Part shown: positions 1 to 64,000 of the stretch, one piece after another
Numbering within the stretch: position 1 is the first letter of the stretch
Layout: each line of letters starts with the position of its first letter
Source of the DNA: Adineta vaga
Lineage: Eukaryota; Animalia; Rotifera
Assembly: GCA_021613535.1 (NCBI GenBank)
Contig: CP075493.1
Location: forward strand, 1,178,001-1,242,000
Reading direction: 5' to 3'
DNA: 64,000 bases
Program-made: the position numbers and the translations under genes
The notes under the pieces: model-generated
Databases searched by the model: none
Seen by the model: the letters and a program-made list of their open reading frames with translations, nothing else
Told to the model about the DNA's origin: nothing

Positions 1-1287
1 ATGTTAATAGAATGAGTAGGCCAATGATTGTTTGATGTAACGGAAAATGAACGAATATCTAAGTATCTACGTCTTTTTATCGACAATGCCATTACTAATG
101 ACGTCGTCTAGTTTATTCAATGTATGATAAGAATAAAAACAAATATGCTTCTGTATTATAGAGAAAAGAAAATCTTATTTTTCTTCTTTGATTAGAAAAA
201 GACATTATCTATATCTGATGAACGTATATGCGTGACTTTTAATCAATAAAAAATCTCATTCAACTTAGAAGGAAAGATTTATTCATCAAGAAAATTTTCA
301 ATAATAAAGTTCCTATTCGAGTACACTATGATGATCTCATATTTAAGCCAACAATAAAAAGAAAACGAGAGAGAAAAAAAAGAATTTATCGTTTAATGAA
401 AAAACGCACATGCCTGCACGCACATGAAATTAAATAAGAATATATTATGTAAACTCTTTTACCTTGATTCGTTTTCTTTTTTCATTCATTGTTTGATTCT
501 TAAATGACAGGAAATTATTTAGTATAGAATATTTTCAAATCTACTCAATTGACATCGAATGTCAATAGAAGATAATGAAAAACTCTCATTTTTTTCCTTT
601 TTTTAAAATATGAAATATTAATCATATACTCGGGTGAAAGAGGAAAGTGTTAACTACCAGCAAATAACCCTTTGGAGATTTATATATTCACATCTTTATG
701 TTGTCAATATCAACTATTAGAAAAAATAATTATCTGATATTTATACTTAAACCGAATTAATAACTATGCGATGCTATCTTGAGAACGATTATCTAACAAA
801 AAAGAGAATATCTTCAAAGGTGTACATACGATTCTTTTTATTGAACTAGAAAAAGTAGGGGAAAAAAGTTTGTTAAGTATATTTTTATTTATGCGTTTAT
901 CTTTGTCATCATTGTTAAAAAACTTCGCTCTTTTCTATAGACTCATTTTGTCAAATGTGTTTCTAGACCATTTTTCTCACTCTTTTTTCCTCTTCTTCTT
1001 CTTCTATGTTTAGCTGCTAACAATGGATGTGTGACAAGAGAAATAAAAATATTATTTTCATACGTTTTTATATCGCGTGTTTATTATAAAATGCATTCGA
1101 ATTTGACGATATAAAAAAAAAGTTTAATTTCAATTCGATTAATAACGATGAGTTGATATCTAATAAAAGATGAAAGTATAACTATCACGGAAATGATCTT
1201 ATTACGTCTTTTATTAACAATAATCTCAAATGAAAACGAATTCTATTCTTTGATAGACTAAATATCTTTCTTCCGTTATGAATTTCC

Positions 1288-1734
1288 TTAAAATAGAATG
1301 GTATTTTTCTTTTCAAATAAATTATTCAAACGAAGAATTTCAGAAACGACGAATAACACAAGAATATGATATGTTATGCAAGAAGAACTTTTACTATAGT
1401 TATTATTCATAGATAAAGTTTTCAAACTAGAAAGTTCTAGTAAAAACGGATATTGTATTACTGAGATAATGAACTCAAAGTAGATCTTCAATTTGAAACA
1501 AAATGCAGATAATTCTTTTCCAGGTCACTTCATTCGAGACTTCCGAATCACACAATGAGTAAACCTATCGCACGTGAAAATCTTCTCATACGCTGTTCTT
1601 GACATGAAAAGAGATAATTTTGTGGTTGAAGCATTAGCAATGTCACCAAAATCCTTACTCATCGACACACTATCAACTTCAGAAGATTTTAAATACTTGA
1701 AAATTAAAAGTATTCTCTTCGAACTTTGTTTCAT
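1288..1734 (-). pseudogene. Possible highly degraded F-box-like gene fragment
   Basis: Broken ORFs MKQSSKRILLIFKYL... and ...LELSSLKTLSM loosely resemble the N-terminal and Leu-rich segments of the F-box genes in this window; no intact frame. Confidence 0.25.
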
Positions 1735-1864
1735 AGATTTACTGATATTTTGAAATGAGTTTGTTTTGTAGTTATGAGTAGAAAAAAAGAGAGTTAAATA
1801 TTATCATAAAAAAGGTGAATGGATTAATAAGAACAAGAAATTGTCTCGAGAAAATTGCAAACAA

Positions 1865-2118
1865 AACATGTGCGAGTTGTTGTTGAACAAATAAATGAAT
1901 AAAGAAGTCTAGAAGAATATATATATATATATCGATTGACTTGAGAAAATGAGACATTGCATTTTTTCCTATGTTTCATCTATATGACAATAGTTGAGTA
2001 TATCGTTCGATCATGTATATCTGCAATACTCATGCTGCGCAAACTCACCAGTTGTCTATCATCAATAAATACAAATTATTTTCAACAAACAACAACAAAA
2101 ATGGATATGAGTAGGTGA
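1865..2118 (+). repeat. Duplicated copy of the TRIM gene 5' region/first exon (copy A)
   Basis: aacatgtgcgagttg..gaacaaataaatgaata..gaagtctag..gagacattgcatttt..ATGacaatagttgag..gttcgatcatgtatatct..catgctgcgcaaactcacc..gttgtctatcatcaa matches 4501-4755. ATG 1984 gives MTIVEYIVRSCISAILMLRKLTSCLSS...*, versus MTIVEFLVRSCISTMHMLRKLTGCLSS at 4669. Confidence 0.85.
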
Positions 2119-2701
2119 AAAAATATTTTGTTGTTTCTTTTGCCAATCGAATAATCTTTGTAGGATATTTTCTATTCTAATGTTTAGAATTGTTTCAATA
2201 GGATAATTATTTCGTAATTTTTAGTTCGATATTAAACAAATTCATAGACTTCATATTTGATTTCAAAATCTTTCTTCAATAAAAATTCATTTAAATATTA
2301 AGAAAAACCTTTCAAAGGATATTTTGTCTATTAAAACATCTAATGACATGAAAGAAAAAAAAGCATTTCTATTGAAAATATATCTCAATGCCTTTCTTTA
2401 TATTTTGTATAATATTTCGCTATATAAACTAAATACTATTTTATTACGATTTGACGTTTCTTTGCAAATATGTTTAATGATGATTATAGCACTAAATGTA
2501 TATGCGGAGGGAGAGAGAGATTGTATTCACGCTCAATGACATATAGAACGAAAAAAGAGAAACAATGTCATTTATTCATTCATTTTCAGTTCTGTATATA
2601 GACATATCTTATGGTTCGCATTGACGACATTGGTCAAACAGAAAATGAGTACATATAAGTATATATATTCATAAACAAAAGGAGTAGATGAACGAAAACA
2701 A

Positions 2702-4192
2702 ATGAAACATTCATCGGTTGAGTTTCATGATTTACCTGACGAGATTCTTCTGATAATTTTGAAAAAATTGAACAATATTCAAGTACTTTATTCTTTAGTA
2801 CGTGTTAATAAACGATTCAATAGACTTGTACATGATTCATATTTTACAAGTAACTTATCATTATTGAGACGTTTCACCGATTATTCCATCGTTTCCTTAC
2901 CTGATTCAATACTTGATCGATTTTGTTTACAAATTTTAAAAGAAATTCATCAGAATATTCGATGGCTTAATCTGGAATCATTATCTATGAAACATATTCT
3001 TCTTGCTGCAAATTATCCCAATTTATTTGGACTTGGTTTATATAATATTGAGGCAGAGACAGAACTGTCTCTCTGTACTGGTAAATATAAATTTGACGAA
3101 AACGACAGAAGAAATTGGTATTAAAAAAATATAATTTAGACGAATTTCAGTTAATTCCTATAAACAAAAGTCAAATCTCGGCGCTTGTGATCGATGTTTT
3201 CAAATGTGAAGAAACAAAACGATTTAATAGCAATTTGATTACACGTATATTCATGAATATTTTTACTATGTTCTCTAATTTACAATATTTGAATTATTGT
3301 TCATCTTCAATTTATAATGGAAGATTCTTGTTTATCAATTTAAAACCAAATATTAATTCATCAACTCTCGTAGAACTACATATTTGTTTGTCGTGGTTTT
3401 GTGACTGTCTTTATATGCTTGATGGACGTTTCAATAATCTTCAGACATTTTATGTTGATATTGAGTGCATTAGTTCTGTGTATATGAACAACCATAAACA
3501 GGTAATTATTTCGAACGAATTCATTAAATGGTTTTTTTTATAGAAAAAATTGCCCTATTTAAAATGTTTTTCATTATCTTGTGGAATGGGAACACGTTTT
3601 TATGATGAATTAATTCTACCATTATTACAACGAATGTTAAATTTAGAAAAACTCTGTTGAAATGTTAATTGTGAGAGAAATACATTTATTGATGGAAATG
3701 AATTGAATGAGAATATGATTAATCATATGTTACAATTAAAGAGATTCGAACTTTATATTTGCTCAGGTTTTCATCGTGACAATCATATCTATTTACCAAC
3801 AAAAGAAGATATTCAATATACATTTAAAGATTTTAAAGATGGTCAAATTATTTCTTATGTTGATTATTTTCAAAAGGAATTATATCATCTATGTCACATC
3901 TTTTCGTATCCTGATCAAACAAAATAATTTTCCCGGTGATTTATTTAATCGTGTTCGTCAAGTATCATTATATAATGAACATCCTTTTGAACATGAGTTT
4001 TTTCTTCGAATTGCAAAATCATTTCCAGTTTTGCAAATACTTTCTATAAACAATTCTGAGCCGCAAAACAAGAAACTATACAGGAATTCAAGAAATGATC
4101 ATCAAGATTTTTCGATCATTAAATATCCTTATCTTAAGTACCTTACACTTTACTCCGCTCATCTTTATCATAAGATGACATATTTCAAATAA
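2702..4192 (+). pseudogene. F-box domain protein (bdelloid-type expanded family), disrupted
   Basis: F-box motif FHDLPDEILLIILKKL; exons 2702-3080, 3140-3501, 3544 onward; family motifs LDGRFNNL, FPGDLF..VSLYNEHPFEHEFFLRIAKSFP. In-frame TGA at 3658-3660 and a frameshift near 3920 relative to the paralog at 19721. Confidence 0.85.
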
Positions 4193-4668
4193 ATTTATGA
4201 GTGATACTGTTACTGAAATTTAAAAGAAAAGATATTGTTCAATTAATTCACTTTCATCTTCATCAACGCAGTGTACGAGTGAGACGAACAATTGATCGAT
4301 AAAAATAATTTTTTGATATTATTTGAATCATTAATAAGAACGATAGTTAACTATTCTTATCTTTTCCATCAATATGAAAAGGTTAATAGAGTTCAATAAG
4401 AATAAAAAGAAACTTTTGTTTTTCAGGGAAAAAAAGGTAGATTTACTTTCCGATATTATATAATAATGTAATTGTATTACAGATGAATTATGATGATGAG
4501 AACATGTGCGAGTTGATGATGAACAAATAAATGAATACAGAAGTCTAGGAAAACTATCATTCTAACCTTGGAATATCCTCGATGATAATCAATCTATCGA
4601 TTGGCCTGAAGAGATGAGACATTGCATTTTGTTTTGTTCTTCTATCTTTCCTTTACATTTTTATCTTT

Positions 4669-7600
4669 ATGACAATAGTTGAGTTTCTCGTTCGATCATG
4701 TATATCTACAATGCACATGCTGCGCAAACTCACCGGTTGTCTATCATCAACAACTTCTGATAATGATCAAACTCAGCAACAAGAAGAAATTCACTATTCA
4801 ACAACAAACATATTCTCTCAATTAACTTTTATTCATGATTTTACAATAGATACATCAACCAACATAGAAAATCAAGAGTAAGTCAAAAAATGATTCTTTG
4901 TTTTTTTTTCGTTATTCGACAAACGAATCGAATACATATGCACTGAATTTTCTTTCAAAGTAAAAAAAGACGAGAGAACCTAACTTTCTCGTTCTTTTTA
5001 TCTTTCCTTTCTACTTAAATCTGATAGTATATGATGACAAAATCTCTCATCTAAAATAATCGTTGGTGGATACATTGATGTATCTATCCCGACTGAAGTC
5101 AAAGAAAAACACGTCGTATATATTACGTATAAATATATATATATGTATTCATCTATCTCTATTCGTTTATAATTATATATCAAGTGTAAAAGAAAATAAC
5201 AGAAAAATATTGACGATGGCAAAGGAAAAAGAAAGAAGAGATCGATGGTCATCATTTGATCAACCAACATTAACTAGAATGGCAGCTGAAAATGATTCAA
5301 TGGATTCAAAAATCAAATTATCTCTTCCAAATGATTCCGAAAAGATCGCGTAAGTATTTTGTATACAATAGAAAAAGAACATCTGTAGAATGATTTTTAT
5401 ATAAGATCTATTCTGCACAGAGTTGATCGGATAGAATTATCTATCAGAGGTTGGTCTCACCCAATGATGATTAACGATTTACAATAACAGCAGAGTTGTA
5501 CAGTCATCTCATCATATGTCAAATAAATAAGAGTAACAGCATCAATATAGACATCATAGAGGAAAAAAACAGAATAGATCGAAAGCTCATATTAGAAGAG
5601 AAGAAGAAAAAACGGAGGAGAAGAAGAACGATGAGATGATTAAATGGATGAAAGAAGATAGAAAGAAAAGAAAGGATAAAGACTATGTCTTTTCTTCCTA
5701 CGAGCCAAAAATACAGATGATTATTAGAATAAGCATGTGTTTACGATCTATTTAGTACTTTGACTAGAAAAAGTGACGACAATCATAATCTACAATTGTC
5801 GGTAAATACCACATCTATACGACGAACACCAACACCATCACATATTATGACACAACAAGCACTTCGACTTGCCGAAAAAATTAATGATCAATATTTAACT
5901 TGTAAGATATGTTTGGTATGTGAATTTTATCTGTATGAAATGAGATCGAATAAAATCTTTCGTTTTATTTCTTTTTAGGAACCATTTAAAGATCCGAAAT
6001 GTTTAACTTGTCTTCATACATTTTGTGAAGAATGTATTGAAAGTCATGTTTCTGCTCAAAGGTAAATATTATCCATCAGTTTGATTGTCTAAAAATAGTC
6101 GAATCTGCGTCATTTGTTCGACACCTCCTCACTGAAATATCTATACCTCCGCACTTTTTTCTGCAAAAGAATGTGCGCGTATGTGTCAATAAGTAGATAC
6201 ACTCTTCATCACATAATATCTCATTCTCAATGCTTCATTACTTTATAACATATTGTTATCTTCCTTGTAAATTCATTTGTTTTCTTGTTGCGTTCTTCTT
6301 ATTCTCATGTTGTACATAAAGATATCGAAGAATCGTTCGTCCTTTCTCTTCTATGTATATAGAAAAGAAAGGAATTCCTTCAAATCAAAGACATTCATTA
6401 GAAGAAAAGAGAAATTCTCTTTAGGACATTGACAAAAGGTTTCTAATAACAGCTGTATCAATGCCGATAGCTTTTTACCATTTCTAAAAACATATTCTTA
6501 AGTGTCGTTGCTTTTTGCTCATATCATCTGAAAAATTTTGTAATTTAGATCATATAAATACACTGATTATCGTGAATTTGCTTGTCCGATATGTCGAAAA
6601 AAGACTTCAATTCCAGCAGGTGGTGTTCACAAATTGCCGGACAATTTTCTCGTTGCTGGATTATCAGAAATGATCACACAGAAAAGTTCTGGAACAGCTA
6701 GTTCTGTTCGAGTTTTAACGAATTGTGAAATGTGTAAAGCTGTTCATGATCGTGAACGTGAAGCAACATCACGTTGTCTTGAATGTCAAAAGTTTCTCTG
6801 TCGTCAGTGTGTTCAAGCACATCAAACTATCACTGTTACACGTGATCATTCAATATATGAATTAGAAATTGAAAAAGATATTTTATGCAAAGTAAGATGA
6901 GTAGAAAAGTTTTCAAATTTAATATTTTTTATTTCGTCGTTTTCTAGCATCATCCAACTGAATTTGTTCGTTATTATTGTGAACAATGTGAAGTATGCAT
7001 TTGTATTGCTTGTACATATGTTGATCATCGTGATCATCAATTAACCGATTTTCGTACGGCGGCAGCGAATCATAAAGCTTATATAATGGATTGTTTAGAA
7101 AATTGTAAAACACGTATGGGAGAATTAGAAGCTTATATGAATGTTATTCGACAATGTGATGTTAATATCGCACAAATTGAAGCAAGTATTCATGCATTAG
7201 CAACAACATTTGAAAAATCATTACGTGTGAAAGAACAAGAACTTGTTGAACAAATATCGAAATTATATGGCGAAGAAACGGATGAATTTATTAAACGTCG
7301 AGAAGAATTAGATGAATTTTATGAACAAATTAAAAATACATGTTCATTAACAGAATTAGTTATTCATGGTAAAGATATTGAATTATTATTAGTTAAAAAA
7401 CAATTATTAGAAAAATTTCATGAATTACAATCGGTGGAACTTGATCCATTACCGGAAAATCTCAATATGCATATTAAATTTCAAGCAGGACAATTAAATT
7501 TAGGACGATTAACGATTTCAGAAATGACACCAACAGATGATGATGAATGTGAAGGAGAATTAGAAGAAGAAGAAGAAGAAGACGAAGAAGAAGAAAATGG

Positions 7601-8284
7601 ACAAAAATATCCCAATAATAAATCAACCAATTCATTTATTACTCTATTAGAAAATAAAACTTTTAATTCAATTTCTACTCAAACAGATGATGTTACAGTA
7701 ACAACACAAGGAATACAGGTTTGAATCAAATTCATATCGATATCGATTCTTCAAAAATTTTCATTTAGACTACTGATGAATCTCTTTCAAATGGTGATCT
7801 TCTTGTTGAAAATGGTAGTTTTTCATCATCAACATCATTACCTATAGATGAGAATGGTAGTCTATCTCCTTCCCTTACATCATTATCATCAGAAAATGCT
7901 TCAAATATGTATGATCAAAGTAATAAACTCTCTCGTCGTGTTCGTCGTTTACTTAAACCAACATGTTGTGTGGCTGTTTTACCTAATACGGATGTTATTA
8001 TTCTTGATTGTGAACAAAATCTTGCATCAATACTTGATAAAAAAGGCAAATTTAAATATTGTTTTACAAGTGATATTCCAACTGCTGAACAGAAAGGCTT
8101 TGCTGTTGGAGGATTTTCACCAACAGCAAGTGTTAGTAGTGCACCAGCTGGTTCAAGTCGAACTGTTCGTATTCCTACACAACAAGGTTTATTATGTATT
8201 AAATTAAAAAATGAACGTGTCGGTGAATTACCATTTGGTTTTACTGTTCATGCATTTAATTCAATATCAGAAAGTGACAATTAA
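4669..8284 (+). CDS. TRIM-family E3 ubiquitin ligase (RING, two B-boxes, coiled coil, acidic tract, short NHL-like C-terminus)
   Basis: Phase-compatible exons 4669-4877, 5203-5349, 5756-5915, ~5979-6061, ~6549-6891, ~6948-7718, ~7769-8284. RING CKICL..PKCLTCLHTFCEEC..FACPICR; B-box1 CEMCK..CLECQKFLCRQCVQAH; B-box2 CKHH..YYCEQCEVCICIACTYVDHRDH. Confidence 0.88.
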
Positions 8285-8446
8285 TTTGGATTTTACTCAA
8301 CAATCATATTAGAATTTCAAAGGCAAAACAGCGTTTGACGTATTCCCAATGACATATCATAGAAATACATCTTGATTTATAATTTAATAATGAAAAAAAG
8401 AAATAAAATTATTCGATTTTTGGAAGAAGATTTTCATTTCTACTTT

Positions 8447-8740
8447 TCACAAGTCATGTTTCTGTTTGTCGTTTGATTTTGAAAGATTGAAGTTAGCGGG
8501 AGAAGAAAAATGAGGATCTGTTAAAATCGAACACACGTCACATACCATTCTCGATGTTTTTGATAGATAAATTTTTAAACATTGTCGACGAAGACTATTT
8601 CGATATAACTGACTTGCTATATTATTAACATGAACGATAAAATAAATAACAAAAAATGGTAAATTTAAAATCGTCGTTAAATACACTTGAACTATTAATA
8701 TTGTCAGCATATGAGAGCGATGACGATCATGAGAATTAGA
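8447..8740 (-). pseudogene. Possible GPCR-like C-terminal remnant
   Basis: HDRHRSHMLTILIVQVYLTTILNLPFFVIYFIV resembles a TM6-type segment of rhodopsin-like receptors; the upstream part cannot be reconstructed as an intact gene. Confidence 0.25.
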
Positions 8741-9880
8741 TAGAAGTTTATTTCATGCTGTTATAATACCTATAAGAATAAATGTATGTATTGTACATAT
8801 ATCAGTAATTGATGTGAATAGAAAATAAACAGCACATGAATTTATACATAGTTGTTTTTCAAGAAATGCTAACATATTTAAACAAGATTCGCATATACCA
8901 ATACAATAGAGTATTAAAAGGAGATATTTATTAATTTCAACAAGAATTTCATTTAAACGATATGTCTTTCAGCAATTTGAAAGATGATTAGAAACCTTAA
9001 AATACCATATGATATTTAACCAACAGCATCATTTTAATCACTAAAAATAAACCTAGCAACTGCCGGTATGCTGTTTGGCGACAGCTGCACTTTTCCGATG
9101 GTCATTTTTCTTTAAAAAAAAGTGTCAGATAGTCACTCATAATATAATATTCTGATTTTTTTAAAACATTCTTTGCTTTTGATCATCAAAAACCATAGAA
9201 TTAAAATAAACTGCGCGACAAGATCCAAATAGCAAGTAATACACTTTTCTCTTGGACAATTTGTGATTGTAGTACAGATTGGACACCAAAAAAACAAAAA
9301 AACATAGCTTTGTATGCGGCTGCTTTCTTATACGATATAACTAATTGACATAAATCAGATAGTAAACGATGTTATTCATGATTGGTTTAGTAACATTTTG
9401 ATGTAACTCAGATTAACATTGAAACAGTTTTCTTACTTAAAATTAAAGGTAAATTTTCTATGAGTGTAAAATATTGTTTAGCATTGTATTTCTTCTGAAA
9501 AATATAAAGATGGGTAGATGAGTGCAGCTGTAACTAAGAAGACGGTAAAAATGTCCTTTCGAGACATTTTGTATATATGATTCATCAATGAATAAAGAAA
9601 TGTTGGTAAGAAACGGCGAAATACCTTCTTTTCAGTTGACACAATCGTTACTAGATTATTCATCTGACCACCTATGGAATGAGATGAAATGATTGCCTAA
9701 AGAATGTTTGTTAAGTTTCTAGTTATGGGGAGAGAGAGAGAGAAAAAACAAAATAATGAAAAGAAAATAACCGATGCACTTTTTACTTGAAAATACAGTT
9801 AATAATATATTCAAGCGAAAGTTTAATTCACAACAATAAAATAAAGTATTGATACGGCGATTTGGAATTATTCATTAGTG

Positions 9881-12308
9881 ATGATACATTCAAACATATA
9901 TATGGTTTTAATTCTATTAAATTTTACTTTAAATCTACGAGCTATCTCTATATATAATCCTGAAGAAAATGGTACCTATATACTTTATAAATTTATAAGA
10001 TTTATAAATTTGTTTTATTTTTTCTTACAGAGGGACTCGAAGGAGGTGATATGATTCCTCCGCCGAATGCTCAATCTCTTCCAGAAGTCAGTCTTTTCAC
10101 ATTGGATATTATAAAAATCAACATGTTAGGATTTTAGCGTGGTGTAGCAATAAGACCAGCATCCGCTAATCGATGGTCAGGTGGTGTCATCCCCTATGAA
10201 TTTGCTACAAACATCAGTTCATATACTTTTTTTCTGCTTTATAGAAATAATAAGTCATATATTTTAGCTGTTAATAACTCGATTTTTATTGTACAACAGA
10301 TGAGAGCAATGGAAAATCTTACCCAAGTGAATAATACAAACTGCATCTCATTTCGACCGAAGACTGCATCCGATCAATATTATATTACAATCTTTAATGG
10401 ATCTGGCTGTTATTCTCCAGTGCGCAAAGAAATCTCATATCCTTTAAAGTGATTATTTGCTTTTTCTTTCATTAGGTTGGATCTTGGGGTACTTATCGTG
10501 GAACACGCCCCGTTTCACTCATGGATGGAAGATATGCTACTTGTATAGTTTCAGGAATTATTCAACATGAATTAACGCACGTCCTAGGTATGATTTCGAA
10601 TATATAATGAGAGATTGTTTTACTATCTATTAAACAGGTTTTTATCATGAACAATCACGACCTGATCGAGATTCATATGTTTCCATACAATGGGATAATA
10701 TTAATCCAAGTAAATCTTTTTCATTAAAGAGAAAATATTAGTTGTTTTTTTCTCTTAACGATAGTTAACGCATTTAATTTTGTTAAATATAATGATACAG
10801 ATGTTGATACTCAAATGACATCATATGACTATGGATCAGTTATGCACTATGAACGAAATGCATTTGCTCGTAATATTAGTGGATTAACGATTATTCCAAC
10901 ACAAAATACTACTGCGTTTATTGGACAACGAATTCAACTGAGTCCAATCGATATACTTGAAATTCAACGATACTATGGTTGTGTTGCTACACCAACTCTG
11001 ACAACGACTACAACATCTAACTTATCTACTAGTGAATAGATTTTATAATGAAAAAAAATGTATTAGATAATACGTCTTATAGACTTTACCAATATGACGA
11101 CATTGACCATGACAAATGCCACTTTGAGTAAGTTTTACAATAGTTTTTGAAAATACTTCGGAATAATCGCAACAATTAATCTATATTTTTTGAATAATTT
11201 TAGCAACAAATACAACTTCTAGTAAGCTTTTTAAAATCATATCTGCGACATTTACTAAAAGATTCACTATTTAGTTTCGTCTTCTTCTACTAGAAATACT
11301 ACATCAATAAGTAAAGATAATTTCTTTTAGAATATAATTTAAGGCCACCACCCCCTCCAAAAATGTCGATCTTCGTCAAAAATGTTGAAGGTGAGATAAA
11401 TGCATAGGGATATAGTCCGTCTTTGGATCTTTCAGAAAAGATATAAATTTCCATTCAACAGCTAATTTTTACCTTTAAATCTGGAAGACTTTCAGTAAAA
11501 AATGTTTTTCGTTTTTCCTCAATTTATGCCGTTTTAATCCTTTGTCGAAGATTTCTCGGTTTGGATCCGTTCAATATATTAATATTTCTTTTGTTAGAAA
11601 AAGCATGTCAAGATGCAGGGCACCACAGAGTCCTTTTTTACATTAAGCTTTATATTCTGTGGAATGTACAGACATTTATGTACATAAATACACATTTTCA
11701 ATATGTTTTTTGAGTCATTGACTTTGTGATCCCGTCTTTTAACTAAAAAAGTAAGAACTTGAAAAAAAGAACTCTGTGGTGCCCTGCATCTTGACATGCT
11801 CTTTCTAACAAAAAAAACATGAATATATTGAACGGATCCAAACCGAGAAATCTTGGACACAAAATGTGGTATTTTTCACCCTTGTTTGGTTCACATCTCT
11901 GTTAAACGTTGACTAATCGAGCTGAAAATTTTACCACAACCTCCTCACTTCAGCCCTAAAACATACGCCAAATCTCAGCCCGATTGAACTTACCTGGGCC
12001 GAAATCGATTTTCGAGGAGGGGGGGGTGGCCTTAATCTTTCATTTCTATTTCGTCATATCTTAGTATTCACTATTAATCAAACCTCGCAAACACTATCGA
12101 CGAGAAATTCATCTACGACTTCATCGACTATCACCGATAGTTCGGTAATACATACATATATATATATTGAAAACTTTGATATGATACCACTGGTCTTGTT
12201 TAGAATGTACTAAAAATAGGTCTAGCCATTGGAATTACTGTGTTCGTTATCTTAATCATTATTGGTGGAACAATTGCTTGCATTATTATTCGAAAGCGCA
12301 AAACATAA
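9881..12308 (+). CDS. Astacin-family (M12A) zinc metalloprotease with signal peptide, Ser/Thr-rich stalk and C-terminal transmembrane helix
   Basis: Signal-like MIHSNIYMVLILLNFTL; EGGDM pro-region; RWSGGVIPYEF; GCYSPVG; zinc motif HELTHVLGFYHEQSRPDRD (spliced 10568-10670); Met-turn YDYGSVMHY; last exon 12204-12308 NVLKIGLAIGITVFVILIIIGGTIACIIIRKRKT*. Confidence 0.92.
11343..12031. mobile_element. Non-autonomous DNA transposon with TTAA target duplication and GG...CC termini (Kolobok-like) in an astacin intron
   Basis: TTAA(11339-42)|ggccaccaccccctcc..aaaatgtcgat ... atcgattttcgaggagggggggtggcc|TTAA(12032-35). Removing the element and one TTAA leaves a typical 61-nt intron. Confidence 0.85.
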
Positions 12309-14640
12309 GAGCTCTTTTTCTTCCATAGATGAAGTCTTAATTTTGTTCTATTTCATATGCAGAAAATAACCGTTAATAAACAAGAAAACGCTCGTTGAGA
12401 GTGACTCGCTTGACCCTCGACTGAAGAATTAACAAAAATGAATTTACTGATTATTTCTGCTGTGAAGCGTTTAGTTTTGACAACGAATTTTTTTATCTTC
12501 CTTACATTCCAAAACATCATGAATTCCTAAACTATCATTATTGTCATATGATATCATTTGGCTTTCTATTTGTGAATATTTGTTGATACTGCTATAATAT
12601 TCAAAAACGTTAACTTTGTGAATTTTATGGTTTGCACAACTGAGATTCTAAGACGGATTAGAGAAGTACAATAATCTTTATGCAACAAAATGTTAAAGAA
12701 ACAAGCAAACATCTGCATAGATTTCTAAGCACAGCCATCATCTCTATATCGTTGTTTGTGCAAGAAATCGAAAGTAGATCTTTCGAATGCTTTCGTGTGT
12801 TTTTCGCGCTGATTGGTGTAATAGGAGGAATTGCATGTAATCGATGCCACACCCATTTACTATCGTAAAGAATAATAGCTTTTGAGAACGAGGTATTGTG
12901 AAGTGCTACTTCCAGGTTTTAGGTCCGCGCAGTCAAATAACTATCAATAACTAACATCACGTACGCGTTAATCAATAAATTCCATTATGTCCAATTTGTC
13001 AGCAAGAACTATATTACTTTATAGATCGACTCATTCGAAAGCTTCTCGAGCATCAAGACTGTCACCTATTGCACTAATGATAGGTCTCTCAAATCAACGT
13101 CTAGTCGTTCGTCGGTCTCCTTCCGGTCGGCCACTCACGGCTAGCCCTTGAGATTCATGGCTTATTCTCTAATTTACCATCGGAAGAAAACCAGTTGGAA
13201 AGAGGAAACATTCTCTTGGACATCTGTGCATAGAATAGATTATACGGTGACTCTTCAAAGATCTTCTACCTAATGGCTATTTCCACAGTTCTACATCTAT
13301 GAAAAAGGATGAGTTAAGTTTGAAAATCAAACTTATTCTATTTTCCTGATGTATTCCGTATATATAAATTAACTGTATACAAGATTCATTCGAAAAAGAA
13401 ACCCTTCGTATTACATAAATTTGCGGATGTAAACACTATACTTTCGAATCCATAGTAAGATAAAGTGTACCCGTAACGAACCCAAAAAGGAACACCGACT
13501 GTCACATGAAAGGAAATGCAGCACAGAAATGATGTATGTTCAAAGTTTCTATGAAGACTGAATGGTATCCTCTCTGGTATGACAGTTTTAGAAGAAACGC
13601 TACACCCTAGTATAAAACTGAAGGATAAATTGCAATCTACCGAAATCAATCTGCGAATAATTCATTTTATCAACTAATGATCTTTAATTTCTCAGCGGCC
13701 CACCTACCCACCCACATCCATCGTCCCTCTACTATCGCTTTTCGATGTTTGCGACAATTTTACTGAAAATGTTTCTTTGACCTTTCACCCGCGACAGAAA
13801 TACAGACAAACGAATTTCAGCTTTTCAGCTCCCCTTTTATTTTACAAAAAAAGCGTTTTAGCATATTGATGATCAATAGATAAAGTAAAGAAACATATAG
13901 AAACAAATAAATACAAAAGAAATGTTGTATTTAGAATAAAATAGCCATCTTTTTTTATATCATCATCTTTTATATTTGATAAAATTATGTCATTAATAAA
14001 TGTTTGAAATTGTTCCGAATAAATTGATAAATATTTGTTATACGTGTCTTTGGTAAAAAATATTTCATTATTTTTTTTTCTTTTCTTGAGTTACTAATTC
14101 CGATATGAACACCGGCTAATCGACCATGACAATCAATAATAATCGAGTCACTAGAGCCACACAACGTGCTGCAATTGTGTAATGAATATTGATTATTATT
14201 GGGGCATGACTCTTTGATTAGATTTCTAATAGAAACTGACTTCTAATTAACAATGTGACGTTTATTGAGTTTATCAATTGTTAAATTTTGAAAATCTTTT
14301 AAATATTTGTATGGTGCTAAATCATTTTTTACGTAATTCCCCATTGTACCCGATAAGATTTGTATTCGAATTTAACGGAATAACATTTGATTCCAATAAA
14401 ACTAAATTAATTTTTGGAGTGAAATATTGATCTATTGTCATATATGTAATAGTCGAAGGTTGAATTCAAATATTCAAGTATTCAGTTACTCAACGAGTGG
14501 TGTGACACATCCTGGAGATCGGGGATGCACCCTCATCTCTCTCATAAGACGAGCTGGTCTCCGGTGGCATCATACAATGGTGTATTGTATTTCACTCTGA
14601 ATTTAGAGGAAAAAAGATATTTTATTTCTAACTGAAAATG

Positions 14641-14935
14641 AGGAACTAAGAGGACTAACGACAATGCGAAACTTATAAAATGACTTCGTTGTCATTTTGT
14701 GACGATCGGCAGTGTGTATAGGCCCACTCTTCATAATCAGAGTCTAAACAACTATTTTCATCGAAGAAAAAATGATTCAATACGAATGAGAATGAAATTT
14801 CTTGGACGAAGAAATTAGAATATATATGAATTATGAAAGTTTGTTTTCTAGTAACGTCTTCAGATTTATCAATGAAGTTGTTATATTCTGTTGATTATTA
14901 TGAGTTTTGTTGGTTCTCTTAGCCCCTTAGTTCCT
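14641..14935. repeat. Imperfect inverted repeat pair, possible degenerate MITE
   Basis: aggaactaagaggactaacga (14641) versus tcttagccccttagttcct (~14916-14934). Confidence 0.35.
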
Positions 14936-15306
14936 GTAGTTGTCTGTACGTTCAAATAATTGCAAGAGTGATGATGGTAGTATCTGATTGAGGGTGAATT
15001 TATTGGTTTTATTCAAACGACTATTCTTAGGATATTCATTGTGAAAGATGTTGATTTGTTAGTTACCTTAATTTTCGCTCTAAATATATGTGCGAGGGTC
15101 GATTTGTTCCCTAAATTCTATTTGAAGTATAAAAGACCATAGACTCAATTGAATGGGATAATATATCATATGTTCGAAACGTTATTTTTCAAGCAAAATC
15201 TTTCGAATCTTTCTCCATCAAGAAAAACTTAATTTGAATAAAACAAACTTGGAAAAATGAACAAACAACGTGATATTTTTTCACTTTTCGTGCATATCAT
15301 TCTATA

Positions 15307-15447
15307 CAGTAGAACCTCTTATAGTGGACACCTCCATATAGTGGAAACATTGAGGTCCGACGGACCGCTTTTTGCTGGAATTGAACCTCTACATAGTGGA
15401 CACTTTTGAATCGTCCCAAGAGTGTCCACTATAGAGAGGTTTTGCTG
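15307..15447. mobile_element. 141-bp Tc1/mariner-pogo-type MITE
   Basis: TA|cagtagaacctcttatagtggacac ... gtgtccactatagagaggttttgctg|TA; ~26-bp TIRs, TA target duplication, internal repeats of atagtggacac. Confidence 0.9.
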
Positions 15448-15600
15448 TAAACGTTTTTCATATTGTTAATATTTTTGTAAAAACATAACTAAGCCTAAAA
15501 TATTTATTCCAATATCAATTAGAACAACAAATAAACGAATATAAATTAACAATTGCATATGTCGACATGGATATGTATTTATATATCTTTAAGATTGTGA

Positions 15601-16927
15601 TCACATATCATCATTATCAGGACTCCGTATGAATGCTCCAGCTGATTATAGACAAACAATTGTCCCATATAATTTGCTAAATCTTATCTAAATCGACGAA
15701 TAATCATAAAGATAAGAAGGAAAGAAATGAGATATTTTTAAAAAAAAGTAAAACGAGGAAAAGGAGCAGCTACAACCTATAACAAAAAGTTCAATGTCTT
15801 TAAAGCCATTCATTGTGTTGATGTTTTAGGCAGATTCTGATTGTAAATCACCAATTTACGGATTAACACCAGCTTGAGCATTTGGTTGTATTGCTTCAAT
15901 ATATGTTTCAAGGTTGTCTATGACTTTAATTGATTGTTGTATAAAATCATCAATATTGATCATATTAATTGTTTTATACGATGAAGAACAAGCACTTGAC
16001 GAATATGTGATGTTACTAATAATATTAAAAAAAATTTCAACTATAACTAAAAAAACATATCTACGGTTCTTCCAATATATATTTGTCAACCGCAAATTGT
16101 CCCAGAAACTGCTGTTCATTAACCTAAAATTTTAAATACATAAATTAATTATTGATTAAGTAATTTTTTTCTTTGCCCCCATATTGATGGGATACAAATA
16201 TTCATATTTCATATTATCATCAACTGATGTTCCATTATTAGATATTTAAGATTCAGGTGCAATTTCATGGTCAGCTTGAATCAGCACACCATTTTTTGTA
16301 TACGTAACATAAATCGAACGCGCATCATGTTTCATGAGATATAAAATCTCACCAGGAACCTATTCAAAAAGGAATCAAAATATTTCTCTTAAAATAAAGA
16401 AACTTACTTGTTCCATTTTATTGATGACTTTAAATCCACGTTCGATCATCAAGGCATGAAACAAGACGATTAATTTATCACTCTTGTACGTTAGGTGTGG
16501 CTCATACAGTTTTAAAATCATATTGATTAAAGGATACTTCCCAGGACAATCATTCCGGTTGTCGGAAACGGCGCCTTAAACGACCACAAACGATTAGAAA
16601 ACAGCAATTTACTGCCTTGGTTTTGACCTTATTTCTATACATTTCTGGGTTAACCGATTACGGTGGCGTATTAGTGCCAGTTTTCGCCTTTTTTCCATCG
16701 TTTAAGGCAGTTTACGACGTCGTTTTCTTAGACCTGAGATATTTAGAAAAAGTAAACAACATCTTTTTTTTGAAAGTAAAGAAACTTACTTCTCCAATTT
16801 TATGCACAATCTTGAAACCTTTTTCGACCATAAGACAATGAAACAATACAATTAATCTATCACTTTTGCAAGTAAAATATGGTTCGTATAGTTTTAAAAT
16901 CAAATTCATTAAAGGATACTTATCCAT
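15601..16927 (-). pseudogene. PI31/PSMF1-like (FP-domain) gene with tandem-duplicated first exon, apparently disrupted
   Basis: LILKLYEPYFTCKSDRLIVLFHCLMVEKGF (16927-16790) and MILKLYEPHLTYKSDKLIVLFHALMIERGF (16539-16408) resemble the PI31/FBXO7 FP-domain N-terminus (D-x-L-[IV]-x-x-x-H-x-x-[MV]-x-x-x-G-[FY]). Both end at gtaagt donors. Further exons at 16359-, ~16123-, ~16017-15860; stop TAA at ~16246-48; PDNDDM* at 15601. Confidence 0.55.
16540..16738 (+). mobile_element. Non-autonomous element with CCCAGG termini (CMC/EnSpm-like), copy 1
   Basis: cccaggacaatcattccggt...cgttttcttagacctgag; reverse-complement homolog at 54222-54482. Confidence 0.85.
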
Positions 16928-17082
16928 TTGATAATATAGTTATAATTAAGCTAATGATTAACTATCAAATTTCTAAAAATAATAAACAAGAAACAATTTT
17001 TTGCGTTCATCATTCAATCAATTTAAATTAAAACAAACAATTCCATATTATGCGTAATTTAATAGAAATATATTCACTCATA

Positions 17083-17240
17083 CCCAGGCAGACAGAAATT
17101 TGAAAAACGCGTGTAAACGTTCAATCGGGAACCTCGACTGTGAGCTAAACACGAAAACTAATAAAACGCCAAAAACGTCGTTTTTAACGTGTATTTGACA
17201 CTTTCGGAACGTTAAAACGCTACAAATCAGACGTTTTCAT
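17083..17240 (+). mobile_element. Fragment of another CCCAG-terminated non-autonomous element
   Basis: Starts cccaggcagacag, followed by repeated aaacg/cgttt motifs; no right end found. Confidence 0.45.
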
Positions 17241-19720
17241 ATAATAATCTTCAACATGTTAATCTTGGTGAATGATAAGCACCAATATTGGTATTTGATT
17301 GAGTTGGTTTTGTTCGTTGAGAAAAAGAATAAAGAACCGGAGATGATGATTGTTTATGAACAATTATTGTAGTTGAATGATGAAGTAAGAAACATTGTAC
17401 GATTATTATCTAATGTAGATAATATGATTTTACACAAATAAATAAAGATCTTGATGTTAAAAGAGTATATTTCGTCAAAAATAAAGATTTTATCTATCAT
17501 GATGCATTTTTTACCATAAGAATTTTTCTGATTGATATTCCCGATGAAGTATATGCACATAGAAAAAATTTAGATGATAGTTTTACTTGTTGAATGTAAA
17601 ATCTGTTCATTATTTGCTATTGTTGATGAAGAATAAGTTGAAGTAATATGAATTGCAGTTGAATATTTTGTTACTGTTGTTGTTAATAAGGAAGTTGATC
17701 GAATAATTGAAAGAATATTGTATTATTATTCATACTTGCTAATGTTTCTAATTCAGCAAGTCATCTTAATGAATATAAGCATAGAATTGATTTTGACTAA
17801 AATGAAAAATCGAAAAAAATCATTGGATACATGTAATTGACATATTTTACTTCTTCTAATAATTAGAATCAATTTTTCTTCCTCACTAAAATCAATTGTT
17901 AACTGACTTTTCACTTATCCACTTGATGTATTTGATTGTTGATTTGATGATTTTATTTCATCATTAGATATTTTAGTTGTTAATCATGATGGAATAGGCT
18001 GTAATTGAAAACGAGTATAAAATGAAAGAGAAATCATGATTTAATTCTATATGGAGACATCTATAGATTAAGTGTTATAAGAAATAAATGAATCTCAACA
18101 ACTGAATAATGACGTCATTCACTATCTGCTTTTTTTCTAATTCTGAATTCTATTCTGAATAGATTATGAAGAATTCGTTTTCGTCTATCTATATAGCCTA
18201 TTATTGAATTCTATTCAAATTTGTTTATTGGACGATAGAATCAAATCACTGCCTTTATGAACAAGTACATTGACATAACGATATGATATGTAAATATCTT
18301 TATAAAAACCATTTCTAATTTAATTTTACAAAAAAAAATCAAAGATTATCTCATTCGTGCAAAATCATGCTTTGTAATTATCAAGCTCATATGATAACAA
18401 TATTTCGTAGTTTGTAACTAAAAAGTATTTCAATTTTGAGAATCTTGATTGAAGTTAAATAAAGCACTGAACATTGAGAAAATTCGAAAGATAAATTGGT
18501 ATTAACTATGTATGGGTATAGTCTTTCTGTCGTAGCTCGGGAAATCTATGTGATCAATATATGTAAACATTTTTATAATGCAATAACTGCGTTAAGTGGA
18601 CAATTTGAAAGAATATCCTAGACGTTCATTGTGAGAGGAACTTTATTGTATATTCAAATCCATCATTTTTCGTTCGATTGTATACATTCTTAATCTTTTC
18701 TTGGTTATGTTGTACTATATTGAAAGAAAACATATGGCCTGACGATTGTTATTATTCTTTTATATCCCAGATGTATTTCTAAAAGATAATCAGACAAAAA
18801 CTTTTATAATGAAGTTTTAGATAAAACGGAATGAACATCCATCAATGTAAGTGGCGACTTTTTGCTAAATATAAGTAAAAAATGAATCTGTATTATCGAA
18901 GATCATAATCGTGAATAAAATATTAAATATCTCAAATAATAAACTATTGAAAATCCTAGACTAGATTTCTCTATATGTTGCGATCTAACTGTTGCAATGT
19001 AAAAAGATACTAGCTATTTTGTACTTTAATTTTCATAAACTGTCGAAATCGAATAATAAATTACATTAACTTATTAGATACAAATTGACAACAAATATTT
19101 CATATCATTCCATAAATTCTACTGACTTTTCAAAAAATCAAACCGAAGTATTGCAACAATGATTTTCCGTCATTAATTTAGTAACAGGAAATAACACAAT
19201 GAATGAAAACAAGAACTAAATAAGTAATAACTATTATAATCATTTATTCAAAATCGAAATACTGTCATTTTCTGTGAATAATATTATGTTAAGCAATATG
19301 TATCTAGAATTATATCATTTGAGAAAAGATGTTCAAGATACATGTGAAACAGTAATAAAAGTTATTTCACTAAATATCTCCTATCAAATCATATATCCTG
19401 ATTAGCTAAATCCATAGTGCACCTATAGGAAGTTGACCTTTACCAATGTTTTCTTAGACAAAAAAAACTACGTAATATCATTGCATCGATGTTCATCATC
19501 TTAGATATTTTAAACAATAATAACAGAGAATAAATGAATTCGTCTAATGTTTTCTTTCATTATTCCAATGATTTGATCTTTGTTCATATGGACTGAAAAA
19601 GAATCATTCTATTTCTCACTGATGATCACTGACGAATGACATCGGTAAAAAAAAACGAATAAAGTGACCACGTATATAAATTCACATGTCTCAAACAAAA
19701 TAATAGAAATGCGTTTCAAT

Positions 19721-21421
19721 ATGGAAAAAAAATCAATGAAATTAGATAATTTACCAGATGAAATTCTTCTATTTATTTTGAAAAAATTACATCATGTCGA
19801 AGTACTTTACTCTTTAATCGGAGTTAATAAACGATTATCTCAAATTGCGTATGATTCAATATTTACAAGTCATTTACAATTATATTCTTGGAATCAATCT
19901 GTCCGCTCATTACCTGATGCAATGCTTGATCAATTTCAATCACAAATTTTACCTGAAATTGGTCATAAAATAAAATGGCTTAGTCTCGAAGCAACAACTA
20001 TGGATCGTATACTCGTTAGAAACTATCCTAACTTAAATGGACTCGGCTTATATGGTATTGATTTCAACAACGCTGTATCTTTATTAACTGGTAAGATATT
20101 TCAATTTATAGTATTTGAAGAGAAAATAAAAATATTGTTTTATAATATAATTAAACAATCTGTAAAATCTTTTGTTTTTATTTAGATGATATTGTATTTT
20201 CTCATATAAATAAAAGTCAAATAACATCATTAATTATTGAGATGGACAAAAATAAGAATCATCTTGAAACAAAAAATGTGAATCAAATCATATTTTCAAA
20301 TATTTTTACAATGTTCAACAATTTAAAATATTTAAATTTCGGTTCAATGATGATGTGGGATAAACAATTTTCATTTGACATGTTATCTTCAACTGTTATG
20401 TCTTCAAATCTCTTAGAATTACATATATATGTGCATCATTTTACTGATTTACTTTATTTACTTGATGGACGTTTCAATCAATTACATACATTGGATGTAA
20501 AGGTCTATGGCATTAGATGCAGTTAGTCAGTAGTTCACAATGAGGTAAATCATGTTTAATTAATAATATTATATATAGAAATATTTTCTTTAGGAAAAAC
20601 TAAATAATTTAAAATGTTTTTCATTATGTTCTGATAAGCGTGTACTATGTTATGAAAGTTTAGTTGTACCATTTTTACAACGAATGTTAAATCTAGAAAA
20701 ACTTCATTTAGATTTAAGGATTGAATGCTTCAAAGGTTTTCTTAATGGACATGATTTTAAAGAAAAAATTATTAATTATATGCCAAGATTAAATGAATTT
20801 ACATTTAATATTCGTTTATATAGTCAGATATCTAATCAACACACTTTACTTTCCAATGAAGATATTCAAAATACATTTAAAGATTTTAAATTTAATCCAA
20901 TTATATCTTGTGTTGATTTTTTTGAACAAAACGAAGGTTATTGCCATATTTATTCATATCCTTATAGATTAGATTATTACGACAAGATTTCAAATAATTT
21001 TCCAGGTGGATTATTTAAATATGTTTATACGGTTTCATTATATGATGAATATCCATTTGAATATGAATTTTTTCTTAAAATTGCTCAATCATTTCCATTT
21101 ATGAAAAAATTAAGTATAGATAATAGAAAAGCACAGAAGAATAAATTCAACAACGACAACCAAGATCTGTCTATTAAATATACTCATCTTGTTGAATTGG
21201 ATCTTTTACAAGCCCATGATGATTATATTAGACTATTTCTATTTGATCCGAATGTATCTTTGCCGATTAATGTTCATCTTTCTGTCGATTATGACGCAAT
21301 CAAACGGGTAACTGAAAATTTCACACGAATGAATTGTAAAAAATTTCAATCTTTATATATTGACGCAAAAGAAATTACGCAATATATTAGAGGCTATTTT
21401 TCTCAAACAACTATTTTCTGA
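19721..21421 (+). pseudogene. F-box domain protein (same family as 2702), single in-frame stop
   Basis: KLDNLPDEILLFILKKL; exons 19721-20090, 20186-20544, 20594-21421 are phase-compatible; the only lesion seen is TAG at 20524-20526 in exon 2. Confidence 0.8.
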
Positions 21422-21865
21422 TTATTTTTTTAATCATTGTGTTAAAATATATAGGAAACAATAAAAGTAACATGTTCTGAATTTATTGTATCACTACGAA
21501 AGACTAATATCAGTAAAAAGATATTTTCAATATGACTATCATTTGAATGCATGGCAGCGATTATATCGTTGCTTTGAAAATGAATCAAGAAATATGGTCT
21601 TCAATTAGCAACATTAGAATTACTATCATCTCTTTCATTTACTGTATTTTATACTCTTATTTCATCATTTCACTGTAATTAGTTTCTGATGCAACGAAGA
21701 AATTATCATCTGATTCAAGGTGTATTAATGACAATCCCTCTAGACGTTGTTTACAATGTATTTTATCATGATTTGTTTTTCACTGATGAATAATAATAAA
21801 AATCACATCGAATAAACAGTTTTTAACAGTAGAAAAATATTATTTATTTATGTTTAAAGTAATAT

Positions 21866-23862
21866 CTAAATCGACGATGAATATTCGATAACATCAGCTA
21901 ATGCTGTACTATATGATGCTGGAAAATGATCAAACCACATTCTTGGATGAACAATCAAATGATCAAATTGATTATAATTACTTATACAAGCACGATAAGA
22001 AGCTTTTCGTGTAAATAATCCAACACGATCAGTTGAATATAAATGAATTATTGTTCCAGGTAAAACTAACTGAACACGTTCAATTGAATGATCTGTTGAA
22101 ACAATTTGTGATATTGTTGAATTAATATTTGTTCGATCTGATTCATTACTGATTGAATGAAATACTTGTCGACGTTTTGTTAATGTTCGAACAAATGTTG
22201 TTGTTAAAATACGAAATTTATTTAGATTACATTGATTTAATGCAAATAATATTCGATCACGTAATTGTTCTAATGATTGAAGTGATGCACGTGCAATCAT
22301 ATCAACATCAACAACATATGAATAAATAAAATGACGAGTTGATAAAACTAAATTTTCAGATAAAACAGAACCAGGCATTGCAATACCATAACATTTCAAA
22401 TGTGGATATGTGGATTTGAGTAATATTGAAAGAATACATGCAATACCAGCACCAAGTGAATATCCACATAAAACTAATGAATAGTCAGGATATTTAACAA
22501 AGATATCAATTAAACGTTGTAATATATCATCACGAATGTATTTTGCTGCTGAATGCATACCACTATGACAATATCCATTACCAAATAATTCAGTCTCAAG
22601 AATATCTTCAACAGCATCGATATCAGTCAAAACATCAGTTGCACTTAATGTTCCACGAATCGATATAATGATCGTTTTTTTCTCATTATCAGCAGCAATA
22701 TAAAATGGAGCTAATAAAACAATATGAAGAATTATATTCAGTTGAATGAAGATTTCTTACCTCGACCAAAAGCACCAAAAAAATTTGCATATAAAATTAC
22801 AGGTTTTTGTTCTCGTAATAAATATTGTAATGTTCGATATTGTCCACCACATGGATCATACAAACTATCTTCATTTTGACAACAAGGTATTCCACAACAG
22901 CAACAACAAAAGCCAATCGTTCGAAATCGCATAGCAAAAAGAATTCGTGGTAGAAACGTCCATCGATAATGATATGCTAATGAAAACCTATAATAACACA
23001 AATTCAAAAAATTGAAGTTAAAAATCTTGCATTTCTAACCATCCAAATGCTGATTGTGCATAGGAATTATAATAAAGACCATCTTTAATCAATTGTAAAG
23101 GAACATTTTCATAAATATCAATTGAACGTTCTTCATAGAAATCTTCGTGTTGTAAAAGAACAAGACCAGCAGCAAGATCACTTGTAACCAGATCAAATCT
23201 TTCATCATCAAATAAATATTGTAAGGTTTTAGTAATATTTTCAATATTTGATGATTGTCCACCTAGAATCAAACTATATAACAACAAAAATAGACGATAT
23301 TTCTCTTCTTACCATAACTTCTTCCACAACAAAATAAAAATTTAATTCTCATTTCCCATTTTTTCTCTGCACTAACAATACCAGTTAAATCCAGAGTAAA
23401 TGCCAAAATTATAAACAAAGACATGGCTAAGATACTACTCAAACAAACTGAAACAATCATTATTCCACGTAAAAGATTATCACATTGTTGAAATTCTCGT
23501 AAAAATATAATTAAACCAAATACATTAATTCCAATATCAATTAAAACAAGAATTAAACGAATGTAAATCAACAAGGGCATATGTCGACGTGGATAAGCAT
23601 TATTTATAGGTGTGCCTTTTAAACTAATAACAAAAATAATCAAAGAAAGAATGATTATTAAACCATAAAGAATACAAAGTAGATAAAAATAAACCAAAGA
23701 AAATAAGAATGGACATTGCCATTGAGAAGATTGATCTTCAAATTGTAAAATTGTAAATAAAATTAATAATGGAAATCGAAGAATAAGATCAATTAATGAT
23801 GGAATAGTTAAATCATCGGATGAAAAATTAAAACGACGATTGAATAAACGAATGGCAGGCAT
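21866..23862 (-). CDS. sn-1 diacylglycerol lipase-like (DAGL alpha/beta family, Lipase_3 domain)
   Basis: DAGL N-terminus MPAIRLFNRRFNFSSDDL, four TM helices, DLVTSDLAAGLVLL, PFYIAAD..IIISIRGTLSATDVLTD, HSGM, GYSLGAG, DMIAR, WFDHFP. Exons 23862-23313, 23262-23040, 22987-22761, 22710-21866. Confidence 0.92.
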
Positions 23863-24242
23863 GTTTTATTAAATAATAAAAAGTATGTTTTGTATTTCTC
23901 TTGCATCACATTCATTGATGTATAGTTCGAGAGGAAAAGGGCACAATAGTATAACAAGCTGTTGCAGTTAATAATATACAAAAAACAACTCGCAAATGAC
24001 AATGTTTTCATCGCATCATTGCCAGTGATATTCAGTAGAATTCTCTCATCAATAAAAAAAATAATAAAAACTTTATTTCATATCTTCTGTAATGATGAAA
24101 TTTATCGTTTTGAATGAAAAATTTTTTGTTGTATTTTATTGAATATTCTGAATAGAAGAATCAATGATGAAAATTAGATAGTTTATTTCCGAATCTTGAG
24201 ATTAAAATTTTAGTATAATACAACTATGTATTGATTAATTAA

Positions 24243-26259
24243 TTAATTAACTTTTTCTAAATGTTCTAAATCATCTGCTTGAATATGTGAAAATAATTCG
24301 TGTCGTAGTTGTGTACTTGAAACACCATTTGTATAAGGTAAAAATTTGACTGGCATTAATTCTTCGACAACATGTCGTGATGGAAAATCTGACATATCAT
24401 CACCACGAACATAAAGTGCTGTTTCATTTTCACGTAAATGAACAATGCATGTAACAAATGATGATGGATCTGTTCCAGCAACACAATAGACTTGATCAGC
24501 ATGACGTTTAACATTAATCATTCGTGTTTCTGTACCATCTACAGGCACACGTGATTTTAATTTATGAATACTACGACTATCGTGTACACCGACAATAACT
24601 TCTCGACCAAATTGTCGCATACGTTGAAGTAGAAGACGATGACCTTCATGGAATAAATCAAAACAACCAATGGTATAAACTTTATCAGCACGACCGTCAA
24701 TCCATATGGCTGGCAATGATGTACTACGTTGAAGAATACGTGGTGGTTCGTCAGGTTCATGGCCAATTGATGATATTGTACTACTACGTTCTTCTTTATC
24801 TTCTCGATTCTCATTAGAATGATCAGGAAATGGACTTAAAAAACCTTTGACGTTAGTTGGTGATATTCGACCAGTAGGAATATTTGTATAACTACCCGCT
24901 GGAGATAAAGATGGACTTGGAGGTGGATTATTTAAATGACTTCGTTTTTCATTCTAAAAAAATGTTGTATTACAGAATATGTTAATTTCTAATACTGATA
25001 AGGAAACATACTTCTCGTGTTATTGAATCAACTGTCATTGCTCGACTACGTGATTGAGCATTATCAAAATTATATGCATTAAGAACTCCAATTGTTTTTT
25101 GTATTGGTGACGATGGTGGAAGAGTATCTGGTGTTACTTTAATTGTAACCTTTTTTTTTCTATCTTTCTTTTCTCTTGCTTCTAATTTTTTCGCTAATGA
25201 TGCATAAGCTAAACGAATTGTTAATGCAAAACAAATGATTCCAGCTATTCCAGCTAAAAACGAAGAAAAGAAAAACGAACATCCGAATAAAACTACAGAT
25301 TAAGTTCGTTGACTTACACCAATGAGAAAATGGCTTTAAATGGCCTGTTGATAAACATAAAAATGCCAAACCTGTTGATTCAAGTTTTTCTTTTAATTTT
25401 CCTTCCATAGCTGCTGCTGTTGAACCTTGAGTAGAGATTCTAAATCATATAGATAATGGATTGAAATTATTTCTGTGATTGTTTAGTAAATCTTACTGAT
25501 TTTTCTTCAGTGACGCATAGAAATAATCTTGAACTCGAACAACACCAATTGCTGTTTCTAATGCAATGATTGTATAACACAGAAGAATAAAGCAGATAGA
25601 AAGCGATAATGATGTTTCTTCAAAATACGTTTCTTGTAAAATAGTCCAAAGACAGAAAATATTAACAATTTTATCACAAAATGCATCCATAAAACCACCT
25701 AACAATGGATCATCAATATTATCACCATAGATACGTTTTTGTACTTTAGCAACAATACCATCAACATGATCAAGAAAATCATGAAACAAAACGAGGATAC
25801 ATGCGCACACAGGATAATTATATCTAGAGAGACAATTCGTTAGATCGCTCAGTTCTTTCAATATACATACTTTAAACACCAAGCAATAGGAATTATAAGA
25901 AGTGTTCGAGAATAAGTAACAATATTTGCATTGAATACTGTTATAGTTTTGTCAGCAATTTGAATAAAACGTGGAATACGAGCCATATATGGTGAAAGAT
26001 GTATTTGAAGTGGAGTATACATATATAAATCATACCATTGCACCTATATTCTCAAACAAACAAACAATACATTCTTTTATAGTTGATCTTCGTTATTTTT
26101 ACCATACGAAACATAACAGATTCAATACCATGGCTGACTATTGTCAATAGACTAAGAAGAAATTGAGCTACAATTAATAGCCATTTGAAGTCTAATAAAA
26201 GTCAAATTAAAAAGATAACGTAGATTATAACATTCCATACTAGATTGAAGTTTATTCAT
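24243..26259 (-). CDS. Bifunctional CDP-alcohol phosphatidyltransferase (PgsA-like) / HxGH cytidylyltransferase (TagD-like) fusion, 560 aa
   Basis: Seven phase-compatible exons: 26259-26241, 26191-26103, 26043-25871, 25823-25497, 25439-25318, 25253-25012, 24953-24243 (1683 nt). ANIVTYSR, DFLDHVDGIVAK..LGGFMDAFCDK and AAAMEGKLKE mark the CDP-AP domain. VYTIGCFDLFHEGH, VIVGVHD, RGDD and YTNGVSSTQLR mark the cytidylyltransferase domain. Confidence 0.9.
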
Positions 26260-28210
26260 GAGTACAGATATTTAATTTTAAACTGAAAACAAGAATAGGT
26301 CAGAGGACTGCTTATATACACTGTTAGAATTTATTTGCATTCACTCGAAAGACTCAAAATATAGATAAAAAAAAGTAGAAACACGGACAATCTATGCTGT
26401 AATGACGATAAACTAACCTATTTGAAAACAAAGAAATAGAACATTTTTTTTGTAGTCATTTTCAAACATAACATAAATAGAAAGATTTTAGATTATGAAA
26501 ACTATATAAAATATTCTGGTCTTACACGCTAGATATTTTTACTTACTCGATTTAATTTCCATATTATTAGTTAATAGTTGCTGAGTTCTGTAGTTTATAT
26601 TAAAAATGAAATCTAATTTTGCTCGTAAACGGTTTCAACTTGATCTAATAAATAGATATGAGAAAGTACCATCTGTTATATTTTTTGAAATTTTATTAAA
26701 AACCTTGGAAAGAAAGGCCCAAGGAAGATTATTAATGCAACGACAACATATAACAAGATAACAAGCAAGCACAGACAATAATAGCAGTATACAGAATTGA
26801 TTTTTAACTAGACAATTTTTAAAGTTTTTTATGCAAGTTATTGTGAGAATATAATAACAATGACTAGATAAATAGACAGATGTTTTGAGGTGAATCATTT
26901 ACATAGTGTTATTGGTTGTTATTGAATATATTAAAGCTAATTGAAAAAACAAAATAAATAATACACTTATCATAATTCGTCATAGGTTATCTAATTTTGA
27001 TACCCTGTTTAACAATAGTGACTAATATTAATTATAAATGTAAATCAATAAACTGTAATTTTTATGACATCTGACTATATACGATTTTGCAAGACGTCTT
27101 ACATGGACACCTACTCCGTATTTTATAAAATTACATTATGCAATACAATCATCTTAATCGAACTCCACGTCTGTTAAAGAAAAGTTATTTGTGAACTTTC
27201 ACAAAATTTGATTTTCTACATGAAGCTTGGTTCAAATCGTAAAATTAAGATTGTTATTACCAGTATGATTATAGAAAACTCGACAAAGGAAGAAAAAATC
27301 TTGTTCAATCATAAAACAAGCACATCAATCCGTATTATTACGGACCAGGAGGTACGCATTAAACCATACTCAACCGTAAAAATAGATCGATCATAGATAA
27401 AAAATTGATTTCTTTCTACTTTAGAAAAAAATGCAATAAGATCATTGTATGCTTCTTTTTGGACCTTTTTGTGGGCATGAGCCCTGTGTTGAAAAATATT
27501 GCTCTAGTATCGATTAGAAATCATCCTATTTTGTCAAAAGCAAGAATTAAAGTTCCAGAAATATTATCAGTAAACGAAAACAACTGTAATTAGTGGATTT
27601 TGCAGAAGGTTTCACGCTCTCATCAGTGAACAACATCTCATGTGGCAAATCTTACTTTGCGATCTATTACGTGAACATTTACGGCTTTCCTTTGTTCGTT
27701 AAATCAAACATTGAACTAAATCTATTTTTGTTATAATGTGTGTATTTATGTTTTTCTTCGGATTTTTCTTGAAAACTTAGAAACCAGATATATTTAACTT
27801 TAGATAGAAGATAAAGACCTTAACTTTTTGCTGTAAAATATCTGAAAATCAATAACATTTGATAAGTTTCTTCTAATTAAAGTATTCTAAATTCGTTGGA
27901 GAATATATATTGACAAAGTATGAACAGAATCGTCTTAGAACGATCCGTAGCAAAAATTGTTCATTTTCAATTTCTTTTTCTTTGTTTGTGTTTGACTGAT
28001 CATTATCAGCTAAGTTAACTTAGCTATTTATATTATAAAAAGAATAGAAATAACAAGCAAGAAAAAAAAGAGATTGTCAGATATTTTAGCACAGTAGATT
28101 GAATTCAAGACAAGGAAAAGCGATTCGATTATGCTTTTCTTCCAAATGTATAATAAGAAATGAAGTGCGTTAAATATATATGTATATAAGTATATCACAC
28201 AAGATTAACA

Positions 28211-31200
28211 TTATGAAGATTTGGAAGACGTGGTATTAAGAATACGTTGTTCTGGTAAAATTCGTTCAAAGAATGGATGTTCAAGAGTTTCAGCTAATGT
28301 TATTCGCCGTTTTGGATCATATTCAAGCATTTTTTCTATTAATTCAAACAATTGTTGATGATCTGGTTCATCAGTCGTCATGTAACGCTAAAAGAATTTC
28401 ATCTTACTATTTTACACAAGAAAAACATGATGAAAATAAACATACTCTTAATTGTTTACAATTATCACGTACATAACGACCAGCTGAACTTCGTTCATCC
28501 CAGTCTAATCGACCGTGATAAAAATATTTTGTTTTTCTTAACGAAATTCATAGAAAAACATCTATTATTTGAAATATTCTTAGAAAATCTTCTTCACTTA
28601 CTTTGATTGCTTTGCCATTCGATAAGGAATAGGACCAAGTATTCTTTCCATCATAGCTAAATGTTCTTTATTGTCATGAGTCTAATTAAAAGAAAGATAA
28701 TGAAACGGAGATTGAAAATTCCAAACTATTTCAAATTGATCGTATAATTATTCATTATGTATTATATAGATCTTCTCACTTTTAAAATGACTTTCAGTCG
28801 AGCAAATATCTCTCGCATACTGTTTTTTATGTTTAAACATACTTGAAATAATGTAAAACCAAGATAAAGTTCAAAAAGAATACATCCAATACTCCAAACA
28901 TCACACGGTTGTGACCATCCTAATTCTAAAATGACTTCCGGCGCTCGATAATGTCGTGTAGACACAATACTTGAATGATGTTCCCAGTCGAATGTTGCTG
29001 AACCAAAATCAATAACTTTAATATCTGTTCGACGTACAACACGTTCATCTCTTCGCTAAATACGAAAACAATACACAAACAAATATTTCTCTTTTATTCA
29101 ATGATCATTTCTTCATACTTTTCGATGATTAAAAATAATGTTATAATCTGAATTGATAAAGAGAATATTTTCTGGCTAGAAATAGAAAAGAGAAATTTAT
29201 TTGAGAATAAATGAAAAAATTCGAATTTACTTTTAAATCGGTATGTGTCAATGCAATATCATGAAGAACTAAAACAAATTAGATAATGATAGAAGTACAA
29301 CTACATTTCAATGGATTACATTTAACAGAAAGACACAATTGATAGGAAATATGTCGAACTTGATCAATTGGATATGGAATATAATTATTATCTTTTAAGA
29401 AATCAAATACACTTAAACCTAACATATCAAAGGCAATACACATATGACCATGATAATCAAATGAATCAAGTAATGTAACACATAAACTGAAAAACAAATA
29501 TAAACATTAAGAAGTGATTCAATCGAAATTTCTTCGAAGTATCTTGTTTACTTGATTCCGTCAGGATCTTTTTCTTTGATTGTTTTAAGTACATTGATTT
29601 CTAACCGGGCCGCTTCACGATATTTATCAACATTCTTTATAATTTTTAATGCTATATGTTTACTTATATCACTAGGAAATGAAAAGAGACGATATTGAAA
29701 ATAAATTTAATTAGATAGAGAAAAAATGATTTGTCTTACCCGCGAAGATCACGAACTTCGACTACTTTACCAAAGGTACCTTCGCCTAATGTTCGACGAA
29801 TTTCATCTAAATATCATTGAAAAATCTATTAAATCAGTTGAAATCATGGGCAACACTTCTTCTGATTATGAATCGCTTTTAAATAGTAGATGATTTCATG
29901 ACAGATATATCTTCTAATCATCTTGAATTGGTTGACTTTTTTTCTCGAGAGCAATATGAAAAAAATCCCATTGAGTTTATCAGTAATCCTTATCAACCAA
30001 AAAAACGCGATGTTTCTATTTGAAATACTTACATTGATGATGTAAGATATCACCTAGAACAAAACAATGAAAAAGTGATAATGCATTTGATATGAATTCA
30101 AAGATTCTATCTTTACCTGGTACATAGATCAAATGACCTTCATCATCATCACGAATATTCACACGTCCAGAACCACTTTTGTCTCGTCGATGCTAAAAAG
30201 ACAAGAGATAAAAGTTTAGTTTTATATTCAATCTTCAACAGTTTTAATAGGATAAGAATAAACTAATTGAAATCTTATTGATTATACTTATTCTTTATTA
30301 ATCGACAGATCGAACGGAATTGTCTCCTACCTCGACGATGATCGTCGATGGAACTTTTCGACGTGTATATTGTTGACGCAATGCTGGATATGGTAATGAA
30401 TATTCATTGGAACTATTGGATGAACTTTCCTTATATTTAGATGATTTATGTTGAACATCTTTTAATAAAATACAAAGACCACTGTTGAATTGTATAAGTC
30501 GCATTAGATAAATATCTCTTGTCGAATATTATATCATTATTATGAAGAGATTTGTATAACCTTCATCAAATTCAGCCGAAAGTATTAAATATTCATGTTT
30601 CTTCTTCTTGAAAAAGAATCAATCAATAACAACAATTTGCTTCCGTCGAGATATATTTTCAGATGAAGGTCGTCGTCTTTTAGTTTATTTACGCGAAAAT
30701 TATTAATCAAATCAAGCAAGTGATCACTTTTTCTACCAATACGTAATGCATATATATATATATATATATATACATAAATGCTCATAAAGTGTTCGTCGTT
30801 TCTTTTTTTTCTCTCTTTTCTCGTTCTTCTTTATCTTAATCTACAGAATATAGTTCAATGCGTTCATATAACCGATGTTCATTCGATCCTTCTCTCTCTT
30901 TTTTTTCTCCTCGCTTACGAACTGATCTTTTGAATCATTTGACTTACAGAACTATTACAACGACGTCGTCAGTCTTCCTATAATTATTCTTTTGAACAAT
31001 TTAAATACAAGAATAGATCAAAATGACTATAGACTATTACATATCAATTGTTCATGTATATTCAAATGTGTGTCATTCTTTAGGTGTCAACATGATTTTA
31101 TTGCATAAAAATGAATAGGAGAGTCAGAGAATACACGACGTTATGAGAGGAAAAAAAAGGACGATTATTCGGTCAATTCTTTACTTTTCTATTTCTATGT

Positions 31201-33402
31201 ATATTTATATCTATGAACATTTGACACAAGTCATCAACATGCCATTAACCCCTCTGTACGTGTTTAGTATATATATATATTGAATAGTAAATCAATACGA
31301 CGCCCATCTCCATTCAAATAGATTTTGTAAGAAATCTTAATGAAGATAAAAAGAAAAACTTACTTTACGATTTTGTGGTGATGTCGAAGTTTTTTGTTGG
31401 TATTGAGTATTATTGTTATAATTTGTTTTCTTTTGTCGTTTGGATGTTGATGTTGTACTTGTTATACTTTCTGCTCGTTCAATGCCAGTTCCATTAACGA
31501 TTTGTCGAGTTTCAGATGAATCTTTTTGATTGTACCGTTTCCTATGATGATGTTTAATAGTTAATTGAATTCGTGCAAGGTAATATTGAAGAATTGAAAA
31601 TGCATGCAAAAAGGAAAATAAAGAAAATATGCCCACCCTTCTTCTCCTATTGATGCAACATACGATCGTGATGGTGATTGTTCTTTTCCACTATGTGAAA
31701 GAAGTTCTGAAGCTGAATTTAATTGTTGTTGTTTATTAAGAGTCGCTAATGAAGCAGTCAACGGTAACATCAGAGAAGAAGGATTTTTTTGATTATTCAT
31801 ATTATTTGTATTCGGTGGACTTGGTGATAATTGAGCATTAGGTGTGGAAAAAACGACTGAATCAATATTTGTATTACTTGTTGAAACATGTGGTGGAGAT
31901 GGTGGTGGACTTAATGTTGGAATTGGTGGTGTTGGATGAAGTGATGGAACAATCGTTTTCGATGTTGTTGTTGGTGGTGGTGGGGATGATGGTGTTAATG
32001 CATGTGTATTTGCAATAATAATACTTGAATTTTCTCCATCGGCTAATGAAATATTTTCAAAGTTTGTAACAATCGGTTCAGTTTGATGTGAAAGACCAGC
32101 ATTCGTTGTACCTTTTGCAAGTAAATATTTTTTGATACGTCGTTTGGATGAGGATGGAGTTTGATATGTTGGATATGAAGTAACGGCTGAATAGGATGAA
32201 TTTTTATCAAGAATTGTTGATGATGGTTTACTTATATAACTATGATCATCATATAATCGAGTTGCTGCTGTTGCTGCTGTTGTTGTCGTTCCACTATCAG
32301 TTGGATAACTTAGGTCATTGTATGTTGGTCGAACATGTTCTTTCGATTTTGCACGTAAATAATCATAATTATATGTTGGTGGCGGTGATAGAGGTGATTG
32401 AGGTAGAATAGGTCGATTGATATTATCATTTATTGTTGATGTGATTGGATTTGTTGGTAAATGATAACTAAAATAATGTGAATCTTTTCTTGTTGGTGTT
32501 GTTGGAGGAATATTTGATGAGTGTTGATGATGATCATCATCATCTTTATAATTTGTTATTTGATCAAGACGTTTAAATGAATTCGCTTTCAATAAATTTG
32601 TCATCGAACGATTTTTTGAATCTGTACGTCCAATCATTGTATCTTTCACACGAGTATTAAAAACTAAATCTTTCAATTGATCAATACGAGCTTTACGTTC
32701 AGTTGGAGTCGAAAATTTTTCTTCATTTGGTGTCGGAGGTGGTGATTGATAACGTGATGGAATATGTACTGTTAATGCACTACCTGTATATTTTTTTTTT
32801 ATTTTTGAATTTGTTGCTGCTGCTGCTGCTGCTCCTGCACTTGTTGTTGATGAAGATTCAATATTAGACTCATGTGGAGTATAATGTGATGAATATGTTG
32901 GACGATAATTACTTGATGAATCATAATGATGTGGATTATGAATAGTTAATTGTGGCTGTTGACTAGAATGATTTGTTTTCGAACTTTGTTGTTGGATTTG
33001 TGATGAAGATGAGGATGAAGATGGTTGAGATTGATTGATTGAACCTCGTCGTTCACTCGGTGCGCGATCTTCATTATAAAAACCAACTAATGATTGAGCT
33101 TGATGAAAAGTTGATGCAAATTTCTTTTTCAATTGGCGTGGTTTTGTAATATGGCACCATATTGGTGCAATATTTGCATATTTTCGTGCCAATTGACTTG
33201 GTGATGAATAACTCCATGTAGGAGAAGCAACAACAGGCGTTGTAGATGTTGACGTACCATAATATGATGAATTCGAATTATTATTTGATCCTGCATTTGT
33301 TAAAGATCCACTTAGATTTGAACTATTCGTTGAAGAACTTGTATTTAATGGTCGTAGTCGATATGCATGGCCAGTCGTAATTGAACTACTGTTAGTTGTC
33401 AT
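28211..33402 (-). CDS. CLK: CDC-like (LAMMER) dual-specificity kinase, CLK/Doa, long-N-terminus isoform
   Basis: [97 protein letters not shown]. Large Ser/Pro/Thr-rich exon 33402-~31637; start codon uncertain. Confidence 0.93.
30749..30772. repeat. (TA)n microsatellite
   Basis: Pure TA run of about 11 units in a CLK intron. Confidence 0.85.
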
Positions 33403-35053
33403 CTGGATTTGTTTTACATGAGGATAACTACTGTATATATTCTGATGAAACAAGGGAGAAATGTCGATGCTGTTCTGTACTCGTTTTTCCTGATGATTAA
33501 ATAAGAATGAATAATGGACCAGAAGGAAAAAATACGCAAGAGATATGTATAGATGAAAAAGAAACACCACTAGTTCTCTCGCTTTCTCTTCTTCTTCCTC
33601 TTCTCCTCCTCGCCTTCTTCTTCTTCTTCTTTCTTTTCTCTCCAAGTAAAAGAACAAGAAGTGTTGATATTGAGAAAACTTGCTTTACTGTTGTTATTGT
33701 TGTTGTTATTTTTCGTCAATCTGTTCTTTTCCTTTTCTCTTCCTATGTATTATCCTTAAACACATTGATATGATAGTGATGAGAGATTTTCTTTTCTATT
33801 CCTTCTTTCCTTCAGTATAGAATATCGACACAGACAGACAGACTGAAAGAAAGAAAGAAAGAAACACTGTTTTCAAAGTAATTATGTCTGTACAAAGGAG
33901 AAGAAGAAGAAGAAGAATATCGGAAACGCACGTCCAGTAGGATAAAGATAGAAAGAAGTGCTATCCTTTTATGTTCTTTTCCCTTCCAACGCGAGATATA
34001 CTCGAGTAATATGAAGAAAAGAAAAACAGAATATTTTACAGTTTATAATCAAAGAAACTCGATGCTACTGTTGTTGTTGTTGTTTTTGTTGTTATTATCT
34101 CTAATCTGGACAGTGTAGGAGAAAAGAATTAACGTCTTTTCAATTATATACCAAGAGAATAAATCTTTGTTCTCGACAAAGTTTAACAAATACGATAGAC
34201 AGAAATAGACAAGAAATGACACAGAAATAGATGGATGTATTTGTATTTTCCTGCTGTGTATTTGAAGGAAAAGTAAAGTGTTTCCACATGCCTATAACGA
34301 TAATTTATTAAAAACATACGTTTGAAAATAAATCAATTGTTTTCTTGTTAACTTATCAAATGAATTTAATTTTCTTTGAAAATAAATAATTAATGAAAAT
34401 ATATTTAACATCTGTTCTTTGTCGTTTTGTTTTTCATTGAATCTTTAATTATACTACATATAAACAGACGCAATAATATTAGCAAAATGTCAAGGTATTT
34501 TATTAGATCATATTTAGAATCGATCAAATCATTTCTATTAATTTCGATTCGATAGCAAACAACAACGACATAGTGACATTTTGACTGACGATTAACAAAA
34601 TCTTCATCGATCAAACGAGACTTTTTGTTTATGAGAAATATCAATATCAAGTCAATAAAAATAAGATATGTACTAAACAAAGATTAATATCAAATGAAAA
34701 ACAAGAGAAACAAACTTCTAGATCTTAATTATCTATAAGATAGATTTTCATTGATAATATCATCTTTAACTCTATCAATAGTGTCAAATTTAAGGAATTG
34801 ACTACAATTGATTAGTCTAGTAGTTTGTCTTTCAGGATCGATTCATTAAACAAATGAACCTTGAACTTCAAATATCATCTGTAGAAGATTTTTATGCATG
34901 AGGAGTTTGATTCATTATGCTTTGATATCAAGGATTAAGATATATCAATTATTTGTCATGTATTATTCTTTGCCCTAAAAAAAAGGAATGTATTTCATCT
35001 TGTTTTATACAAAGTTTTATCTTTTATCATTGGAAAAACAAAAGTAACATTGT

Positions 35054-36105
35054 TTATTGGTCACCAAGTACATGACCTTGACCACCAAATATCCGACGAC
35101 CACGATTGTCATTCTCATCAGCTGTACCTGGTTGACGACGTGGAATTGGTGCTGTACCAAATCCACTTATACCAGTTTGTTCATTTGGAAAAAAACGATA
35201 TCTATACAAAACAATCATCATTAGAAATAAAAATCGAGTAGAAAAAGCAACGAATACATACAAGAAACTTGGCGTTTGAAGTAATCGTGCTCCACCGAAA
35301 TCTTGTGGATATTTAAATACAAGAAAAAAGTAAAGATGACCAATCACAATTCCACATAGTTGTGTCAAAAATCTAGAATAAAAAAAAGCACAAGAAGAAT
35401 TATTAACAAAACAAACTAAAGATTTCTCTACATACGATCCTGTCATAATCCAATTAAATAACATAATTACCCATGGCATATACATTGCTTTAAATTGCAT
35501 ACCAAACCAAAATGACATCATTACTTCCTTATTCAATTGACACCAGATATACATAACACTCAATATCATTGCATCCATCAATACCTTTTTGAAAAATAAT
35601 AATAGAAATTTAAAATTTAAAAATGAAAAATCTATTGAAATTTACAGGCATAGTAAGAATTGTACCAACGACAATATTACATAACCAAAGAAATGATAAA
35701 CAAAAGACATAATCAGCTGGTTTGCCGTTAAATGTACCTGAATAAATACAAACGTAAACAAAAAGAAATCATTTGAATTAATTTATACTTGTCTCAAGAC
35801 GTGTACTATATTGATAGATAAAATATAGATTTATCAGAAGATTAAAACCCACTGGATAAAAAAGAACCGCAGTAAATAATCGCCAAATCTAATTGAAAAT
35901 TGAAAATACAGAAACGCAAAACAAAAGTAAATGATGAACCTACTTGGAAATGTTTAATTATTGGAGTTAATAATAGAATCAAATGATGTGGTTTAACTAA
36001 ACCTAATCGAGGTGCAAATGATACAACAATTGAAGCTGTAAACCAAGCACGTGTAATCTTTGGTATACTTTTATACCATTGACCAAGATCATTTGTAGCA
36101 GACAT
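35054..36105 (-). CDS. DERL1: Derlin-1 (ERAD rhomboid pseudoprotease)
   Basis: MSATNDLGQWYKSIPKITRAWF, FQIWRLFTA, YSTRLE, GKPADYVF, MSFWFGMQFKAMYMPWV, GIVIGHLYFFL, C-terminal SHP box FGGQGHVLG. Confidence 0.93.
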
Positions 36106-36617
36106 GAGTTTTTTTTTGCAATAGAAATGTCTAAAAAAATCTTCAATTTTCAAATGCAATGCAATGCAACAGATGAGATGTGAATGTGAACCGATGCAAT
36201 GGTTAGTCATTCAAAAATCGGCCATTCAGAAATAAACATGTCAATTATTATCATATTTTAATTTTTGTAGAAACATTTGAAAAAGATTTCGATTGTTCTT
36301 TCAATCAATGAGATTAAATAAAGTTTTCAATTTTGATTTTTTTACAGAATTCATTCCAAACAGCGCCATCTATCATGTCAATCTTACGATATATAACATT
36401 TGTATTTGTATATCGTGAAATGAAATGAATGAATATAATGACATTTATTGATTAATAGTGATTAAAAAGAAAATATCAAGAATATGAACTAATATTTGCT
36501 GTCAAAATACAACAGGAATTGATCGGTTGGGTTTTAAATTAAAACACTTCTGTTGTTTCTCAATTTGAGTAATCACACATGTTGATTTTTTCTATTTAGA
36601 CTTTCTAATTGACTAGA

Positions 36618-37798
36618 TTAACAAATCTGAAATACTGGATTGATATAAATCTTTTGTTCTGGTGCATATTGTTGAATACAACGATGAAAAGGTACATGTT
36701 CACATTGTGAATAGAACGCCCATGCACTTTCTTGATCATTTCCATTATATAAACAGAATCTATTCAGATATTTTCCATTATACAAAGCAGCACCACCAAA
36801 TGCTGATTCAACTTGTATTAAGGGAACATCACGTGGAATTGAAGGTTGATGAATTTTAACTAAACGATCAGATAAATATGATTGATCAATAAAGAATGAT
36901 GTTAATTCTTTGACTTTTTTCCAACAATCAAATGGTAAAATGATTGGAATACGTAATGCCCAAATATCGTAATATTCAGCTCGTTGTGTTGCTGTCATTG
37001 CTAACCATGATGAAGGAGAATAAATAAAATTTGAAAGAAAATCTTTAATGTCAAAAACATCTGATGTACCAACATCAACATCAACAACAAAATAATAATC
37101 AAATGATGACATTTCTTTTCGTGCTTCGATAAGAAGTGTATTTCGACATAAAGCTATACGATTAGTACCTATAAAGATAAAGATGATTTACTCGAATGAG
37201 AAAATAAAGTTTAATGTTCAATGTAAATAGACTCGTCAGTATTGTATCAAGGGTAGAGAATTTTATATGATTTCAGTATTTTCAACGATAACAAAAAAAT
37301 CGTTATGCAATCTTTGTTATAAAAGTTTATCTTACGTGAGATACGTTTCCATTGTTGATCTCCGTGTGTATAAACTCGAACATGAGTTGAATCATTACTT
37401 TTCCATTGATATAAATAATTTAATGTTTGATCATTTGAATCCGATTCTCCAAGATAAATACGATAGTTTCCGAATAATTTTGTAATTAATTGAATATTTC
37501 GTTTGAAACCGGGTAGAGCTTTTCTTACATTTCGACAACAAGCTGCAATCACAATTGTTGAATTGGATAAATTAACTTCATCAATCTTTATTAGAGGCGT
37601 GAGTGGAGGTGTCGTTCGAATTCGACTATCATTCCAGAAAGGTACAGTTGAAAATGGAAATGTATTAATGAAATAATTATATTTAATAATTGTTAAGATA
37701 ATATGAAGAATGAAAAGAATAAATAAAAGGTAAACAATAAGTATAGAAAAACGAATCAAACAAATCAGATTTATCGATCTACGACCACGAAGCCTCAT
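36618..37798 (-). CDS. Type II membrane glycosyltransferase, CAP59/GT69-like (GT-A fold)
   Basis: N-terminal TM helix; IVIAACCRN, ESDSNDQT, RTNRIALCRNTLL, DxD motif VVDVDV, YYDIWALR, VESAFGGAALY, CEHVPFH, IYINP; one intron at ~37335-37170. Confidence 0.75.
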
Positions 37799-38572
37799 GT
37801 TCGCAAATATATCATGTTGTACATCGACCTTTTCTTACCTTCGAAGCTTTCTTTTTTGTCCTTTTTCGTTTTCTCTCAATTTTCTGCTGTGAATATGTAT
37901 GCAATTATTTTTTTCAATAGATTGAATATTTGCCCTCACGATGATACAAACTACATATTTTTTCTTTCTGTTCTGTCATATCGTTTTTTATCACACCTAT
38001 CATTTGACGTACAACTGTTTTGCTTTCTCATAAAGAGAGTAAGGATCAATAAAAGCAGAGAGTATTAGAATAAGCATGTCAAATAGTTATCATTGTTAAC
38101 ATCGAGATATTAACCATTGATTAATAACATATGTGACATATTTTCTTTTGAGTACTCGCATGCAAACGAGAACGTGCCGAGATATCCCAAGGATGGGTGA
38201 CGCAACACTCTCGTTTGTTTAAATCTAGTACCACGAATTCTCTTTTTCGCTTTTATTGATCGCAAAAAACAAATAAAATTTTTTTTCTCAAGTAGAGGAG
38301 CGCATCTTATTTAAGATAAACATCACCTTGTTATGTTGTCTTTTATTTTCTCATCATAAACGAACAACAATCAAATGACAAAACAAATAAATTCCTTTTT
38401 TTTCTCTTAGCATGATTAAATATAAAGAAAAAAAATGAGACTTCTTCACTTCCAACTTGTACACTCGAAAAGACCAAGAAAGCAGGTTGATAGGGGTTAT
38501 ATAGGAAGAAGAAGAAACATACATAAGAAGATAGATAGATCAAATGAGACGATTCCGTTGATGATTGATTCA

Positions 38573-40736
38573 CTATTCTCGATTACCCAAAAGTGAAAGA
38601 ATATAAATAAAGATATAAACAACATCAATATAAAGCATCAATGCAGCGAAAACATGATCTTCAGCACTGATTTCATGTCGTTTTCCACCCATGATTAATT
38701 GAGTATCCACTGCCAAGAACTTGAAATAAGAAAGAAAGAAAGAATGAAATAAAGTTTTATTTTTCTTGTTATATAAATCTTTTCAAAACTTACAATTGAG
38801 AAAGCAACAGCTCCAAGACCAGCATAGATTTTAAACATCAGCTAAAAATAATACGATATTAATTGACGAAAATGACTTATTCAAAATCTTACTGCTGAAC
38901 GAACAAATATGCAAATAATTCCAAAACCAAGTAATGCCAATGAGATAACGAATATAACGCCCATGCATGATGTAAAATCAAACTTGGTTTGAAAAGAAAA
39001 TAATGTCACGCCCAAACAAACAAAAGCTGTAATACCAACAGCAATCAAAACCGAATCAATTTTATAAAATGCTGAAATCATTCCCATCTAAATAAATCTC
39101 TTTGAAAAATCTGTTTTTTCTTTTTCGGAATTATTCTCATACCATATAACCCATTGAAAGTGTCTAGAATAAAGTAAAAGAAATTAAATTAAATATCAAT
39201 TTGTCTTTCTTTTTTTACCAAAACTCCAAGTAAAATCATATTTGTTGGAAATCGTCGGCCAGCACTTCGACAACATGCTAATGCTATGTATGTTACGAGA
39301 AAAACAACGTATGATGCCCAATAAAGCCATTGACCTTCAGAACTTCGAACATATCCACGAATCGATGGTCTAAAAATAATTTAAATTCGAAAAAAATGCC
39401 TTTTTCCTAGAACATGAGATGAAACATACGTAAGATGAAGTAATGCAATGATACCAAATGTAACTGATAATTGGATCAGAAGAATTGCATAAACCTATTG
39501 GAAATAATGAGAGAACAAAATAGATAAAATCGAGAAGAATTTAACAAACCTTTCGAATAAAAACGCGACGAATTTCTTTGCTTTCAAGACCATTGAAATT
39601 TCCCCATTCACCTGTACCATGTTCATCATCTATATTAGAAAAAAAAATGATCAAAATCAAATTCATAATTCTTTGTATTGGCAAAGCAATAGAAATAAGA
39701 AATCGTGCAAGTTAGAATTTAATCTATATTCTTTTGAACAAAGACCAGTGATATGAAATTTAATATATCTGCAGATATCTTTTCGTAAGGTTACAGAACA
39801 AAATGCGACCCATATAGGATGAAGAGCGTTAGCAACAATATGTACACTGAACATAGTGCTGATACTTACCATAGTCATCTAAATAATAGGATTTAGAAAA
39901 ATTGAAATTTTTTTATCAACAAATAACAATGAATCTATAGACTTTCGATTGAATCAATCAACACTATATTCAGCGGCGAAGTTCATCCATAGAAACCTTT
40001 CTAGCAACTTATAGCTGATATCGATAAACATACTCTCTAAAAAATTTTCTTCACACTCCTTCTTTGTTGTAGTCATTGTACCAATTGAGTCTTTTTCTGC
40101 AAAATTGAATGAGTTTTTGATTTAATCTGTCTCTTAAAATGCTCGATTAGAGTATGATATGGTTATTTTTGTAATCCACCCGTACATTGAAAAGAAAAGC
40201 AAATCATACTAACCTTTGGGAAAATCTGGACGTGGTAAAATAGGTGGTAATGGCGGTTGAATGGGCATTTGATTTTGACCATAACCATCAGCTGTATTAA
40301 AAAATAATAATAATACAAGCAATTAATTTCAAAGTGGAACATACATGGTGGAGGTACATATCCAACTGGTTGTTGAGGTGGAAACCCTCCATATTGTTGA
40401 GGTGGATAAGGAGCATAACCACCCTGTTGGGAATAAGGATTATTATTGTAGTAATTTTGACTGGATTCATTGATTCTATAAATAGTTCGTTGTTTTTCTT
40501 TTAATATTGAAGAAAACAATACTGAATTAAACTTACCCAATTTATCTGTTTTCTGACAAAAGAAGATATTTTTTTAAAAGTGATCTAAAATAGAGTTTAA
40601 ATAAAAAAAGAATATTTTTTAACGAAATACACTTGTTTATGTTTAATAGAATCATCATTTTGTTTTGTTCTTCTTGTTCTTTCCTATTTGTATAAATAAG
40701 TGAGTAAGAAGGAGGAAGATCAGACAAATGTTTCAT
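38573..40736 (-). CDS. Lifeguard/TMBIM (Bax inhibitor-1 family, GRINA/FAIM2-like)
   Basis: Pro/Gly/Tyr/Gln-rich N-terminus, EIRRVFIRKVYAILLIQL, RRFPTNMILL, VTLFSFQTKFDFT, LAVDTQLIMGGKRHEISAEDHVFAALMLYIDVVYIF. Start exon uncertain. Confidence 0.9.
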
Positions 40737-42150
40737 GGATGTTCTTTATTATGAATAAAATATCTTATTAGTCAATCATGAATCATCTTTATTTTGGACA
40801 ATATGCAATTTCATTGATTTGAAAGTGAAAATAAATTTAATTAATTATAAAATAAATATATTTTTCTTTCAAAGTTAAAACCTGACATCTATCTTATTTT
40901 TTGTGTTAGAGGCTTATCTGCTTCTTTATGGTTTCTATAGGTCTTTTGTTGTGTTCAACGTATCTATATATTTGACAAAAAGCACTCCTCATAGTCATTG
41001 CTTTTGATGGATAAAAATGTAGACTTGCTTACTCATAAATATAATTTGTAAGCAGAGTCATATATGTGCAGAAGTTTGAATTATGATGAATGTTAACCAA
41101 AATAAAACTATTTCTATTGTTATACGAAAACATTTTGTGTGAAGTATAATCGCATATAGATAAAAGAAAATCTATTCCTGAGGTGGGTGGGTGATCATGC
41201 CGAAAATGGTAATGAATATAATTAGAAATTCTATTGAAAAAAAAAGCAAATAAACGAGTGAATCATCAAAGTTTGAGATGCTACTGAAATAGACAACTAT
41301 ATTTCTTTGCTCTATAATTCTATAATAAAATAAAGATCTGTATGAAGAACTTATTTTGATCAAAATATATTTGTTCATCTTTAGTTAGTTCATATAAATA
41401 ATTGAAAAATATTCATTCTGACATCAATATGAAGTGAATTTCAGTACAATAAATATAATCCAAAAGAGAAACAACTTTTTGTTCAATTGTCTACACGACT
41501 TCTGGCGCCCTCGTCATCTACAATTTCCATTCGATCAAAGCCTTTGCGAATGTATTTTAATTAATCCGGTATGAATGCACAGCATGTATGTTATGTAGTG
41601 TAGTACAACACGAGTTTTCTTTCTTTTTAATACAGTGCGACTTTAGAAGCATCGTTTTATTGAGTTTTTTCGTGTCTATCTATTATTATTACTGTTTCTA
41701 GACAGACGTCTAAGCTTCATAGTTTCTGACGCGATGATCTCAATAATGGTAAATGAGAAAAAAAATAATTCGAACGCTAAAAATGAAATATTGAAACTGA
41801 ACTAAGTAAAACTTTTGCTTCTAAATTCATTTATGAAATTCCATTCGTATAGTTTACGTTAATCAGAAAGAGAATTTTTACTTAGAATTTTCCTAAGATA
41901 AATAAAACGAATATTGAAGCAAAACTTAGGTATCATCTTGGTTCAATGAATGTTTGAGAAGAAATCCAAAACTGGAACGATGTTGTTATACATTGTATAG
42001 CTTGAATAGTTTCAAATCATGACATACTGTACATTCGCACTGCATTTCGCATACGAGTATCAAACTCGTGTACTATCTAGTTTTTTCACATGGCTTTAAA
42101 TTTATTTAGTATTTTTATTTTCTTCAAGTAAAAATCATTTTTCTAGAACA

Positions 42151-42843
42151 ATGATAACTCAAACAGAAGCTACTGCAACAGTTTCGACACCAACAACAGG
42201 ATCAACAACTGATATGACTTTTACATTTGCATCGCCAGCAGAAGTAATCTCCTAAGAAAAATCAATGTTCAACTAGTTTTCTTTTATTTCATGAAGATTT
42301 TCTATAATCAATCAAAGAACATTCGTCAAGTTGATGTTCCAGCAATAAGTGGAAATATGAGCATTCTTGGTATGTAAAATAGAAGGAAATAAAGTCAAAA
42401 CTAATCTTTTTCTATACTAGCTGATCATGTTCCTATTCTTGGTGTATTGAAACCTGGTGTTGTAACAGTTTTTGAATCTGATGGAAATACAAAACGTTTT
42501 TTTGGTATATTGAAAATATCATTATTTAAAGTATCGATTTCATCTTTTTCTTCTTTCTAGTAAGCAGTGGTTCAATAGCTGTTCATCCTGATTCCAGTGT
42601 TCAATTATTATCTGAAGAAGCAGCTTCTATTGAAAATCTTGATCCAACAGTAAATAAAAGTTTTTATTGTTTTTTTTCTTCAAATATAAATATTTCATTT
42701 ATTCATAGGCATGTCAAGATGCATTATCAAATTCAAAGCGTCGATTAGAATCTGCAAAAGATGATAAAGAAAAAGCTGAAGCTCAAATTGAAATTGATTG
42801 TGCTGAAGCTGCTCTAAAAGCATCTTCTGGTGTTTTTCAATAG
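42151..42843 (+). CDS. ATP5F1D: Mitochondrial ATP synthase F1 subunit delta
   Basis: MTFTFASPAE|IFYNQSKNIRQVDVPAISGNMSILA|DHVPILGVLKPGVVTVFE..FF|VSSGSIAVHPDSSVQLLSEEA..|..KAEAQIEIDCAEA; 5' end uncertain. Confidence 0.92.
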
Positions 42844-43338
42844 GTTTATTGGAAGAAAAAGCCATCTAGTTTCACTAATTTGTTTCTTTGTTATTTGATT
42901 TTCTATTAAAAAATAAGATTTGTCTTCGCATATCGATTCATTGATCAGAAAAACACTTCAATTGTGTTTCACGGTGACGTTTGACATTAACATATGCGTT
43001 GCTTCATAAAATAACCTTTCTTTAAATAGAAATCGAGATATAGTTTGAAATATTTCATTATAACATCAATAAATGATTATATGACTTGATGTTTATCGTT
43101 AATGTCGACATAGAAAAAAAACATTCTTCATCATTTTGCTCCAACTATTTGTATGAAAACAATTTCATTGGTTAGAATGGACTTGAGATATCATTCAATA
43201 GTATTCTTTTGTTCTATCAATGATAAAATTTTGTTATTGAATCGATTAACTTTCCAAAAGAAAAATCTATTTATATACTTTACTTTTCAGATTTAAAACG
43301 AAAATCTCTTTATGATAAAATAACATTTCTTTTGTCAA

Positions 43339-46300
43339 ATGTCATCAATATTTTCAAATTTATGTAATCAAATTGCTACTGTATCAATTTTCTCATCACC
43401 ATATGATGCACCAACTAAACCTCTGAGTAATTTATTGAATGAACTAACGCACAGTGTAGCAATACATTCCAAGTCGGATATTGAAGATGAAACAATAATT
43501 TATGGGTAAATTGAAGTGAATTTTTCAAAGATCTATATTGAAGAATTTGATTTAGATTACAAATTCTTCTATTGAGTGATGTTGAACGTGTTCGTGCTGC
43601 ATCGATTCGTGCACTTCGCTATTCGATTCATCGTGAAATAATTCTTGAGAAATTTCTTCAATATCGTTTAGATTATCTTATTTGTCGGTAAGATAACAGG
43701 AGAAAAAAAACACAAAAAAAATTCTTATTATCTTCCTTGTTTATTAAGTTCATTGACACTTGATCAAAGAAATGCTCGTGAACGTTTAGAATCTTACAAA
43801 TTGATTCGTCGTTTTCTTCATCTATATCCCAAACACATTCCACATTCATTTGTTTATGTACTTGATTCAGTTGTATCATCAAACTTATCGACAACAAATA
43901 AATCAGATCAAATGGTAAAACTTTCTTTAGAATTATTATGTGAAATTGGTAAATAATTGAATTGAATTTTTCAAAATCTTTTTTCTTTTGTTTTTCATTG
44001 TAGCTCTACATAATCCTCTTCTATTACAAGAATGTCATGTAATTAATAGTATGTTAAAGTTTGTTGTGGATTTTGAACAAGATGAATTAATTGAAAGTGT
44101 CATTTATGCTTTATTACATTCCATTGAACGTTTTACCATTAATGATAACAGTGAACCAACAATTGTAGATTCAAATGATCCAAATGGTCCATCATGGATT
44201 TTGGTTGATGAAGGAATGAGACAACGACATGATTTTATTAGAAATATGTTTTCGGTAAAGATCTACGATTTTCGTCATTCATCTTAAATTTCAAACGAGA
44301 AATATAAAATCTTTGATCATCATTTAGAACAGTTATGAACTGTTCGAAAATCATACATATATATATATATATATAGTACTTGTATCTTCATGCAATGTTA
44401 TTTTGTTTTGTTATTATAGCAATTGGTTGCCGTATTTCCATTATGTGAAAAAGGAAATATGAGAAGTACAGATCGTCGTGGAATGACACCGGCTGCGTAA
44501 GAAAATCAATGAAAATTGCTTTTTAATTTTATTGATTTGAAAATATTCAATTAGATATAATAATTTATCAATAAAAGAAGTTGATAAAATGAAAACATTG
44601 AAATCATGTACAACAGCATTAATGACAATTCTACGTAGTTGGATTGGTTTTACAGCATTTTGTCAATCAAAAAATTCGTCAATTCGTTTACTTGTTAATT
44701 CCTTAATCGCTCAATCAGAGCCAATGAAAGTATGTTCAATAAATCTTTCTTTTTTTCAAACAAAACCATCAAACTTTTGCTTTTAGATGACAATTCTTGA
44801 TCTTTTATATGATTTACTCAATCTTGATACACCAGCTCCATGCGATAGTTATGAAGCAGCACTTCAATCTATATGTAATTCTAAAAAAAATATTTCTTTT
44901 CAAAATATTCATGTTTGTTTTTCATTTAGATCCTATCTGGAATTTAACAACAGTCGAAGAAGGTTATACTTATGTAGCTAGTGAAGGTGCAGCAAAATTA
45001 CCTCGAATATCATCAACGAGGTCAATTGAAAATATTCAGCAACAAAAACAAATTGTATTTTCCTTTTCTTTTCCAGACCAGATTTACTTGATAGTCATAT
45101 GGCATTGATGCTTCTTACTTTCATTGATACCGGTTTTCTTGAAGTAAATTCATTCGTTGTGTTGTTCTCTTTATTGTATTGATTGATTTATTTATTCATT
45201 TAGGCGATTACAGAAATTGCTTCATGTGATAATACAATATTATCAATTCGTGCGACACTTCTTCTCGCAAATTTTATTTGGCTGGTAAGAAGAACAAATT
45301 GAATTTAGTTAAACAGATTTGAGAAGAAAAAAAACATAGCCTATTATTTTTTTTCCTTTCGTTAAACAATCATATCAATGTATATTTTAGTGTAATGAAC
45401 ATTTACCTGAAGAACAAAGTTTCCTCTTATTACCTCTTCTCATGGACATTGCCATTGCCGATGATAATAGTCTTAAACGAAGGTATGATATTATTTTTTT
45501 GTTTGTTTGTAAAATCTACTCATATAACAAATTGTTTTTGTTTAATACAGTTTTGCTAAAGAAGCAATGCTTCATATTAATACATTTTTTGAATTTAATA
45601 AACGAACACGTTATAGTCATTCATTTCAATTAGCACAATTAATTTATCATTCTCAACATTTAAATGATTATTTTACTTTACCACAAAATCTTATTGTAGA
45701 ATCAACACGAAAAAAGTCATTGGGAAGTACAGATGATCCTGTAAGTATCTTCTATGAATTAGTTTTCAAGTACGTGTCTATTTGATCTTTAGTTAGCTGC
45801 AGAAAGAATTGATAATTTAATTGGTGATACAAATACACTGCAGAAAGATGATTATAAAAAATGGAATTGGGATCTTATTTTAGCTTTATTAAAAGTAAGA
45901 TTTGATTTGAAGAAATTTCTATTGTATTTCAATCGGGAGATTTTCTTAGGATTTTCCGAAAATTTCCAAGCAGATTCATGGTGATCTTTACGAACGGTAA
46001 ATTGTGTTTTTTGGTTTTCATATTGGAAATACTAAATCTTGTGTTTTTTCTCTGATGAAGATTTTTAGATAAACTTCACGATTTTTTCAAACCGGATCAA
46101 CGCGGTGGTTTTTGTAAGATTGAATTAAATGATTCTTTATCAAATGTAACTTGTCGAAGTTTAATTGCATTTGGTGATCTTCTTATTTATCCATCACGAA
46201 TATCATCAAATCATATAAAGGTATTGATAATTTGACTCATCAAAATCTTTTCATTGCATTTTCTTCTATAGCATATTGCAAGTAATATTGCTCGAGCTTT

Positions 46301-49300
46301 GTTAATAAGTATAAGTAATGCATTGAAACAAGTGAGAGAGATTTATTTCGTTTCTTCTTGAAAATATCATTTTGCAATTTAATTTTTCCAGTCAATACTT
46401 TCAATGAAAGAAGGAATTGGACAAGCGATTCTTATGGAACATGATTTATTATCGAAAAATAGTGTTTATTATTATTTATTTATTGGACGATTGAGTAAAA
46501 CATCGTTTGGAGCCGAAGTTTTAGCAGAGACAGAGATTTTTGTTCGGTAAATTGAATTCTTCCTCTGTTTGATGATTTTGAGCAAACATTTTTTCTTCAT
46601 TAAAGATTATTAGAAATGTTAAAAATGGATGATGATTTTGCTACATCCGCAATTGTAGCTTTATCATCATTGAACTATTATTACGATGGACCATGTAGAC
46701 AGTTTCTTGCTCAAGCACTTAAATCACCTTGTACGGTAAGTGGAAAACATTTGTTTCTCTTATACGATCGAAGAAAATCTTCATATTTTCCTATGATATT
46801 CTTTAGGCACTTCGTTTATATAGTACAAGTCTTCTTCGTGTTATACTTCGTTGTAATCCAGTTGCATTTGGTCAATGGGGTTTGAATCTATTAATTTCTC
46901 AACTACATGATTCAGATCAAAGTATCGTTATTGAAACTGTTTCTGTACTTGATGAAGCACTTGAAGATAAAGTAATTGATTTAAAAAACAAATTTCAATG
47001 AAATACTTATTGTTCTATTTAATTGAATAGAGATTAGTCTATTTATTTCATAAACAATGGGATGCATTAGAAGTCTTAAAGTGTAAAAGTGCTTTTTTAA
47101 ATAATATTTATCATTTATTATCTGCACGTTTTTCTTCAATACCATTTAATCAAGTTCAATTTAATGAAAAACATCTATCGAAAATTCGTGAAGAACTTTA
47201 TTATTGGGATCATGTATATAATAGTGAATATGTTATTTATATGGAGACAAGATTATTTAGTGCATATTCTGGTGGTGCTTTATTAACTGATGATTATTTT
47301 GAACGACGAAAAACTCCATCAAATGGAGTTAAATTTAAACGAAAACGAACTTGTGTTCATGTTTCATCACATATCTATCGACAATTATGTTTACATAATG
47401 ATGGATTTGATTTATTATGTACTCATTCACGTTTAGAAGAATATGCAACAGAATTAAAACAACATCCAACAAATTGTATTAATTTAGATGAAACACGAGC
47501 AATTAAAGAAGCTTTATGGGCATTAGCTCATACAGCAAGTACTGAAAATGGTTATACTTGGTTTATGAACAAAGATTTATTAGCAGATTTTTTAAGATTT
47601 GCAGAAGAAAGTCAAAATTTATCTGTGAGAGGGTAAATACATATTTTCTATTTCTTGATGAATATATCTTTTCATTCAATATTACAGAACGGCATTCTAT
47701 GGTTTAAGTTTAATTGCGCAAACTCCTGATGGTGCTATGTCTTTAAAAGATTTTGGTTGGGAAACATATCGTGTTCGTGCTCATTCTATTCCAACATCCG
47801 TAGCAAATACTGATACTTATCACTGTGCTGAAAGACGTTTAACAAAAATTGGTACAATATCATCAATGCCAAAAACTTTTACACAACAAAAAAGTACAAT
47901 ATCAACTGATAATTTAACTAAACGAGATACGAATGAACCAAGTACAGCTGATATTCATGGAAGATTTCGATTTGTACAAACACAAGATTCTATTGTACCT
48001 GATATAAAAGCCAAACGATCATTAACAATGCCTTCATCAATTCTATTAAATACAAATGAGAAATCTGATATTCGTCATGGTAAAACAAAGTTTTTGTCAC
48101 AATGAATTTCTACTTCGAATTTGATTTTTTCTTTACAATTTTAGTTGCCATTGCCGAAGAAGGTGGATCACCAACAGAAAGAACTCTAACAGCAACTGTA
48201 TCTTTTCTTGATGGCATTGGACCAGGTGATGGTCCACTTCAAGTTACTGTTCCTATTCGTCGTTCAAGTATATCGAAAGAATTCGCTAATCTTTCGATTC
48301 AAAATGATTTAAATCTAACAAGTGGACGAACGAATTCATTTTCCGAAATAGATACTACTCGTTCATCACCCTTTGTACCTAATGCTTATAATACTCAACA
48401 ATCATCAGTAACAGTTCAATCAACAACCGATAGTTTACCATTAGAACGTCTTCGTCCTCGTTCCAAATCAGCTCATCAATCGAATGCATTACGACGTTCG
48501 AAACAATTACAAAAAGTTCCTGAAGTTATTCAAGCTCTACGCGCACCAACTGCAACAAATGGAGGACGAGCTGAATCATCAGCAACGGAAGAACTCTATC
48601 GATCACGTTTATTACGATGTAATTTTCTTTTAAAACCAGATGCAGCTGGTTATGAATATGCAAGACGTGTTCAAGAAATTAGTCATGCAATCTATACACA
48701 TTTAGCAAATCCAAATAATGATTATCGAAAAGATTCCGATACAGATTATATATCATTTATTGCAAAAAAAGATGAATTTGTATCACCGTTTAATACATAT
48801 CGATCGAAATTCTATAAGAAAATGTATGAACCACATAATATTCAAAGTCAACAAATTGAAAAATTTACAACTGATGATGGGTAGGAATTGTTTTCGGTAC
48901 ATTCATTTATTAATTTAACTGGATTTTGTTTTTTTTAGAAAATTTTCGTTGGAACAACGAGATTTAGATGATGCAGATGAAGATGGAAATACAATCTATC
49001 GAGGTCTTGCTGTTCCAGTTGATATTCGACAAGTTGTCGAAGTAGTTTTTCTTTTTTATTTATTCAATCATTTTTGTTTTTCTTATTATTAATCTATCAA
49101 GATATCTGATGGTTATAATTTAAATTATGAAACATGGTCTGATCTTGTTCGTTCACGTTCACGGGGCAATACCAATGCTGATCAAGTACGTACACGTAGT
49201 GCAACGAATGCATCAAATAGTTCGGGAGGTAATTTTATATCTATTTCCTTAAGACAAATCGTTCGTTTGCTATCGAAACAGAGTTTGCACCCGTAACATC

Positions 49301-49833
49301 TCCACCTCCTTCCAATTTATTACCTGATCAACCAATTCCAGCAACATTAACTCTTTCACCAAATACATCTTCAACATCTTCATCGTCATCCATCAATATA
49401 TGCATGATGTGTAGTGGTCTATCTCATGAAGATCCGAAAATATCAATGCAAAAAGATTTTATACTGATAAAATCTTTGTCCAGTCGTCTGATTGTTAGTA
49501 TTCATGCTGATGAAATAGAAAAACGATTATTAAGGTAAACGAATCGAAATAATTTCATGGTAAAAATGTATTTGATTTCATTGAGTATTGTTTTAGTTTA
49601 AAAGAAAGTAATCCACATGTATTTGATAATATTTGTTTATATTCTGAAGTTTGTTATATCTTATCGTTGAGTAATGTTCGAATAGCTGCTCAACGTTTTC
49701 TTCATGATTTGTTTTCTGACTGTCAATTTCAAAAAGTAAAGAAAAACAAAGTTTGTATTTCGTTTTATTTCTTTTGTTCTAGTTACGAAAACGTCGACGT
49801 CAAGTAGAAAGTTTACCAGAAGAAGAGGAGTAA
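43339..49833 (+). CDS. RICTOR: Rapamycin-insensitive companion of mTOR (mTORC2 subunit)
   Basis: LLLSDVERVRAASIRALRY..RLDYLICRSL..ERLESYKLIRR, KWNWDLILALLK, YYLFIGRLS, SLNYYYDG, IKEALWALAH, LSVRGTAFYGLSLIA, HVFDNICLYSEVCYILS..QRFLHDLF; more than 20 short introns. Confidence 0.92.
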
Positions 49834-50176
49834 TTACTAGATTTATCCATGAAACGATTTAAACTAATCAATGATAATCCCATCCGGTGCCAATTGATCT
49901 TTCTCAAATAAGAAAAAAAAATCCAAATATTATTATTTGTTTTCGTTTTTTTTTTGAAAGTGATTTCTATTTTTCCTTATCGATATATTTATTGAATATA
50001 ACAAAATAAGATATTTAGTTTGTTTTCTTTTTCGTCAACATAGTTCATAATTATGTTTATTGACAAAGCAGAATGAAGTAAAATTGATTTATTCTTCTTT
50101 TAAAATGAAATGAAAGCGTTAAAAAAAAAGAAGTAGAAAAATATCAAAAAAAATTCATTTAGAAAAACAAATTCAA

Positions 50177-51819
50177 TTAGAGATTAACTTGAAATTTTTG
50201 TAATCGATGATTATCACAATCAATAACAAATAAATTTCCTTGTTGATCAAATGTTAAACCATGTGGATATGCAAATTGATTTCCTTGTTGACCATAACCA
50301 TTACCTCCAACAACAACTGACCCTTCACGTGCACCTTTACACCAACGCATTATTCGATGATTCCATGAATCACTTACATAAACATTACCCATATGATCAA
50401 CAACAACTCCTTGAGGATTTGATAATCTTGAAAGACTATTTCCTTGTCCTTGTCCACCAGCAACAACAATACCTTCTTTGGCATCTTTTTCCCATTTCAT
50501 AACACGATCATTACCTGAATCGGAAACATAAACGGAATAATCTTGATCAACAAAAATAAATGTTGGATGATTAAGTTGATGAAGATATTCTCCTTTACCA
50601 TTTCCACCTGCAACAACAGTTCCATTTTTTTCTCCATCTTTCCATCGTCGAACTTCATGTCTTTCATAATCGGATACATAAAGATCACCATTATTATCAA
50701 TTGTTAATTGTGAACAATCAATATCTGATATGAGTGTTCGTTGATTTCTCCAATTATGACAAGATAATTTTAATATTCGTCGATTTCCATAATCACATAT
50801 AATTAAATGATTATTTATTTTATCGATAATTACATCTGTTGGACAATTTAATTGATCTAAACCATTTCCCCAACCATTTCCTCCCGCAATAATCTTACCA
50901 ATATTTGAATCAAATTTCCATTCTACAATTCGATGATTTGACGAATCAGCAATATAAATTGTTTTTTCATCATCATTAACACAAAGTCCATCGGGATAAT
51001 ATAGTTGATTTAATTGATTTCCTTCACCATTTCCTCCGACAACGGTAAGTCCATCTTCGTTCCATGTTGTATTTATATGAATATTTTTTGAGGAAGTATA
51101 TTTTCCTAGGAGAAAAAAAAAAGAAAATCGATAAGACAACTTCAAACATTGCTGAGGTCGTCAGTGTTTTGACACCTTCAACTTCAATGATGTCTCTGAG
51201 ATTTTATCATAAAAGCAACTACAGGTGTTTGACCTTTTTCTACTCAATGATATTCTATTGGAAGCCGATAGGATAGAATTTTTGAATGTCGTTAATTTTT
51301 ACCTGAAGAAACAACAACACGAATTCGACTAATAAATGAAGTTGAATCTTGTTGAATTGAAATATCTGATGGTTCATCTAATTGTTGTTGTAGTTGTTTT
51401 AATTTCATATCAAATTGTTTTAAATTAATTTCATTAAAATCATCTTCTTGTCGAATTTCTCGTATTTCATCCATTAATTTCATTAGATTAATTTCAATTT
51501 GATGAATATTTTTAATCGTATGTTGTATTAAGATTTGTCGACATTCATTCGATGTTTGTTGGATAATTTTCATTGAATCTTTTTCCCATTGATCAATTTG
51601 ATTTAAGAATAATTCTTTTTGAGAATTTGTTATTGGTTCAATAAGTGTTTGACGAAAATTATCACAATTTAATGCAATATGATGTAATTCTTTATTTAAT
51701 TCTTGTCGATGTTCAGTTAAATGATCGTAACAAAATAATTGAAGACAACCTTCACATGTAACTGCCGTTTTTTCTTTATCACATCTTATACAACGAGTTT
51801 TACTAAGTCGTGTTGCCAT
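50177..51819 (-). CDS. B-box-like/coiled-coil + NHL-repeat protein (paralog 1)
   Basis: Exon 1 51819-51303 (CIRC..CEGCLQLFCYDHLTEH plus coiled coil); exon 2 51105-50177 with repeated VAGGNGxG..QLxxP..YVSD..NHRI units. Confidence 0.9.
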
Positions 51820-52629
51820 TAAAATTTACGATTATTTCTTAAAAATTTGAATGAACAAAAAAAAGAAACTTGTTAGTTAGTTTAGAAATGAGTTATCTGA
51901 TTTTGTATGACAATATGTAATAAGATGAATAAATGTGATGACGAATAGAACATTTAACGTTCTCCTCGACCGATTCGTTCGTTTTTTTTCTCTGTCCTTT
52001 TCATCAAGGATGTGATACAGGAGACAAGGGATTCGTAACGTACCGTTTTATTTCTTCAATGAACACGAAAATGAATCTTTTCAATCACATGTATATAACG
52101 TTCTGTAACACACAACGTGAATATAAAAAAACGAATATTTTTCTTTTTTCTTATTGTTTCGAGCAAATATAGGAAATGATATGAAGGACAGAAAAGATTA
52201 AATAGAGTTCCTATTTCATTCTTGTGCCTTAACATCTTCATCATCATCATCATCATTATTTTCCCAAAATTCCGTTGATTGAATCTAAATGAAGGAATAA
52301 TAATGATTTTGTTATTCTTTTTTAATATAATGTCATACTTTAAAATTCATTTCTTGAATTTTTTCTTTTAACTCATTCTGTTCTTTTTCGTTGGGAATAA
52401 TTTCATCAGTTATCGTTTCGATGTCGAGCATAATGTTATTTATGTAATTGAAAATTAATTTCAAAATTAATACTTTAACAAAATTTTGTTTTTATTTGTT
52501 CTCAATCTTGTCTACGTATTCTTCGTCATCACTATTTGATGATGCATGACAAAACGTCTTTCTTGTATCTACTAATCGGTAAGTATATATTGTAACCGAA
52601 CTTTTTGACTCTTTTTTCCTAAAATACAA

Positions 52630-52970
52630 ATAGAGTCTGGCGGGGTTGCGCCGATCCTTATTTTTCCATGATCCCCGTCCCAACGGGATCGGGATTTCAA
52701 TCCCGACCGTTTCTTTACCGGGATCGAGATCGCGACGGGATACATAATTTAGCGTAATCTTTCATAAAAATAATACTAGAAAGCACATATATTAATGGAT
52801 AAAAAAATCTAGTACTGAAGAAGAAAATGATGTCCATACTGACCTTACTTTCGATCTTTCCTCTTGTTTTATTTCCAGAGTCTTGCAATCAGAGTTGGAA
52901 CCGGTCCACTTTTTTCCACCTGGTGGACTGGTCACTGTCCGGCTTTAAAATAATTTTAAACCGGCACAAT
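52630..52970. mobile_element. Fragments of hAT-like non-autonomous elements
   Basis: tagagtctggcggg start with repeated cgggatc/gatccc motifs (52631-52742); cagagttggaaccggtcc with ccgg repeats (52890-52968). No paired TIRs or TSD confirmed. Confidence 0.4.
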
Positions 52971-54123
52971 TAACTGTCATCTTAAGGTATTAATTACCCT
53001 CATGAGTAGTGATACTTAAAAAAACTTCTAGTCTTTTGTATTTGCAATTAGATCTGCATCATTTTATTGAGATAATATGTAGCTCTGCAGTCATCGACAT
53101 ATATTATTTGATATTCAATGAGTATACGAATTTTATTCATAAGATTATAAACTCTCTAATCGATTTTAGACTACTAACCTAAAGTTCTTCATATGATTTT
53201 ACAAAGTATTTAATACTCTTCTTCAAACCACAGTTGACAACTGAATGTGATGGGTGTGGGGTGGGTGGGTTTCTGCATCCAAGATGGACAACTGCAGTGC
53301 CTGGGTTGGGTTCTCAGAAAAAAACTGAATCTGGAGTGAAATGACTGCTCTAACTGTATGGAGTCGAAGTGAAGGTTATAAACTAGAGAATGACTTGCAG
53401 CGAGCTTCCCAGAATAGGCAGATCTATCGAGAAGTGGGAGTTGCAGCAGGACAGTAGAAGCGGATTTAAAAGGGACAGAGCTATATGTCGTATGCACAGC
53501 GAGAAAAAACCAGTAGAAAAGAACTAATGAAGAGATGTGAAAAGTTCTTAAAAAAAGACCTGGTGCATGACGTGAAAACGGATGTAGGAGGGGCTTCAGT
53601 ATGGAGGAGAAAGACGTATTGAAGTTAGGTAATGCGTGCTGAGTGACGATCTGAAAGATTACACTAGCTAAGGCAGGATATGAAAGGAAGGTGTGAGGAA
53701 TTTTTGATGCACGACAGGTAAATACCAACGGAGAGGTCTGGTGGATGATGAGAAAAGCACTGTTGTGGATGAAAAACGTAAATTATGTCCTCTTTGCAGC
53801 GGGTATCTCCGCTAGTCAATAATAAATAATCTTTGCAAACAACGAGATTTCAAGATCTTTGATTACAATTAATAAAAGCATTGATTTCAATGATTCTACT
53901 AGCACCATACAAATGAAGACAAATATCATACTCTATTAACTATCTTTATTAGTAACCATCAGATACAAAAAATTCTCTATCCAAGAGACGAGAGCAATCA
54001 GCACATGAATAGACAGTGAATACATAAGTAATCCAAGAAAATAAAAAAACTTCATATTAGAGAAAAACTATTTTATCAATAGAATCATGAGTGACAGCAG
54101 GAAATGTATTAGTTTTTTATAAT

Positions 54124-54870
54124 TCAAACATCAGTCATTTGTAATTGAAGAATATTCGTCCTATGACTTTGAATGATATCAGGTCTTGCATATCGATAAC
54201 CTATACCACTCTTCGAAGATTTCCAGATCTAAGAAAACGGCGTCGTAAACTACCTTAAACGATGGAAAACGAGTACTAATACGCTACCGTAATCCGTTAG
54301 CCCAGAAATGTATAGAAATACGCTATAAAACGATGGTCGTTTCGTAGCAAGAAACGGCCGAAAATGGCGATCGTAATCCGGAGTGACGGATTACGGTGAA
54401 ATACGGTCAAATTTAAGACAGTAAATTGCCGTTTTCGGTCGTTTAAGGCGTCATTTCCGACCACCGGAATGATTGTCCTGGGTTCATCTGTAGTCGTTGA
54501 ATCAAAAGAGTAAGAAAAGGATATGTCACTTGTTTGATTACTACTCGGTTGAACACCGCACTGGAAAAAAAGTAAAGATGAAAGAACTTGTGTATACAGA
54601 AGCATGCATTTACATACTTTGATAAGTGATGAATCGAGTTGATCTGGATTTGAATCTGTGTCCTATGAGGAAAAAAAACAAGAAGTTTGGTGAAAAGATT
54701 AGCCAATATATCCCTACATGGAATACTGAATTAACAACTACTTGAGCTTGTCGGCTTATTACTGTTTGGATCTGATCACAACTATTGTTATTCATTTCAT
54801 TCGAATCATGGTAGAAATTGTTGTTATTACAGCAACAGCAGCAATTGCAATTGGAACATAAGTTATTCAT
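54124..54870 (-). pseudogene. Small spliced orphan gene (Cys/Asn-rich N-terminus) interrupted by a MITE
   Basis: Exons MNNLCSNCNCCCCC..VFH | DTDSNPDQLDSSLIK | CGVQPSS..TTTDE[MITE]SSKSGIGYRYARPDIIQ..TDV*, joined by phase-0 GT-AG introns. Confidence 0.55.
54222..54482 (-). mobile_element. CCCAGG-terminated non-autonomous element (CMC/EnSpm-like), copy 2
   Basis: Reverse complement of 16540-16738 with an extra internal segment; flanked by a 2-bp TT/TT duplication. Confidence 0.88.
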
Positions 54871-55419
54871 CTGAAAAATACAAAATGTTGGAATTCATTT
54901 CTATTAATTGGTCGTTTTGTACAAAAAGCATCGGTTCCGATTTTAACTGAAGAAAATTAGAGACTGAACAATTAAAAACTGGCGGAGAGAGAAAGGTGTC
55001 GTATTATCATAAAAAATTCAGTAAAAATGAATATGAGAATTCCTTTGAAAGGAGCATAAATCCAGAGATTATTATGATTGGTTTTTAAGTTTTCCGAGCA
55101 AGACTCAGTTGTTTTCCAAATAGTTAGAATATGGTAAAATTGGATTTCATAGTAGTGGAAAAGGAAAGTCTGAATTTGTTTGCAATAGATATCATCATGT
55201 TTTAGTGTAAAGATGATAGCAGCAGAATATGTAGACAAAAACATGTTTAAAACAACATCATTTGAGAATATAACAGACATTAATTGAAAGATATTTTGCA
55301 TGAAACGCACCACAGTTACAGTGTGAGTGTATTGAACTTATATATAGTCATTTTTTTCTTTTTATGAACCACAGACAGAAACATTTGCCACGTACTACCT
55401 GTATATCTTTGAAAAGAAA

Positions 55420-56444
55420 TAATGCAATACGAATAATATTAACTTATTTCAAATATAGCATAGTAAAGTAAAAGTAAATCAAGTTAAAAATCTTACATTT
55501 AATGAGAAATTGATATGACAATGATAATGTATTATCGACATCATGATGAATTTTGATAATACTGTTAGATATGATTATTTTTCCAAACATACATATGTAT
55601 ATATACATATGCATGATTTCGTATCTACACTACCTGACTTGACTATCTTCATAATTCGCCGATTCAACAATATAAAAATGAATGATATGATAATTATATC
55701 CGATGAATATTCATTTTTGACCGTGAAATCGTAAACTTTTGTGCTGATAGAGAATGTAAATTTCTTTAAGTGTCATATAAATAAGAAATTGATCATCTAA
55801 TTGAATATCATCAATATAAGTGGCGTCAAGCATATCTACTAATAGATATAATTTCAATACTTCAAGATTTATCATTCGACAAGGTAATGGAACACTAAGA
55901 TCGTCATAAGCAGTTGTGTAACAAGATGTGATCAATGAAAAATATTTCAATTTAGGAAGCTTTTCCTACAAAACAGCAAAATGATATTTTTCTTGCATAC
56001 TATGATGAAAAATTCCACTTACTCTTACACTTGTATCTATGAACGGATCGAAAATATCTCCAACTTTAATAATTAATGTTGATAAAGAATCGAAGCGACC
56101 ATCAAGAAGATAAATACAAGCACGAAGAATTTGTTTTATTGAATATTGTTCAACACTCAGTTTATGTACTTGATCATGAATATGAGGTATGATTTTCAAA
56201 CAAATTTTTGAAAGAACTTTGGTATTTATTGAAGAACTTTGATCATAGAATGGATTAATGATCTAATACTAGTCATGTCGAGATCACGAACATATATGGG
56301 ATCAAGTGCTAATTGATTAAGTCGTTGATTAACATAAACAAGTGAACGGAATACATCAATGGTATTGAGTTTCATAGAAATAATGAATAAAGTTTCATCA
56401 GGTAAATCAAGAATATTGAAATCATAAATATTTAACCTGTCCAT
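55420..56444 (-). pseudogene. Heavily degraded F-box domain gene (third family member)
   Basis: ILDLPDETLFIISMKL..SLVYVNQRL, CIYLLDGRFDSL, EKLPKLKYFSL..RMINLEVLKL in broken frames with deletions. Confidence 0.85.
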
Positions 56445-57572
56445 TTTTATAACTGACTCATATCATGCATTCGTATGAATCTACATTTATACATTTCTCA
56501 TGGCTGTCTATGAGAAGAATGACGGATAAATGTTAATATTGTCAGGTTATTCTATGAATAATCATGACAAGCGATAACTAAAAAACCGTTTCAAACTGAA
56601 CTAACCAATAGAATTGTTATCTCACATTGAATTGGTCCAGTTTGTCTGATATGAAAATAGATGGTGAAATTTTTCTTTGTCCTAGTATTTCTCTCCTAGA
56701 ATTTTTTTAGTGGTGTACCAGTCAATATACTATTCTCTTGTAAACAAAAATATTTCTCAGATGTCTTTCTTCCCAATATCATTAAATGTGGTTAATAAAA
56801 GAAAAAACAAAAGTTTTGAATCAAGTTCTAATTTCAAAAGCTAAGTAAATTAATATCGAATAAGCAAAAATAATTCTTGAATTAATTTACTTTTTGCTTG
56901 ATTCGAATCGTTTTCCGATACATATGTTGATTGAGTCTAAACGAAAAAATAAATGACTCATATTTTCTTTGTAAAATTACTTATTATACTGATAACTTCA
57001 TTTGAGATAAGTTCTTTTTCTCTTGTTCATGCCATACAAATTCTTTAATGCTCACTTCACTATCCAGAATTTTACCATATGTGTGGTCCAGGATCAGTTT
57101 CATGATCTCTGTATTTGATGATGCATAAGTATGTCGAAGCGCATCTTTTCTTTGATCCTCAGAATGTTAACCGCGATCGTAGGGACAGCGCCTTAAACGA
57201 CACAAATCAGTATAACAGATTACGAGATCGACACTTGTACGCAAAGTACAATGCCAAGCACGAATTTAACATTAGAATATTGATTTCGGGGTATTAGAAC
57301 ATCATATTAATCTAAACATGTTTATCAACTAGCTGTCAAATAATTGCTATTAACTTTATTTCATCTAGTGCGAGAATTATGAATCTATTGATGAATCTTA
57401 TATAGATGTTATTTTGTATCGAAAAATTTTCAATACAAGGGAATCGAACTATTATGTAAATGAAGACAGAAAATAAGTCATTTAAAGAATAAAATCAATT
57501 AATTATTTTTATTATTTAAAAAAAATGAAACTAATGAAATTTTCATAAAAAAAATAATAACATTGAAAAGAA

Positions 57573-59294
57573 TTATTCACTTTCAAGATCAAATTTTTGT
57601 ACTCGATTATTTCCCCAATCAACAACATAAAGATTATTTTCTTTATCAAATGCAATACCTGTTGGACAACTAAATTGATTTAATTGTTTACCCCGTCCAT
57701 TTCCACCAACAACAACTGTGCCTTCTCGTGATCCTCTCGACCAACGTATGATACGATGGTTATAACAATCAGCAACATAAACATTACCTAATTCATCAAC
57801 AGCCAATCCTGTTGGCGAAGATAATTGTGTTAAATTATATCCTTGACCATATCCACCTGCAACAACAATACCTTCTTTTGCACCTTTCATCCATTTCATT
57901 ACACGATGATTTTCACAATCTGATATATAGAGTGACTGATCTTCATCGATTAAAACATAACTTGGATGATAAAGTTGATTTAAATGACTTCCTTTTCCAT
58001 TTCCACCTGCAACAACAACTCCACGTGTATCTCCGTATTTCCAACGTGTAACTTCATTTTCTTCCCAGTCAGATACATAAACATAACCACTATTATCTAA
58101 TGCTACACATGAACAATCAATATTTGATACAATAGTTTGATTATTTGAATCATTATAAAGTGACCATCTTATTACTCTTCCATTACCTCGATCGCAAATA
58201 ATGAATGAATCATTATTTTTATCTAAAATTGCATGAGTAGGTTGATTTAATTGATTAGATCGATTTCCTTGTCCATTTCCTCCAGCAACAATTTGGCCAG
58301 TTGTTCCATGAACTTTCCATTTGACAATACGATGATTTGAAGAATCAGCTATATAAAGTTTTTGTTCTGCATGATCTATATAAATATCATCTGGATAAAA
58401 TAATTGATTTAACTGATCACCTTCACCATGACCACCAGCTATTGTTGTACCAAATTGCTTCCACTTTCGTCTATTTTCAGTTATCAATGAAGGTATAATT
58501 TGTCCTAGAGAAAAAATTCAAACAGATATTTATGATTTCATTTCATCTGTTCATATTCGCGAATAGAACTATCTAAATCGTCCCATTGTTAAATAGCTGA
58601 TCAATTCTAAACAGAAATGATTCAACTAAAGAATAGTAATTCTCTTTGTCTACATTTTCATTTTACCTTCGTTACTTCATAGAAAAGGTCAAAGTTATAC
58701 TATGTCATTTTATCTGATAAGTATATTCTGTTGATATAAAAGTCGTTGTTCTTTTTCTTGCTTACCAGAAAATGCAACAGCAACAGAAATTTTATTAATT
58801 AATTGTGTTGATTCTTCTCGGATGGTAATATTTGATAATTGATCAAGTTGTTCAGATAATTGTTTAGATTTTTGATGAAATTGTTTTAAATCATATTCAT
58901 TAAAATCATTTTCTTGTCGTAGATCACGTAATTGATGAGTCATTTTTGTTAAGTTATTTTCAATTTCATGAACATGTTTTGTTGTATGTTGAATTATTAA
59001 TTGTCGACAATCGGACGCTGTTTGTTGAATCTTTTTGATTGAATCTTTTTCCCATTGATCTATTTGTTTAACTAATAAATGTATTTGAGGATGGTTAGTT
59101 TGTTCATTCAGTGATTGACGAAAAAGATCACGATTGATTTCAATATCATCTAATTGTTTATTTAAATCTTCTCGATGATTCAAAAAATGGTCATAACAAA
59201 ATAGTTGTAAACAGCCTTCACATCGAACTGCTCGTTTTTCTTTCCCACATGTGACACAATGAGTTTTAGTCGATGGTATTGCCACTGATGTCAT
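57573..59294 (-). CDS. B-box-like/coiled-coil + NHL-repeat protein (paralog 2)
   Basis: Exon 1 59294-58766 (CVTC..CEGCLQLFCYDHFLNH); exon 2 58504-57573 NHL repeats; same phase-1 intron position as paralog 1. Confidence 0.9.
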
Positions 59295-60493
59295 TTTTAT
59301 ACCTTTCAATACACAAGAAAAAGATTTCAAATGATCACAAATTAGACGAAAAAAACAGATTTAATATTCGTTTTTAAATCAAGAAAAAAAATAATACAAA
59401 AATTCAATGTCAAAAGCTATATGTAAACATAAAGAGCCACGCAAGAACATATTTATATATTGAACACGCTCAACCATATCGGCTCAATATGTATGTTTAA
59501 AATGTGCTACAGAGGGCGCCCGAACTAGGCACATTTTTCGATGAGCAGAATGAAAATGTTATATGTATATAATATAGAAATTTTATCTTCCAAATCTACG
59601 GTTATCAATACTAAAACGAATCGAACAATCAAATTTTTTTGTTATATTTTTATTTATGTGAATAACTACGGTAGTGATAAGAAATGAAAATAATATAAAA
59701 TAAATAGTATCATTCTAGCATTTGTTTTATTTGGAACAGAAAAAAAGAAGGGAACTGAAGCTTTTGTAAATTATGCCGGAAATACATCATTATCATCATC
59801 AGGAATGACATTGTGAAAAAAAGACAAAAATGAGCGAAATACATGTAACTATACATAAAACTTTGTTCGAGATCAATTGTTATTGTTGGGTATGATAAAG
59901 TGACAACGATGGTCGAGTAGAGTTTTATATTTTTGTTGTTGGTGATGGTGGTGGGTTTCAATCAACTAAATAATTCAGAACAAAACCGAAAAAAAGGAAG
60001 GGGATTTTTGAAATTACGATGTTCTCATTGTTTTTGTCCTTATTACTCGTCTTCCCTATTTTCTTCATTATTATATGATAATACTGTAACTATAACAAAT
60101 TGCGCGACATATTTTTTGTTTCATTAATAGATTTACCTAACGTTCTATTTTTTAAAATGCTTTCTTTGTTAACTCGTTTTCTCTCGTCCCTTTCTTATGC
60201 TAGTGTTTTTTAATATAATGGTAAGATCAAAATGAGGTTTTTGTTCTACTAGTTTCGACTTCGATGTATAGTAATTTTCTATTAGTTTTATGCTCTATCG
60301 TTCGAGTTGTTCTCCAATGTATACCTTATCTTAACTCTAAACATGGGATTGACTACACTAATTTCATTTTGTTTTCTTAAACTCTTTCGTATGTAGGTAA
60401 AAAAAACTTTTTTAGACTCATGTTTTTTTTAAAAGTGAATTGAAACGTCTATAGTTAAATGTAGTTTGCGATACATTTTCTTTACTTGAGACT

Positions 60494-61330
60494 TTATATT
60501 CTGATAAAAAATTCTCTTTCTGCTCTAAATTTTCTAATTACATGTATTGAATATCCATTTTCAGTTAATATTTCTCTCAATTTCTTTAACTCTTTACTTA
60601 CTATCGATCGAATTGAACAGATTCTATAAATACGTACTGCTAATGCTTTTATAAGTCCTAGTTTATAACGACGATTTTGACTGCTATCCCATAACATATA
60701 TAATTCTGTGTGTGTGTGTGTGTAGATTTACGATATAATGATATAACTACTTTTTTTTCTTCCTATGTTACTCGAACATCAAAAAATGTGATATAGAATA
60801 ATCATTGGTTTATTGGAACAAGATCTATTCAATTTCTCTTTGATCTTCTGTCCACAATTCGGTGATAATAAATTCTAACGGTTATCACATAGCGACTCCA
60901 TCAGTTTGTTTGTAGATCTCATATTCTAAAACCTAAATGATCTGTCTGTGTTCGTTCTTAAATAAAGTCTAATGTTATTTTAATTGCTTCCTTAACTGGA
61001 ACATCAGTAAATAAGCTTTTTACCTCTATCTGATACTATTTCTTTGAATATATTAACGAATTCGAATGAATCTTTTATGAATGACTTTGTTTATGGGCGC
61101 GCATCTTTAATAGCCTTAGCCAGATAATTTGATAGTTAATATTACTAGAGATTTTATATAACTCGTTCTATATGCTTTATGAAGTTCACGAAAAACTCAA
61201 AGTGAGAAAGCGGTCGATTGTAATTGGAGGTATGAATGAGGACGACGGAGAGATACCAAAACATATACACTCACCCGTAAGATACTTAAATGGTTGCTTG
61301 ATTCATATAGTACTCAGTCGATCATAGTTG
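60494..61330 (-). mobile_element. Degenerate Penelope-like retroelement reverse transcriptase fragment
   Basis: Broken-frame motifs LSNYLAK..SFIKDSFEFV, SLFTDVPVKEAI, YKQTDGVAM, FLDV, YRKSTHT and the thumb region WDSSQNRRYKLGLIKALAVRIYRICS..ELKKLREILTENGY, typical of PLE RTs. Confidence 0.85.
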
Positions 61331-61993
61331 GTGGTATAATCTAAAAAAACAAATGAATCAAATATTTTATTCCTTTTTTAGTATATATACTTTGTGCTCT
61401 GGTTTTTACTTGTTGAGTTTATGCATTTGACCTATCTTTTATTTCACTCGTATTATCTTCATCATGGCTTCCATAATAAATCGATAATCTTGAGACAATG
61501 TGCTACTATTTAATGATGTATTTTTTATCATTGTATCACGATATTTTATTAAAGCTTTAATTGAATTTTTAACAACTCTTTAACTGATATTGCATTTGAT
61601 ACAGAATCCAATGAACTAATTTTAAGTTTGAACTTCGAAGTGATAAATTCGTTATGAATATGTTTGAATGGATATTGAGGCAAACAAACGTAGATATATA
61701 ATGTTATGATAGAAACTAATTAAATTTACAGATTGTTTTTGAATCGTTGATTTTTCACCTTCTTATTCTTTTGTCAACAAATTCCTTTTCAATGATTTAA
61801 TATCTGATTTTGAAAAAAAGTAAGATTTACCAAAGAATAATTTCTATTTTTATTGAGTAAACAGAGAAAAACGCCTAAAATGTGATTGATTTTCGTTCGT
61901 TTTATGCGCATGTGTTTTTATGTCGTTATTTCACAATTGAGTCTTGAATTGTCATTAGAAGAAACGAAAACAGTTTTCAATCGTGAATAATAA

Positions 61994-62935
61994 ATGGTGA
62001 AAGAGTGTATGATCGAACGATGTAAAAATCAAGCAGATTCTCATTGTTATCATTGTTCCCAAGATGTATGCACAAATCATGCAAATGAACATAAAACATG
62101 GGTCGAAAAACAACTTTTACCTGTTGTTAATCGAGTTGATACAATGTATGATCATTGTCATCAAATTGAGAAAGATCAAACAATGTGTACACTTGATTAT
62201 TTAAGTGATATTCGTGAACAAGTTGATCAATGGAAAACAGATTGTTATCAACAAATTGATACTATTTATGATCAAGTTCTAAGTCAAATTAAAAATATTT
62301 TAGAAAAACATAAAACTGAAATAGTTGAAAGGGCAACAAATAATTTAGAATCAATCAAACAAATGCGGAATCAACTTGGACAATTATTAAAAGACGATAA
62401 AATAGAATATCGATTGATAGAAAATATTACGGAAGAATTAGAAGAAATAAAACAAGTAGAACCAGAAATTAATCATCCAAATATTCGAATTTTCACTGAA
62501 CAGCTGAATGTTGAAAATCTTGTTCGTGTCATTGATGAAACCAACTATCTCACTCGATCACTAGAAAGACAAGTAACACAAACAGTACCACTTATCTATA
62601 AGTAACTTATTTATCATTAATTTTCAACATCATCTTTCTTTGTTCTTTCATTTGTTGTAGAAATTCTATTCGGTTTTCTTCACCTATTCATTCTGATGAA
62701 GAACAGCTTCCAAGAGAACAAATAATAAAGAAATCCTACGCTCAGAAGTAAATATTTCATCTATAAGTTTGTAAAATTCTTCTAATGGTACTTTTATAGA
62801 AAATCTGTTCGTCCATCATTACCTATTTCGAAAAAACCGATCGACAAAAGTCAAATGCATCGCAGAACATTTCCTAAATATAAATCTTATCATGATCGAA
62901 TATCTCATCTAGATGAACATAACAAAAAGAAATAA
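61994..62935 (+). CDS. B-box-like zinc finger/coiled-coil protein with basic C-terminal tail
   Basis: CMIERC..CYHCSQDVCTNHANEH, coiled coil; exons 61994-62601, 62661-~62747, ~62800-62935. Confidence 0.75.
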
Positions 62936-63492
62936 TGAAAATAAATTTAGTTAACATCCATTTTCTCATTCAATCTTTTAAAATACACAATTTTTTCGAA
63001 AGCTCTTTTATTTTTTATATACTAGGTTATTGGAAACAATATTTTGATTGGGTGACAGTACTATAATTTCAAATAGAATTTTAGATGAGTTTTATAACAA
63101 ATGTGTACACAGGTCGATCAAAACGGTTACAATACGGCTATGTACCAATTTAGAACGGAGACTGTATCGATCAACGTGGGTAAGTGTCATCATTATTAGA
63201 TATTTTGAAAAAAATATTATTCAATCAATTTCAAAGTCTTTTTTTTTGCTATTTATTATGTATATATGTAGAATTCATCCTAGAGTCAAAAATCAATTAA
63301 AACAAAGAAATTATTTATCGCAAAGACGATAAAAGAAATTTGAATACAGGATAATGCAAAAATTTCTCCATCAAGTTCTTAATGAAATATGAAAAGAGCT
63401 TCACATCGTCACTCTTAAAGTTTTTAGATAAATTCACAAATGAAGGAACATTATTTATTCGGTAATGAAAAAACACTAAATTCATTAGATGA

Positions 63493-64000
63493 TTATTTAC
63501 GCGACCAAATGCGCATCCACATACCATATTTTGGTCTAAAAAAGATATGATAATATAAATATAGAAGTGTTCAATAAGAGAATAACATAACAAACCTAAT
63601 CGTAACAGCAATATCTGGTGCATGTTTTTGTCCAGGTACAAGTTCGAAGCGAAAATGTTTAATAATAAGAGCTAACATAATTTTTGCTTCTAACATTGCA
63701 AAATTTTGTCCAATACATGATCGAGGTCCTGAACTAAAAGCTAATACTTTATCTGCATTACTTTCTTCAAATCTTGATGGATTAAATTTATTTGGTTCAT
63801 GCCAATATTTTTCTGATCTATAAGTTACATTACAAAACTATAAAAATATTCAATGAAAATAATATCTTACCGATGTAAAATATTCAAATTGATTGCTATA
63901 TCTGTTCCTTTCTTTATATGAATTTGTTTTCCTTCGCTTGTCACAATTATATTGTCTACAACTGCTGTACGCAGCATTGTTGGCACAGGTTGATGAGTTC
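63493..64000 (-). CDS. Cytochrome P450 (CYP4-clan-like), 3' part, truncated by window end
   Basis: PVPTMLRTA, LHRSEKYWHEPNKFNPSRF, heme motif FSSGPRSCIGQNFAMLEAK, last exon PKYGMWMRIWSRK*. Confidence 0.92.

Follow-up and report, generated by a model that had tools for sequence, protein, structure and literature searches.

Does an animal genome encode a single polypeptide that both activates a headgroup and transfers it? In textbook animal lipid synthesis these two steps reside on separate proteins. An original prediction described, in a window of 64,000 nucleotides from the bdelloid rotifer Adineta vaga (the whole stretch analysed, positions 1,178,001 to 1,242,000 of contig CP075493.1), a gene joining a membrane CDP-alcohol phosphotransferase to a cytidylyltransferase. 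We consider it probable (about 0.75) that this gene, located on the minus strand at 24243-26259 of the window, encodes a conserved and vertically inherited eukaryotic bifunctional enzyme, in which the membrane CDP-alcohol phosphotransferase and a linker-tethered cytidylyltransferase act in sequence. An intron-bearing animal family would thus unite the domains for headgroup activation and headgroup transfer, against the textbook separation.

Gene structure and transcription

The coding region is composed of seven exons which splice in frame to 1683 nt (560 codons and the TAA stop), exactly as predicted, and each exon matches the database protein P0169, a hypothetical protein of A. vaga, with the four split codons consistent. 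The top database matches are proteins of A. vaga, in agreement with a location in an animal genome. The six introns are short (47-64 nt) and all have GT..AG borders. Exon 1 (26241-26259, residues 1-6) starts with the ATG at 26259, and exon 2 (26103-26191, residues 8-36) encodes a hydrophobic N-terminal helix. The membrane domain proper is distributed over exon 3 (25871-26043, residues 37-93), where a conserved YDxYVYxPLQ..IPR segment is found and the CDP-OH domain begins with ANxxTxxR, exon 4 (25497-25823, residues 95-202), with the catalytic core, and exon 5 (25318-25439, residues 204-243), with the conserved A-x-MEGKLKEKLES segment that includes the AxxxGKxK motif. Exon 6 (25012-25253, residues 245-324) encodes the final membrane helix and the first part of the linker. 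Intron 6 (24954-25011, 58 nt) separates this membrane half from exon 7 (24243-24953, residues 325-560), which contains the remaining linker and the cytidylyltransferase domain and ends with the TAA stop at 24245-24243. The 3' untranslated region covers 24108-24242, transcript contigs ending at 24108 (run X6) and 24146 (run X1), and the transcribed leader extends to at least about 26315 and includes an in-frame TAA at 26274-26272, five codons upstream of the ATG.

All six splice junctions were found in spliced contigs of the RNA-like runs X1 and X2. The junction 24953|25012, which joins the cytidylyltransferase exon to the membrane half and for which confirmation by RNA data had been proposed, was seen in X6 too, so that intron 6 is removed in three runs from three studies. 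The DNA run X14 contained none of the six junctions and covered the region unspliced. The two halves are physically linked by one X1 record of 1136 nt, which runs from 24146 across exons 7 and 6 into exon 5, as expected for one polypeptide and not for two genes. Exon 7 has no in-frame ATG before the HxGH motif, and therefore the cytidylyltransferase could not be translated alone from this exon. This is a real transcribed rotifer gene, with both domains encoded on one mRNA.

Three further joints in the transcript data (24732|25204, 25253|25347 and 25786|25871) were considered as alternative splicing and rejected, because their letters differ with many mismatches and because comparable joints (25260|25347 and 25786|25868) occur in the DNA run X14. 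A divergent second copy would account for them, and one copy is an ohnolog on contig 4. A single low-depth X1 contig also shows a 1-nt deletion in the A9 homopolymer run at 25151-25160, which is absent from X2, X6 and X14; were it genuine, the two domains would no longer be in frame in the X1 strain.

The membrane CDP-alcohol phosphotransferase domain

As the original prediction had proposed to check, both Pfam families score above threshold in the full protein P0169. For PF01066 (CDP-OH_P_transf), residues 75-240 reach 31.0 bits, above the cut-off of 22; exon 4 alone stays at 15.6 bits, because the domain is divided over exons 3-5. The catalytic signature D112xxD115GxxAK, followed after 15 residues by G136xxxD140xxxD144, is encoded at 25673-25771 (minus strand), and its four aspartates are invariant in 36 family members. 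The motifs quoted by the prediction are all present here, as D112-H-V-D115-G-I-V-A-K, G136-x3-D140-x3-D144, A75-N-x-x-T-x-x-R82 and A212-x3-G-K-x-K219. The signature deviates from that of the superfamily in two ways: rotifers and molluscs have Lys instead of Arg, and the spacer is longer (14-15 residues, against 7-8).

Predicted alone, the membrane domain gives a confident model (pLDDT 86.9, pTM 0.81) in which a compact CDP-alcohol phosphotransferase, with the predicted topology of a long hydrophobic helix followed by a six-helix core, can be recognized. A sequence search of solved structures, profile included, returned no match for it, and the domain is therefore placed by structure comparison only. 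With VIA-align, for which unrelated helical rows give Z values up to 9.1, it superposes best on PIP synthase (5d92, Z 14.1), then on PgsA (7drj, 13.5), the PgsA1 of Mtb (6h5a, 12.7) and IPCT-DIPPS (4mnd, 11.9), and more poorly on the ten-helix enzymes of the CEPT1/CHPT1 type (Z about 9 for CHPT1/CPT1). Together, the PF01066 score, the four-aspartate signature and the helical fold place the domain in the CDP-alcohol phosphotransferase superfamily.

The description "PgsA-like" is correct for the fold (Z 11.9-14.1 to PIP synthase, PgsA, PgsA1 of Mtb and DIPPS) and fails at the level of the family, the NCBIfam pgsA model being widely missed: TIGR00560 gave 17.3 bits for the oyster and 22.4 bits for the sponge Sycon against a cut-off of 109.1, and no TIGR00560 match was listed for the A. 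ricciae and Lingula members. PgsA and the PIP synthases share with the fusion the compact six-helix fold, the four-aspartate signature and the P/A-N-x-x-T-x-x-R and G-K-x-K motifs. They differ by their shorter signature spacer, by lacking the extra N-terminal helix and the YDxYVYxPLQ segment that belong to the fusion, and by being CDP-diacylglycerol users without a fused activating domain.

The cytidylyltransferase domain and the linker

The C-terminal domain scores 46.5 bits with PF01467 (CTP_transf_like; cut-off 21) over residues 417-541, encoded at 24303-24677, with HEGH at 24650-24639 followed by RGDD and YTNGVSST. The quoted GCFDLFHEGH, RGDD and GVSST motifs are thus all found in exon 7, and catalytic residues including H426, G428, H429, R507, G508, D510, S536 and T538 are invariant across the family. 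The score, the HxGH motif and the T-x-G-x-S-T motif establish membership of the HxGH cytidylyltransferase-like superfamily. In the AlphaFold model, two confident domains (residues 9-280 and 410-560) are joined by a disordered linker of about 130 residues; this low-complexity segment (residues 282-409, 24699-25140) crosses intron 6, has pLDDT values below 50 and is not conserved in sequence.

Here also the name given by the original prediction, "TagD-like", describes the fold and not the sequence family. TagD (1coz), the glycerol-3-phosphate cytidylyltransferase, is the best structural match, with a TM-score by target of 0.83 and an rmsd of 2.9 Å, and it has the HxGH, GDD[WM] and T-x-G-[IV]-S-[ST]-T motifs in common with the domain; HldC, CCT and the cytidylyltransferase of Fom1 were recovered as well. 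By sequence, the nearest solved relative is the human ethanolamine-phosphate cytidylyltransferase (profile E 4.4e-20), ahead of TagD (1.1e-11), and the TagD equivalog TIGR01518 is not reached (32.4 bits for exon 7 and 34-42 for other members, cut-off 165.4). TagD is moreover a free-standing bacterial protein with 26% identity, and the Arg of its RTEGISTT motif is replaced in the fusion (YTNGVSST) by a Tyr which is invariant in the family. Since no NCBIfam equivalog model is reached, the substrate is not readable from homology.

Proposed mechanism and candidate headgroups

Judging from the conserved sequence, both domains are probably active and would act one after the other. The soluble domain would use CTP to convert a small phosphate or phosphonate ester into a CDP-alcohol (or a CMP-phosphonate), and the activated headgroup would be released beside the active site of the membrane domain. 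The latter would move the phospho- or phosphono-headgroup onto an acceptor alcohol, with release of CMP; candidate acceptors are diacylglycerol, ceramide or a soluble phosphorylated polyol. A single chain would thereby carry out both final steps of a Kennedy-type route. The presumed chemistry is that of PCYT2 and EPT1/CEPT1 (CTP and a phospho-headgroup giving a CDP-headgroup, then transfer to a lipid alcohol), which perform these steps as separate proteins. PCYT2 is also soluble and contains two tandem cytidylyltransferase domains, whereas the fusion has a single PF01467 stretch behind a membrane domain.

The closest known parallel in architecture is IPCT/DIPPS from Archaeoglobus fulgidus and Thermococcales (4mnd, 4o6m), the bifunctional inositol-1-phosphate cytidylyltransferase/di-myo-inositol-phosphate-phosphate synthase. 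It too carries a CTP-dependent activating domain and a six-helix CDP-alcohol phosphotransferase on one chain, and the membrane domains superpose (Foldseek E 1.8e-3, in addition to the Z value above). As had been pointed out, it differs in nucleotidyltransferase fold and in domain order: IPCT has a GlmU/RmlA-type fold and is N-terminal, whereas the activating domain of the rotifer protein is of the HxGH type and C-terminal, behind a long disordered linker. The rotifer family is furthermore eukaryotic and contains introns. Fom1 (5x3d), the cytidylyltransferase-PEP mutase of fosfomycin biosynthesis, offers another example of a PF01467 fold fused to the enzyme of a neighboring pathway step, although it is a weak match (profile E 1.2e-5), has another fusion partner and is bacterial.

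Concerning the headgroup, our guess is an ethanolamine-type one, i.e., phosphoethanolamine or 2-aminoethylphosphonate (AEP), a weak lead to which we give somewhat less than even chances. It is based on the human ethanolamine-phosphate cytidylyltransferase as best solved relative, on one relative that is fused to phosphatidylserine decarboxylase, and on the presence in the genome of a PEP mutase and a phosphonopyruvate-decarboxylase-like gene. Glycerol-3-phosphate comes second and is rather unlikely.

Within the ethanolamine type, the protein may be a dedicated phosphonolipid synthase, which would make CMP-AEP and, with ceramide or diacylglycerol as the AEP acceptor, form CAEP or diacylglyceryl-AEP. 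We regard this as a doubtful but serious possibility. In its favor, the A. vaga genome contains a PEP mutase above the curated NCBIfam cut-off (359.9 bits against 319.55) and a four-exon phosphonopyruvate-decarboxylase-like (Ppd-like) gene, PEP mutase and the fusion occur together in rotifers and molluscs, and AEP closely resembles the substrate of the ethanolamine-phosphate cytidylyltransferase to which the domain is nearest. Phosphonate-activating PF01467 enzymes do exist, the PF01467-fold domain of Fom1 cytidylylating a phosphonate (PMC6697681). In current schemes, eukaryotic AEP activation is credited only to the generic PCYT2/EPT1 (PMC9765203), and how AEP reaches glycans is described as unknown (PMC6994554). 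Against it, cnidarians, locusts, a barnacle and Capsaspora, which have PEP mutase among the best 120 of 5567 matches, gave no named fusion match in the fusion searches, and a PEP mutase fusion was found in none of the 30 cytidylyltransferase relatives (from the best 150) whose architecture was checked. For the AEP transaminase TIGR03301, the genome yielded class-V aminotransferase exons only, all sub-threshold. If the synthase reading, unlikely as it is, were true, the fusion would fill the place of a dedicated enzyme still missing from animal phosphonolipid synthesis; the abundance of CAEP-type lipids in molluscs would be accounted for, and lipids of this type would be expected in rotifers, brachiopods, nemerteans and amphioxus. 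Enzymes would then have been found for a lipid class known for decades in marine invertebrates and still credited to generic Kennedy enzymes.

Members of the PgsA/PIPS/DIPPS fold class mostly use CDP-diacylglycerol donors and phosphorylated soluble acceptors, so that the product may be soluble or the two domains might not act sequentially. A soluble phosphodiester, formed by moving the CDP-alcohol to a phosphorylated polyol and serving as compatible solute or precursor, as in the archaeal IPCT/DIPPS and the CDP-glycerol routes, appears quite unlikely to us. It would accord with the closest membrane folds (PIP synthase, PgsA and DIPPS, enzymes with inositol-1-phosphate or glycerol-3-phosphate as acceptor), with the conserved R190, D193, K217, K219, E220, K221 and E223 that line the part of the domain after the catalytic signature, and with TagD as the best fold match of the cytidylyltransferase. 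On the other side, the DIPPS equivalog NF041135 is far from being reached (17.9 bits for the Sycon member, cut-off 580), the taxa bearing the fusion are mostly neither extremophile nor desiccation-tolerant, and we know of no such soluble solute from these animals.

Still more improbable is a membrane domain that depends on CDP-diacylglycerol, like PgsA or PIS, next to a cytidylyltransferase with a separate or regulatory role. It is true that CDP-diacylglycerol users have a similar fold class and similar ANxxTxxR and GKxK motifs. Three observations argue for sequential action instead. In P0257, a protein from a marine protist, members of these two domain subfamilies are joined the other way round (hhalign 98.6%), so that the identical pair exists in both orders. 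Among relatives of the cytidylyltransferase, fusions to other users of CDP-alcohols (LicD, CDP-OH_P_transf) recur. Finally, the cytidylyltransferase has invariant catalytic residues, as described above. The genomic neighbors of one of the reverse-order fusions could not be annotated, except for a P-loop-kinase-like gene.

Distribution and ancestry of the fusion

The original prediction suggested that the gene was possibly acquired horizontally and relevant to desiccation tolerance, and neither suggestion is supported. The same fusion is present in at least six animal phyla: besides other rotifers, we found it in many molluscs (bivalves, gastropods and a chiton), the brachiopod Lingula, the nemertean Tubulanus, Branchiostoma and the sponge Sycon, which includes marine animals that do not undergo desiccation. 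Thecamonas, Chromosphaera and Balamuthia have related forms, and the nearest non-animal relatives, which also include Nutomonas, are eukaryotes. The nearest non-fusion relatives have SPX domains and occur in protists such as Blastocystis.

The intron positions answer the transfer question. Three of the six A. vaga introns are found at the same place and in the same phase in Sycon (alignment columns 153, phase 0; 218, phase 2; 382, phase 1), the oyster and Sycon members have five introns in common, and the A. vaga gene also shares intron positions and phases with the oyster. In Branchiostoma, the fusion is a single uninterrupted ORF of 476 codons. As read from these sequence comparisons, the family is an ancient holozoan gene, vertically inherited and kept in rotifers, and not a bacterial acquisition; it is conserved from sponge to amphioxus and was lost in vertebrates, insects and nematodes. 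A bdelloid-specific gene taken from a prokaryote and tied to desiccation tolerance is almost certainly the wrong explanation: bdelloids carry many foreign genes and prokaryotic counterparts exist for both domain folds, but such a gene would be absent from other animals, have prokaryotes as its closest relatives and lack ancestral introns, the reverse of what was found on each count, and the G+C of the present gene resembles that of the surrounding sequence. Even in bdelloids, a gene need not be foreign because its domain pair looks prokaryotic.

The architecture is thus widespread in animals, one half of an objection that the original prediction named against its own proposal; the other half, previous characterization, does not apply, as no characterized member was found and the family can still be called uncharacterized. 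Literature searches on CDP-alcohol/cytidylyltransferase fusions, CMP-AEP, CAEP and PF01066 with PF01467 returned no paper on the architecture, nor did those on phosphonates in rotifers, amphioxus and amoebae; one candidate paper (PMC10480196) was a false lead. Conservation of the fusion implies a distinct product or a channelled route, hidden from standard model organisms. In databases the members are named "uncharacterized" or wrongly ("PCYT2", "HldE"), those of Branchiostoma being mislabelled as PCYT2.

Gene structure and transcription

The fusion gene lies in AT-rich surroundings (G+C 0.25-0.35 across the window) and its introns are very short. Re-reading of the minus strand placed seven exons at 26259-26241, 26191-26103, 26043-25871, 25823-25497, 25439-25318, 25253-25012 and 24953-24243, and their total of 1683 nt is exactly that of the original prediction. 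A script check showed that the six introns (49, 59, 47, 57, 64 and 58 nt) all present GT..AG ends, that the in-frame interior of each of the seven exons matches the corresponding residues of the database protein P0169 and that the four intron-split codons give the residues expected at its positions 7, 94, 203 and 244. P0169 (560 aa, named 'hypothetical protein I4U23_000287 [Adineta vaga]') is 100% identical to exon 7 over residues 325-560. Sequence searches were run exon by exon, while whole-protein analyses were done on P0169.

The stretch is covered in whole or in part by nineteen public runs, and four of them (X1, X2, X6 and X14) were mapped on window 23000-27500. X14 covers this region without gaps at a depth of about 140-400 and its contigs there lack all six predicted joints, so that it behaves as genomic DNA. 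The RNA-like runs X1, X2 and X6, from three separate studies, leave the flanks without depth: none is seen below about 24057, nor above 26170 (X1), 26321 (X2) and 25264 (X6). The intron that the original prediction placed between 25012 and 24953 is removed in contigs of all three (joint 24953|25012); joints 25253|25318, 25439|25497, 25823|25871 and 26043|26103 are spliced in contigs of X1 and X2, and 26191|26241 in X2. On the plus strand every spliced joint is bounded by CT..AC, that is GT..AG on the strand of the gene. The first record of X1 spans 1136 nt, from position 24146 in the 3' UTR across exons 7 and 6 into exon 5, and physically joins the cytidylyltransferase and the membrane domain on one transcript, the remainder of which is tiled by overlapping contigs. 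Since record 18 of X2 continues 75 nt past the first junction, the leader reaches about 26315; it carries an in-frame TAA five codons ahead of the ATG. Exon 7 contains no in-frame ATG before the HxGH motif, and the C-terminal domain therefore cannot be made alone from this exon.

Runs differ in the A9 homopolymer at 25151-25160, within the Lys-rich first part of the linker. One X1 contig is short by one base there, a loss which, if real, would put the two domains out of frame with each other; because the other runs lack this deletion, we attribute it to a homopolymer error or to strain variation. X14 shows two substitutions at this place, with the frame kept. A second A. vaga copy (P0165, 530 aa) is found on contig 4 (G000:C4:13664125-13664700, L002); it is 79% identical over the region matching exon 7, and its linker is likewise split by an intron at the corresponding position. 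This copy, or a further divergent one, is the probable source of the mismatched contigs and odd joints of the run mapping.

Domain structure

Both domains of the original prediction score above their Pfam cut-offs on the one full-length protein: PF01066 (CDP-OH_P_transf) with 31.0 bits (cut-off 22) at residues 75-240 and PF01467 (CTP_transf_like) with 46.5 bits (cut-off 21) at residues 417-541. In an AlphaFold model based on 24 aligned sequences, residues 9-280 and 410-560 form two confidently predicted domains, separated by a linker (282-409) that is disordered in the model and unconserved in the alignment.

The membrane half modelled alone reached a pLDDT of 86.9 and a pTM of 0.81. In an exhaustive structural comparison it matched PIP synthase (5d92, Z 14.1), PgsA (7drj, Z 13.5), M. 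tuberculosis PgsA1 (6h5a, Z 12.7) and IPCT-DIPPS (4mnd, Z 11.9), whereas the ten-helix CHPT1/CPT1 fell below these six-helix members with a Z of about 9. On the modelled structure, the membrane half is thus placed with the compact six-helix CDP-alcohol phosphotransferases, a placement with which Foldseek and the ESM Atlas agree. The signature aspartates D112, D115, D140 and D144 are conserved across the family; the signature departs from the PROSITE-type pattern by a Lys for Arg in rotifers and molluscs and by a spacer of 14-15 residues. Blocks peculiar to the fusion family (YDxYVYxPLQ, VRVQDYF and MEGKLKEKLES) are also conserved within it. Family members fell far short of the NCBIfam equivalog cut-offs for pgsA (17-22 bits versus 109), archaetidylinositol-phosphate synthase (23-33 versus 180) and IPCT/DIPPS (18 versus 580).

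When superposed, the C-terminal half fits TagD (TM-score by target 0.83) as well as HldC, CCT, the Fom1 cytidylyltransferase domain and human ethanolamine-phosphate cytidylyltransferase (ECT). By sequence profile ECT is its best solved relative (4.4e-20) and TagD the second (1.1e-11); the scores lay far below the equivalog cut-offs for TagD (32 bits versus 165) and for rfaE domain II (49 versus 181.5). The HxGH residues H426, G428 and H429 are conserved across the family, as are the catalytic residues R507, G508, D510, S536 and T538.

Distribution and descent

An exhaustive phmmer search with exon 7 over 1.84 billion cluster representatives returned 44 proteins below 1e-30, many of them 400-640 aa long and matched at their C-terminal end; both Pfam domains were present in the five best long matches (5/5). 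Cluster look-ups and word-index searches named as holders the bdelloids Adineta, Rotaria and Didymodactylos, the monogonont Brachionus, more than 30 bivalves and gastropods, one chiton, Lingula, the nemertean Tubulanus, Branchiostoma (three entries) and the calcareous sponge Sycon; they gave no named match in cnidarians, annelids, arthropods, echinoderms or vertebrates. All holders bear database names that are 'uncharacterized', 'unnamed' or misleading, two of the three Branchiostoma entries being labelled 'PCYT2'. Beyond animals, P0023 of Thecamonas trahens can be aligned with both the membrane half and the cytidylyltransferase (hhalign E 4e-64). The opening portion of the transferase signature is missing from its gene model, and the two distal catalytic Asp are apparently replaced by Ser and Gly; either the prediction is at fault or the transferase has degenerated. 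A membrane domain of about 50% identity is present in Chromosphaera and Balamuthia.

Exact intron positions were determined in the genes of oyster, amphioxus and Sycon. Introns of A. vaga and Sycon coincide at alignment columns 153 (phase 0), 218 (phase 2) and 382 (phase 1), the last also being present in oyster; of the five introns common to oyster and Sycon, two interrupt the cytidylyltransferase domain. The Branchiostoma gene encodes the two domains in a single unbroken 476-codon ORF. Together with the taxonomic spread and the outgroups, which are eukaryotic, the shared introns show that both the fusion and its introns existed in the animal ancestor, and hence vertical descent rather than transfer. 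The earlier suggestion of horizontal acquisition and of relevance to desiccation thus finds no support.

Proposed reaction and related fusions

The same domain pair is found in reverse order in the marine protist protein P0257, whose membrane domain is of the same subfamily (hhalign 98.6%). Further metagenomic proteins (P0105, P0120 and P0122) contain the pair too. Among other relatives of the cytidylyltransferase, P0095 and P0123 carry a LicD-type phosphotransferase and P0430 carries EF-hands plus CDP-OH_P_transf. Independent, repeated fusion to enzymes that consume CDP-alcohols is a classic sign of consecutive steps, and from this recurrence we infer successive activation and transfer for the A. 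vaga protein: the tethered soluble domain would produce a CDP-alcohol (or CMP-phosphonate), whose headgroup the membrane domain would then transfer. In solved six-helix members (AF2299, PIP synthases) the active site and both termini are on the cytoplasmic side, and by analogy the tether would sit on the correct side.

The chemistry proposed is of the same type as that of the Kennedy pathway, and the fusion logic resembles that of IPCT/DIPPS. The A. vaga family differs by its activating fold and its opposite domain order, a contrast with IPCT/DIPPS which the original prediction had rightly drawn, and by a divergent, eukaryote-specific membrane domain. No study of this architecture was found in the literature, although the sequences are public.

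The headgroup may be of the ethanolamine type, phosphoethanolamine or its analogue 2-aminoethylphosphonate (AEP). The kinship with ECT points this way, as does one relative, P0101, which is fused to phosphatidylserine decarboxylase. The A. vaga genome also has machinery for AEP: a spliced PEP mutase on the minus strand (G000:C2:1855205-1855933; L005 1450-2199 and 2532-2738) scores 359.9 bits against a curated NCBIfam cut-off of 319.55, its upstream exon beginning with a presequence-like stretch, and a four-exon phosphonopyruvate-decarboxylase-like gene (G000:C3:5960270-5961544; L006-L009) sums to about 353 bits, each exon being under the TIGR03297 cut-off of 312.5. Among the matches listed, PEP mutase is 70-95% identical in rotifers, molluscs, cnidarians, a sponge, locusts, a barnacle and Capsaspora, a conservation consistent with this headgroup; animals of many phyla can thus form the C-P bond themselves. 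Three points from the literature also favour this type: some PF01467 domains are known to cytidylylate phosphonates (PMC6697681), current schemes ascribe AEP incorporation in eukaryotes only to generic PCYT2/EPT1 (PMC9765203), and the way in which AEP is transferred to glycans is described as unknown (PMC6994554).

A role specific to phosphonates would be a narrower reading, against which it counts that cnidarians and arthropods with PEP mutase gave no fusion match, that none of the 30 cytidylyltransferase relatives checked for architecture (of the best 150) was fused to PEP mutase, that the sister group is SPX-linked in protists, and that a search for AEP transaminase (TIGR03301) gave only class-V aminotransferase exons under the threshold. 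These nearest non-fusion relatives (P0033, P0057, P0055 and P0244-P0256, from protists such as Blastocystis) carry the SPX domain at the N-terminus, which hints at control by phosphate status. As for the acceptor, a soluble, phosphorylated molecule is possible, given the PgsA/PIPS/DIPPS-like fold and the conserved charged residues after the transferase signature.

Other observations

At locus L018 (7366-9218), a P-loop-kinase-like gene (AAA_33, 25.8 bits, just under cut-off) is followed, with a 4-nt overlap, by a gene for a reverse-order cytidylyltransferase/CDP-OH_P_transf protein, and the pair could form a three-step kinase-activate-transfer cassette; the remaining genes of this contig gave no Pfam match.

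In the window, the next ORFs downstream of the fusion gene on the minus strand, 21869-22630 and 23269-23862, encode a Lipase_3 (class-3 lipase) domain at 1.5e-13 and a 197-aa hydrophobic product without Pfam match, and together they may constitute a membrane-anchored diacylglycerol-lipase-like gene; X1, X2 and X6 have no depth over 23000-24056. For the longest ORF of the window (31564-33657, minus strand, 698 aa) Pfam gave nothing at E 0.001, and the stretch around it shows the strongest G-over-C skew (0.195). Finally, two minus-strand ORFs at 50180-51145 and 57576-58487 encode NHL-repeat beta-propellers (5e-38 and 7.8e-35) and are apparently tandem paralogues.
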